A stretch of DNA of 59,831 bases, filler included, from Dugesia japonica (Eukaryota): the NCBI GenBank assembly GCA_001938525.1. It is 5 parts of 5 records of this genome, joined end to end, with 100 filler letters (N's around TTAATTAATTAA, not from the genome) between each part and the next. Parts side by side here need not be neighbours in the genome. Positions count along the whole stretch, not along the records: positions 48,155 to 59,831 come from MQRL01616135.1; 4 more parts are not named here. One strand, written 5' to 3'. The position numbers were made by a program, and so were the translations under genes. This document shows, one piece after another, positions 1 through 59,831 of the stretch (the first letter of the stretch is position 1; every line of letters starts with the position of its first letter). The notes under the pieces were generated by a model, which was given only the letters and a program-made list of their open reading frames with translations, was not told the origin of the DNA and ran no database searches.

Positions 1-1049
1 TTCCTTACCATTTTGGGATCTAAGTCTAGTCAATTATTGACGATGATGACTGACTGTTTTTTTAAACAATTGTAGCGGTGTTCAATTATATCCGAACGGA
101 CGAAGCATTGCTACCGGAGATGCACATACTGTAAATCGAGCTTAGACTAGTTAGAACTACACAAACTGGTCGATAAGTTTAATTATGAACGGACTCGATC
201 GTNNNNNNNNNNNNNNNNNNNNNNNNNNNNNNNNNNNNNNNNNNNNNNNNGAGGAGGTATTGTAATGGTATGTTAGAAAAAACAAGACTGTTACTGAAAC
301 AACAATACATGAAAATAATCAATAATTTATACTAATAAACTTATAAAGAAAAATTTAAATTTCACGCCAAAAAAATAAAAGATAAAAAAAGGAAATAAGA
401 ATAAAAGAATTTTTTTTTAAATTTTCGATCAAAAAATCAGTTTAAATTTCCCACAAAATTACTTGAAGATTAAAATAAAACTAGATCTTCCCGCGACAAA
501 TCACCATCTGATCAATGAAATGAAACACAATCAGTTAAAGAAGGCTAGATAACTAATAACACTGTGTTTGATTTTGTGCCATATCGTATCGTGGATCATT
601 CATAAAATGATAGAAAATATTTTAAAAACATTTTTAAAATATTAAAAAAGTTTACAAAGTTTTAAAAAAGATTTTCAAAAAATTTTCAAAAGAAAAGAAA
701 AGAACAAAGAAAAGAAAGAAAAGACGGAAAAGAAAAATTAACTATCAAAACAATCTGATCCGATCAAAAATTTGAAATTGGTGTGTTTTACTATTTAATA
801 GTTTTAAACAGTATTATTTCTTCTGTGTTCTGTTCATTTTTAGTAATTACTCCACGAATTACTAAGACAAATCTACACTTCTTCCAAATGTATGTAACCT
901 TTTGCTTTGTTCGCAATACATGTTAAAAGGTTTTATTGGTCCGCATTATCAGTTATATTGAGAAACACTGTTCTAATCTATTAAGACACATATTTATGAT
1001 GAAAAATCAGTTAAAAGATCTAGATGCCAATTTTTAAATTTCAAAATCT

Positions 1050-2440
1050 TTCAAAATGATTCTCACATTTCTTTTCTAGTATGTTGTTAATTTTTCATCA
1101 TCAAACAATAATCCACGTACTATTCTAAATTAACTAATACAATGNTAGTTGGTTGAAACTTCACAATAGATTCTCACTAGTTTTCATTAATGGAGTTCAA
1201 ATTGTTTCACTCTTATCATCTCGTAAAATGAAGAATGTTATCACAATGTGATAATCCACTGAATTTAGCATAAGCTTTATAAACGTTTGAACTGATGCAT
1301 CGGAAAGTAAATAAATAATAATTCAATAAAAGAAAATAATATTCTAATAGTCTATTATATTATATGTAACGTTTGATAACGAACATAATTATTGATTAAC
1401 CTTCTATTATATGTTGTATTTTCCTTGAAAATAATTGTTGAACAATTCGATAATTTTAGTGTAATCAATTAAGGATTAAAATAAGTTAATGGAAATATAA
1501 AAAAGTAACAATAACAATAAAGTTAATTCATTTATTTTAGAAATGTTCTTTGGATTTCTATTAGTGAGAAATCATTTTTGTGCCTGATAAGTTTTATTGC
1601 TCAGCTAATAAAGAACCCGTAGAAAATCACCAAATATTAAATCAATTTCCCTAGTTTGTTTTCGGAACAAATTATATAACGACTATTTTTCTGGATTTCA
1701 TTTTTTCATTTTCTTTTATTTGCTTTTAGCAAGCAGAAAGTAACCTATCTTTTATCTTAGTATTGATGTTATTTTTATTAATCTTTTGAAACCGTTTTTA
1801 CAATGATCCAATAACAAAGACCATGCAGCATGTGTTTGATTACAATAGCACGAAGTCTCGGGTTGATTTCAATATCTGGAATTTCCGAAGAAATGAATTT
1901 ATTAATGTCTTCTTTATCCTTTGTTTTATATTCTGTTTTAAGGATATGTAAGATATGGGCTTGTGGTAGTACAAGCTTCTAAAACTCAATAACATAAATG
2001 TTTGCAACTGGTATACCCAAAACATGTTTTTTACTATATCATCTATTAATGATTGAAGTTTCAATTTGAAAACTCGAACAACTAAATCTGGTTTGAACTG
2101 AAAAGATTGACTTTCTTTGAGATTCTTAAAAAAGTGTTGTAATGCCATAGTTATAAAAGAAGTCACCCTTTTCACAATTTCTTACAATCGCCATTGCATC
2201 TTGATAGTTTTGTTGCATATTCCTAGGAATACCTTGAAATAATGAAGGCAAAATTACTCTTTTGCCATGAATAACTCCGGTTTTCAAAGATTGTTTTTGC
2301 AAATGATCGGTCAAACCCCTATATTTTCCAACGCGTAACGCATTTTGCTTCAGTCTTTAGTAGTTAAGGCGATTTGCTTAGTTGCAACGTACGCATCAAC
2401 AAAATAATTTTGTGTTAATTCACCAGCCGAAAGAAATTGA
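1050..2440 (-). mobile_element. Helitron Rep (HUH endonuclease) region, degenerate
   Basis: Minus-strand fragments: QNYFVDAYV, GKRVILPSLFQGIPRNMQQNYQDAMAIVR, PDLVVRVFKLKLQSLIDDI, YVIEF*KLVLPQAHIL (cf. VIEFQKRGLPHAH), MLHGLC (cf. MIHGPC); stops and frameshifts. Confidence 0.9.
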
Positions 2441-3065
2441 TTAATTGACGGATCATCTGTCATTATCAGACAAAAGTGAAAAATAAGAGATTTTCAGTCT
2501 GTATTATTCAGATAAAGGTTTAAGTAATTATACTGAATATAAGATAAAATTTCAAAATAAAAATTCAAAATCTTTTTTAATACTACTTTACAAATCCAAT
2601 AATTTTTAAATTGTTTCGACAAAATTTTCAAATTCGAAATTTCAAAATTTGTATTACACTTTTTTTATGCTGCTATTATTGGGAAAGAGTGTTGTATGAG
2701 GAGTTAACGATTAGATTTCATAATCGCAGCATTATTGTACACACAACCCTTATAATTAAATTAATATAACAATATTAGATTTAAATTAAGTATTTTTCTT
2801 AAAGGTCTATAATTTTCAAAAATTTAAAAAAAAATTTNNNNNNNNNNNNNNNNNNNNNNNNNNNNNNNNNNNNNNNNNNNNNNNNNNNNNNNNNNNNNNN
2901 NNNNNNNNNNNNNNNNNNNNNNNNNNNNNNNNNNNNNNNNNNNNNNNNNNNNNNNNAGTCTTTGTTTGAATAATATACGCTCAATAATCTCATATTTTTC
3001 ATTTTTGTCTGATGATGACGGTTGATTCGTCGAAATATTTTACATTAAAGTGTTATTTTATATGG
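2440..3065. mobile_element. Inverted pair of Penelope-like pseudo-LTR fragments (family A)
   Basis: ~2440-2520 on the minus strand and ~2958-3065 on the plus strand both match the segment following the GIY-YIG ORFs at 10460-10570 and 21555-21640. Confidence 0.65.
3005..3044 (+). ncRNA. Minimal type I hammerhead ribozyme (family A)
   Basis: tgt-CTGATGA(3009-15)-t-gacg/gttgatt/cgtc-GAAA(3032-35)-tatttt-aca; stem II gacg/cgtc, short stem I tgt/aca. Confidence 0.7.
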
Positions 3066-3124
3066 CGTTATTTATTGTTAATTAATTTATTGATTATTTT
3101 AATTAAAATTAAAAATATTCTTAC

Positions 3125-3970
3125 TGGATTCACAGAATAACTGAATTGAAATAAAAACTTAACCCATAAAGTAACTGCATACGATGTATCATCTCTCGAT
3201 GTGCTTGTATCTAACCAAAATGGTGCCACTGTAACAGAACAAAACAACATCCTGGCAAACAATGATATTGTAGAATGCATTTGAGTTTCATTAATACTTG
3301 GTAAATTTTTTCGTTTACTATTGTAATGATAAAGAATGACTTTGATAATTATGGCAAAATATATTGCTAATGAACCGAATATTGGAAAATAGATAAAAAT
3401 CAATCTTCTTACTATTCTGAATGTTAAAGTTACTCCTTGATCGACACACTCTCCCCAGGTATTATCGACTTTATATTCAACAAACCATCCAAGTCCACCG
3501 TATGATATTAGAATAGAACAACCATAACTTGTTAACAAACAACCAATTAATATTTTGTTCGAATGAAATAAACTGATTTTTCGAAAAAACAATGGTAAGA
3601 ATAACGCTAAACTTCTATACAATGTCAAATACATTTGTGCTAAATTTGAGCTTGCAAACATAACAGCATAGATACTGCCAAATACAATACAAAATGTATA
3701 ATTTTGCAAAGGAATTCTTAANNNNNNNNNNNNNNNNNNNNNNNNNNNNNNNNNNNNNNNNNNNNNNNNNNNNNNNNNNNNNNNNNNNNNNNNNNNNNNN
3801 NNNNNNNNNNNNNNNNNNNNNNNNNNNNNNNNNNNNNNNNNNNNNNNNNNNNNNNNNNNNNNNNNNNNNNNNNNNNNNNNNNNNNNNATGAATCCAATAA
3901 AACTTAATACAAAACAAGCAATCATATGAGGATAAATTTCAACAATAAATGCAGAATTATTCATTTTCAT
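3125..3970 (-). CDS. Rhodopsin-like (class A) orphan GPCR, large exon, gap inside
   Basis: Multiple hydrophobic helices; TM3 end LYRSLALFLPL (DRY-like), ECL2 Cys (WGEC), TM5 YFPIF, TM6 APFW, TM7 SYSVNP followed directly by donor gtaaga at 3124. Confidence 0.8.
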
Positions 3971-4307
3971 TAATGATATTGGTTATTTATAAATTTCTTA
4001 TTGTTTAAATATTCAATGAGAAAAAATACTAGCAAATCAAATTATTTATCCGTTTTAAATTTTTTTATTTGCTATAGTGAGAGATAATAATTTTACTATA
4101 ATAAAAAAAGTCAATAATGACATAATGCAAAATTTGGAAAATGTCTCAGTAAATTAGTGATCAGTCTGAAGATGAGCAGTTTTTCATAGAAATTTTAACA
4201 AATTAAATTATTTGTGAAACAAAAATTTAATTTTCAATATTTAGTTAATGTTATGTCTCCGATAAATATTGTAAATTAGTTTATTAAAAGTTTTATTATT
4301 TTTTTTA

Positions 4308-4950
4308 TTGTTGGGGTTCCATCTGGACTGAATGTTTATCTTATGATCAGGGTAGATCGTCTTAGAGTTCCCCTACGAAATTAAGCTAGCGTACCTTTTC
4401 TATGTATTCAGGATCTAACCCGTAGCTTAAGTGCATGCTCGTGTTTTTTGGTTTGGATTCTAGAAATGTCATTTCCCCAAATAATCACCATAATAAAAAA
4501 ACAAAAGAACTCTGAGTGTATTACTAAACTGTATTGATATGATTACAATGCTCTACCTTACTGGTCAATTGTTAACTCATTTTATAAATCAAAGAAAGCA
4601 AAATCATCCGCTTAATCCCGAGGTTCAACAATCGATGGATCTTTGGGAATGATGATCGAAGACCCTTGTGCCGATTGGTTGGCCTGATATAGGGTCAACG
4701 CTCAACTTTGTGTATTGTAGGTGACGACATATAGTAGAGTTCGCGATATAGCATTATTCCTTTCATTTGGGTTTCGAGTTCCTGCAGAAGGTTTTTTTTC
4801 ACTGGATGTGTCGGAGCAGTTCTTTGGCAAGCGGTTTGTGATAATACCGTCTAACTCTTAATCCTCGAAACAGGCGATGGCATCAGGTTAGGAATGATTG
4901 GAAAAATGATTAGATAGAAAATTTCATCATGGAATTTCCCATTTCTAGTT
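4308..4950 (+). mobile_element. Probable LTR-like repeat starting TGTTGGGGTTCCA
   Basis: GC-richer island; same terminus on the minus strand at 47310 (tgttggggttccacctg) and a related tgttggggtg at ~53325. Confidence 0.35.
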
Positions 4951-5529
4951 TATGATCATCTACAATTATTATTTATTTGCTGTGNNNNNNNNNNNNNNNN
5001 NNNNNNNNNNNNNNNNNNNNNNNNNNNNNNNNNNNNNNNNNNNNNNNNNNNNNNNNNNNNNNNNNNNNNNNNNNNNNNNNNNNNNNNNNNNNNNNNNNNN
5101 NNNNNNNNNNNNNNNNNNNNNNNNNNNNNNNNNNNNNNNNNNNNNNNNAGTAACCATTAAGTCCAAGGTTCTCAATACGCCTCAATAATAAAGAATTAAC
5201 AATAACTTTTATAAGCTTGAAGATTTTCATAAAATTATCTTGTATTTCAGTATGATTATTAGTTCGAAAAAATTATTATTATTGTGTTTAAAAATAAATT
5301 TGTAAGAATTTCTTTTAAAGTTATCATTCCAAGTTCTTTAGTGATCAATTGAATTTTAAGATAGTTAGAATGTGAGGCATTTTAACTTCATATTAAAATA
5401 AATTATGGAACACTTCTCGAAAAAAGTGTATTCTTTTGAAATTGTAACAGTACTTAGAAATCAACCTAAATATAAATAAAAATTTCACAAATAATTACTA
5501 GTGATGTTGGAAATGGTTGTCGTTTACTT

Positions 5530-6450
5530 GTAAACACTTACGAAGGCGCTGACACATATTTTTGAAAACATTTCTCAATGTTTCTCGCTGAATGTCAACT
5601 TCATTTTTGTTTTATGTTTTTAGATTATTTTCTGATTATTCAATAGCATAGTTCTTCACAACCAACAGCGTCCATTTTTGATAGAGTGTTTTTTCAGAAC
5701 AGGTTCTTTTATTAACGGAAGATGAATTTATAATGCCTGTTCGCAATGATTTCGTGAACAGTTTTCTAATGTTATGTCATGCAGAATTGCTATAAACAAA
5801 CTTTTAGCCACGTTTAAGAAGATAGTATCAGTTGGAAATGTAAATCACAATTTTGATTGATGGCGAGTTATTGCAGAAATTATAAATGATATTTGCAATC
5901 ATATGGCACATAGTCCCAGCAAATCAACACACCAATTGTGTGTAGTAACTGCTTTGTCACTTGGAACATTTAATAAGATGATTCACCTCTGCCTCCAGTA
6001 AAAATTGGTGAATAAGTGGATGTTTGTTACAGCCGTATTATTGATCCAATATTTTTGTAGAGATAATAACATCTGTCGGTGTTCCGCTATCATTGAACGA
6101 TTTTCCAAACTAGTAGATGATTATGAGCGTGAACATGCATGGTTTAGCCACATTAGTCGAAATACCATGTTTTGCCTGTGCAACATTCTGGATCATCGAA
6201 TTATCACATAAGACCAATAGCCCCGAAAATCTCCATATCTTAAACTGATTGATTTCTTTCTTTTTTGTTATTTGAAAGACGACATTTTTACTAAAAGCTC
6301 TCATACCAATGACAAATTTAAAGACTATATCAGAGATACCATTCGTACCATTCTACCAAAAACATTGAAAAATATTTTTAACAATATGTGTCAGCGCGTG
6401 CGTAAGTGTTTACAAGTAAACTGTTGGCATTTCCAACATCTCTTGTAATT
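5530..6450 (+). mobile_element. Degenerate Tc1/mariner superfamily (rosa/DD41D-like) transposon
   Basis: PRKSPYLKLIDFFLFCYLKDDIF (cf. WPPRSPDLTPLDFFLWGYLK) near 6220-6290; C-terminus RVRKCLQVNCWHFQHLL*. Confidence 0.75.
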
Positions 6451-7526
6451 ATTGGTGACTTTCTATTATTTAATTGTTATTTAATTATTGATTATATACA
6501 TGTTTGTTAAAACTTTAGGTTATTTTTACTGGTATTCAAGTTAATTTATAAAGACTGTTTCCATATCAAACGAGTAAACTTTTTAAGGGAATATGCATAT
6601 ATTGAATTATGATTTCTAATTTTTGTTTAAATTTTGTAGTTTATCTGTAAATTTCCGCGGTGTTTAAATTTGAGTAAGTTGATTTTCTTTGCAGTTTTTT
6701 AAAAATTCTTATTGTTGTATTGTAATATGGAAGATTTTATTATTTTTTTTAATGTAAATTCGATTATCAAGGCAAAATTCTTATTTTTTATAAATTTATA
6801 TAATTTATATAATAATCTTAAGCCAGTTTAGAGAAATTTCGAGTTTTGAGAAAGAATTAAATTATTTTTTTATTATGTTCACTGTGAATCTCATGCTAAT
6901 AATTACAATATTCGAAATCCTTATGCTTTAATATTAATATTACTCAAAAATTATCATTAAAATATTGCATCGTTATGAAAACACTATTGAAAACGATCAC
7001 TAAAATGTTGCCCAATTCATTACTGAAATAATACTGAACGTGATTATTATATTGTTACGAAAAGTATAACTAAAGTCATACTATAAATGATTTCCTAACT
7101 TAAAAGTTGAACATTTTATTTTATAGTGAATTATATCGCTACAAAAGTCTGATGGTATAACTAACGGACAACTCATAGTAGTATGACTATTTTTATCAAT
7201 AGTCATACTAATAAATAGTATAAATTTTTATAATATTTTAAATCCAAATAGTATGAACAAATTTAATGAAAATTCAAAAAAGAACGTTTTTTCGTCATAC
7301 TATTTAAATCCGTTAGATTTCATAAATGTTAAGAAAAATTATCAAAACCAAATAATTTATGAAAAATAAATACAAAAGTTATTTAAAAACATTTTTAGTT
7401 TTCAAAAGAACTCCGATCACGAATAAGGCAATAAAAACAAAAATTAATATGCATAATATTTTCTTAAACATACTAATCTAAAATAAAAGAAATATATTAA
7501 AGTAAAATCAAATTATTTAAAATTAC

Positions 7527-7682
7527 TTCAGTTGTTTTAATGAATTTTTCGAAATTATTTGGACATTTGAAAGAAACATTCAATGTATTTATCAAGAAAT
7601 AAAATGTTTTCTTTGAAGGACAAATGAAATAATCAGACCCAATAAAAATTTTTAATTCTGATTTATAAAAATCATAGGAATA
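7527..7682 (-). CDS. LMLN: Leishmanolysin/invadolysin-like peptidase (M8), downstream exon
   Basis: ag|YSYDFYKSELKIFIGSDYFICPSKK...FKCPNNFEKFIKTTE|gtaatt; in phase with the previous exon; Cys spacing fits the M8 C-terminal region. Confidence 0.65.
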
Positions 7683-7741
7683 CTACATANNNNNNNNNNN
7701 NNATAAAATTTCATTTAGCATTAATAAAACATAATTATCAC

Positions 7742-7848
7742 TTTTAAGCACGATGCTCCATAAAATCTATTTCCCAAATAATTTTCGATGTCATGCTCGA
7801 AACATAACGAATCACTACCATAATACGAATTTACTGCACTATGAGAAT
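7742..7848 (-). CDS. LMLN: Leishmanolysin/invadolysin-like peptidase exon
   Basis: cag|(D)SHSAVNSYYGSDSLCFEHDIENYLGNRFYGASCLK|gt, cf. EKYGPHSVCL...GSGCYQ. Confidence 0.75.
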
Positions 7849-8109
7849 CTGTAAAATAAATCTAAATTGCCTGCATGAAAAATAGAAATTTTAATTTTTT
7901 AAATATGTGAGGTTCCATTTGATTTGATAATTAATATTTATTATTTCGTATTGAATTAAATAATTTTATTTAATTGCAGTTTAGACAAATTTTAAATAAA
8001 TATTTTATTCTGAAATTATAATCTAATTAATTATAATTGAATTATGATTGCATTAATTTCATTATTATTACTAATATTATTATTATTATTATTATTCTTT
8101 GTTACTTGC

Positions 8110-8249
8110 CACCACTTCTTATAAAGCCAATTATTTTTAAACTACATTTCGACCTTGCTATGAAAATGGTTAATATATATCAATGGCTTACCATATTTTA
8201 CATATATACTAAATACTGGTGACACTATCCAAACGTTTTCATGGGGATA
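8110..8249 (-). CDS. LMLN: Two small leishmanolysin exons (8249-8192, 8157-8110) split by a 34-bp intron
   Basis: cag|YPHENVWIVSPVFSIYVKY-A-RSKCSLKIIGFIRSG; intron gtaagc...catag at 8191-8158; phases join the 12912 and 7848 exons without a frameshift. Confidence 0.6.
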
Positions 8250-9479
8250 CTGTGAAATCTCATATTTACTACATTATATTTATATCCATGTAAAAAACTT
8301 TTCAATAAATTCATCCTTCATTTTTTTTACCAATATGTGCAACCATATTATTTTTAATATCATTGAAATTAATTAATAACGCCAAAAATTTTAATTTGTT
8401 TATATCAGTCTTTGTTTAACTTGATTTTGTATTGTATGACTCATGCTCCTTCAATACGTACATTCGTGTTGCATTTTCTTTGTTTTAGTTACACCTGTAT
8501 GGCAACAATAATATTAAAACCTTTGAAATACAAACTTAATAAAAGTATATAACCGACTAATAAAAGTAAATCAAAAGTCAATTTTAAATACAAAAGTTAT
8601 TAAACAACATTTATCCTCTTTCCATGCAATATAACAGTCTGAACAGAAAACAAAATAATTTTATTATTATTTGGATTGATTTGCTTTCAGCATTTTATGA
8701 GAAAAAAGAGTTATATATCTTATGTGTAATGCACGTATCTCACTATAAAATCGCAAACTTCAGAACCAATAACAATCGTAATAATCCAATAAGATGATGG
8801 TATAAGGGACAACCACCAATGAGAGTTGAAAATTCAACTAGTTAAACAATCAAAATGAAACTAACATAACGATACATTAAAAGAACATACAAATATTGTT
8901 CATTACAACACTCAGGCGGATAATCCTAATTTAAAAATCTATCAAATTTCAAATGACAAGATAGCTATTTAAGTCTAATCACGGCAAAGTAAATCTGATA
9001 ATCATAAGCTTTTTAGAACAAGAAAGGAAAGTTGAAAATTATCAATTTAATAAAATTGAGCCACATATTATGAAATTAAGAAAGACACCCATTACAATGA
9101 AAACATAAATAATTACATTTTTNGGACAATCACGCAAATTTACGGAAAACGAATGAACAAACTCTTAACAATCAAATAGCATAATTATATCGAAGAGTGG
9201 TTATATCCAAAGATTAAACAAACAGTAGAACATGAAGGATTCAAAAAGGGAGTAATTTAGCAGAGATCTTCAAATAGCCGACATAATAATATTCGTACAA
9301 TTTTTCATAATGAAAAATTGACAAAGACCAATCCGGCAAGCAACAGCCACAACCACAATTATGAATACCAGATAATATTTTCTATTCACATTATAACCAT
9401 GGAGATTACTGGGCTTACAAAAAATGTTTAAAGTGTACGATTTTTGTCATCATTTAAATAAAAATATTTTTTGCTTTTG

Positions 9480-10570
9480 ATTATTAATATTAATATTATT
9501 AACATTTTTCTTAAAGTTACTACAAGCAAATGGATATAATAAGCAATTTTTTGACTTCGCGGACAATTAATAAAACATTGGTTGGTAATAAAATTGATTT
9601 CAAATAAAAAAATTGAAACTCTATTGAAATAATTCTGAACTTGATAACAATTTGTCAAACTGTGTTTTATCGATTCCTTATTCTGAAGGTTTTAAAAAGT
9701 TTAAGAATTGGATTTTGACAGCTGCTAAGGATCTTTCATTATTGAAAATTGTTTCTACTTTACATAAGATTGTTAATAGCTTTGTTAATAAATCCCATAC
9801 ACCAATTGGTTTGTGTTCTAACCTTTTTTTATCAATTTAAATGTAATGGGTGTGATGCCGCATACATTGGAGAGACTGTCATCATCTATGTACAAGGGTT
9901 CGAGAGCATAATCGTTTTGGTGGTAAAAGTAATATTGCTGAGCACAAAAATAAAAATAAATGTAATACAAATTTTGAAATTTCAACTTTTAAAATTTTGA
10001 TTAAACAATTTAAAAATTATTGGAAGAGACGGTTGTATGACGCATTAATGATTAGATTTCAAAATCCAAGTCAGACAGCTTTTTTGACTAAATTGATTAG
10101 AATTTTTTAGATATTAAAATTTTAAAATCTTTGATTATTTATAAATGTTTATGTTTTTTATAGGTTTTTAAATGTCTTTTATTTTAAAGCTTCGTAATTT
10201 TCAAAATAATTTGAAAAATTCATTATTTTATAGATCAAAAAATAAGATTCTAATACATCTTAAAATAGAAATTTAAAATATTTGAAAAACGTGGTATTTT
10301 TTGATTTTATAGGTTTTAAAACTGTAAAAAATATTTCTAAAAAATATTATTATAGACAAATTTTATTAAAATAAAAAATTTTCCATTAAAATAAATTTTT
10401 TGAAATTTAAAAATTCATAATTATCATTATAATTATATTATATTCAGTATTATTGCTTGAATCTTTGTTTAAATAATACAGACTGAATAAACTCATTTTT
10501 TCAATTTTTTCTAATGCTGACGGTTAATCCGTCGAAATATATAAGACTAATATTTATTTTAAATGGCGTT
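9480..10570 (+). mobile_element. Penelope-like element family A, 3' part: GIY-YIG endonuclease and pseudo-LTR
   Basis: VLSIPYSEG...FYQFKCNGCDAAYIGET...TRVREH...IAEH...LYDALMIR; degenerate hammerhead at 10511-10546; followed by (AAT)n. Confidence 0.85.
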
Positions 10571-10621
10571 ATTTATTTTTTATCAAACATTTGACACCGC
10601 TTTTTACACATTAATATTAAC

Positions 10622-10683
<62 letters not shown>

Positions 10684-10733
10684 NNNNNNNNNNNNNNNNN
10701 NNNNNNNNNNNNNNNNNNNNNNNNNNNNNNNNN

Positions 10734-10775
<42 letters not shown>

Positions 10776-10795
10776 GTAATAATAATTATATTAAT
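10622..10795 (+). repeat. (AAT)n microsatellite with gap
   Basis: Directly visible. Confidence 0.95.
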
Positions 10796-10885
10796 ATAAA
10801 TATTAAAAAATTAACAGTAATAATATTCATTTAAAATAAAATCTTCAATCAAAATTTTTGTTTTTTTGTTTGATATTTGATAACG

Positions 10886-10919
10886 ATTCGATATTTCGAC
10901 TTAGTCTTCTTCAAGAATT
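10886..10919 (-). ncRNA. Minimal hammerhead ribozyme (family B), core C3 mutated to T
   Basis: Reverse complement aattc-TTGAAGA-a-gac-taa-gtc-GAAA-tatc-gaatc. Confidence 0.6.
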
Positions 10920-11418
10920 GATTTTTTAATTTATTCAATATTTATTCTTATAATAGTAATTTTCTTTGGATAAATTTATTTTTACTAANNNNNNNNNNNN
11001 NNNNNNNNNNNNNNNNNNNNNNNNNNNNNNNNNNNNNNNNNNNNNNNNNNNNNNNNNNNNNNNNNNNNNNNNNNNATTTGTAATTCTTCATGTTTTTTTC
11101 TATGTAGTGTAGAAATGACGCCTGTTACTAATGTTTTTGGTTTGATTTTATTTAAGAAAGTGAAGTCTTCAAACACTTTCAACACAAGCATAAAATTTCA
11201 CCAGAACTACATCACATAACATGGAAAACACTAGGAATAGGCTATATTTCTACATGAAACACGAAGAATTACTAATTAAAGAAAACAATCCTAAAATAAA
11301 TATAATTTATATTAATTAAATAAATAAATTAAAATTAACCAATTAAAATTTAGTAAAAATAAATTTATCCAAAGAAAATTACTATTATAAGAATAAATAT
11401 TGAATAAATTAAAAAATC

Positions 11419-11453
11419 AATTCCTGAAGAAGACTAAGTCGAAATATCGAATC
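11419..11453 (+). ncRNA. Intact minimal type I hammerhead ribozyme (family B)
   Basis: attc-CTGAAGA(11424-30)-a-gac/taa/gtc-GAAA(11441-44)-tat-c-gaat: stem I attc/gaat, palindromic stem III AUAU, AUC cleavage triplet ending at 11448. Confidence 0.8.
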
Positions 11454-11574
11454 GTTATCAAATATCAATAAAAAAAAACAAAAATTTTGATCGAAGATTT
11501 TTTTTTAAATGAATTCTAAAAAAACGATCAATGGTTACGTCTAACAATTATTTTCGCAATAATTGCAATTGTAA

Positions 11575-11591
11575 AATAATAATCTTAATAA

Positions 11592-11656
<65 letters not shown>

Positions 11657-11706
11657 NNNNNNNNNNNNNNNNNNNNNNNNNNNNNNNNNNNNNNNNNNNN
11701 NNNNNN

Positions 11707-11768
<62 letters not shown>
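11575..11768 (+). repeat. (AAT)n microsatellite with gap
   Basis: Directly visible, immediately after the Penelope 3' end. Confidence 0.95.
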
Positions 11769-12227
11769 TTAATGAAATAAAGAAATATTGAATTTATATT
11801 TTAAAAAATTACCAAAATAATTTCCATTGTTTACATCATGACAAATAGAATTCGGATTAATAAATATCTTAAATAATATAATTATGCATAAATAAATAAT
11901 TGAATTATGTAATTAATTACATAAATATTAAAATTAGCACAATAAACAAATGCATATTTAATTTTTATTAATTCCTCAATTTTTAATTCTAAGTAAATTT
12001 TTTAAATGATCAAATTAAAAATATACTACTCACTAATTTTATTTCTCAAATCTTTTTAAAAAACTCAATTATTCAAGTGAATCCAATAAATTGATTTAAA
12101 GTCTTTTTCATCTTAAGCTTATTCAAATTACTGAAATGTTTCTAATTGAATATCGTGAGAAATTATCAAGATAGGCATTGATAAAATTTAGGATTATTAT
12201 GTTCAATTAAGCGAAATTTATCAAAAA

Positions 12228-12251
12228 TTATTATTATTATTATCATTATTA

Positions 12252-12299
<48 letters not shown>

Positions 12300-12349
12300 N
12301 NNNNNNNNNNNNNNNNNNNNNNNNNNNNNNNNNNNNNNNNNNNNNNNNN

Positions 12350-12414
<65 letters not shown>
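12228..12414 (+). repeat. (ATT)n microsatellite with gap
   Basis: Directly visible. Confidence 0.95.
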
Positions 12415-12911
12415 TTCACTATTTTATTGTAAACATGTCAGTTTATTTTCTAAATATATTTTAATATCTTCTAATAATAAAAAAATGTTTAAAATTTAAA
12501 GTCAAGTTAGATCTTATTTTCTCAGTTTAATTCAGATTCATTTGAATATCAAAGAATAAACAATTGAAAATTCGTCTTAAAACCAAGAAGTAGATAAAGA
12601 AAATTAATTGATGAATTTCAAAAATAAAATCCAAATTTTAAACGAAATTAATAAGTCTTTCGATGAAAATAATAATTACAGAAATTCTTAACAAAAAGAA
12701 CAGAATTTATTCTAATACAACTAAGAAACAAGTAATAAAACAAACAAGAAAAATTACAATTCATTAACGGATTTATTTACTTAGATTGAATAAAAAACAT
12801 TTTTTTTTGTCAAATTACGATTTCTTATTTAAATAAAAATGATGTTTTATTTTCATTGTGCAATGGTAAGGATTAAATTTTCTTTATTAAAATTATTATA
12901 ATGTTGTTTAC

Positions 12912-13131
12912 TGCTTTTGTTGGACAAAATTCATTGAATTCAGAAATTCCAGCATAATATTTGACTTCGGAATCTGGTATTTCTGGTAAATTTTGAAAAT
13001 ATTGAAATTCTAAGGATACATTTTTGTGTCTTTCTAAATGACAAAAATCAAAATATTTTCTATTTTCAGAACATCTTGCTATGTTTCCTTGTTCATATAT
13101 TCTATCACAAAAGGGTTCCAATGAAGCTTTT
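12912..13131 (-). CDS. LMLN: Leishmanolysin/invadolysin-like peptidase (M8) exon
   Basis: PFCD...CH...LEFQYFQNLPEIPDSEVKYYAGISEFNEFCP matches invadolysin EYQYFD...YYGGSVEIADYCP; acceptor ttttag at 13132, donor gtaaac at 12911. Confidence 0.85.
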
Positions 13132-13541
13132 CTAAAATTTTGAAAATAAGATAGGTTTTAATAAATTATATCAAAAAGGTGTGTTTTTTTAATATTGTTT
13201 AATTAAAAATTCAAATATTTAACGAGTATCCTCTTCAGAGATTTACCTTTTAATTCATTGAAGTTTTTCAGAAGAAATATATGATTGTAGATTTTATTTT
13301 ATTGAATTCTAATTGGATAATTTATTTTAATTATATACTCGATTTTATGTTGGTCTTTTGTATTAGTATTTCTTTATGATTTTCTGTGACATGTTACAAT
13401 GTCATTCATTCTTATTGATTTCCATGTTATATAATGAAGTTCTGTTAAATTTTATGTATGTTGAAAGTTTGTGAAAACTTCACTTTCTTTCCTCATGNNN
13501 NNNNNNNNNNNNNNNNNNNNNNNNNNNNNNNNNNNNNNNNN

Positions 13542-13553
13542 TTAATTAATTAA
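13542..13553. other. Artificial contig linker TTAATTAATTAA in N-run
   Basis: Six-frame-stop 12-mer centred in a 100-bp spacer; identical at four places. Confidence 0.95.
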
Positions 13554-13597
13554 NNNNNNNNNNNNNNNNNNNNNNNNNNNNNNNNNNNNNNNNNNNN

Positions 13598-14160
13598 CTT
13601 CTATCTAATGCTGACTTTGGTTAGTGGAAATTTGAAAATATTTTTTCCTAAACATTTTCATGTCATTTGCCTTGCACATCTTCTGCACAATTGTTGTCTA
13701 GGAGTATAAATGAGACTCATATCTGCTCATATAATCATAACTTGATTGCATTTATAAAAGCAAATTTAAGCTAGAAAATGTAAAATATTATTTTTTTGTA
13801 ATGTATAATAAAGATATTTAGTTTTGTAAAATTTTTATTTTAAATTCTAAATTTAATCCTCAAGTCATCACATTTCAAATCGTATCTTGATTGGAAAAAA
13901 TATATTTCAATAAATTCCCTAAGATTGTCGAAATGTTTATATATTTCTCTAGATATTCATAAATTTAATCAAACTTATCAATTCTAGTTTATAAAAGTAA
14001 TTTGATATTTCAAATTATTAATATTTATTATTAATTCATCACAGTAATTTTTGTGANTACAAAATCAAGTGTAAATTAATTATAAATATCAATAATTTTA
14101 AAAATTATTGCATAAGCTTCAGGAATTATTTGAAAAACAAAGTTTTAAAATTTATTTGAA
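13598..14160 (+). mobile_element. Degenerate hAT-related transposase fragment
   Basis: LKIFFPKHFHVICLAHLLHNCCL (CxAH motif). Confidence 0.55.
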
Positions 14161-14299
14161 AAATCAAAAAAATGTTTTCCTATTTTCATAGATGGTTCAA
14201 TATTTTGGCTATGTCTACTTATTTATTTATTTAATATACAGACAAATTGTTAGAATAATTTTTAAAAAGAAAATTATTCTAATCATTGCTTTACGTTTA

Positions 14300-14840
14300 A
14301 CCTTCATCAAATCATAGACGAAAAATAGAAAAAAAGACGATATGAAACCATGTTGTCTCTTCTAATTAAATATAATGAGAAGAATATTCTGCACAAGGCC
14401 ATAACCTTCCTTGACTGCTATCAAGCCCATTAGCAACTCAATCAAAATTTTGCTATGAATTTGGTGGGACTATGTCGGAGTGTTATACTATGAGTTGCTG
14501 AAATCAAGAAAAACAGTCTCGTCGGCAAACTACAAAGGCTTGAAAAAATAGACAATTTTATTTAACTAGACCCGTAATTTTTCTACATGACAATGCTCAA
14601 CCACATACGTCAACGATCATGGCGGACTGTATTTTCTATTTGGGTTGGAAAATACTACTCATGTTCCGTCTAACATCACTTGTCTGATTTGCGGAACGAA
14701 ACAATTGATGATATCTTAAAACATCTATCTTAAATTAACAAGATTCAAAACTGTCATTTGTTTCCTGGTCGGAATTCACGAACTACTGGAAAAATGGTTA
14801 CACTTTAAAGCCAGTAAAAGAGATTATTTCCAAGATTAAT
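14300..14840 (+). mobile_element. Degenerate mariner transposase fragment
   Basis: LL*IWWDYVGVLYYELLK and FLHDNAQPHTS motifs; C-terminal GIHELLEKW...KGDYF-like text. Confidence 0.8.
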
Positions 14841-15319
14841 TTTTAATTACATGTTGTATAAATATATCTTTATTTTATTAATATGTTGATTTATAATATT
14901 ATTAAAAATATGCATATTTTCAATTTTAAGACCTGATTTAATGGATTAATGACGGATATGTGAATTACAATATTTTAGTACAGAAAAACTAAATTAAAAG
15001 CAGCAATTAATATTCTATATCAAATAAGTAGGTGTTGATTTTGTCATTCTTTAGTTAAGATTTCATTTAAAATAAATTTCTGTGCATGTAATCCCACATA
15101 TCAAGAGAAATAAATAAAATAATTTAATAAAATAAAATATTTAAAATAATCATTTAGATGAAAATCAAATTCTTATAAATCATTACAATTACCAACAAAT
15201 CATTAATCATTTTGATATAGACAAACAAAGGATTTCCCAAATATATACATTTACACAGATATATAAATACATTTAAACATTTAAATATTTATCTATCTAT
15301 CTATCTATATATAAAATAT

Positions 15320-15440
15320 TAATATTATTATTTATATTATTATTTATATTATTATTTATATTATTATTTATATTATTATTATTTATATTATTATTTATAT
15401 TATTATTTATATTATTAATATTATTAAAATATTATTAATT
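15320..15440 (+). repeat. 12-bp AT-only tandem repeat (ttatttatatta)n
   Basis: Directly visible. Confidence 0.85.
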
Positions 15441-15510
15441 AAAAAAATATTTATTAAATTCTCTTTATATCTTTGTTTAGATCTTTGTTACTCAATTCTA
15501 TAAATTTTAT

Positions 15511-15870
15511 CGAAATTTTATTGGTTAATTTTTTTTTATACTTTTAATTTAAAATTTTAATGATTTTTATTTTTTAAATCAACTCAACTCAAAAAATTTC
15601 AAAAATAATTTTTTTTTATTAATTAATATATAAAAGTCTTTTAGGTATTTTAGATATATTATATTTAGAATTTTTTTAATATTAAATTTTTGTAATTTTT
15701 TTGCAAATTTTTAAAAATTTTTATTTTGTTTTTTTATAGATATAATTTATGTTATTTTAAATACATATTATTTTTTATAAATTTATTTTCTATTTTTTTT
15801 AAAATTTTTTAAAATTTATTCAAAAATGAACTAATTTTACACAAAATTATAAAATTAATTTTTTTTGAAC
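15511..15870 (+). repeat. Dispersed AT-rich repeat, second copy at 56097-56415
   Basis: Shared text cgaaattttattggtt...aaatcaactc...aaaagtctttta...caaaaatgaactaattttacac...tttgaac. Confidence 0.85.
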
Positions 15871-18339
15871 AAAAAAAATTTTTAAAAAGTTTCTTTCAAA
15901 TTCGTATTAGGACAACTAATTAATATATTTAATTAATATTATTANNNNNNNNNNNNNNNNNNNNNNNNNNNNNNNNNNNNNNNNNNNNNNNNNNNNNNNN
16001 NNNNNNNNNNNNNNNNNNNNNNNNNNNNNNNNNNNNNNNNNNNNNNNNNNNNNNNNNNNNNNNNNNNNNNNNNNNNNNNNNNNNNNNNNNNNNNNNNNNN
16101 NNNNNNNNNNNNNNNNNNNNNNNNNNNNNNNNNNNNNNNNNNNNNNNNNNNNNTTTAGTAATATATTTTTTAAGATATTAAGATTTTGAGATATTAATAT
16201 TAATGAAATTCTATTTAATAATTTCTTTGCGTTTGAAATCATTAAATAATTCAAATTTTTAATATATTTCTTAAAAACTTTATTTTTAACTGAAAATTCC
16301 ATGATTTATTAAAGTTTTCTAAATTTCATACAACTACAATTTGTTAAAGAATTGTAGTAAAATATGACTAATTAAAATGTGTTTCATTTTATTTATTAGT
16401 TTGATTAGCAATGCCACATTAAAATATAATTTGAGTTGGTATTTTTGTTAACGCTTAAAAAAAATTAATATTCATAATATTCAAATCAATTAACTCATCA
16501 ACACTTCATGATAAGCAATTTATTAAAAATAACCCATGTCTCTGGAATTAAAAATAATATTTATAATTTAATATTTAAATATTTATAAATTCAAAAAATT
16601 AAAATTAAACCTCTAATATACATTTATTTAAATTTTTAAATAAAAATATATTAAATAAGTTTAACGATAAATTTTATTAATTATTTTAATATACTCTAAA
16701 AAACCAATATTTGGAAAAACCAATTTCGATAATTAAAATTTATTTTCAATTACAAAGATCAGAACAATGTTTTTCTATTTAAATAGATTGTTCAATATTC
16801 CAGCTATGCCATCTTCAGGAACTATTGCTCAATTCATTCTGGTTATAAACGTTTAAATAGAAACACAATTTACATTAATCTGATAAAAATTATACTTTAA
16901 AAACTTTAAAAATTTCCTGAACCATTTCTGACAATGTTTTATTATTGTTTAATTTTTTCCAAATATATTTTTAAAATTCTTTTTTTTAAAATTTAGATTT
17001 CATTCAATTGCAAATATCAATTACATTCATTTGATAAATATTTATTTTTAATTATAATATAAAATAATTCAATTTTGATTTTTGTTTAAATGACTCTTTT
17101 CTATTCAAAATTTTACTGTTGATAAAAATTGTTTAAATTCAATAAAATTGAATTCGTATGTCATATTGTGTTATTTTTACTTAAAATTGAAAGTTGTCTG
17201 CTTTCAAAGAAATGATTAAATTACAATTATCAATGATTTCATAAAAAATAAGAATTTCCTGTTCTTTTCGGGAGTGTAATAGAGAAAAACAACGAAAATT
17301 CCTATTCAACCATATTACTAATAATTTTTATTTTTCGATGAATAATTAATCAAAAATTTGATTATTTTATTCAAAATCACTAAAAGAAAATAATTATTTC
17401 AAAAAGTGTTTTTATTTTTTTTGAAAACACTAAAAAGAAAAACAATTTTAACCGATAGAAAATTACATTAATTTTTCTCAAATAAAAACATTTTGATGAG
17501 ACGGTTTCAATTTTCTGAAATGTAATTAATGGATCAATTATTTGTTTTTCCTTTTCAGATTTAAATTTTAAAAAAAAATATTTATGGCAATTTTATAAAA
17601 TTTCAATTTAAATAAAACATTCACGCTGAAAAATCATCTGAAATAATTTAAAATCTATTTAAAAAATTTTCATTAATAAATTAATTATAATAAACAATAT
17701 TAATAATTTAATTTCATTTATATTTTTTAGAGATTTTTCTAAAAACAATTTTGAATTATTTTTAAAAAAATACATAAAATATATTAAATATAATTTATGA
17801 TATTATATATTTATTAATAAGAACAGGCAGATAGTGGCACACTAGACCACTTCCTCCTCACCATACGTAATGGGATCTATACATTTTATAAAGTATGTTA
17901 GTAATCTATACAAATTATTAGGGAATCGGTTAATCAATATGACGGGATCGACATTATGGCTGCATCATAATTATTGATTACATTACAGTGATATAGAGGA
18001 TTACGTAATCTCTCTGGAATTACATAGCAGTGACAATTGTCACCATAAATATTACATAATCAACGGAAAACTTTAATTTCCTCACAAAAACTAAGCTTTT
18101 TAAGGCTTTTAAATAAGTTGAAGATAAACCCCAGGAACGACAAACTAAATTGTTTATCACGATCTTCTTATAGGTAGATAACAATACTTATTTGTATTAA
18201 CATATAAGCCAGTATTACTTTTCTTTTTTAGATTTTAGTCTCATAATGTTATGATTTACACATAAATACCAAAAAATGGCAAAATAAAATTCCTTTAATT
18301 TTATATTAGAAAAATTGTTTTTGTTTAAATTGACCAGTA

Positions 18340-19420
18340 TTTATAAATTTGAAGTAATGATGTATCAATGATCATTATCGCGATCTTTTAGAGAAATCAA
18401 GGAAACTTGTTAGCTTATCATAAATCTTCGGTTTGCAATATTGTGTTTCTAGGCAAAGTAAAAGGGGAAATAGGCCACGAGATATAACTGAATGTCGATA
18501 TTAAAACGCAATAGAATTCAATTTCAAAGATGATTGAGCCACTGATAAAAACGGAAACCACGATTCAAGAGACATTAATTGAATTTCAAGGATTAAAAAT
18601 GATTAAAGATTTAGATTTTTCTGCTCTTAAACTACTACACAAAGCAATGGAACCTATAAAATTAGCTGNAGTTAATCTCAGTCGCAACAATTTAAAATTA
18701 GTAAGCGCCGAAAAAAATTCGCAATTTATGTTTATGAAACTTTTTGACATAAACAGTGACTTTAGTAACAAACTTATAGAAAATTTCGAACATGGTGTAA
18801 ATTGAAAATGTCATGAAGTTACTGCAAAGCCTTAAGAATCCAACAGTGACGACATCAAAAGTCACACTTACGTTTGCAGGAAATTTTGTTTCTCATCCTT
18901 TTGGGGTTACTTATATAGACGAAGCGGTTCAACAACAGTTGAATATTGATCAAAATGAAAACTTATCATTAAAAGAGGAATTAAATATGTTGCTCCAAAT
19001 AATGAATTATCAAAACATTTCTCAGGATTAGGTTCAAAGCTTAAGTGACTCAAATCATAATTTAAATTATTCAAAAATACAGATCAGCGAACTGAAAACC
19101 TACATAAACTATATAGCGGAATTCTTTGTTTTAAATCAACGTCTACAGATGTAGAACAAGTGTTTTTAGTATGCAGAAACCTTTTCACCAAAATAAGATC
19201 CCGTTTTTCTGATAGATAACTTCAAGCTCCTTTGTATTAAAAATACTATTATATGAAGTAAAAATGTAATAGTTAAATGGTGTTTTTTATATATGATAAA
19301 ATAAAATGTTATCTTTTACTTTAAGAAATTTGAGAAAAATAAAAAACAGTAAAAACAGCTGTGAACAGTTGTTTTTTCTAAACTTAAAAACAGTAACAGC
19401 TGTTATTAGAAAAACCCTAA
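18340..19420 (+). mobile_element. hAT transposon, 3' part, degenerate
   Basis: AMEPIKLA..NLSRN; dimerisation motif STSTDVEQVF...TKIRSRFSD; subterminal aacag repeats and a terminus ...gaaaaacccta; related to 51020-52385. Confidence 0.8.
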
Positions 19421-20989
19421 TTCAAACGATATGAAAACTCTAAATAATCAATTTACAAGAATCAACGGTACTTTGGAATATAGGAAATCACTTTTATCAA
19501 TTACATAGAAAAACGAAATAACCATGTCTCTAATATCGATGACAAATGTAATATTTCTGTTGAGATTTCTGAATTCAAAGAGCTAGAGATTAATGTAAAA
19601 CCTATTTGGAAAACTAAATGAATTCAAAGTTGAAAACATTTTTATTATCGTATTTGATTTATTTAAGGTCAAACTTTACTAAGCACTAAATTCTCTATCG
19701 AATAGATTGGCTGATGATAAAACTTGAGAAGTCAAAATACTTTCAAAAAAAAAAGGTTTTACCAAAATTGATCAATAGAAAATTCTCAACAGATTGGTAA
19801 AAATATTTTCATAATTGAAAAACAATATACTTTTGTAAAATTAAAAATATCGGTTAATTTAAACAAAAAAATATATTTCCACTGGATTATCATGAGAAAT
19901 GCAAATCTCCTGTTGATTACATAATACGCGCCATAATTGTGACGTAATATACATTGCCGTGTAATTCCCGACTGGTTATGTAACTACTAAAACATTATGA
20001 CGTCATCGATTATTTTGTTGTTTGCTTAGATAGTTTGATAAAAAGTATATTTATGTTACTTTTGGATTAAAATTGCTATCATTTTAAGTAAGATTATATT
20101 ATAAAAAAATTATATTATTATTTTTAATATTAGTATTATTTTCATAAATAAAAATGATATTGTCCATTAAAATCAGATAAGTGTTAGATTGATAAAGTAG
20201 TTGACACGGAACTGAGTATGTGAATGAACAATGGTATCATACGAATAACAAAAAACAACAAAAATAAATGAATAATAAAAAGGAGAATACTCGGTTATAC
20301 CGAAACAATAATGAAGTTATATAAAAAATTGATAAAGATGAAAATATGATTACACTAAAAGTAAAATAGAACAATGCAGTTCATAATAAGGTATATGAAA
20401 TATGGGTTAAAAATAACTTACTGAAATAAGACTACAATTACAATTTTCTAAATGATGCAACAAAAAGAATAGATAAAATTAGAAGTAACTCAGACGTAAA
20501 AGCAGTTCTAAAAATACTAATCAATATCTAGCAAAAGAACCTTTTCAGACTTACAGAATTTATTGTAAATAAAATCAAAGTTTGTCAAAAATGAAAGTCA
20601 AAGAGTAATGGTATTAAAGACATAAAGAGAATTTTATAATTACAATTATTGTGAGAATAATTGTTGGACTTAACCATTGATCGGATTTGAGATTTCATNN
20701 NNNNNNNNNNNNNNNNNNNNNNNNNNNNNNNNNNNNNNNNNNNNNNNNNNNNNNNNNNNNNNNNNNNNNNNNNNNNNNNNNNNNNNNNNNNNNNNNNNNN
20801 NNNNNNNNNNNNNNNNNNNNNNNNNNNNNNNNNNNNNNNNNNNNNNNNNNNNNNNNNNNNNNNNNNNNNNNNNNNNAATGTTATGATTTACACATAAATA
20901 CCAAAAAATGGCAAAATACAATTCCTTTAATTTTATATTAGACAATTTATAAAATTTTAGCTGGTAATAATATTGATTTTTTGAAAAAT

Positions 20990-21645
20990 AATTAAAACTG
21001 TGTTGAATATTTATGAACTTGATATTATTATTGATTCTTTATTCTGAAGGTATTTAAAAGATTAATTGTTTTATTCTATAAGCTTTTATTGATCTTTTTT
21101 TATTGAAAATAGTTTCTACATCACATAAAATTGGTAAAAGCTTTGTTAATAAATTCCATACCCAAATTGGTGTGTGGTCTAATCTTGTTTATCAATTTAT
21201 ATATAATTGGTATGGTTCCACATANATTGGGTTCAAGAGCAAAGTCGTATTGATGGTCGTAGTAAAATTGCTGAGGAAAAGAATAAAAAATAAATATAAT
21301 GCAAATGTTGACATTTTAAATTTCAAAATTTATTGGAAGAGAGTATTGTATGAAATGTTGATGATAAGAATTTTTACTACAAGCAATAATGTACAGATAC
21401 ATCCTTCGACTAAATTAATAAAAGTGTTTTAGATTTAATGTTTGTTTTTTTGTATTTACAATTTAGATCTTTAATTTCATAAAAATTTCATTTTTAGTTT
21501 TAAAAATTCTGAATTTTTATTATAGCAATCTAATTTTCAATATAATTGCTAAAATCTTTGTTTGAATAACACCGACTGATTAATCATGTATGTTTCATTT
21601 TGTCTGATGATGACGAATGTTGATCCGTTGAATATATATCATAAT
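20990..21645 (+). mobile_element. Penelope-like family A GIY-YIG/pseudo-LTR fragment, degenerate
   Basis: KIVSTSHKIGKSFVNKFHTQIGVWSNLVYQF homologous to 9750-9840; CTGATGA core at 21604. Confidence 0.8.
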
Positions 21646-22069
21646 AAGTTCTATTTTAAATAAAATTAATTAATATAACATTATATGAACAATGAAAATT
21701 AATTATCATTGAATATCATTGATGAGTTTATGTATGCAAATATATTTATTTTGATATTTTATTTAGTAAGATTACTTATGTGAATACTCTGTAAATGTAT
21801 AATATATTTTATTTTGTTATGAATGTTATACGATAATAATTATGGTTTTTATTTACTTTTTAAAATTCTAGGAAATATATTTTTCATAATTTGATTTCAC
21901 AAATTAATTCTAATAATTAAGTTTTACTTTCGTAAAGTTTATAATCTTTATAGTTCCATTTATTTTCATGTGCATATCATGCAAATACATTGGAGAAATA
22001 TTTTTATCCGTGTTATATACATATATATATATATATATATATAAGAAACTTTTACGGTCAAGAATCAAG

Positions 22070-25000
22070 AAATCAATATGAAATCAACAATGAAAGAGAA
22101 TTCTAAAGAAGACCAATCCATACCAAATCAACGAATTCTGATAATTATTAAAAAACATTTAATGTTATGGATGCCAAGAATTCGGGCATATCAGAAGAAA
22201 TTGTCCAAATTTGCGTTGTTCAACATGTCAAAGGAGAGGACATTTAGGCAGAGATTGTTTTCAATCAAGGAAAAATCACATAAAGAAGAATATTACTAAT
22301 AGAAAAAATTATGATAATTATAGAATTCAAAGTTTTGAACAGACGAGATCTTCTAATCGATATGATCGAGTTGGTTTACTGGATAATGTCGGTTCTCAAA
22401 ATGACAATGCTCAGATGATTACGGAAAACTGCGAAGCTTCGACCAAAAGGGAAATGATCGGAGCTATTCAGATGGGTTAAGTGTTGTCTTTGATTTGAGA
22501 TTTATTAAGTATGAATGTGATACTGTGAATGTATGTGACTGTATGTCTGTTTATAGTGTATGTTTTTTAATGAATGTTCTGCAAATTATTTAGATATTTT
22601 TTATAATTCAAATAATTCTTTTGATGATTTTGATAATTATTTTAATAATGAATTACATGTAATGGTTACAGACTTAAAGTTTGAAAATAATGAAATTATT
22701 CCTATAACTGTTAATTGAAATAACGTAATTATTGGAAATAAGTCAGATAAAAGGCTTTTTGATTGTATATTTTTGAATGAAATTGTTTTTAATGTTTGTT
22801 TGATATAGGAGCGTTATAAGTTTTAACGTGTTTAAAGAAATAAATGAAGTTTTAGAATCAATAGAAAAATCTTTAAAAATTTCTTGCGCAAATGGAAGTG
22901 CTTTGAAAATATTTGGACACTCTTTTATAAATTTAAGATATATAAGTAAAAGTATTAGAAATAGGTTTTCCGTGGCATTGGATATAATTCCTGAAATTAG
23001 ACTAGGAATGAATATTTTAGAAAAATTAAATATAGGCTTAGTGAATATGAATGGATTAATTTCTGATCAAGAAATGAAACANAAATTTATGTAATTTAGA
23101 AGATAAATTTACGAAAAGAATAACAGATTTTGATAGACAGGAAGCATTAAAATAAAAAAACATTATAGGAAAAACTTATTCATAATATAAAACAATAATA
23201 AAATTTAACAATATTTTTATGGCAAATATAGGAAAGTAGAATATAGGAAAAACAAATATCTTAAAGCATTTGATTATGATAAATTATGAGCCAATAGTTG
23301 TACCACATAGGCAACAATCAATACATTATGATGATAAAATTTAGGAAATTATTCAGAATTTAGAGGGAAATAAAATAATATTGAAATGCAAATGCCCATG
23401 GTATTTTCAAAGTGTATGTGTTCAAAAGAAGAATTCAGCTGATATTAAAAGGTGCTTGGATTTTCAGTTGTTAAATAAACATAAAATTAGATCTGCATTT
23501 CATATTCCGAATGTAAACAAAATGTTAGATTCACTACATAGAACTAAGTACTTTTTATCAATAGATTTTGGAAATGCATATTACCAAGTTGAATTGGAGG
23601 ATTATTTAAAAATTAAAACAGCATTCCTCTACAAAATATGGGAAATAATAAGTACAAAAGAAAAGAAAATCATTTGGATATCTGAATGTGAAGTAGCATT
23701 TGAGAAACTCAAAGAGAAAATGTCAAATGCTCCTATATTATGTCACCCTGATTTTAGTCGTGAATTTATTTTAGATACGGATGCAAGTTTTGACAGTCTT
23801 GACTACTTATTGTCAAAAAAGGATAATTTTAGAAGAAAAAGAGTCATTGCTTAGGGTTCAAAAAGTATGTCAAAACATGAAGTTGGATACTGCATGACGA
23901 GAAAAGAATTACTTTTAGTATTTCACTTTACGCAACACTTTAAGCATTATTTATACAGAAAACAATTTGTATCGCAAACAGACCATAAAGCGATAACTAT
24001 TATGGTAACAACAAAGAAACCGATTACAACTTAATTTCAAAATTGGATAAATTTTCTCAGTAGTTTAAATATAAAGTTAGAGTACAGAAAAGAAGTGAAA
24101 CATTCAAACGCAGAAGCTTTATCAAGATTAAATAATCAAGTTGTGTAAACAATGTAATATGGAACACGCTAATGATAAAACTAGAAAAGCCAAAACTCGT
24201 TTATTAGTTGTAAATGAAAATATCATTAAATATGAAATGCAGAGAAATAATGAAGAAATAAATGAAATTATACATAAGATTGATAGTAAAGAGTTGATAA
24301 AATTTAAATATCAAGACGGAATTGTTTTTAAAATAATAAAATAATTGTTTCCAAGAATAAACAAAATGACATAATTATAGAAACGCACAAGAAATTATGC
24401 TACGCTGGATTTCATAAGCTGTACAGTTTTATGAAACAAAAATATTGCATGAAAAACCTTGAAAAATATCTAAAGAAAAATAAACAGAATTGTAGAATAT
24501 GTCACGAAGGAAAAGTGTATACAATAAAAAGAAAAGAGGAATACCTATAATTAGCATCTTATAAACCATTTGAACCAATTTACATAGATTTTTGCTGACC
24601 ATTTAAACTGACAAACTCAGGAAAAAGTATATATTTGGAATTATCGATCAGTATAGCAAATATATTTTACTAAAAGCGGTAAAAAATCAAGATGATAAAA
24701 CTTCAATCAAGATTTTAAATGAATGTTGGTTTTACAATTGCAATTATTTGGAGAATAATTGTTGGACATAACCATTGATCGTTTTTCAAAATTCATTTAA
24801 AATAATTTTTTGACTAAAAATCAATTCCTGAATAAGATTAAGTCAAAATATCGAATTCTATCAAATACCAAATTAAAAAAAAACAATTTCGATCGAAGGT
24901 TTTTAATCAGTATTTTAAATGAATACTGATTATTGAAGTTTAGTTTACCGAGATCGATTCATGTTAACCACGGAAGATGTTTTTTATCATCGAATTTCAA

Positions 25001-25250
25001 AGTTTAGGCAAAGAAATTTAATTTTAAAATAGAATATTCTAGTCCATACCACCATCANNNNNNNNNNNNNNNNNNNCGGCAATTTCGGACTATTAGAGGT
25101 AGGATATATTGCTGTGTCGAAGATAAATTATTCAGAAATTGGTAAGAAATTTTACCTCAAATAGAACTTACTATGAATTTGACAATTTATAAAAGTACTA
25201 AAATAAGTCCTGCAGAAATAAATTTTGAGTCAAAGCTAAGTATAGATNNN
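22070..25250 (+). mobile_element. Ty3/Gypsy LTR retrotransposon gag-pol, degenerate
   Basis: Gag knuckle CSTCQRRGHLGRDC; protease-like region; RT start (RCLDFQLLN, IDFGNAYYQV, KTAF) with core deleted; RNase H FILDTDAS, RKELL, TDHKA; integrase PFEPIYIDF, IIDQYSKY, SPYHH. Order PR-RT-RH-IN. Confidence 0.92.
24730..24911. mobile_element. Short inverted Penelope family B pseudo-LTR insertion in the Gypsy integrase
   Basis: Left half is the reverse complement of the PLE 3' end; right half has a degenerate hammerhead at 24823-24857; flanked by an imperfect ~20-bp direct repeat attttaaatgaat... Confidence 0.75.
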
Positions 25251-25539
25251 NNNNNNNNNNNNNNNNNNNNNNNNNNNNNNNNNNNNNNNNNNNNNNNNNN
25301 NNNNNNNNNNNNNNNNNNNNNNNNNNNNNNNNNNNNNNNNATGTCTATTTATTCACAAAGATAAATGTACAATTTTCTTTAAAAATTAATTTTAAACATT
25401 ATAGAAAGAATAGGTTATTGATAAATAATACTTTCATGGTGCATATATGTGAAATAAAAAATTGTAACGATAACTTGTATTAATTAAAAAAAAATTAATA
25501 TTGTTATAATTATATTACATCAAATTAATTTAAATGTAA

Positions 25540-26772
25540 AATTTCTAAATAGAGTTCTGACACTCCTTTTATTACATTATGTAAACTTATAACAGTTATA
25601 TTAAACTCAATATTAAGTTTCATTCTAGCACATTTAAAGAATAGTTATAAGTTTATTAAACGAATTAAAATTCATGACTGAAGGAGTTATGATGAATTTG
25701 GTTCATTAAATGTAACAAATCTTTATGGATAAATTCCAATTGAAGTACCTGAAAATGTCATTGATATTGTAAGTAACTTCCTTGAAAGGTACAAAGAACA
25801 CACAAATATTCCAAAGATCATCAAAAATGATTTCAAATGTCTTATTAATTTGTGTATCTTCTCTAATAGCATTTTCATCGGCGAACTACTTTTTAATCAA
25901 AACGGTGGTCTTGCATTGGGAAATAATTTATCTCCAATTTTACCGATAATTTTCATAAAATTCATTGAAAATAAAATAATTTCTAAATCAAACAAGACCA
26001 TTCATCTTTGATTTAGATACAAAGATGATATTTTCTTTGTAACTAATTCTACTTAAGAGAATATTTTAGAAATAGCCAACAGTATAAATGATAACATTGA
26101 ATTCACTTTAGAAAAATCATTTGACTTTCAAAATCTTTTTCGAGACACTTTAGTCCAAAATAAAACTAGTGAAATATTAACTTCCAAATTATATATGAAA
26201 CCATTTCAAAGTGCACATATATTACCTTGGAGTAGTAATACTACCATCAGCCAGAAAATTAGTATAATTAAAGGTGAAAAAATTCGAGCTGAGAGACTAT
26301 CTTCAAATGAAGAAATGAAATTGATTTCTCTTGAGTTAATAAAAAATAAATTCTTAATTAACGTCTACCCAAATAAAATTATATCAAAATATTCATCTTT
26401 CAATACAATCTATAATAAAATCAAACCAAAACAGGCTACATTTCCACGCTTCATAGGAAAACATGAAGAATTACAAATTAAAGAAGATAATCTTAAAATC
26501 AATGTAATTTTTAATAATTAAACAATTAAACTTAAAAAAAATAAAAATTAAATGAAAAAAAATTAAATTAATTAAAAAAATATTTCCATTATAAACATTA
26601 ATCTTAATTAAAAAAAAAGTCAATTCTTGACGAAGACAAAATCAAAAATTAGAATTATTATCGAAAACAAAGAAAACTTGATCGAAGCTTTTATTTTAAT
26701 GAATTCTGAAAAACGATCAATGATTACATCCATTAATTATTCTCGCAATAATTGTACTTGTAAAACAAAACT

Positions 26773-26775
<3 letters not shown>
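25540..26775 (+). mobile_element. Penelope-like family B: RT region and 3' end, degenerate
   Basis: SLNVTNLYG*IP, QNGGLALGNNLSPIL, FRYKDDIF, IEFTLE, LYMKP...ILPWSSN; GIY-YIG largely deleted; degenerate hammerhead ~26621-26656; then (AAT)n. Confidence 0.88.
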
Positions 26776-26820
<45 letters not shown>

Positions 26821-26864
26821 NNNNNNNNNNNNNNNNNNNNNNNNNNNNNNNNNNNNNNNNNNNN

Positions 26865-26876
26865 TTAATTAATTAA
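26865..26876. other. Artificial contig linker
   Basis: TTAATTAATTAA in N-run. Confidence 0.95.
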
Positions 26877-28406
26877 NNNNNNNNNNNNNNNNNNNNNNNN
26901 NNNNNNNNNNNNNNNNNNNNATAGATTAAAATTTCTTGCACGTTTACGAAAATATCTTTTTTAATGGTGGCGCCTCCATCTGAAAAAGGTTTCCCGATGC
27001 TGATTTACAACATAGTTTAAATTGCAAATTTAGCCTTTTACTATTTAGTTATGTACTTTCTGACGTTGACTTCTTTAATGAATNATTTACTAAATGATAC
27101 ATAACTGAAGTTTCAAATCATTTTTATCAGATTCTTCATTTGTTTGAGAAATTCTCTGACGATATTTATTAATTTTTAATTTATGGGACTTTCTTATATT
27201 ACATAAACAAAAAAGTCATTTTCATACATCCCTGTAGGACCACATACATTTTTGGGTTCTCTGAAACGTACCTACAAATTAGCTTCTCTATTCCAAACAT
27301 GTTTGAGAAATGAATTTTTACCCGACGTCATAATATAATAATATTTAATATATTTACCTTTTTCGGAAAAACGATGGCAGATTTTTTATGAAACCAAAAT
27401 TAACCTTAAAAGATTGGATTTTCAACATGAAACAAAAGAGACCTAGATAAATATTGGGTGTAATGTAAAAACGATTAAATTGAAAAAGTTGAAACAAATA
27501 TTTAGCGAATTTAAAATAATATTGTATTTCGAGGTTTTTATTTATTCTGATATTTTTGTATTAGTTAAATATAGTTTTTAAATAGGGAATTTTACACTTA
27601 CATGGATAAATAACTTTCATTTAAATGACCTATGAATATTTATTTAATAAGAATGTTCAAGTAAAATATAAAGAAATATATACGTCCTTTGTGATTTCAT
27701 CGAAATGATCCCAGTATTGTTGAAAAAACCCATTCTATACAAAATAATTACCGTACTTTTTATTCGATTTTTTGATTTTATTATTTAAAAACTCAATTTT
27801 TTACTAATCCTACTTATAATTATATTGTTACTTGTATATAAATTTATACATACATACGCATTTAATGACGATTCCTTGCCCTCTGTACGAAAAATCTCTT
27901 AAATCCAACCATTCCCCTTCTCAGTGCTTACGTAATATATGGATAACCCCTTATAGTAATTAATAATAACTTAACTTATTATATTAATTATATTTGAACA
28001 TTGTATATATGCAGATTTTTATTATTTTTGAAGTTTTTAACCCATTAACGCTGACGGAGAAATTGATGAATAAAAAATTATAAATCAAATATAAAATTGT
28101 TTATTAATCTACATATATGGTATCTATATTGCCAAGGGAGATCAAATAAGACTACATATCGTTTCGTTTGTTTGTATAGATGAGGTGATAACAGAACAAA
28201 ATCATAAACAGCTCATAGAAAAATGCATACGTTTTTATTTTCATCCGACGCTAATAAAATAAATTGTAAAAAAGTAATTTTGATGTACAAATTTTTTGAT
28301 TTCACAATTTTTTAAAATTATAATACGTTCAATAAATTTTACTCAGAATATTAAATACGCTTATATATAATATGATAAACAATTATATAATGCAACAAAT
28401 TATGTT

Positions 28407-29640
28407 ATTAGATGTACAAATATGACTACGGCTTTTGCAAAGATGTCGTTAAAACTTGTGCTTGCATATTATAAGTATTTGTAAAATCAACCATCATGTA
28501 ATAAATATTAACACGTGACATTTTCTTTGCTGTTTAAATCTTTATTGATTGAATAATATATCAATTCAAAATGTCAGCATATTTCGAAGGGGGAGGCCAT
28601 GTTTCATTATTATATTGCCAGAAAAACAGCTGCGGAAATTCACCGTTGGACTGTAGAATTTTATGGATTTGCAAGGATTGGTTATATCGATTTAGAAATG
28701 ACGATTATAATACCAAGCACAAAGAGTATTGAAAACCACTCAAAGAATTTGAAGATAAAAATTGGCATTGTTGCCGAATGAAAACTCCTGCAAAAGACAA
28801 TCTGAACTGGCTGCCGCATTAAATGTGGAACAACAATGTACTTCGCAACGTCTACAAGGTATAAGAATGATTCGAAAATTGGGAAATTGGGTCCCACATG
28901 TATTGACAGAAAGATAGATTAAATGGTGATAAAGCAATTTACAATGTTTTTAAGAAACAAAAGAAAATTTTTTTTGCATCGAATTGTTACAGAATACGAA
29001 AAATGTATTCATTATGAAAATGCAAAGTAGCTTGGCTGAAGCCAAGTGAACCTGGTATATTCATTCCGAAACAGAATATCCATGATTCGAAAGTTATCCT
29101 GTGTATCTGGTGAGATCATAAAGGTGTCATCTATAATGAACTTCTATAACCCATCAGAAACCATAACTGAGGAATGTTATTGATTGCAATTAATTCGTTT
29201 GAAGTGAGCTCTGACGCATAAAAGACCAGAATGGAAGAATAAACATGCAAAGATAATTTTGCAACGCTAATGTATTTTAATGACGCTAGGCCACATATTC
29301 ATCCGGTTTTTAAGAAGTACTTAGAATGAGTAAACTGATAAGTCTTACATCTCCCACCGTATTTATCGGATATTGCTTCCTCGGATTATCATTTGTTTCG
29401 CTAAATGCAATCAATAATTTCTGTTGAGCAGTTTAGTTCTGATGAAGACTTTCGAAATTGGATAGATAGTTAAATTGCTTCAAAAGAATCAGAATTCTTT
29501 TTTTTGCAGAATTTATTTGTTGCCTCAAAGATGTGCGAAACTCGTCTTTTAATGGAACTTATTTTAAATAAATGTTTTTAAATAAAACATTTAAAAGTGT
29601 TGGTTTTACTCAAAAAAACTGAAAAACAACTAATATATTA
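28407..29640 (+). mobile_element. Near full-length degenerate mariner (mauritiana/Mos1-like)
   Basis: KTAAEIHR, QSELAAAL, KLGNWVPHVL, FLHRIVT, DARPH, PPYLSDIASSDYHLF; left end ttagatgtacaaa resembles a mariner TIR. Confidence 0.88.
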
Positions 29641-31017
29641 TAAATAATCCATTTAAGTAAATTACTTCATGGCTCTTATCATATGGAGGCTTGTTCATAA
29701 AAAGAGCGGCTAATATAAAGGTAACTACAAATATTGCAATTTGTTTTTTAAAACCATTTCTATTTAGTTTTTGTATTTTTAACAAAATCATTCTTGTTTA
29801 TAAATATCACATCAATTGTCTATCTATTCTTTCATAATAATAAAAGTTATTATCAATATTTTAAATATAAATATAAATTGAAATCCGCTTTAGTGTCAAC
29901 TTTTTATGGGAATTATTTTGTCATGTTATTTTTGATAAAAATTTCATTGGGTTTAATGGAGAAATCAATTAAATGAGGATAAAACCGGGTGGAAAATGTG
30001 GTTTATAAGTAATTTTTAATTTCAAATAAAATATTTAAAAATTTTTAAGATTTGAATTTTAAATATTATACAATTTTTTAAGTAATTTAAGGGGGAAAAT
30101 CGAATTTATGATTATATAGATCTTAATATAGAAAATATTTAATTATTATGTCTACTTTTATTGTAACATTTCTATAAACATGAGAATAATGAAGTGGAAA
30201 CTTAATAGTAATTCCTGATATTATCGCTATTTGATTGTCAATAACATTATAACAGAAAATAAATAAAAATTTGAAATTAATATAAAAAACATCGTTTACT
30301 GTAAATTTTGATAGATTGAGTAATAAGAAAAATTTAAATCGCGGATTAAAAAATACTTGAAATAATACGCCCATTTACTGATTGAATTCATGAAATTTTT
30401 TTTTAAAATATGAATTCGATATCAAAATTTTAAAATATCTATACTTATTTGAAACAATTATGTTAATTTTTAAAATTATGATGGAGTTTTTGTCTTTTTA
30501 AACGCGGAATTCGAGAGAAATAAATATCAACATTTTTATTTGGAAAATAATGGGAAAAAATTCACAAATATTTTGTATCAAAATATTAAAAAACAGTTAT
30601 AATCAAATGGAAAATTTGATTTATTTTAATTTAAATAGCAGATAAAATGTATTCGCATTAAAAAATTGTTAATTCATTAATTTGATTTTTCGAATTGAAG
30701 GTAAAAAATGAAATTTTACTTAAAAAGTTAATAAACTACTTTTTGATAATATTCAATAATAAATTATAATTNTAATTATTATGTAATCAATGTAATACAT
30801 GAATTGGATCCTTAGATATGCACTTGAATTTTCTCTGTAAAACTTAATACTCAATAACGGAAAAAACCTACTTTTAAAGTTAATTGATTTTTTTAAAAAA
30901 AGTAATCCAATATGAAAAAATTTATAATTTATATTTTGCACTATATAGTATTACGAATACAGACATAGCTACACACATTTACGATTACATTATTATATTA
31001 ATATTATATTATTTAAT

Positions 31018-31020
<3 letters not shown>

Positions 31021-31084
<64 letters not shown>

Positions 31085-31134
31085 NNNNNNNNNNNNNNNN
31101 NNNNNNNNNNNNNNNNNNNNNNNNNNNNNNNNNN

Positions 31135-31196
<62 letters not shown>
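31021..31196 (+). repeat. (AAT)n microsatellite with gap
   Basis: Directly visible. Confidence 0.95.
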
Positions 31197-31200
<4 letters not shown>

Positions 31201-31656
31201 AGTAAGAAGTAATTCACAATATTGAATTTGTTGAGCTTTTATTGTAAATTTAAATTAGTACAGTAAAAGTTGTTTAACATGAACCCCAACATTTTATTAT
31301 TTGATTTTCACGAAATAGGAAATCAACACAAAAAACGTTTAATCGACCTTCTTTTATTTCTTTTTTTTAAAAACGAATTGGTTATTTTCTGTTTCCTTTT
31401 TTTCTTTCATTAATTATTTCATCCTTGAACTTTTGAACGTCATTGAATTTATGAGGATGTGTTTCAGAAAAAAAATTGCCGAAACTTGTCAAGATAATAA
31501 GCTTCTGCAGAATTTATTTGTTCATCACATTTGTATATTTCCTCGCGTTCAGATAAATTCTATTCTCTTATATAGAAGTGATTAAATTATGTTTCTCGAC
31601 AATACATTCTTAATCCTCTGGTATAAAGCCACTCATTAAATAAATAAATAAATCTA

Positions 31657-32250
31657 ATGAATAAAAAAGGTTTAAAAATTAAAAATTTGTCGAAATTACT
31701 AAATGTTCATAGTTAAAAAAATATTTGACTNAATATATTACAGAGGACTTTTACTGTAATTTTTTGTTATTTTAAATTTGTTTAAATGTGCACTGTAAAA
31801 TTTTTGAAGATTTAAATTTTCTATTGTGGAGATTATGAATTCTAAAGCCTTGTGAAATGAGTAATTTTTGATTGAATCTTTAAATTTGTGTAATTATTTA
31901 AAGAAGTTTAAATAAATATCCATTTTGNNNNNNNNNNNNNNNNNNNNNNNNNNNNNNNNNNNNNNNNNNNNNNNNNNATGAATAAAAAAGGTTTAAAAAT
32001 TAAAAATTTGTCGAAATTACTAAATGTTCATAGTTAAAAAAATATTTGACTTAATATATTACAGAGGACTTTTACTGTAATTTTTTGTTATTTTAAATTT
32101 GTTTAAATGTGCACTGTAAAATTTTTGAAGATTTAAATTTTCTATTGTGGAGATTATGAATTCTAAAGCCTTGTGAAATGAGTAATTTTTGATTGAATCT
32201 TTAAATTTGTGTAATTATTTAAAGAAGTTTAAATAAATATCCATTTTGTA
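31657..32250 (+). repeat. ~270-bp direct duplication either side of a gap (likely assembly overlap)
   Basis: ~31657-31927 is essentially identical to ~31978-32248. Confidence 0.85.
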
Positions 32251-32384
32251 ATTAAATTGTATTGTAATAATATTAGTATTGTCACTAAATATTGTGTAAA
32301 TTTTAGTAATATTGTAATTGTATTATTTTTATTTTCTAAGATTATATTTGTGGAGATATTATCTTATTTCAACGAGCTCAAGGT

Positions 32385-32660
32385 TTAAATATGGAATAAA
32401 TTTTGTTGATATAAATCTTGAAATTTCATTAAAATTAAAGCTTCGATCAAATCATTTTTGTTTTTGAAAGTATTTCGAATTTTCGACTTTATCTTCGTCA
32501 GGAATTGACTTTTCCAGACGAAGACAAAGTCACAAATTTGAAATACTATAAAGAACTACAAAGAAATTTTAATCGAAGCTTTTATTATAATGAAATCTCA
32601 AATACAATCAATTGTTAAGTCCAACAATTATTTTCACAATAATTGTAATTGTAAAACTTA
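32385..32660. mobile_element. Palindromic Penelope family B pseudo-LTR element with back-to-back hammerheads
   Basis: Minus copy ~32475-32507 aattc-CTGACGA-agataaagtc-GAAA-attc-gaa; plus copy ~32510-32545 degenerate; both arms continue into matching pLTR sequence. Confidence 0.75.
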
Positions 32661-32777
32661 ATCTGATTTAAAAACAAAAGAAGTTCCTAAGTACATTAAT
32701 ATTGATTTAATATCTAATAATATTATAGTTATGTCTTTATTTTGTCTATAAATTTAAACTCATTTTTTCATTAATAG

Positions 32778-32924
32778 TAAAGGCACACCAGCTTCATAAA
32801 CAAAATGTTTTTCCTCATCGAAATGAAGCAAAGAAAAGTGGTCCTGTCTATGGGCAAATTTTGACGGCAGATCAACTCAGCCAGTTCAATAATCAGAATA
32901 TAAATTTAGATTCCAAAACTTCAG
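32778..32924 (+). CDS. Candidate upstream exon, possibly of the DYRK1 gene
   Basis: taatag|..KAHQLHKQNVFPHRNEAKKSGPVYGQIL...SKTS-G|gt; open frame; phase-1 end compatible with the exon at 38599. No homology recognised. Confidence 0.35.
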
Positions 32925-33344
32925 GTTCAAATAAATTCTTATTTATTTTGTTTAATTTATACATTCGGCTTCCGAAAGAAATATTTTCGTAAAGTATTAA
33001 GGAATCAAGAAAATTCGTTCGGTTTTATACGTTTCGGTATATACAAAAGCCAAATGGACTTTCTTGGTTACCTTATATATAGTGAACCCGGATTGAATGA
33101 ATTTAATTTGAAATTACTTCTTTTATTCATTAACAAATTATTCTTAACTTATGCTGCTTAAATTTATTTATTTTCCTTTAAATTCATTGTTCTATTGTAT
33201 TTTATTTTGTATACTTTGGGATATATTGATTTATGACGTACTTTCATATTCTGAAGTTTATTTTTCATTTAACATTTCTTACCAAATTGACAAATCACAG
33301 ATAAGAAATTCTTATTTTACCTACAAAAATGCTCGTTTTTTACA

Positions 33345-34510
33345 GGGTTTTCATAAATATACTGATTTCATAGAGATATATACGGTTTTCAATGAGACAT
33401 ATACTGATTTCATAGAGATATATACGGTTTTCAATGAGACATATACTGATTTCATAGATATATACTGTTTTCATAGAGATATATACTGATTTCAATGAGA
33501 GATATACTGATTTCATAGAGATATATACGGTTTTCAATGAGATATATACTGATTTCATAGAGATATATACGGTTTNNNNNNNNNNNNNNNNNNNNNNNNN
33601 NNNNNNNNNNNNNNNNNNNNNNNNNNNNNNNNNNNNNNNNNNNNNNNNNNNNNNNNNNNNNNNNNNNNNNNNNNNNNNNNNNNNNNNNNNNNNNNNNNNN
33701 NNNNNNNNNNNNNNNNATAGAGATATATACGGTTTTCATAGAGATATATACTGATTTCATAGAGATATATACGGTTTTCAATGAGACATACTGATTTCAT
33801 AGAGATATATACGGTTTTCATAGAGATATATACTGATTTCATATATATATATACGGTTTTCAATGAGACATACTGATTTCATATATATATATATATACGG
33901 TTTTCAATGAGATATATACTGATTTCATAGAGATATATACTGTTTCCATAGAGATATATACAAATTTCATAGAGATATATACGGTTTTCAATAAGACATA
34001 CACTGATTTCATAGATATATATATACGATTTTCAATGAGACATACTGATTTCATAGAGATATATACGGTTTTCAATGAGATATATACTGATTTCATAGAG
34101 ATATATACTGTTTTCATAGAGATATATACCATTTTCATAGAGATATATACGGTTTTCATAAAGATATACTGATTTTATAGAGATATATACGGTTTTCAAT
34201 GAGATAAATACTGATTTCATAGAGATATATACGGTTTTCATAGAGATATATACTGTTTTCATAGAGATATATACTGTTTTCATATAGATATATACTGTTT
34301 TCATAGAGATATATACTGTTTTCATAGAGATATTTACTGTTTTCATAGAGATATATACTGTTTTCATAGATATATATATACTGTTTTCATAACGATATAC
34401 TGATTTCATAGAGATATATACGGTTTTCAATGAGATAAATACTGATTTCATAGAGATATATACGGTTTTCATAGAAATATATACTGTTTTCATAAAGATG
34501 TAAACTGATT
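33345..34510 (+). repeat. Minisatellite, ~21-bp unit (gagatatatacggttttcata and variants)
   Basis: Directly visible; produces spurious MKTVYIS repeat ORFs. Confidence 0.95.
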
Positions 34511-34559
34511 TGATAGAATTATTTATTAAAGAATACATGAAATAAAAATTAATATATCA

Positions 34560-35006
34560 GATTATTCATTCCAACACAATCATTCATTCTCTTCATGAAT
34601 GTCGTCATACACTAAAAGATCCTGAATTTCTCTCGAATCCATATTTGATAAAATCATTGTTCCTACTTTTCATGTTTGGCAATAAGACTCTTATTATATA
34701 AACATTTATTGTCCAAGTACTCTGTTCGTAAAGCAACACAATTCTCAGTAATTTTATTCCATGAATTCTTTATCTAGATCACAACTTCGCGTGGATTATG
34801 TCTGATAAAATTTCTATTCTGATTCTTCTCCAATCTATATTCAATGTAATCATTCAAAAATAATACTACATAAAACGCACCTACGGATGTGAAGTGTTTT
34901 TTTGCTCTAGAGCTTATTTTCGAGATAGGTCTTTTATTAAAACCATTCCTAAAAATTATGGTAGGGTTTATTTTTGGAACGTGCCTTGCTTTCAGAAAAT
35001 ACGGCA
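34560..35006 (-). mobile_element. pogo-like transposon deletion derivative
   Basis: Terminus ccgtattttc on the minus strand at ~35004, then transposase C-terminal text LNDYIEYRLEKNQNRNF...EVVI*IKNSWNKITENCV...IAKHE. Confidence 0.55.
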
Positions 35007-35734
35007 CGGTTTCAATTTACTGTACATTTTTACTTCGAATGGAATGCTTTCAATTAATATTTTCATTTAACAAGCAAGTGGGGGTTCATATTTTATAAAA
35101 TTAGTTTTCTCTTTTGTTGAAAAAATTTATGGTAAGGATCCTTTTTCATGTCTAATTACACTGATTCGCGAATCGTGTTTCAAATCTGAGTCAACAGAAC
35201 CGATTGTTTAAGCTGAGATTTAAACTATTCTCGCCACAGCCGATTTACTTTTAATTTTAAGTTATTAACCAATCTCAAAATTATATAATTGTGCGATGAG
35301 TGAGCATATATTCACACGATTATGCTGGTTTCTAATAACTAACTCATGGATATAATTCAAAATAGTTATTTGGGAAATATTCACATTTTTGAAAAATATA
35401 TTTCTTAATTACCTTCGGTCCTCAAAAGTTTACATTTCAAAATCTTCAATAATTCTAAATATCAGTTTTTACTTACAAAATAAGCTTACCCTAATCGTAT
35501 ATTTATAGACATTTCTTTTAGTTTATTACTTATGGCTTTAAAATGATTAAACTAAAATTCAAAATAACTTAATATAGTTTAAAATTGAAATTTTACTTTG
35601 AAAGTTTTTCATTAATAAATGAAAATATTTCAATAAAATATTAATAAAATATATTTATGATGAAATATTCCAAATAACTAGAAACTGTCATAAATGTACT
35701 CGGGTTCTTTATTAATGGTATTTTCAAATAACTA

Positions 35735-37011
35735 TTAGGTTGGTAAGAAAATAATTGCGGTTTTTAACATATACAAGTAAAAGTAAAAATCTCGGAAAAC
35801 ATAAAGATATTTTATTCAAAATACGAGCCATTACAATCAATACATTTCTCCCAACGAGAAATAAGTTTATTTATGCCAATAGAATAAAATCCTCTGTCCT
35901 GGATTCGACGAACTCGAGAAAGGCATTTTTAACATCGTTGTCGTTATGAAAGACTTTATCTTGAAAAAAATTGGAGAGATAATAAAAAAAATGATAGTCG
36001 GTTGGTGACATGTCCGGAGAGTATGGTGGATGAGGCAGACTTTCAAATCCTAAATCATATAGTTTCTGCAGGGATAATTTTGCGACGTGTGGATGGGCAT
36101 TGTCGTATAGAATAATGGGAGGTTTTCTGTAAACTAATGCGGCGCACATAGATTTCAATTAGCGGTGCATTTAGTCAATTTCTTGACAATTTTTTTCTGT
36201 CGTTATAGTTTCACCTTGATTTAAAAAGTTGTAATGAACCAGACCGACTGTGGACCACCAAACCGTCATCATTGTCTTTATTTATGCAATTTCGGCTTTG
36301 GAAAATGATATGGTGCTTCGCCTTTGTCCAACCATTGCGATGCCCACTTCCTATTGTCGTATACAATACATTTTTCGTCGCAAGTCACAATGCAATCAAG
36401 AAATGGATTGATTTTATTTCTAAACAGATTCGCCGCGCAGATCTCGTAACGGCAGTTTTTCTGAAAATCGTTCAATTCATGCGGAACCCATTTATCGAGC
36501 TTCCGTACTTTTCCAAGTTGATGGAGGTGGTATAAAGCTGTTACGTGACTTACGTCTAAATTCTTCCCAAGCTCCCGAGTTGTTGCGCGTGGACCTGCTT
36601 TGATCATTACCTTCAAATCGTCCTTGCTAACTTCTGATGGACGTCCCCGACCTTCACCATCTTCAAGGCTCTCATCTCCACTCTTGAATTTTTTAAACAA
36701 AAATTGCACCGTTTTTTCTTTTGCAGTTTCATTGCCGAATGCGTTGTTGACTTTCTGAGTCGTCTCTGATGCTTTAGATCCCAGTTTACATTCATATATT
36801 GCTCGTATTTGATATTTATCCAACATGTCTTCCAAAAATAATATTTCACAATAAAATAGTAATAAAAATAAAATATTACTTGTATAGTGTAGAATTGAAT
36901 ATCCTCTTCAAAATGACATATAGACTAATATGTTAAAACAAATAGTTCTTTTAAATAATTACTTTTAAAGTAATAATATATAAAACCGCAATTATTTTCT
37001 TACCAACCTAA
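35735..37011 (-). mobile_element. Full-length mariner (DD34D, cecropia/Hsmar1-like), 1277 bp, transposase disrupted
   Basis: Perfect 30-bp TIRs ttaggttggtaagaaaataattgcggtttt, TA on both flanks; WVPHEL, VTCDEK, YDNAHPH, YSPDMSPTDYH; in-frame stops. Confidence 0.97.
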
Positions 37012-37339
37012 TATATTATATATAACTATACATTTTGAAAGTTATAATAGGGAATTTCAATGAAATACATTATAATTGATTCTATTCATGTTAAAATTGG
37101 TTCCGTAAAATTATCACCTTGACTCATCAATTTTATTATTAACTAATTAACTGCGTTCCATGTATATACATGTCAAGCCAAATCTTGGTTAAGGTGGTGT
37201 TGACGTGCATAGACGTCGTGTAAAATAAAAAATTACCATTCGATATAAAAACTCAAAATTTCAGTAAGATGTAATATTTTTTTAATATATTTATTGTTCC
37301 CAGTACTTGTATATCGGGATTTCCATGTACTTTATTCAT

Positions 37340-37480
37340 TATTGCTCAGTTGCAATAATGTAATTTATTGACTTTCAATTCTTTACGAAGACAAAGTCGA
37401 ATTATTATTAGAACTATTATCAAAAACCAAAAAAAAAAAATTTGACCGAAGCACTTTTATTTTAATGAATTAGTAAAGCA
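37340..37480 (+). mobile_element. Degenerate Penelope family B pseudo-LTR fragment
   Basis: caattctttacgaagacaaagtcga...ttatcaaaaacc...tgaccgaagc...ttaatgaatt. Confidence 0.55.
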
Positions 37481-37660
37481 ATGCAAATATTTATTTTAAA
37501 ATTATCTCAACTGATTATTGGATATAATCCTTGATGGGTTATTATATTGATATTGCAAAAAAATGATATTATGATTAAAAAATGCACTTTAAAATAAATT
37601 CATATCAACTTACAATGTTCGATAAAAGAGTACTTTAATAAAACAAGTTATACTAAAAGT

Positions 37661-37740
37661 CACTGATTCCCAACCTTTTGGTTTTCGTGGAACCCTAATT
37701 CAGTGATTCCTAACCTTTTGGTCTTCATGGAACCTCAATT
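37661..37740 (+). mobile_element. Tandem pair of hAT (Charlie/Buster-type) terminal sequences
   Basis: cactgattcccaaccttttgg...gaaccc followed by cagtgattcctaaccttttgg...gaacct. Confidence 0.55.
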
Positions 37741-38598
37741 ATCAGCCTTTTACATCATGAACCGCTACAAGCTAACAATTTTATGATAATTTACAGCAAC
37801 AATACCTACCCAAACACATAAATGACTTTATTTATATATCCTGAAAATAAATTTCTTTATATATTTTTTTTCGAAATTATAATTATTTACATTTATAAGA
37901 ATTATTGAACACAAAATTTCTTAATGGGCCAGAAATATTTATATGACCCCATATTATCTGAAATATATAAGTGGAATCAAAATATTTTATTAGTCTCATT
38001 ATTAATTAAAATTACTCGTTTAAACAAAATTCTAATCCATAATGTTACACAAATAAATTGAAATTTATATGCAGTTCTTTTTTACTTGAACTTATATTTA
38101 AAAAGCCGGAATAGATTGTAAAAACACCTTTTTCATTAATTTAAAACAAATAATTTTCTTTAGTTAATATAGTATTTTTTCTAAAATTATTTAGAGCGGC
38201 TTGTTTAAAGAAAAAAATTTCAATAAATTATTTTTTATGACATCAACATAAATATTTTTTTTAATTGATATAATGCTTTAATTAATTTATTATTTTTATA
38301 TTTTCCTTGAAATAATTGCGCTAGCTTTCAATAAATCTATTTTCAAATTTGTATGGTACCTGAAATATTTGAAATTTATTTGATAATAAATATAACAAAT
38401 AGGATTTTAAATTTTATTTTGAATATTAATATAACAATTGTTTTTTGAAGCTTATGACTTAACACAAAAAATAAGAATGGTTAAATTATTAATGCTGTAA
38501 TCTTAATGTGAAACTTTTCCTTGATAATTTAGTGATTTATTTACAAATAATTACATTAATTTTCCGATATACATTTTTATTTTTAATTTCATTACTAG

Positions 38599-38897
38599 AA
38601 TATGTCAATTTGCCTATGTCACAAGTTGGTTCCGTCAAAACGTCATCCAGTTCAGTAGAAACCTCAAAACGTCAATCCACAGTGCCTTATTATCATTATC
38701 CCGAATTTCCGTTTATAAGCAATCAACAGAATCTCAAAACAAATCCTCAGTATAGCAAGAACTCAGTTTATGCGAATACTTCGCAATTTAACATTTCTCC
38801 ATTATCAAATAGTTGTTCATCATTGCCCATAAACAGAAATAAACCATTATTAAAGTTATCTTGTGACCTCATAACAACATATAAAAATATTAATGAA
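38599..38897 (+). CDS. DYRK1: DYRK1/minibrain kinase, N-terminal exon
   Basis: KPLLKLSCDLITTYKNINE|gtatgt matches DYRK1A APLRKLSVDLIKTYKHINE; acceptor actag at 38598. The kinase domain is not in this contig. Confidence 0.85.
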
Positions 38898-38999
38898 GTA
38901 TGTTATATATATTATTGTTTATAATATTACATTATTATTATTATTATTTTTATCATTATTATTATAATTATTATTATTATTATTTTAACTGTTTCACAT

Positions 39000-39843
39000 T
39001 TAACTTCATAAAACGGGGATATCACCATTATAAGTGGTTTGGGCGATTTTAAACCGAAAATTTAGACTTGGAAAACCGCCAGTGTTTTGACTGGCCTACT
39101 GTCGTCGATGATGATGCAATTGAATCAATGATTCAATTTGATCCCCATTCTACATGACGATCTATTGCAGAAAGACTCAACATATCTCACATGAGTGTTG
39201 GAAGGCATTTGTAAAGTTTTCAAAGAGGTTTGTATTCCAAAACAGTTCACTGAAAAGAATTTGTTTCAATTTGCAATTCCTTAGTTGTAAGAAATGGGAA
39301 CAATTACGGGTAATGAAGAATGGATTGTATGTAACAATTCCAAACGTAAAATGTTTTGGCAAAAAATAATTGTCTCCAAACACCATTCCATAAGCCGACT
39401 TACATCCCAAGAAAGTAATGCTCTGCATTTGGTAGGAATGAAAAAGCGTAATATATTATGAATTTCTTCCTCAAGACCAGATCTTCAATTCCACTAAATA
39501 GTGTTTCTAATTAAATCTATTAAAAGCTGTCATCGTAAAGTGACCTGTATTGACTAATTGAAAGGATATTTTTTCCAACATGATAAAGTCAGATCACACG
39601 TGTCTTTGATGACTTAGCAGAAAATTGCTGAGTTTGGTTTAGAACAAATAAGTCACCTATAATATTCACTCAAAATAGCACCTTCCGATTTTCATTTATT
39701 TAGATATCTGTAGAATTTTCTAAGGGAGGAATTTTCAAAACCTAATGGGCCTGGAAAAACCGCTTGGACCAATTTACAGTCCAACAAGATAAAATATTCT
39801 GAGAAGTTGGCTTTATAAAGCTTTGAAAGATGACTTTCACTTA
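39000..39843 (+). mobile_element. Degenerate mariner
   Basis: DLHPKKVMLCIW, QHDKVRSH, *YSLKIAPSDFHLF. Confidence 0.85.
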
Positions 39844-39887
39844 NNNNNNNNNNNNNNNNNNNNNNNNNNNNNNNNNNNNNNNNNNNN

Positions 39888-39899
39888 TTAATTAATTAA
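39888..39899. other. Artificial contig linker
   Basis: TTAATTAATTAA in N-run. Confidence 0.95.
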
Positions 39900-40782
39900 N
39901 NNNNNNNNNNNNNNNNNNNNNNNNNNNNNNNNNNNNNNNNNNNAAGATTATCAATTTGACCACCAGCCCTTCAGCACTTCACATTAATAGCGTCAATGTT
40001 GAGCCATTCGACAGCTCGGTCCATCAAACAAACTGCAGACAAAGTAAGATGTTTGTGTCAACAGAAACCAGCATTTTGAAAGCTTGAACGATAGATTGAA
40101 CAGAGTATTCTGTATTCATCTCTTGGTGATATCAACCAACTGGACACCAAGTGTACGAGAACTGCAGGGATAGTCAGATGGAGCAGTGGTTGGAACAGTT
40201 CTAAGGTGCTCAGAGACCTCCAAACAGTACCATTCTCTGAGTAGGAACCGCATTCAAATTTACCCAACACAATCGTGAATCTAGAACGATTGCATAAAGA
40301 ACTGAATCAGCAAGTTTCTCGAGATCGATAGCAGGAGTCTTTATGCATGAGCTGAGGTAAGGTTTCTCCGCCTCGCCTTGATAGAACAAGGAAGATAAGC
40401 GTCGTTGTCGTATCGAATAACGCATGGAATAGACAAAACCGAGTCAACAACAATGAGATTGAATTGTCTGGAACAAGACTATGCTTACAATAATTTTGAA
40501 TTTCCAGATCGAGTAGAGCGCCACAATCGTAATTATTATTGCACGCTAATCGCTACACATCCAATATTATTCTATTATCATTCTTTCTTCGACTTTTAAC
40601 AACATAACTAACCAATCTGGAATTGTTGATAGACGCGACATTTAATAAATTTAATCGATTATTTAAATTTATTAGAATTTTATTAAAAGAATACAAATAA
40701 AGAAAAATCGGTATTAATTATTTATATAAAACGACTAATTATAATTTTTCAATAATCAAAGAAATAATAAAGAAAAACTTAC

Positions 40783-41286
40783 TCTAATGTTATCATTCGC
40801 ATTCCCGCTGTTGCCATCAAATAAAATGGAGTTTCATTATGAAGAGATTTGGGAACACTGTTCGCAGCTAAATCCAATAATGGCTTAATATACGACATGG
40901 CTTTATCTGGCTGATCTGCCAACGACGATAATCCCGGATTGACTTTTTTCACAATTGGTTTTCCGGATTCATCTAATAAAGGTTGGATTTGCAATAATTC
41001 GCCCGGATTTCCAGTATGAGGAGGCCAAGTATAAATAAACAATCTACTACCACTACTTCCTTGAAAAATTGGTTACTACTTATAACTTGAAAATATCAAC
41101 ACCTGCATCAATAATAACTCCATAATGATTCATTAATTTGGAATTATCAAATTTATCATGTGTAACTGTGTAGTTCTTGATTTGTCGAACAAAAATAGTG
41201 GAATCCATAAAAAAATATAGCATCAAAATCAAAATTAAAAATATTAAAATGATAGTAAATAATTTTTTGAACATTTTCATAGTCAT
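40783..41286 (-). CDS. ENTPD4: Ectonucleoside triphosphate diphosphohydrolase (GDA1/CD39 family, ENTPD4/7-like), exons 41286-41103 and 41059-40783
   Basis: N-terminal TM helix; a 43-bp GT-AG intron (41102-41060) joins YGVIIDAG/SSGSRLFIYTWPPHTGNP (ACR1); ETPFYLMATAGMR (ACR2); donor gtaagt at 40782. Confidence 0.92.
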
Positions 41287-41811
41287 ATATTCAAAACTAA
41301 GAAATTCAAGTTTTGGATAAAAAAAATCAATCCCGAAAAAATTGCAAGAATATATTATAAAATCTCGACAAAAACTTATTGGTTATCCTCTATTTATAAA
41401 AATGTGTTTTTAAATTTCAAATTAACGTTAAAAATAATTTTTAAAAATATTTTTTTTAAATATTGAATCATAAAAAGTGGCATATTAATTCATTTATTGT
41501 TTTAAACAAACTTTCATCCTCGTCTAATTATTATTAAATTTTCACAAAATTACTTGTCAGCATAAAATTGTGAAGCATTATAACTGTAAATCATTTTAAT
41601 TGTAATAAATAATCCTGTATTTTTGTATTTAATATTGATAATAACTTTTAATAACTCATTGTTAACTTGTTTTCTGATATATTTATAACAATGAAGAAGT
41701 ACCATTAATCTGAAATTACAATTTACGAACGAAGAAATTTTCAAAATAGGCTTTAGATTCTTTTTTTTTGAAATTTTTTTTTCAAAATATTTCACTAAAA
41801 TTAAATTATTA

Positions 41812-41926
41812 GGATAATAATTACTAAGGGTAGACAAAGATCAGCTAGTTTAGAACAGTATATATACTCATTCAAAAATTCAGAAAAAACCCGTAAATCT
41901 TTAGTCGAGAAAATAACAATATTTGC
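41812..41926 (+). CDS. Candidate exon of an unidentified gene divergent from ENTPD
   Basis: ttattag|G-IIITKGRQRSASLEQYIYSFKNSEKTRKSLVEKITIF..|gtaagc open frame; further exon-like stretches near 42137 and 43625. No homology recognised. Confidence 0.3.
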
Positions 41927-42959
41927 GTAAGCTCTGCTATTATTTGAATTTACTTTTATTATCCTTATTTGAATTATACTTTCAAAATTTTTGCTACCAG
42001 TTTTTTTTGGTACAATTAAAAACAAATTATACCAAGAAAATTGTTACTAACGATTTACAATTGTTTCAATTATTAAATCGTTATGGTTTGAAAATTTAGT
42101 CATTCTTTTGAAGCCATCACTAGTTCTAATTGATAGGGTTGTTGAGGCCTTATTATAAATTACCGTTCAGCAATAGTCTTCTTTCCATTGTCTTATCGTC
42201 ATTTAAACTCAATTCTACATCTATTAGTAAAGTGAATTATATCTGTAAAATTCAGTTAATAACTTACTTGTTATAATTGTTACAAAATGTTGCGCAAAAA
42301 AACAATTAAAACATCTTATTATACGTGCTGTGAAGCATTTAGTCCCACATTTCAAAAACTTTGAGTACGATAGAGTAGTACGGGTCATCTTTAATCAAAA
42401 TTCGTATAAAGCGTTTTGTACGCTGCAACAAAATTCATTAAGCCCCCACTTTATTGCAATTTTTATTAACTATTTTTAAATTTATTATAAATAAATTTTA
42501 TACGTATAAACACTGTTTATATGTAATTATTTATTATTATTATTATATTTATCATTTATATCAAAATCATCTAGGCGCGTTTTTAGGGACATTAATTGGA
42601 GTGAGAATTTTATTTAATTATTGTTAGATCTTACCCACGAGACCTAACAGTTTTACTGAATAGCAGCCCAAAGAAAAGCAAAACCTAAATTCAATTGAAA
42701 CGTACAAATTAGACTCTGATTAAATTCTATAAATTTATGCTGTTCATTATAAATGATATTTTATGAAATATTATTGTTTTATTATAAAATTTAATTCATG
42801 GTATAGTTGGTTTAATAAAACTTATTAAATAATTCCAATAAAATCGTGTGTATTTTTTATTTAAACATAGTCGATAGACTTGATAAGAACCAATTATATT
42901 AAAATAGCTACAAATGTATGTAAAATAACAATTCAATATGAGTCGTGTTTCTTTGGAAA

Positions 42960-43185
42960 CTCTTAACGACGTAATTCGAGACATTGGGGCATATAAATCT
43001 ATTCAGCAACATAAAGCTAAGCTTACATTCTCAATACATCTAATTAGAGCTTATAAACGATAGTGAAATCATGTAGAAGCAGTTATTGAAGCTGATGGTG
43101 GCTTTTTTGAATAAAACTATTAAGCAGGTAATAAATTTTCAATAAACTCCCATAAATGTTCTCAAATACTTTGAGCACCCTAAAG
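42960..43185 (+). mobile_element. Tc1-like transposon 3' end
   Basis: VEAVIEADGGFFE* followed by the TIR-like end atactttgagcacccta. Confidence 0.65.
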
Positions 43186-45027
43186 TATGAAAATTTTTCC
43201 ATAATAACTTCGCAAGTGCAGCTTTCATAACGTACCGATTCCATATTTCACTTAAATTTGATGTTTGAAATGTACATTTGTAGGTTCAACAAAAACTAAG
43301 TGTTAAAGTAGTAATTTAAATTATACTAATACAAAAAATTTTACAAAATTGCAAATTATTTGTGGTTTCGTTATAAATCTTAACAAAATTGAATAAAGCA
43401 ATAATTTAAAAACTTTAAATAAAATATTGTGAACTTATATATGTTATAAAATTCATAAGATTTTCTATGAATCTACAATTTTAAAAAATTAAATATATTT
43501 AAAGTTTATTATGATATAATCGTATTAAAAAAATATTCAATTACAATAAAGCTGTACAGTTAAATTAAATTTCATTTTTACAATAATCTTTTTTGAGTTA
43601 GTTGTTTAAGTTAATTTGTTTCAGCTCACAATTGAAAAAAACATGAGAATACTTGATGATTTATTAAAATCTTTTCGCAATATAATTCAAAATTATTTTG
43701 TTCCAATAGTTCCGTTATTAATATTGATTTCTCCAATAGATCTAGTTAAAACTGCTTAGGTTGATTTTATTTATGATTAAGATTAATAGGTATTATGGAA
43801 GAATCTGCAACATTTATTAAATTTCATATTTCTCAATGTGTTGGTAGCATTATAATATTAATACCAGTAAAATCGAAATGGGAATTAATTATGAATGAGG
43901 TAATAATAATTGGTAATTAACATGTTATGAAAAACTTTAATGGCATATAAGTAACTTTTAAAATGGAATTACTAATACATATTTTAATATAATTATGATT
44001 ATTGTTTCATTGATATTTTTAACTTCATTAGTTATAAAAGCAAAATAAATAACTAGTGAATGAAGTTTTAATTGGCATGATATGCAAATTATATTATTGA
44101 GATAATGTTGTGAAATTTGTTTGATTCCTTAGTATCACCCAGTCGTGTGAATTTTATTAATCCCTTTGTCAGATTATTATTTGCCGTAAACACATTTGCC
44201 GATCATTTAAAGTTACACATGTAAATTTAAGATTTTAGTTATTATATCAGTTAGTGAAATTAATTTAATAAGCACTTAATTTGTTTTTCGATCTAGATAT
44301 AATTTAACTTATTATTTCTTAATTAGAAATGATATTTAAATGCTTAATTTTCCATTAATTACCAAGCTGAAAGTAATTAAAAAAAAAATTAAATTATAAA
44401 AAATTAAAATTTTGTTTAAACGAATTTAAACATTTAACTTATAAATTTTTTTTTAAATAACGTTTAATGGTGGTTTTAATGCTATTTGGACAAAATTTAG
44501 TTAATGAAATTAAATTTTTTATCAGAATGTTATGACGATTTCAAAACAAAATTATTGTCGTTTCTTTTTATTTTATACGGATGAAGAAAAGAATTTGAAA
44601 GAAATCCTGCTGACAAAGTTTGTTTTTCTATATATAAGTAATTTAAATTCAATAATGATTACTGTTAAAATATTATAATAATGAATTATTTAAACAGATA
44701 AGAACATTGGTGCTTGTTGATTTTAAAATAATTTATATTTATAATAATATATATTTCTAATAATATAATTATACCTAAAAAATTCTAATACTTTTAAAGA
44801 TAATAAAGTTAGCTGTACAAAAATATTTTACTCCAAATAGTTTCACTTAATACTTATAACAGAATTCTTTCCTAATGAAATTCGATTCAGTCTGTTACTC
44901 ATTACTTAATGATAAAATTATATCAATTACTTCACTAATAAATAAATAAAAGAATTATCAATAGAGCTATATGATTGATATATTAGTTATTAATTTCCAT
45001 ATGATCAACATACTCATTAATCTTTAA

Positions 45028-46329
45028 CAGGGTGTTCCAAATGAAAGTTACATTTTAAATTTAATTCCAATTATTTCTGTTTTGTTATATTAAATCAATA
45101 ATTGTTGAATAACCAATAGAAATTCATGCGGTTTTTAAAAATGAATCGTTATACCACTGAACAAAGAGTATTTATTATAAAAAATTATTTTAAATACGGC
45201 GAAAGTTATGCTGTAGTTCGCAGAAAATTTAAGTCTGAATATGGAAGAGAAAGTTGTCCGTCACATGTGACAATTCAATAAGTTATCAAACTATTTATAA
45301 AAGTGGCTCGATAAAAGATGAACGACGCCAAGAATATCATAAAAGTGGTCGCTCGGAAACAAATAGTGCAGCTGTAGTGTGAGTGAGAAACTAAAAGCGT
45401 CAATCCGTCGTCGTTCACAACAACTATCCATTCCAAGAACGACGTTATTCAGAATTTTGCATGAGGATCTTCATTTTAAGGCATTCAAGATTCAAATTAA
45501 AGACTCAAGAAATAAAGCCGACAGACTTTGAAATACGCCGTAAATTCAGTAAATGGGCCATTGAAAATATGCATGAAACTGAAACATTTTTCCAAAAAGT
45601 GATCTGTAGCGAGGCATATTTTGAACTAGGAGGATTTGTGGACACACAAACAGAATTGTAGAATTTGGGGCAATGAAAACTCACATGAAATACTACAAAA
45701 ACAATTCAATTCACCAAAGGTAAATGTTTGGTGTGGTTTCTGGGCGGGTGGTGTTATCGGTCATTATTTTTTTGATAATGAAGCTGGGAATTCTGTAACA
45801 GTTACCGGAGCTCGATATATCGAAATATGACTGGAAAATTTTTGTTTCATAAATCGAAAGGTATGGATACCCAGAACATGTGGTTTCAGCAGGTTGGTGC
45901 CACATCTCATACGGCAAAAGAAACAATTACCCTTTTAAGAGAACGATTTGGTGAAAGATTAATTTCTCGAAATGCAAACATCGATTAGCCGCCCAGATCC
46001 TGCAATATAACGCCTCTAGATTTTAGCTTTTAGGGTTATTTAAAAGAAAAGGTGTAAATGAGCGATCCTCAAACAATTGTTGATCTTAGAGAGAACGTCA
46101 TCTATGAAATTGGTGAAATTAAACCCCAGTTGTCCCAAAATGTCAGAAACCTTTTGTAAAAGAATGGGTGCTTCGTTTGCAGCAGCAGGAGGTCACTAGC
46201 ATGTCATTATTTTTCATTGTTAAACCGAAATATCTGTACTATCATTGTAAATTAATATATTGCTACATTTCATACTTTTAGCTTCTTTTATTGAAAATTT
46301 AAAACGTAACCTTAAATTGGAACACTCTG
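45028..46329 (+). mobile_element. Full-length degenerate rosa/DD41D (Crmar2-like) transposon
   Basis: 35-bp imperfect TIRs cag(g/a)gtgttccaa...ttttaaattt; MNRYTTEQRVFIIKNYF, EAYFELGGFV..QNCRIWG, WFQQ.GATSH, PPRSC.ITPLDF. Confidence 0.93.
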
Positions 46330-46479
46330 TGTATTCATTTATTACTAAAAGAAAAATAAAGGTCAATTCATTATTAACCATAACATTAAATGATATTCAA
46401 TTGTAAGTGATTAACCCAAATCAAATCAAATAGAAGAACCAATAATCATAAAATAACGTAAATAAAAGATTAATAATAT

Positions 46480-48054
46480 AATTGTTACTTTCTTTCATGT
46501 TACAACAATTTATACAATTTTATACAATTGATATTTAAACATCTCTCATTCTTATTTATAATTTTCATTTATTCTCTTCTAGTTCGTATTTCATTTCATC
46601 ATTTCGTCAAATCTATTTCATCCATGTTAACCAACTATCTCTATTTTTACTTCACTTATCATCGAACATATTATGTCTTGCCTTTGCAAATTTCTTAATT
46701 TTTGTCATTCCACTTTATCAATAGGCATTTTCATCTTGGTCATCGAAATTTTCCACAATACTGGTTCTCAATTTTATTTTATTTCATCAATAATTCTTCT
46801 CTGTAATCGACATCATACTTGCTTTAATTATTTGTTACCTCTCCCATTTCATTATTCAAATTTGTCCTTCAACAGATTACGAATCCATTTCATAATATTT
46901 TATTGGTTTGTTTTTCTCTGAAACTGCATCTTGGTTTGTGATGGTGGATGATCATAATTAATAAAAGAATTACTTCGTAGATAATTGATCACGCCTGGTT
47001 GTAAATTTCTTTGAATAGCTTCTCCACAAAATCACTTGAAATCGAATTATCGTAAAGTAACTTTGAGTTTTACTGTTCAAAGTAGTGAAATGAAAATTTT
47101 CTTAATTATAATTTCTGGTTTTCAGCATTTTCTTTTATACAGTTTTGATTTCAGATGGTCCTCGTACCTTCCGTTAAGAGTAAGGTCAACCTCCATAAAC
47201 TGAAAACCTACCCAGGGGCGGGAGGGTAAATTCTTGAAAGGGTTCCCCCGAGGGTTGTTTTTTCCCCAGCCATCGTGTGGCGACACTTAACTCAGGTGGA
47301 ACCCCAACATTTGTGCTGTTACACAAAATGAAAACAAGGATCAAACAAACACATTTAAACCAAAGACTGCCTCTGCAAACATAAAAGAAAAGGTTTTGAC
47401 CACACTGTGACATACATATCTCCAGAATCTAATTTTTCAAACAAAATAACTAAATACAATTCCAATATATACAATCATTTATTCATTAGTTCCAGCCAGC
47501 GATTCAACTTTTAAAATAATTGGATCTTGATAACTTTCCGACCCGGCGACACCCTCGCGTGCCAGCAACAGGACCTGATCCTCGAGTTGGTCTAACTGCA
47601 TCCGACTCGTCACTTGTTGCGTTGCCAATTAGACAACACTCCGCTTGATGATCTCTATTCCTCATCGGAGCCTCTCATTGCCCTGCTGGCATAATTGTAG
47701 CTTATTCTGGGTAGCGATCAACTGTTGCTTTGCACTCCGAAACTTCACCACCAACTGTCCACCTTTATTAAGCAATTCAGTTTTCTCTTTCTCATATTCG
47801 GTGCGTTGCTCATTTAGTAGCTCCACTGTGTTCCTCCACGGGACACAGAAGGTTCCCTCGTCTCCGTCATTTGTCAGGAATTTGTCTGAAAATTCTGGAA
47901 TTGTGGCGCTTGCGCCAATGAGACACCTGTATTTTAAAACAAAAATACCCCCAAATAAGAATTGTTGAGATGCTTTGGGAATTGTTGCCAAAGCAAATCA
48001 GCAATTGCGTGAGTTTATTTGTTTTATTAACGTAAATTAAACAATCCGAATGAA
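46480..48054 (-). mobile_element. Probable LTR-retroelement fragment with a decayed coiled-coil ORF
   Basis: TGTTGGGGTTCCA terminus at 47310; GC-richer; heptad-rich ORF 47991-47662 continuing past stops. No pol motifs. Confidence 0.35.
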
Positions 48055-48098
48055 NNNNNNNNNNNNNNNNNNNNNNNNNNNNNNNNNNNNNNNNNNNN

Positions 48099-48110
48099 TT
48101 AATTAATTAA
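48099..48110. other. Artificial contig linker
   Basis: TTAATTAATTAA in N-run. Confidence 0.95.
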
Positions 48111-48154
48111 NNNNNNNNNNNNNNNNNNNNNNNNNNNNNNNNNNNNNNNNNNNN

Positions 48155-48630
48155 AAAAAAAGTATTTCCCGCATGGTATAGTCGGAGGAGATGAAAAGTA
48201 AATTAATTTTGGTAATTCTAAGCGTAAAAGATCGTGAGTTTATCCGGGCCAGTTGACATCATTCAACCGTATAGTGCAATTTTCATAGGAAGTGTTATCG
48301 TATGTGGGATGGGATCAAAAAGATATTCTGTTTTATGAGTTACTGAAACTAGGAGAAACAGTTGCTGGCAATCGTTATGAACATCTAATAATGAAATTAT
48401 ATCATGAACTCGCAGGAAAAGAACCAGAATGGGCTGCCAAGCAACAGAAAGTGATCTTGCTGCATGACAACGCCCAGGTTCATGTTGTAAAACCTATCAA
48501 AGACAAGTTGAAAGAGCTGAAATGGGAAGTCTTACACCACCCGCCGTACACAGCAGACATTGCTCCGTCGGATTACCACTTTTTACGATCGATGGCACAA
48601 CATCTTTAGAGCAGAAGTTCAAAAATTATT
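48155..48630 (+). mobile_element. Mariner transposase catalytic fragment
   Basis: VGGDEK, VILLHDNAQVH, WEVLHHPPYTADIAPSDYHF. Confidence 0.92.
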
Positions 48631-51019
48631 ATTTTGTCACTGATTTTTGAAATAGCGGATTCATACTTATATTAAATCACATTCACTACTAAATAAGTTA
48701 ATTCCTTCGCCAAAATTATTATATTGAACTATTTTTAAGTTTTCAATTTCTCATATTCGCTTCTTGAATTTTTGTTATTCAAATATTGATTTTCACATTT
48801 CTTGAAGTCAAAATATTGCAAAACTTCAGTAATCATTATGATATTACTTAATAAATCTGTGAAATAGATAATTTTAATTTAAATGTACTTTAAATGTTTT
48901 CAGAATAAAATAATTTTCAGTATAAATACTTACAAGATTAAATTTACTACATTAAGCATAAAATTCAAAATACTTCTTTTTAGGCCTTTATTTAATAACA
49001 AAATTAGTCAAAACAAAAATTAACGAAGAAACTAATTTATTTAAAATACACTTTATTCTAGTTATTTTAATTAGAATATGTCTTATTGGTCTCTAATTTC
49101 CCATTCTGCATATAATGGCTCTAAACATTTCATTAATAAATGAAAATTTATTTACTAACATACAAATTTTTCACCAAAAAGTTCGCAATCTGTTTCAACA
49201 TAATTTATAAATTTTGGATGACCAGAAAGTATAAAACACCCTAATGGGAATGATAAATAAATAGCCATTTTAAAAATTTCTAATTTCCAACTGGCCACTA
49301 AAAGCAATTCAAATAATAAATTAAAATAATTCAATGATAATAACTTTAATGTAAACTTTATGTTTTGTATTTGAGGATTATATTCTTGAAATGATTGTTA
49401 TAAAAATATTAATGCAATTATATTAACTAGTAATAGTGAGATTTAATTAAAGTGAATAATTTGTTAATAATAATTTGTAACCTTCAAAAAATTGTTTACT
49501 AAAATAAATTTAAACAAAAACATTTCAAAATAATGACTATTGAAGCTTGTGAAATTTAATGATTTCTAATATAAATATTATTAATAACGATGTATAATTG
49601 TAATGTTCATTTTTTCGAAAAAGTTGTTTATGTTTCTAAATTTACTCGAAAGTTGAATCGAGTCTAAGATTTAATAAAGTTGTGTATTTTAAGAAGTCCC
49701 TATCAGAATAATTTAATTCAATGTCCTGTGGTTTATGATAGGGCCGATGACTCCCAACCATATCATAATGAATACACATCTTGTAATTGAGAATTTAATG
49801 GAGAGTGAGTATTTGCACGGTGCCCCAATTTCTTAATTACTTCTATTGATGTTGGGCTGAAAATTAGCGTTGGGTACAATAAAACATGGCTAATGATTAA
49901 CGGCAATGTAGAGAAAGTTTAACAGAAACAATGCATGTATTTAATGAAAATAGATAATAGAAAAAATTAAAATCAACCGGGTGGACTTTCACTATGACTA
50001 GATGTTGTGGGACTCGCTCGGAATCGAAGGAACCTAAGTGAATCCCTGGTGGATCACTCAGGATCAATTGAAAGCAAAGAGCAATGAAATTAGAGGGATG
50101 CAAGCAGAGATAGATCGATAAAAAAAGACAGTGGGTGAAACAACTTCAACAGATTGATGCGTTACAAACTTGTATTGATCAACACCGACTGCGAGAAATC
50201 ACCAAGTGGCAGGAGGAGTGGGAGAAAGATCTCGTCAAGTTATTCATACGAACGACAGAATTAGCCAAACAGCAGCAGCACGTTATTTTATCGATATGAT
50301 CAACGCAGTTGGAAGCCCAAGAGTATTCGAAGCAATCGGAGAAATTGTCAGACAAGGTAGAGACAGTTCTACAACAAATGCTTGCACGATTGGATGAGAC
50401 AGATATTGTTAAAGAGACAGTTATGTAATCAAATCTTTCTTGAACTGCAATATGGTTTTATACTTGTGATTTTCTTTATTTTAATTAGTTGATATAAATA
50501 ATAAAATTAACAAACATTATTAATGTCAATTTTCATGGATTACAAAGAAGTTCAAATTTATTATGAAAGATAACTCCTTAATAATTTAACATAAATTTAA
50601 TATCTGATTTTAGATATTGGCAAACTTAAAGGTTTCTTATTATAAACTTATCAGGAAGCACATTGAAAATTGTGTTAATAATATCGACATGATCATAAAA
50701 TAATAAGATATCTCTAATTAATTGCAGTGTCTTACGCAAGGGAGATGACAGCGGATACTGTGATAGTGGATATCAGAAGAAAGTGGAGCTCCACGCATAA
50801 GAAGATGCGGAATGAAATTGCAGACTTTCAAAGAAAACTTACGCTTCTCAGAGAGAAAAAGAATTGTCTGAAATAAAAAAGAGATCTTGATCTCTCCCAA
50901 AAAAACTGATATCAAAAAAATGTATAAAGATAGAGAAGGTGTACTAATCGCAACTCTCCGGACATTAACGCAGGCATCGAAATCCGAGAAAGAAGCCGTG
51001 AAAGAAAAATCAAGGAAGT

Positions 51020-52385
51020 CATTGATTTAGATGAATAATAAATATTGCATAAAATAAAATTTTGTACAGCATATGTTTCGAATTTTTGATTATAACTATG
51101 AGCTAATAACAATTAATAACATTCATGAGCCAGGAGCCAATTAAAATCAAATTTGAAATTACAAGACGGGATACAGTATAGTCCCGCTGAATCCGGGAAT
51201 GTGCGATTAAGGTGTAGGAGAAGGCATCACACACATTTCTGAAATTACTAGCTAAACTGGGCCACAATCTTGATTTATATTTAGATTGTAAAACTCGTTG
51301 GAGTTCTATTGTTAATATGATAACTATATTTGTTAAACTACGAAAATTCATCGAAGAAGCTTTAGTGGATCTCAACTTTTCTCACATGCTTGATTATATC
51401 GGATTTAATTAGCTCAAATATCTCCAGAATTTTCTTGAACCTGTCAAATTAGCAATTAAGGTTTTAAGCCGAAACAATACGACTCTGCATTCAGCTGATA
51501 TTACATTGGAGTATATGAAAAGCAAAATTTCGAACCGTAAAAGTAAAATAGCGTTGGAATTATTAGATAATATGGAGAAGAAAATTAATCAGCGAGTCAA
51601 TTTAAATTTAATAATTTTTTTCAAAGCGCTTAAAGATCCAAAATGTTTACCTTCTAAACAGGTTTTAGACTTACCCACACAATTATTAAAAAGACTTTAC
51701 CAAGTATATGATAATAATGAATCAATGACAACTTCGCCAGACCAGTTTAAAATCAAAACGCTTAAACTTTGACAATGAAGGAAGAGCTGGAAATAATTTT
51801 GAAAAACGCAGCTGAGCCTCAACCTCCAAAAGAGTCTGCAATTTGTAACAAACTAAAACAAGAACATTTGCTTTTCAGAAATAATGGAAAACAAACTAGT
51901 AATCTTGATGATCTTTTCAGGGTACTTTTGTCTATAAAACCAACTTCAACTTCTAATGAAAGAACGCTTTCAATTAGTGACAACTTCTGCACTAAAATCA
52001 GATCAAGACTTGCTGACAAATCTCTAAATTCATTGTTTTTTTGAAATATTTGTACCTTCAACCAAAAAATAAAGAAAGTAATTAAAAAAATTTATTAAAT
52101 GATTACCTAAATTACGTTAATGTTCAAATAGTTATATTATGTAACTAGTTTGAAAGCTTTTAAGTATCGAAAATAAATGAATTAATTAATAAATTTGAGT
52201 ACAATTTCTTTTTAAATTTTTTGCACGACCATTACATCACAAATTTCAGTTGAATTGAAAATCATATAATATTATTTCATCAGATTCTTGTAATATTTTT
52301 TGTTAAAGACAACGTCTCGACGAGTTTTTGAAATTTTGAACTCGGACTCGTCGAGTCTTAAAAATCCGAGTTTTCAGAAATCCTA
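51020..52385 (+). mobile_element. hAT transposon, degenerate, with right terminus
   Basis: LYLDCKTRWSSI, FLEPVKLAIKVLSR, KPTSTSNERTLSIS...KIRSRLAD; subterminal (ct)cgag/ctcgg repeats; end cagaaatccta. Confidence 0.9.
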
Positions 52386-52559
52386 GTAAAAAGCGGCAAC
52401 ATCTACCAGGAGAAGAGTAATTAAAATAACATCAGATGCTTAGTAACCCAACAGAAATATAAACCAAAAATTAACAAAATGTAAAAATAATGAAAAGAAA
52501 AATAAGTTTAAAAAAAAATTAAATAATAAACAGTTAAATAAGAAAAATAAATATATTTT

Positions 52560-53190
52560 TTAAGCAATCAGCATATCTGTTGCAAATAAAATAGAACTTC
52601 GTGGTTTTCTTTTAAATTCATCATATAAGCTGACTAAATTTGCAATTCGATAGTTGTTTATCAGATATGTTTTCATAATTGGATGCCTGATTTTTATGTG
52701 CCCTCTATAGAATTGTATGATCAATCGCTTGTTTCATCTCTTTTAATAAATTTATTAAATTTCTAAATATTTGCATGTTTATATTGAACAGCACCTTGGA
52801 AACCAGAATGCATCCTTCAACAACATTATTGGTTCTTCTATCACCAGAAAAGGTTAAGTTATAGCTTTTCCATTTTTAACAGCTGTATTTAGGTTAAATT
52901 TAAATCCATGTTTCATTGTTTTTAAAATACCCATGTAACTAGGTGGTTACTTGCGGAAACGATCGGAAGTGGCGCAATCACCGTTCACGCCTCTTTATGT
53001 AAACAACAATAGTTTTGAATTTTCACACCTTTAAATAAACAACCATAGGTGTGAATTTCAACACCTTTAAGTAAACAATTGATTTTTTTGTTGTTTTTTT
53101 TTCATTTAAATAATGATCTTTCTCAATTTAATTATTTTTGTTTTCACACCTTAATGTAAATAATGAACTTTCACACCTATTCTGTTCTGA
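52560..53190 (-). mobile_element. MULE/Mutator transposon fragment
   Basis: KWKSYNLTFSGDRRTNNVVEG(W)HSGFQ...HANI*KF (RTNN-x-EGWH motif, one frameshift); repeated ttcacacct/gtaaac(a) motifs at 52995-53180. Confidence 0.8.
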
Positions 53191-55013
53191 GGTAAAACTA
53201 ATGATGAGTCTCAATAATTACATATATTTTTATTTGTAAACCTTCATGTTTTTACGCATGAAGTTTCACACTTCAAGCATGACATTATTGATGAATCTTA
53301 AAGTTTTAATATTATTATTATTATTGTTGGGGTGAAACCCCTAATATCGAAATTAAAAATGGCAATAGGTATACTTGAAATTCAAAAAATGGTCGTCAGT
53401 AAAGAAAGCAGAGCACTTGGACCTAAGAAGAACATAATTCAGTGAAATAAAGAGATAATTAAAAGAAAAACCAAGAGTGGTAGCTAAAACTAACGAAACA
53501 ATCAACGAAACCCAAAATTTACAAGAAACTCAGAAAAGAACAGACCAAAGAAGATAAGAAGTAATAGAAGTTGTAGCAGGACAAAGAAAGATAATGAATA
53601 ACTATTAGTTCATTGGGCAAAATCAAGAAAATGGAATTAATACTGGAAGAACGAAAAATTAATTAAATGAATTAAATGAAGAAAACAGTGAAATTAAATT
53701 AAAACCAAATCAAGGAACAAAGAAATAAACACCTAATTAAGATGCACCAAGAAAATAAAATAAATAATTTATTTATTTAAATAAAATAATTCGAACAATT
53801 TAAAATAAATTATTTTTTAAAGAAAAATAATTAGTCCGTGAAAACTGGCAAAAACGACGACTTCCCATGGTGGAAAAGTTAGCAGTTAAAAAAGTTCTGG
53901 TCAAGAAAAAATCGGAGATCTTAAAAATCTAAGTTAAAAAATCATTATAGGTCTCAGAAAAAAGATACAAGGGTTTAAAGGCTGTCCAATAGATTCAAAA
54001 TCTAAAAATATCAACCAATAAAAAGAACTCACGTGACGTTCAAGCCAATGGNNNNNNNNNNNNNNNNNNNNNNNNNNNNNNNNNNNNNNNNNNNNNNNNN
54101 NATATCAACCAATAAAAAGAACTCACGTGACGTTCAAGCCAATGGAAACATCAGAAAAATCATACGACTCCAAATGAACGGAATGGGGGTGTGAAGAGAA
54201 ACCGGTATGAATACCGATGAAAATTTCACAAAATTAACACTTCTTAACCAGAAAAATATCGAGTTTGACCGGAAAAAATTCTAGTATCACCAAAGGTGAT
54301 TATTTTTACTCGTTAATGTATGATGCAACGATTTCCGACTGGATTGCGATGTCTTGGTATTATTGGGGACCTCTGGAGTCACTAGTGGAAACAAATGAGA
54401 TGGATGTTATGCTCTTGTGCTTGCTCCGGATCGGGATTCAGTCATGTTAGTTGTTTGTTATAATTGTTAAATTTATGCCCCAGTAACAGTAAAATTTAGA
54501 ATATAATTTTTCACTCGTTGAATTCTGCTATTCCTTATAACAGTAAAACCAAAGGGTATTGATTTTTAACCTAAAAGTAGTAATTAAACAAACTCAGTTA
54601 AAAATGTTTAACCGTTTATATGAAACGATTTTTAATTAATTAAGACCTCATTAATTGATAAATTAAAATCTAATAAATGAGTTAGAAGTTGAAGTATAAT
54701 GGACTTATGACTGTTAAATATGATTTGTAACTACAGCGAGTATCATGAAATATGGACCCGAACATAAGGAGTGCGAGTCTACTCATATTTCGAGTCAATG
54801 GCTCCATTCCAAAGATCTGGATTTTTGGGGACACTAGATTCAAATTCATCGCGGGGTTTTACCAGGTCAATTANNNNNNNNNNNNNNNNNNNNNNNNNNN
54901 NNNNNNNNNNNNNNNNNNNNNNNNNNNNNNNNNNNNNNNNNNNNNNNNNNNNNNNNNNNNNNNNNNNNNNNNNNNNNNNNNNNNNNNNNNNNNNNNNNNN
55001 NNNNNNNNNNNNN

Positions 55014-55072
<59 letters not shown>

Positions 55073-55080
55073 ATTATTAT
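55014..55080 (+). repeat. (ATT)n microsatellite
   Basis: Directly visible. Confidence 0.95.
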
Positions 55081-55119
55081 AATTTATATTATTGTTATTA
55101 ATATAAAAAATACGAAAAG

Positions 55120-55497
55120 AAAATGTTTATTTCCACGATGACAGGTAATGTACAGTTTTAAACATTTTTTGTAAGCACAGTAATCTCCATGATTATAATA
55201 TGGACAAGAAATATTATCCGGTATATTTAATTGAAGATGCTCAGCTGAGTTATAATTGGCAATTCAAAGACTCGGGAAAATATGTTAGAGAGTATTGATT
55301 TTCTTTCCATTCACGTGATCATTCACATAAAACAGTGAATCTTTTGCAATGGTTTTTAAGTCATTGAGAATTCGAATTGGATCAAATTTATAATCTTTAT
55401 CAATCCACCTGAGATGATGACGCCAGAGTCGTAAGTACTCATTAGTTGTTTGAGCAGACTTTGATAAACTACCCATTGATTTCGTCATGGCAAACAT
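55120..55497 (-). pseudogene. Maverick-associated small ORF with Cys/His-rich C-terminus
   Basis: ORF 55497-55285 continues in frame through two stops to IPDNISCPYYNHGDYCAYKKCLKLYITCH. Confidence 0.5.
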
Positions 55498-55632
55498 GAA
55501 TTAAAACGGTTAAAGAATATTATTCACATCCATTGTACATAGTTATTTAATTAAATAGTCGACATTATTATCCTGAAAGGCTTCATAATCAATAAAAAAC
55601 ACAGACATTTTAAAATTTTATTGATAATCACA

Positions 55633-55710
55633 TTAACATTGTTTATACTGGCTTTTAAGCCATTCAATACAATATTGTCCACAAAGAAATGTCAATGGAT
55701 TTTATTCTAT
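55633..55710 (-). pseudogene. Adenain-like cysteine protease C-terminal remnant
   Basis: E*NPLTFLCGQYCIEWLK (Q-x6-CGxYC catalytic motif, Gln codon read as TAA). Confidence 0.6.
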
Positions 55711-55714
55711 TTTC

Positions 55715-57266
55715 AATTTTGTTGATGGAAGATGATCAGACAGGTAAATACATTGGAATTTCAAGTCTTATATGCACAACGTCACCAAATGAATGCCTTA
55801 TTACTATCAACCCATATACTCCTCAAATGTGGCATGCGTACATCACCAACCAGAATTGAATCGACTATTGNNNNNNNNNNNNNNNNNNNNNNNNNNNNNN
55901 NNNNNNNNNNNNNNNNNNNNNNNNNNNNNNNNNNNNNNNNNNNNNNNNNNNNNNNNNNNNNNNNNNNNNNNNNNNNNNNNNNNNNNNNNNNNNNNNNNNN
56001 NNNNNNNNNNNNNNNNNNNNNNNNNNNNNNNNNNNNNNNNNNNNNNNNNNNNNNNNNNNNNNNNNNNNNNNNNNNNNNNNNNNNNNNNNNNNNNNNCGAA
56101 ATTTTATTGGTTTATTTTTTTTATTTTTAATTTTAATAATTTTTATTTTTAAATCAACTCAAAAAATTTTCAAAATTTTTTTTTAATTAATACAGAAAAG
56201 TCTTTTAGATATTGTAGATATATTGTACTTAGAATTTTTTAATTTTAAAATTTTGTATTTTTTTTTGAAAATTTTTAAAAATTTTATTTTGTGTTTTTTT
56301 AAACATATAATTTATGTTATTTTAAATAAATATTATTTTTTATAAATTTCTCTTTTAAAATTCATTCAAAAATGAACTAATTTTACACCAAATTATAAAA
56401 TTTATTTTTTTGAACTAAAAATCCGTAACCATTAAATGACTTTCAAATTCAAAATAATTGATTGCTGTTTTGATTTCAGTAAATTTTAGTTTAACATCAG
56501 TTTTGGCGATATTGTCCAACATTTTAGTATCTGATTCGATAAATGAATCCATCGATTTGTTTTTCGTCTTTTGTGAATTAAACCNCAGTAACCGAGCATC
56601 AAACAATAAATTAAACTCCAATTCCATATTGCAATCAGATTTGATAATTATTTTCTTTTTACCATTAATACTAATTTCGCAATTCTTTTTATTTTTGAAT
56701 CCAGAAACAACAGGTTTTCCATTTTTAATCTCAACATTTACATTTTCNNNNNNNNNNNNNNNNNNNNNNNNNNNNNNNNNNNNNNNNNNNNNNNNNNNNN
56801 NNNNNNNNNNNNNNNNNNNNNNNNNNNNNNNNNNNNNNNNNNNNNNNNNNNNNNNNNNNNNNNNNNNNNNNNNNNNNNNNNNNNNNNNNNNNNNNNNNNN
56901 NNNNNNNNNNNNACGATTTAAACTCCATTTCTACTTGACAATCTGTTTTTAATATTACTTTCTTTTCATCGGAAAATATATACCAGCTATATTTATTGGT
57001 AGGGACGGTATTATAAAGTTGAAGACTGCCATTTACAATACTTAATTGAAATTTATCTTCAATTTCCATCACTTCTATTATTTTATATTCAATTTTGAAC
57101 CTTTCCGTATGGTCTGTGGACAATAATTGAAAACAAATTCTGTCATGGCAGCTTCCCAATGGTCATCTTTTAAATTGATGGCATTCTCAACCAAATATTT
57201 GCTTGCATTATTATCAGTTCGAGTTCTTGGACAGCTATTGCTTTGCAAAATCATATAGAAACTCAT
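55715..57266 (-). pseudogene. Polinton minor capsid (penton-like) gene, disrupted
   Basis: N-terminus MSFYMILQSNS...DNNASKY...INLKDDHWEAAMTEF; C-terminus IVDSILVGDVRMPHLRSI...PMYLPV*SSSINKIE; interrupted by gaps and the repeat at 56097-56415. Confidence 0.75.
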
Positions 57267-57268
57267 TA

Positions 57269-58254
57269 TTAGATTTGAGATGCTTGAATCCACTTAGGCT
57301 TTGAATAGCCATACCATTCAACTAGATATTGCTTATATTGGCCTTGACATTTGGTTTAGAGAATTGATTTAATTCGATATATACTTGGTTTTTCCGTCAA
57401 CTCCTTCTCATAGAATTTGCCTTGAATAATATTACCATCTTCATCACGTATTACATACATGACTGGAGTCTGTCTGGTATTGATTTCCGAGATTTGAAAG
57501 ACTTCATTATTCCAATTATTATCAAAGTTTTTAATGAATGGTGTAGTACTAATTCGAGAAATCTGTACATGTTGTCCAATTTTTTATTTTGGTTTTGGTT
57601 TTTTTATTGATGAAATACTGTGTATAATCATCATCATCTGTAACATCAACTGTCTTCTTTCCTCCTCCAATATCTCTATGCTCAGAATGTTTGTATGCAT
57701 AAATCATTTTTATCCATTTTTTATTACCTTGTTTGATAAAAAATTTGTTTAATCGTGTGCATAGTGTTCGATTAAATCGCTCAACTAGAGCAGCCTTGTA
57801 CTGAGAAAATACTGAATAGTGCAGTATACTATATTGTTTCAGTAATGATTTGACCTGTGTATTATAAAACTCTTTACCCAAATCGGTTTGAATAGCTTTT
57901 GTGTGAACATCTTTAAACATTACCGTCAAAGCCAACAACATATCTTTACCAGATTTCCGGTTTAATGGAACTGCACGAGCAAATCGACTAAATACATCCA
58001 ACACATGTCAAAATATATTGATAATCATTATTTATGCTTGCATATGGAATCATTTCTATCAAATCTATTTCCCATAGTCTATTAACCCCAGCAACAATAT
58101 ATTTGCGGGTTGGAAACCGTTTTCGCATTGGTCTATTCAAACTATGTGCCAACTGATTACCTAACCATTTCTTCGTCTTTTTTGTAGCATTTGCAAGCTT
58201 TGAAATACCGGTGTATCCAACTGGATTCTTTGGATTGTACCATAGTTGTTCCAT
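57269..58254 (-). pseudogene. Maverick c-integrase (DDE) with C-terminal chromodomain-like region
   Basis: WYNPKNPVGYTG, LWEIDLIEM, YILTC/DVFSRFA, IQTDLGKEF, KAALVERFNRTL; tail KIGQHVQIS...NWNNEVF...IQGKFYEKEL...YLVEWYGY...KWI*. Confidence 0.93.
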
Positions 58255-58360
58255 CAACTTGATTGCGTGAAATACAACAACAAATATTTAATGAATTGTC
58301 TGGAAGATTAGAAGGTGCAACACCCATTTATATTGCAATATCAAAAACAATTTAAATTGT

Positions 58361-58724
58361 TTATACAGAATCAATAATTTTCTTTGTAGCAGCCCCAACT
58401 GCACCCGTTGCTGCCGCTTTACCCAACAAACTTATAATCGGTAAAAGTGCAGCCCAAACAAACCTATTTCTAATTTGTCCGTAATAAACTTGTTTGTTAC
58501 TCTTCTTCTTGTTTTCATTTCGTAAAGTAAAATGTCTTTCAAGTATTCGTTTCTTTGCTGCCAAATTCATTGCTTTCGCCATGTCTACAAGAGCTTCTTG
58601 ATACTTTTTTCATCGACAGTTTCCATTTTTATGACCAACATTGACTCGACCTAAAAGAATTTGTTGCAAAACACTAATGAAATCATTCATTACAAATTCG
58701 AGCATGGAGTGCATAATTTGCCAT
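58361..58724 (-). pseudogene. Polinton small basic protein with amphipathic C-terminus (adenovirus pX-like)
   Basis: QILLGRVNV...KKYQEALVDMAK...AAKKRILE...FVWAALLPIISLLGKAAATGAVGAATKKIID. Confidence 0.6.
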
Positions 58725-58764
58725 AAAAAATTTGATAGAGCCCTAAATATGAATACAAAAATAA

Positions 58765-58793
58765 TATATATAGGCTCATGATTATTGCTCATT
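58765..58793. promoter_or_regulatory. Candidate bidirectional TATA box with TCATT initiator
   Basis: Palindromic TATATATA at 58765-72 between divergent ATGs (58724 minus, 58806 plus); TCATT at 58789-93. Confidence 0.4.
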
Positions 58794-58805
58794 TTTTATT
58801 AAACA

Positions 58806-59261
58806 ATGTTATCAAATATTAATTACAGAGCTCATCTAATTGATTCACTTTCAAATCTTCGATTTAATACCTGGAAGAAACCCAGACAGTGTGTAATGAA
58901 AATGAAAGATTATTCAGTAATTGTTTTTGATAGTGGAAAATGTCGAATCATGGGATGCAAGAAACCAATCATGAACAAATGACTTGCAAAGATATCAATA
59001 TCCAAATAGATGGTATTCAATCAATTACTTTAACATGTGATCTTGACACTTGGTGAATTTATATAGATTGAGCAAGGTAATAGATTGTGGGTTAGAACCG
59101 GAATTATTTCCAGCATTACGAATCAACAAGTATAAGCCATTATGGTCAGTGTTTTTGCCAGTGGAAAAGTGGTAATTCTTGGACTAAAGTCATTTGATTA
59201 TCATGAAGTTATCAAAGAAATTACAAAATATATACAACATTTTTTAAATGAATCAAATTAA
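58806..59261 (+). pseudogene. TATA-binding-protein-like gene (two-repeat core only), three frameshifts
   Basis: MLSNINY...SVIVFDSGKCRIMGCKK / IQSITLTCDL / VNLYRLS...LEPELFPALRI..YKP / VSVFASGKVVILGLKS versus TBP LIFSSGKMVCTGAKS and YEPELFPGLIYR...IFVSGKVVLTGAK. Confidence 0.85.
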
Positions 59262-59320
59262 TTATTAAAGAATATTATGTATAAATGTATAAATTTCTTT
59301 TATTATTTTACATTTTCAAA

Positions 59321-59740
59321 ATGATATAAGAACAACAAAACGAATTGGATCATCAATCATCTAAGTGAAAATTTAAAATTCACCGTTTCCACTTGTTTGA
59401 GAAACCAATTATTGTTAATATTAAAGACAGTGCAGAAATTGAAAAATCCAAGAACTTGTATCTCATAAAGAATATGAGTGGGCATTATCTAGATAATATG
59501 AGGCAAGCAATGAAACAATTGAATGTTGATTTGGATTTCAAAGAAAAATCTTTTGATCATCTTTACTTACCAGGTCATAAAATAACAATTTTGGATATTA
59601 TTGGTAGAAAATTGGAAAAGATGCCGAAATCAATAAAGTGTCGACTCAAAATTGCTCTGAATGGTTTTAAACAAATGAATCATGATTATGATGAGATTCC
59701 ATTGTGGGATATAAAGCAAATAATGTATAACTATCAATAA
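59321..59740 (+). pseudogene. Maverick-associated hypothetical ORF (5' end disrupted)
   Basis: 115-aa open frame 59393-59740; upstream ATG at 59321 preceded by tandem TATAAAT motifs at ~59280-59295. Confidence 0.5.
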
Positions 59741-59831
59741 TTGATCATATTTTGTGTAGTAATTAATTTAAACTTATAATACATTCAAAATCTTTTCCTA
59801 CTTGGTTTTAATTATAAAAATATTGATGATA

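Follow-up and report, generated by a model that had tools for sequence, protein, structure and literature searches.

A decayed Polinton of Dugesia japonica carries a dead member of a conserved family of shortened TATA-binding proteins associated with a candidate promoter word

The window, the whole stretch of 59,831 nucleotides of Dugesia japonica DNA analysed here, carries, in a decayed Polinton, a gene that is dead but belongs to a widespread family of Polinton genes under selection, which encode short TATA-binding proteins, hereafter mini-TBPs (Table 1). An intronless gene of about 150 amino acids hidden by three frameshifts had been proposed in the initial annotation. Indeed, it runs from an ATG at 58806 to a stop codon at 59259-59261 in four pieces of differing frames, separated by breaks near 58975, 59045 and 59135. 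Both TBP repeat motifs quoted earlier were found in it, as were three of the four DNA-intercalating phenylalanines and the KKPRQ read at the first position. The Pfam TBP domain matches the gene twice, separately, in piece 1 (E = 0.0065, 16.7 bits) and in piece 4 (E = 0.00029, 21.1 bits), both under the curated cut-off of 22.9 bits. With piece 1 as the sole query, three intact proteins were retrieved at 59-78% identity; the intact 174-aa protein P0003, which has a Pfam TBP domain, is 78% identical to that piece.

A profile built from three relatives, searched across proteins of 84-305 aa only, retrieved 421 proteins at E ≤ 1e-3, a set that probably includes some ordinary TBPs. Among the 120 that were listed, lengths run from 130 to 198 aa (median 149.5), and a second profile made from these 120 gave 58 representatives at 50% clustering and E ≤ 1e-30. 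A search of IMG/VR returned two distant giant-virus-type TBPs and nothing else, and the ESM Atlas returned TBP clusters alone, with a low recognition score. We showed that the intact genes are under purifying selection: pN is below pS in all 136 pairs drawn from 17 intact family genes, and dN/dS is 0.13-0.23 in the nine unsaturated pairs among the 14 closest.

The family is linked to Polintons. From 226 confirmed metagenome loci, 80 were kept and 26 taken as family members. Nine of the 26, among them all five that exceed 4 kb, carry at least one gene for an ATPase, integrase, protease, pPolB or putative capsid protein. Furthermore, 24 of the 26 have a gene cluster in common with Polinton-gene loci, directly or through a chain; the remaining two are short, with uninformative neighbours. 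Locus L083 was located via its putative capsid gene, by means of a profile derived from relatives of the TBP-bearing elements; it holds a mini-TBP (E = 2e-48) together with pPolB, ATPase, integrase and protease genes. Genes for pPolB, the packaging ATPase and the major capsid protein (the last label without Pfam support) were found in the relatives L024, L018 and L083. L038, a locus of 11.4 kb, is a Polinton whose TBP is full-length and divergent; it also has two minor-capsid-like genes. The Pfam TBP scores of L024, L083 and L038 (56.7, 40.6 and 73.3 bits) all exceed the curated cut-off. The integrase, packaging ATPase, adenain-like protease, pPolB and pX-like genes of these relatives are those of Polintons, Mavericks, adintoviruses and MELD viruses. 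Thus, many other Polinton copies carry a TBP gene beside ATPase, integrase, protease and pPolB genes: the view of the TBP as element cargo stands, and it is a regular component of a wide lineage rather than the odd cargo first supposed. The contigs of L083 (1-12666) and L084 (1-4976) lie within bacterial genome bins and are probably misbinned eukaryotic-virus DNA. L024 has KilA-N and PLA2-like genes aboard as well.

Table 1. Features of the decayed Polinton in the window
Feature	Position	Strand	Evidence and remarks
Mini-TBP pseudogene	58806..59261	+	about 150 codons, three frameshifts, no intron
Promoter-like signals of host type, putative, of the TBP gene	58765-58774 TATATATAGG; 58789-58794 TCATTT	+	read from the sequence; presumed function
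Decayed homolog of a conserved neighbour family, predicted T7 gp2.5-like ssDNA-binding fold	59369..59740	+	tblastn E 2e-4; alignment 21% identity
pX-like gene, frameshifted, start codon uncertain	58364..58792	-	tblastn against L018 homolog E 6e-10
TATAAAC word	58359..58365	-	31 nt ahead of the small MG ORF
56-aa ORF, intact, MG start, Cys-rich, overlapping the integrase start	58157..58327	-	counterparts in L006, L008, L018, L083
Integrase, retroviral type, three frames	57272..58263	-	Pfam rve E 3e-6; tblastn E 2e-94
Putative minor capsid remnants, spanning two assembly gaps	55697..57317	-	tblastn against L013, L018, L083 homologs
Protease-like 18-codon tail	55648..55701	-	E 0.009 (tblastn, 61% over 18 aa); directly adjoins the end of the minor capsid gene
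TATAAAC word	55641..55647	-	32 nt ahead of the exonuclease-like gene
Exonuclease-like gene, decayed, conserved, D-x-E motif	55105..55608	-	tblastn E 3e-22

The copy in the window was described as decayed throughout, with a pX-like gene about 80 bp from the TBP gene and an integrase at about 550 bp. The integrase distance is right: its homology begins near 58260, 546 nt from the TBP gene. The pX-like gene is indeed the neighbour, at a gap of 14-80 nt that depends on the choice of its start codon; its homology begins at 58759, and its homologs in L038 and L083 match Adeno_PX weakly. Most neighbours are decayed as stated, but the 56-aa ORF is unbroken. This small ORF has no Pfam match; in the window, L006, L008, L018 and L083, such a Cys-rich ORF with an MG start precedes or overlaps the integrase start, with the candidate promoter word described below 14-31 nt ahead. 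The homologs of the exonuclease-like gene have no Pfam match either, and the capsid, pVII and exonuclease labels, which Pfam leaves without a match, are putative assignments made largely from gene order. For the ssDNA-binding-like gene, the model of its L012 relative has gp2.5-type proteins as its best four matches, with middling scores (Z 7.0-7.6). In SSB-like ORFs of the relatives (L004:665, L009:576, L012:1479), a GT...AG stretch lies directly before the ATG, which suggests a spliced two-exon gene and hence nuclear Pol II transcription.

No homology to major capsid, ATPase or pPolB genes was found in the window by tblastn, and the window ends 570 nt beyond the mini-TBP gene, so that a single side of the element lies inside it. 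The adenain-like protease, recognised as Peptidase_C5 in relatives, is present as the 18-codon remnant alone. Since this tail abuts the minor capsid end and the three homologies are missing, the copy appears to be internally deleted, with the putative major capsid gene and most of the protease gene gone; it is also cut by the window end. This deletion had been overlooked in the initial annotation, as had the loss of one whole helix from repeat 1 described below. A 2.9-kb stretch of the element was compared with two public runs from the same organism: 4966 contigs of one and 4365 of the other aligned, covering all 30 bins and mostly at 85-99% identity; such numbers indicate that the element, the TBP region included, is a repeat family in that organism. 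RNA reads align evenly to both strands, mostly at 85-95% identity, and are therefore uninformative on expression. At 54006-54146, a repeated unit with CCAAT and CACGTGACGT flanks an assembly gap; it may represent a repeat of the element, subterminal or promoter-related, or have arisen by duplication in the assembly.

We also addressed the origin of the gene with a rapid maximum-likelihood tree built from 79 rows chosen by hand, in which the window gene was entered with X at its breaks and support was given by SH-aLRT without bootstrap. The window gene falls inside a group of 33 mini forms (support 100). These are placed among longer forms, two of which are Polinton-linked (L024 and L025), and mini forms, longer forms and L038 together make a 52-row group (support 96). 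Fourteen eukaryotic TBPs (fungal, plant and protist-like) form a separate group (support 95). Animal TBPs and TRFs are absent from the rows, and long-branch attraction may affect the topology. As mini forms are nested among full-length ones, the full-length protein would have come first and the helix loss later. A one-off retrocopy of a host TBP or TRF inserted in a Polinton is consistent with the intronless, decayed state of the window gene and with a tree that lacks animal TBP and TRF sequences, but we consider it highly improbable. Indeed, three supported nodes (95, 96 and 100) place the gene inside the mini-TBP clade, it has the deletions and residues found in the family only, an intact relative is merely 21-27% identical to solved TBPs, and the family is linked to Polintons at other loci. 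A recent host retrocopy is excluded because these deletions and residues are common to the family. Element cargo, nested in a Polinton clade away from the cellular TBPs of a tree without an animal TBP or TRF row, is thus the reading retained. Just beyond the eukaryotic clade, L034, L036, L042, L045 and L055 form a tight group of TBPs of about 220 aa on contigs of at most 33 kb.

The mini-TBPs are predicted to adopt the two-repeat saddle fold of PF00352. An AlphaFold model of the intact relative P0004 (pLDDT 95.8) can be superposed on human TBP (152 residues aligned, Z 13.6, rmsd 2.7 Å), and a Foldseek search with this model gave 44 matches at E ≤ 0.001, with TBP throughout those listed. Together with the Pfam matches of the relatives, these comparisons bear out the TBP assignment. 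Like cellular and archaeal TBPs (PF00352; 7egb_P, 1cdw_A, 2z8u), the mini-TBP would form a full-length saddle (Z about 13) with three of the phenylalanines and the EPELF stirrup. It differs from cellular TBP, to which it is 21-27% identical, by its size (about 150 aa against about 180), by a shortened H1 and an absent H2 in repeat 1, by a proline in place of the first phenylalanine and by a DNA face with invariant Arg, Met and Asn. The model shows a complete repeat 2, whereas its repeat 1 has an H1 of four residues, a short strand where H2 would be, and no helix between residues 17 and 86. The repeat-1 linker is 17-22 aa long in 108 of the 114 members parsed, compared with 32-33 aa in five cellular TBPs and 27-30 aa in seven long forms. 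H2 and its basic regulatory face are therefore predicted to be lost in mini-TBPs. In the accessible text of one study, basic residues of the N-lobe contact TFIIA, TAF1, Mot1 and Brf, three of these being on H2 (PMC7221094).

The proline of KKPRQ is a family trait and not a product of decay, being present in 119 of the 120 listed members, in which the three other phenylalanines are kept. Further substitutions on the DNA face are near-invariant among the same members: Arg and Met in 120/120, Asn in 119/120. Relative to fungal TBP, Phe is replaced by Pro, two Val by Asn and Arg, respectively, Thr by Met, Asn by Ser and Leu by Asn, at positions taken to be DNA-facing. The TBP of L038, the most divergent member, is without the Arg, Met and Asn of the family. 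The glutamate pair of repeat 2 that binds TFIIB is conserved in 116/120 and 120/120 listed members. According to the text available for PMC7221094, these two glutamates are the TFIIB contact of TBP; in viral TBPs the first is about 40% conserved, and most of these viruses bring their own TFIIB. No match to a TFIIB family was found with Pfam among 80 and 31 chosen ORFs of the elements, all of which are incomplete, so that a viral cofactor could escape notice.

The TBP-bearing loci have a candidate promoter word in common. In a scan of heptamers over 25 family loci (the near-identical L014 dropped, starts called mechanically), TATAAAC ranks first of 16,004: 22 of its 49 copies lie 20-40 nt upstream of starts, against 1.7% of positions. 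TATAAAA and TATAAAT have little peak at this distance. Of the 27 packaging, structural and integrase genes, 24 have the degenerate form YATAAAC within 120 nt upstream. The same holds for 1 of the 21 TBP genes, for 1 of 10 genes that are SSB-type or neighbouring, and for a single one of 405 windows on the opposite strand; these statistics are overstated, since the 20-40 nt range was picked after viewing, the gene classes were set by hand and several loci are close kin. Conversely, TCAYWW is near the start of 16/21 TBP genes and of 3/27 packaging, structural and integrase genes, and a canonical TATA..G precedes 6/21 TBP genes. CCAAT boxes do not separate the classes (6/21 TBP genes, 8/27 of the others). 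In L083 the word is ahead of all seven packaging, structural and integrase genes, and not of the TBP, pPolB and exonuclease-like genes; in L084 it precedes four of five such genes, the integrase being the exception. The window element keeps the word at two matching sites, 31 and 32 nt before starts. Across the whole window YATAAAC occurs at chance (39 copies, 39 expected), so that its position inside the element alone is informative. On the plus strand of L024, CATAAAC (14 copies) outnumbers TATAAAC (2) with a wider spacing, and its close relative L025 has both. Leucine-rich-repeat genes with a hydrophobic N-terminus (L015:1307-1843 and L017:1618-1971) form a cargo near the TBP gene and have the same word upstream.

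In L038, the element with the most divergent TBP, ATGCAAA takes the same spacing ahead of packaging and structural genes (5/8, TATAAAC 0/2), a case that rests on this one element. ATGCAAAT is also the POU octamer. Among 56 other TBP loci, TATAAAC falls in the 20-40 nt range in 1/31 copies, a weak control as these loci are mostly GC-rich cellular DNA and include L038. Scans of viral contigs found no TBP-less Polinton, and a genome scan gave the TBP-bearing L083 and the 5-kb fragment L084, whose shortness precludes a judgement on its TBP status. The word may therefore occur in Polintons at large, with the host as its reader.

We propose that the mini-TBP is an early product that recognises YATAAAC and brings host TFIIB and Pol II to the late genes, a scheme that we consider reasonably probable. 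We infer the following course. Host machinery would transcribe the TBP and SSB-like genes first, from a promoter of host type. The mini-TBP would then bind YATAAAC ahead of packaging and structural genes, favouring it over TATAAAAG, and once bound would recruit host TFIIB and RNA polymerase II. Lacking H2, it would escape the host regulators that dock there, namely TFIIA, TAF1, Mot1 and Brf. A role in virion-gene expression had been suggested for the protein from the start, and the positions of the promoter word favour it, as indirect support. Against this late-factor scheme, the word also occurs beyond the structural genes, upstream of 4/4 exonuclease-like genes and of several unassigned ORFs, and one of the four intercalating phenylalanines is lost. 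A broader version is conceivable, and we hold it tentatively: a large branch of animal Polintons would run a two-stage programme with the smallest working two-repeat TBP, its host-regulated face shed, using host TFIIB and a co-evolved private word, YATAAAC or, in a divergent lineage, ATGCAAA.

TATAAAC differs from the canonical TATA box by one base, and we assume it to be the variant known as C(-25). Wild-type plant TBP was crystallised on a C(-25) TATA variant, to go by the entry title of 1qn3. Host TBP might thus read the word, the mini-TBP being a decoy that ties up TFIIB or occupies promoters and dampens host transcription. The existence of that structure and the TATA-like character of the word agree with this, as does the near-invariance of the acidic TFIIB-binding pair on a protein whose DNA face has changed. 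We nonetheless regard it as unlikely: the changes of the DNA face are near-invariant new residues and not drift, the word is avoided ahead of the TBP gene (1/21), and it differs in L038, where the TBP is most divergent. It could also be that the mini-TBP bends DNA for replication or packaging and that the word is an ordinary promoter read by the host. While the gene often adjoins the SSB-like gene or the ATPase gene, and helix H2 and one phenylalanine are lost, such a function gives no reason for keeping the TFIIB-contact residues or for avoiding the word before the TBP gene, and we find it quite improbable.

The late-factor scheme resembles known viral systems. The mimics of beta- and gamma-herpesviruses, such as KSHV ORF24, likely follow the same logic, with a viral TBP fold, a variant TATA word, late genes and host Pol II (accessible text of PMC7498053 and PMC12529657). 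As described there, ORF24 carries additional domains, interacts with the Pol II CTD, needs viral cofactors and is incompatible with TFIIB. In contrast, the mini-TBP consists of the core alone (median 149.5 aa, in a search limited to proteins of 84-305 aa), has no extra Pol II-binding domain and retains the TFIIB-contact residues. Both herpesviruses and mini-TBP elements place a variant TATA word before structural genes; the words differ, and for the elements the likeness concerns sequence positions only. By analogy, the mini-TBP could read the word and yet need an unrecognised partner encoded by the element. The requirement of ORF24 for viral cofactors (PMC7498053, PMC12529657, same text) makes this conceivable, and several conserved ORFs of the elements have no Pfam match. 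The canonical glutamate pair is retained, and the TBP is the only ORF cluster present in most loci, although most loci are short; we judge such a dependence rather unlikely. The TBP-like proteins of NCLDVs and mirusviruses (PMC7221094, in its accessible text; BFVD matches) are likewise divergent and have lost the regulatory signature of the N-lobe. There, they are mostly paired with a viral TFIIB and have lost the glutamate pair, whereas mini-TBPs keep the pair, belong to small integrating elements and come with no TFIIB in the ORFs scanned.

Viral TBPs are already known, and the mini-TBP is a new viral TBP variant with a testable promoter partner. The initial annotation had raised the possibility that it was undescribed. 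The label TBP has already been printed for a small Polinton-like virus, in the legend of Fig. 5 of the 2021 MELD-virus paper, in a section on non-animal datasets (Starrett et al., PMC8502044); no description of the family was found. In the text available, that paper gives the label only, with no family, structure or promoter ('promoter' occurs 0 times), and a search of the accessible supplement for TBP gave no match. This paper and its preprint are the only literature that we found linking TBP with Polinton-like viruses, within their accessible parts, and the literature open to search, which leaves out subscription papers and repeat databases, yielded no paper describing the mini-TBP family. 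In the accessible main texts of three Polinton surveys (PMC11161782, PMC10748475, PMC8097293), TBP, TATA and transcription are absent, and the accessible text of PMC7221094 does not mention Polintons.

A conserved factor and a matching promoter word allow a direct test of how Polintons time their capsid genes, and together argue for a virus-like early/late cycle in these elements. If the broader version is true, they would form an orthogonal TBP-promoter pair by which Polintons gate virion production. Moreover, a natural TBP that lacks H2 and has a rewired DNA face would show how small a TBP can be and still support initiation, and how its specificity can change. The window copy itself, being dead, adds one member to the family.

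The DNA around it is AT-rich, gapped and of animal type. It includes host-gene exons of a GDA1/CD39 NTPDase (40782-41382, minus strand, E = 6e-26) and a 7TM GPCR-like exon (3071-3721, minus strand, E = 0.011). Mobile-element debris is found at 22045-24547, 25733-26518, 35874-36907, 48289-48606 and 51413-52041, as decayed LTR-retrotransposon, non-LTR, mariner-like and hAT remnants, the hAT remnant being called with Pfam (E = 3e-5) and the others by eye.
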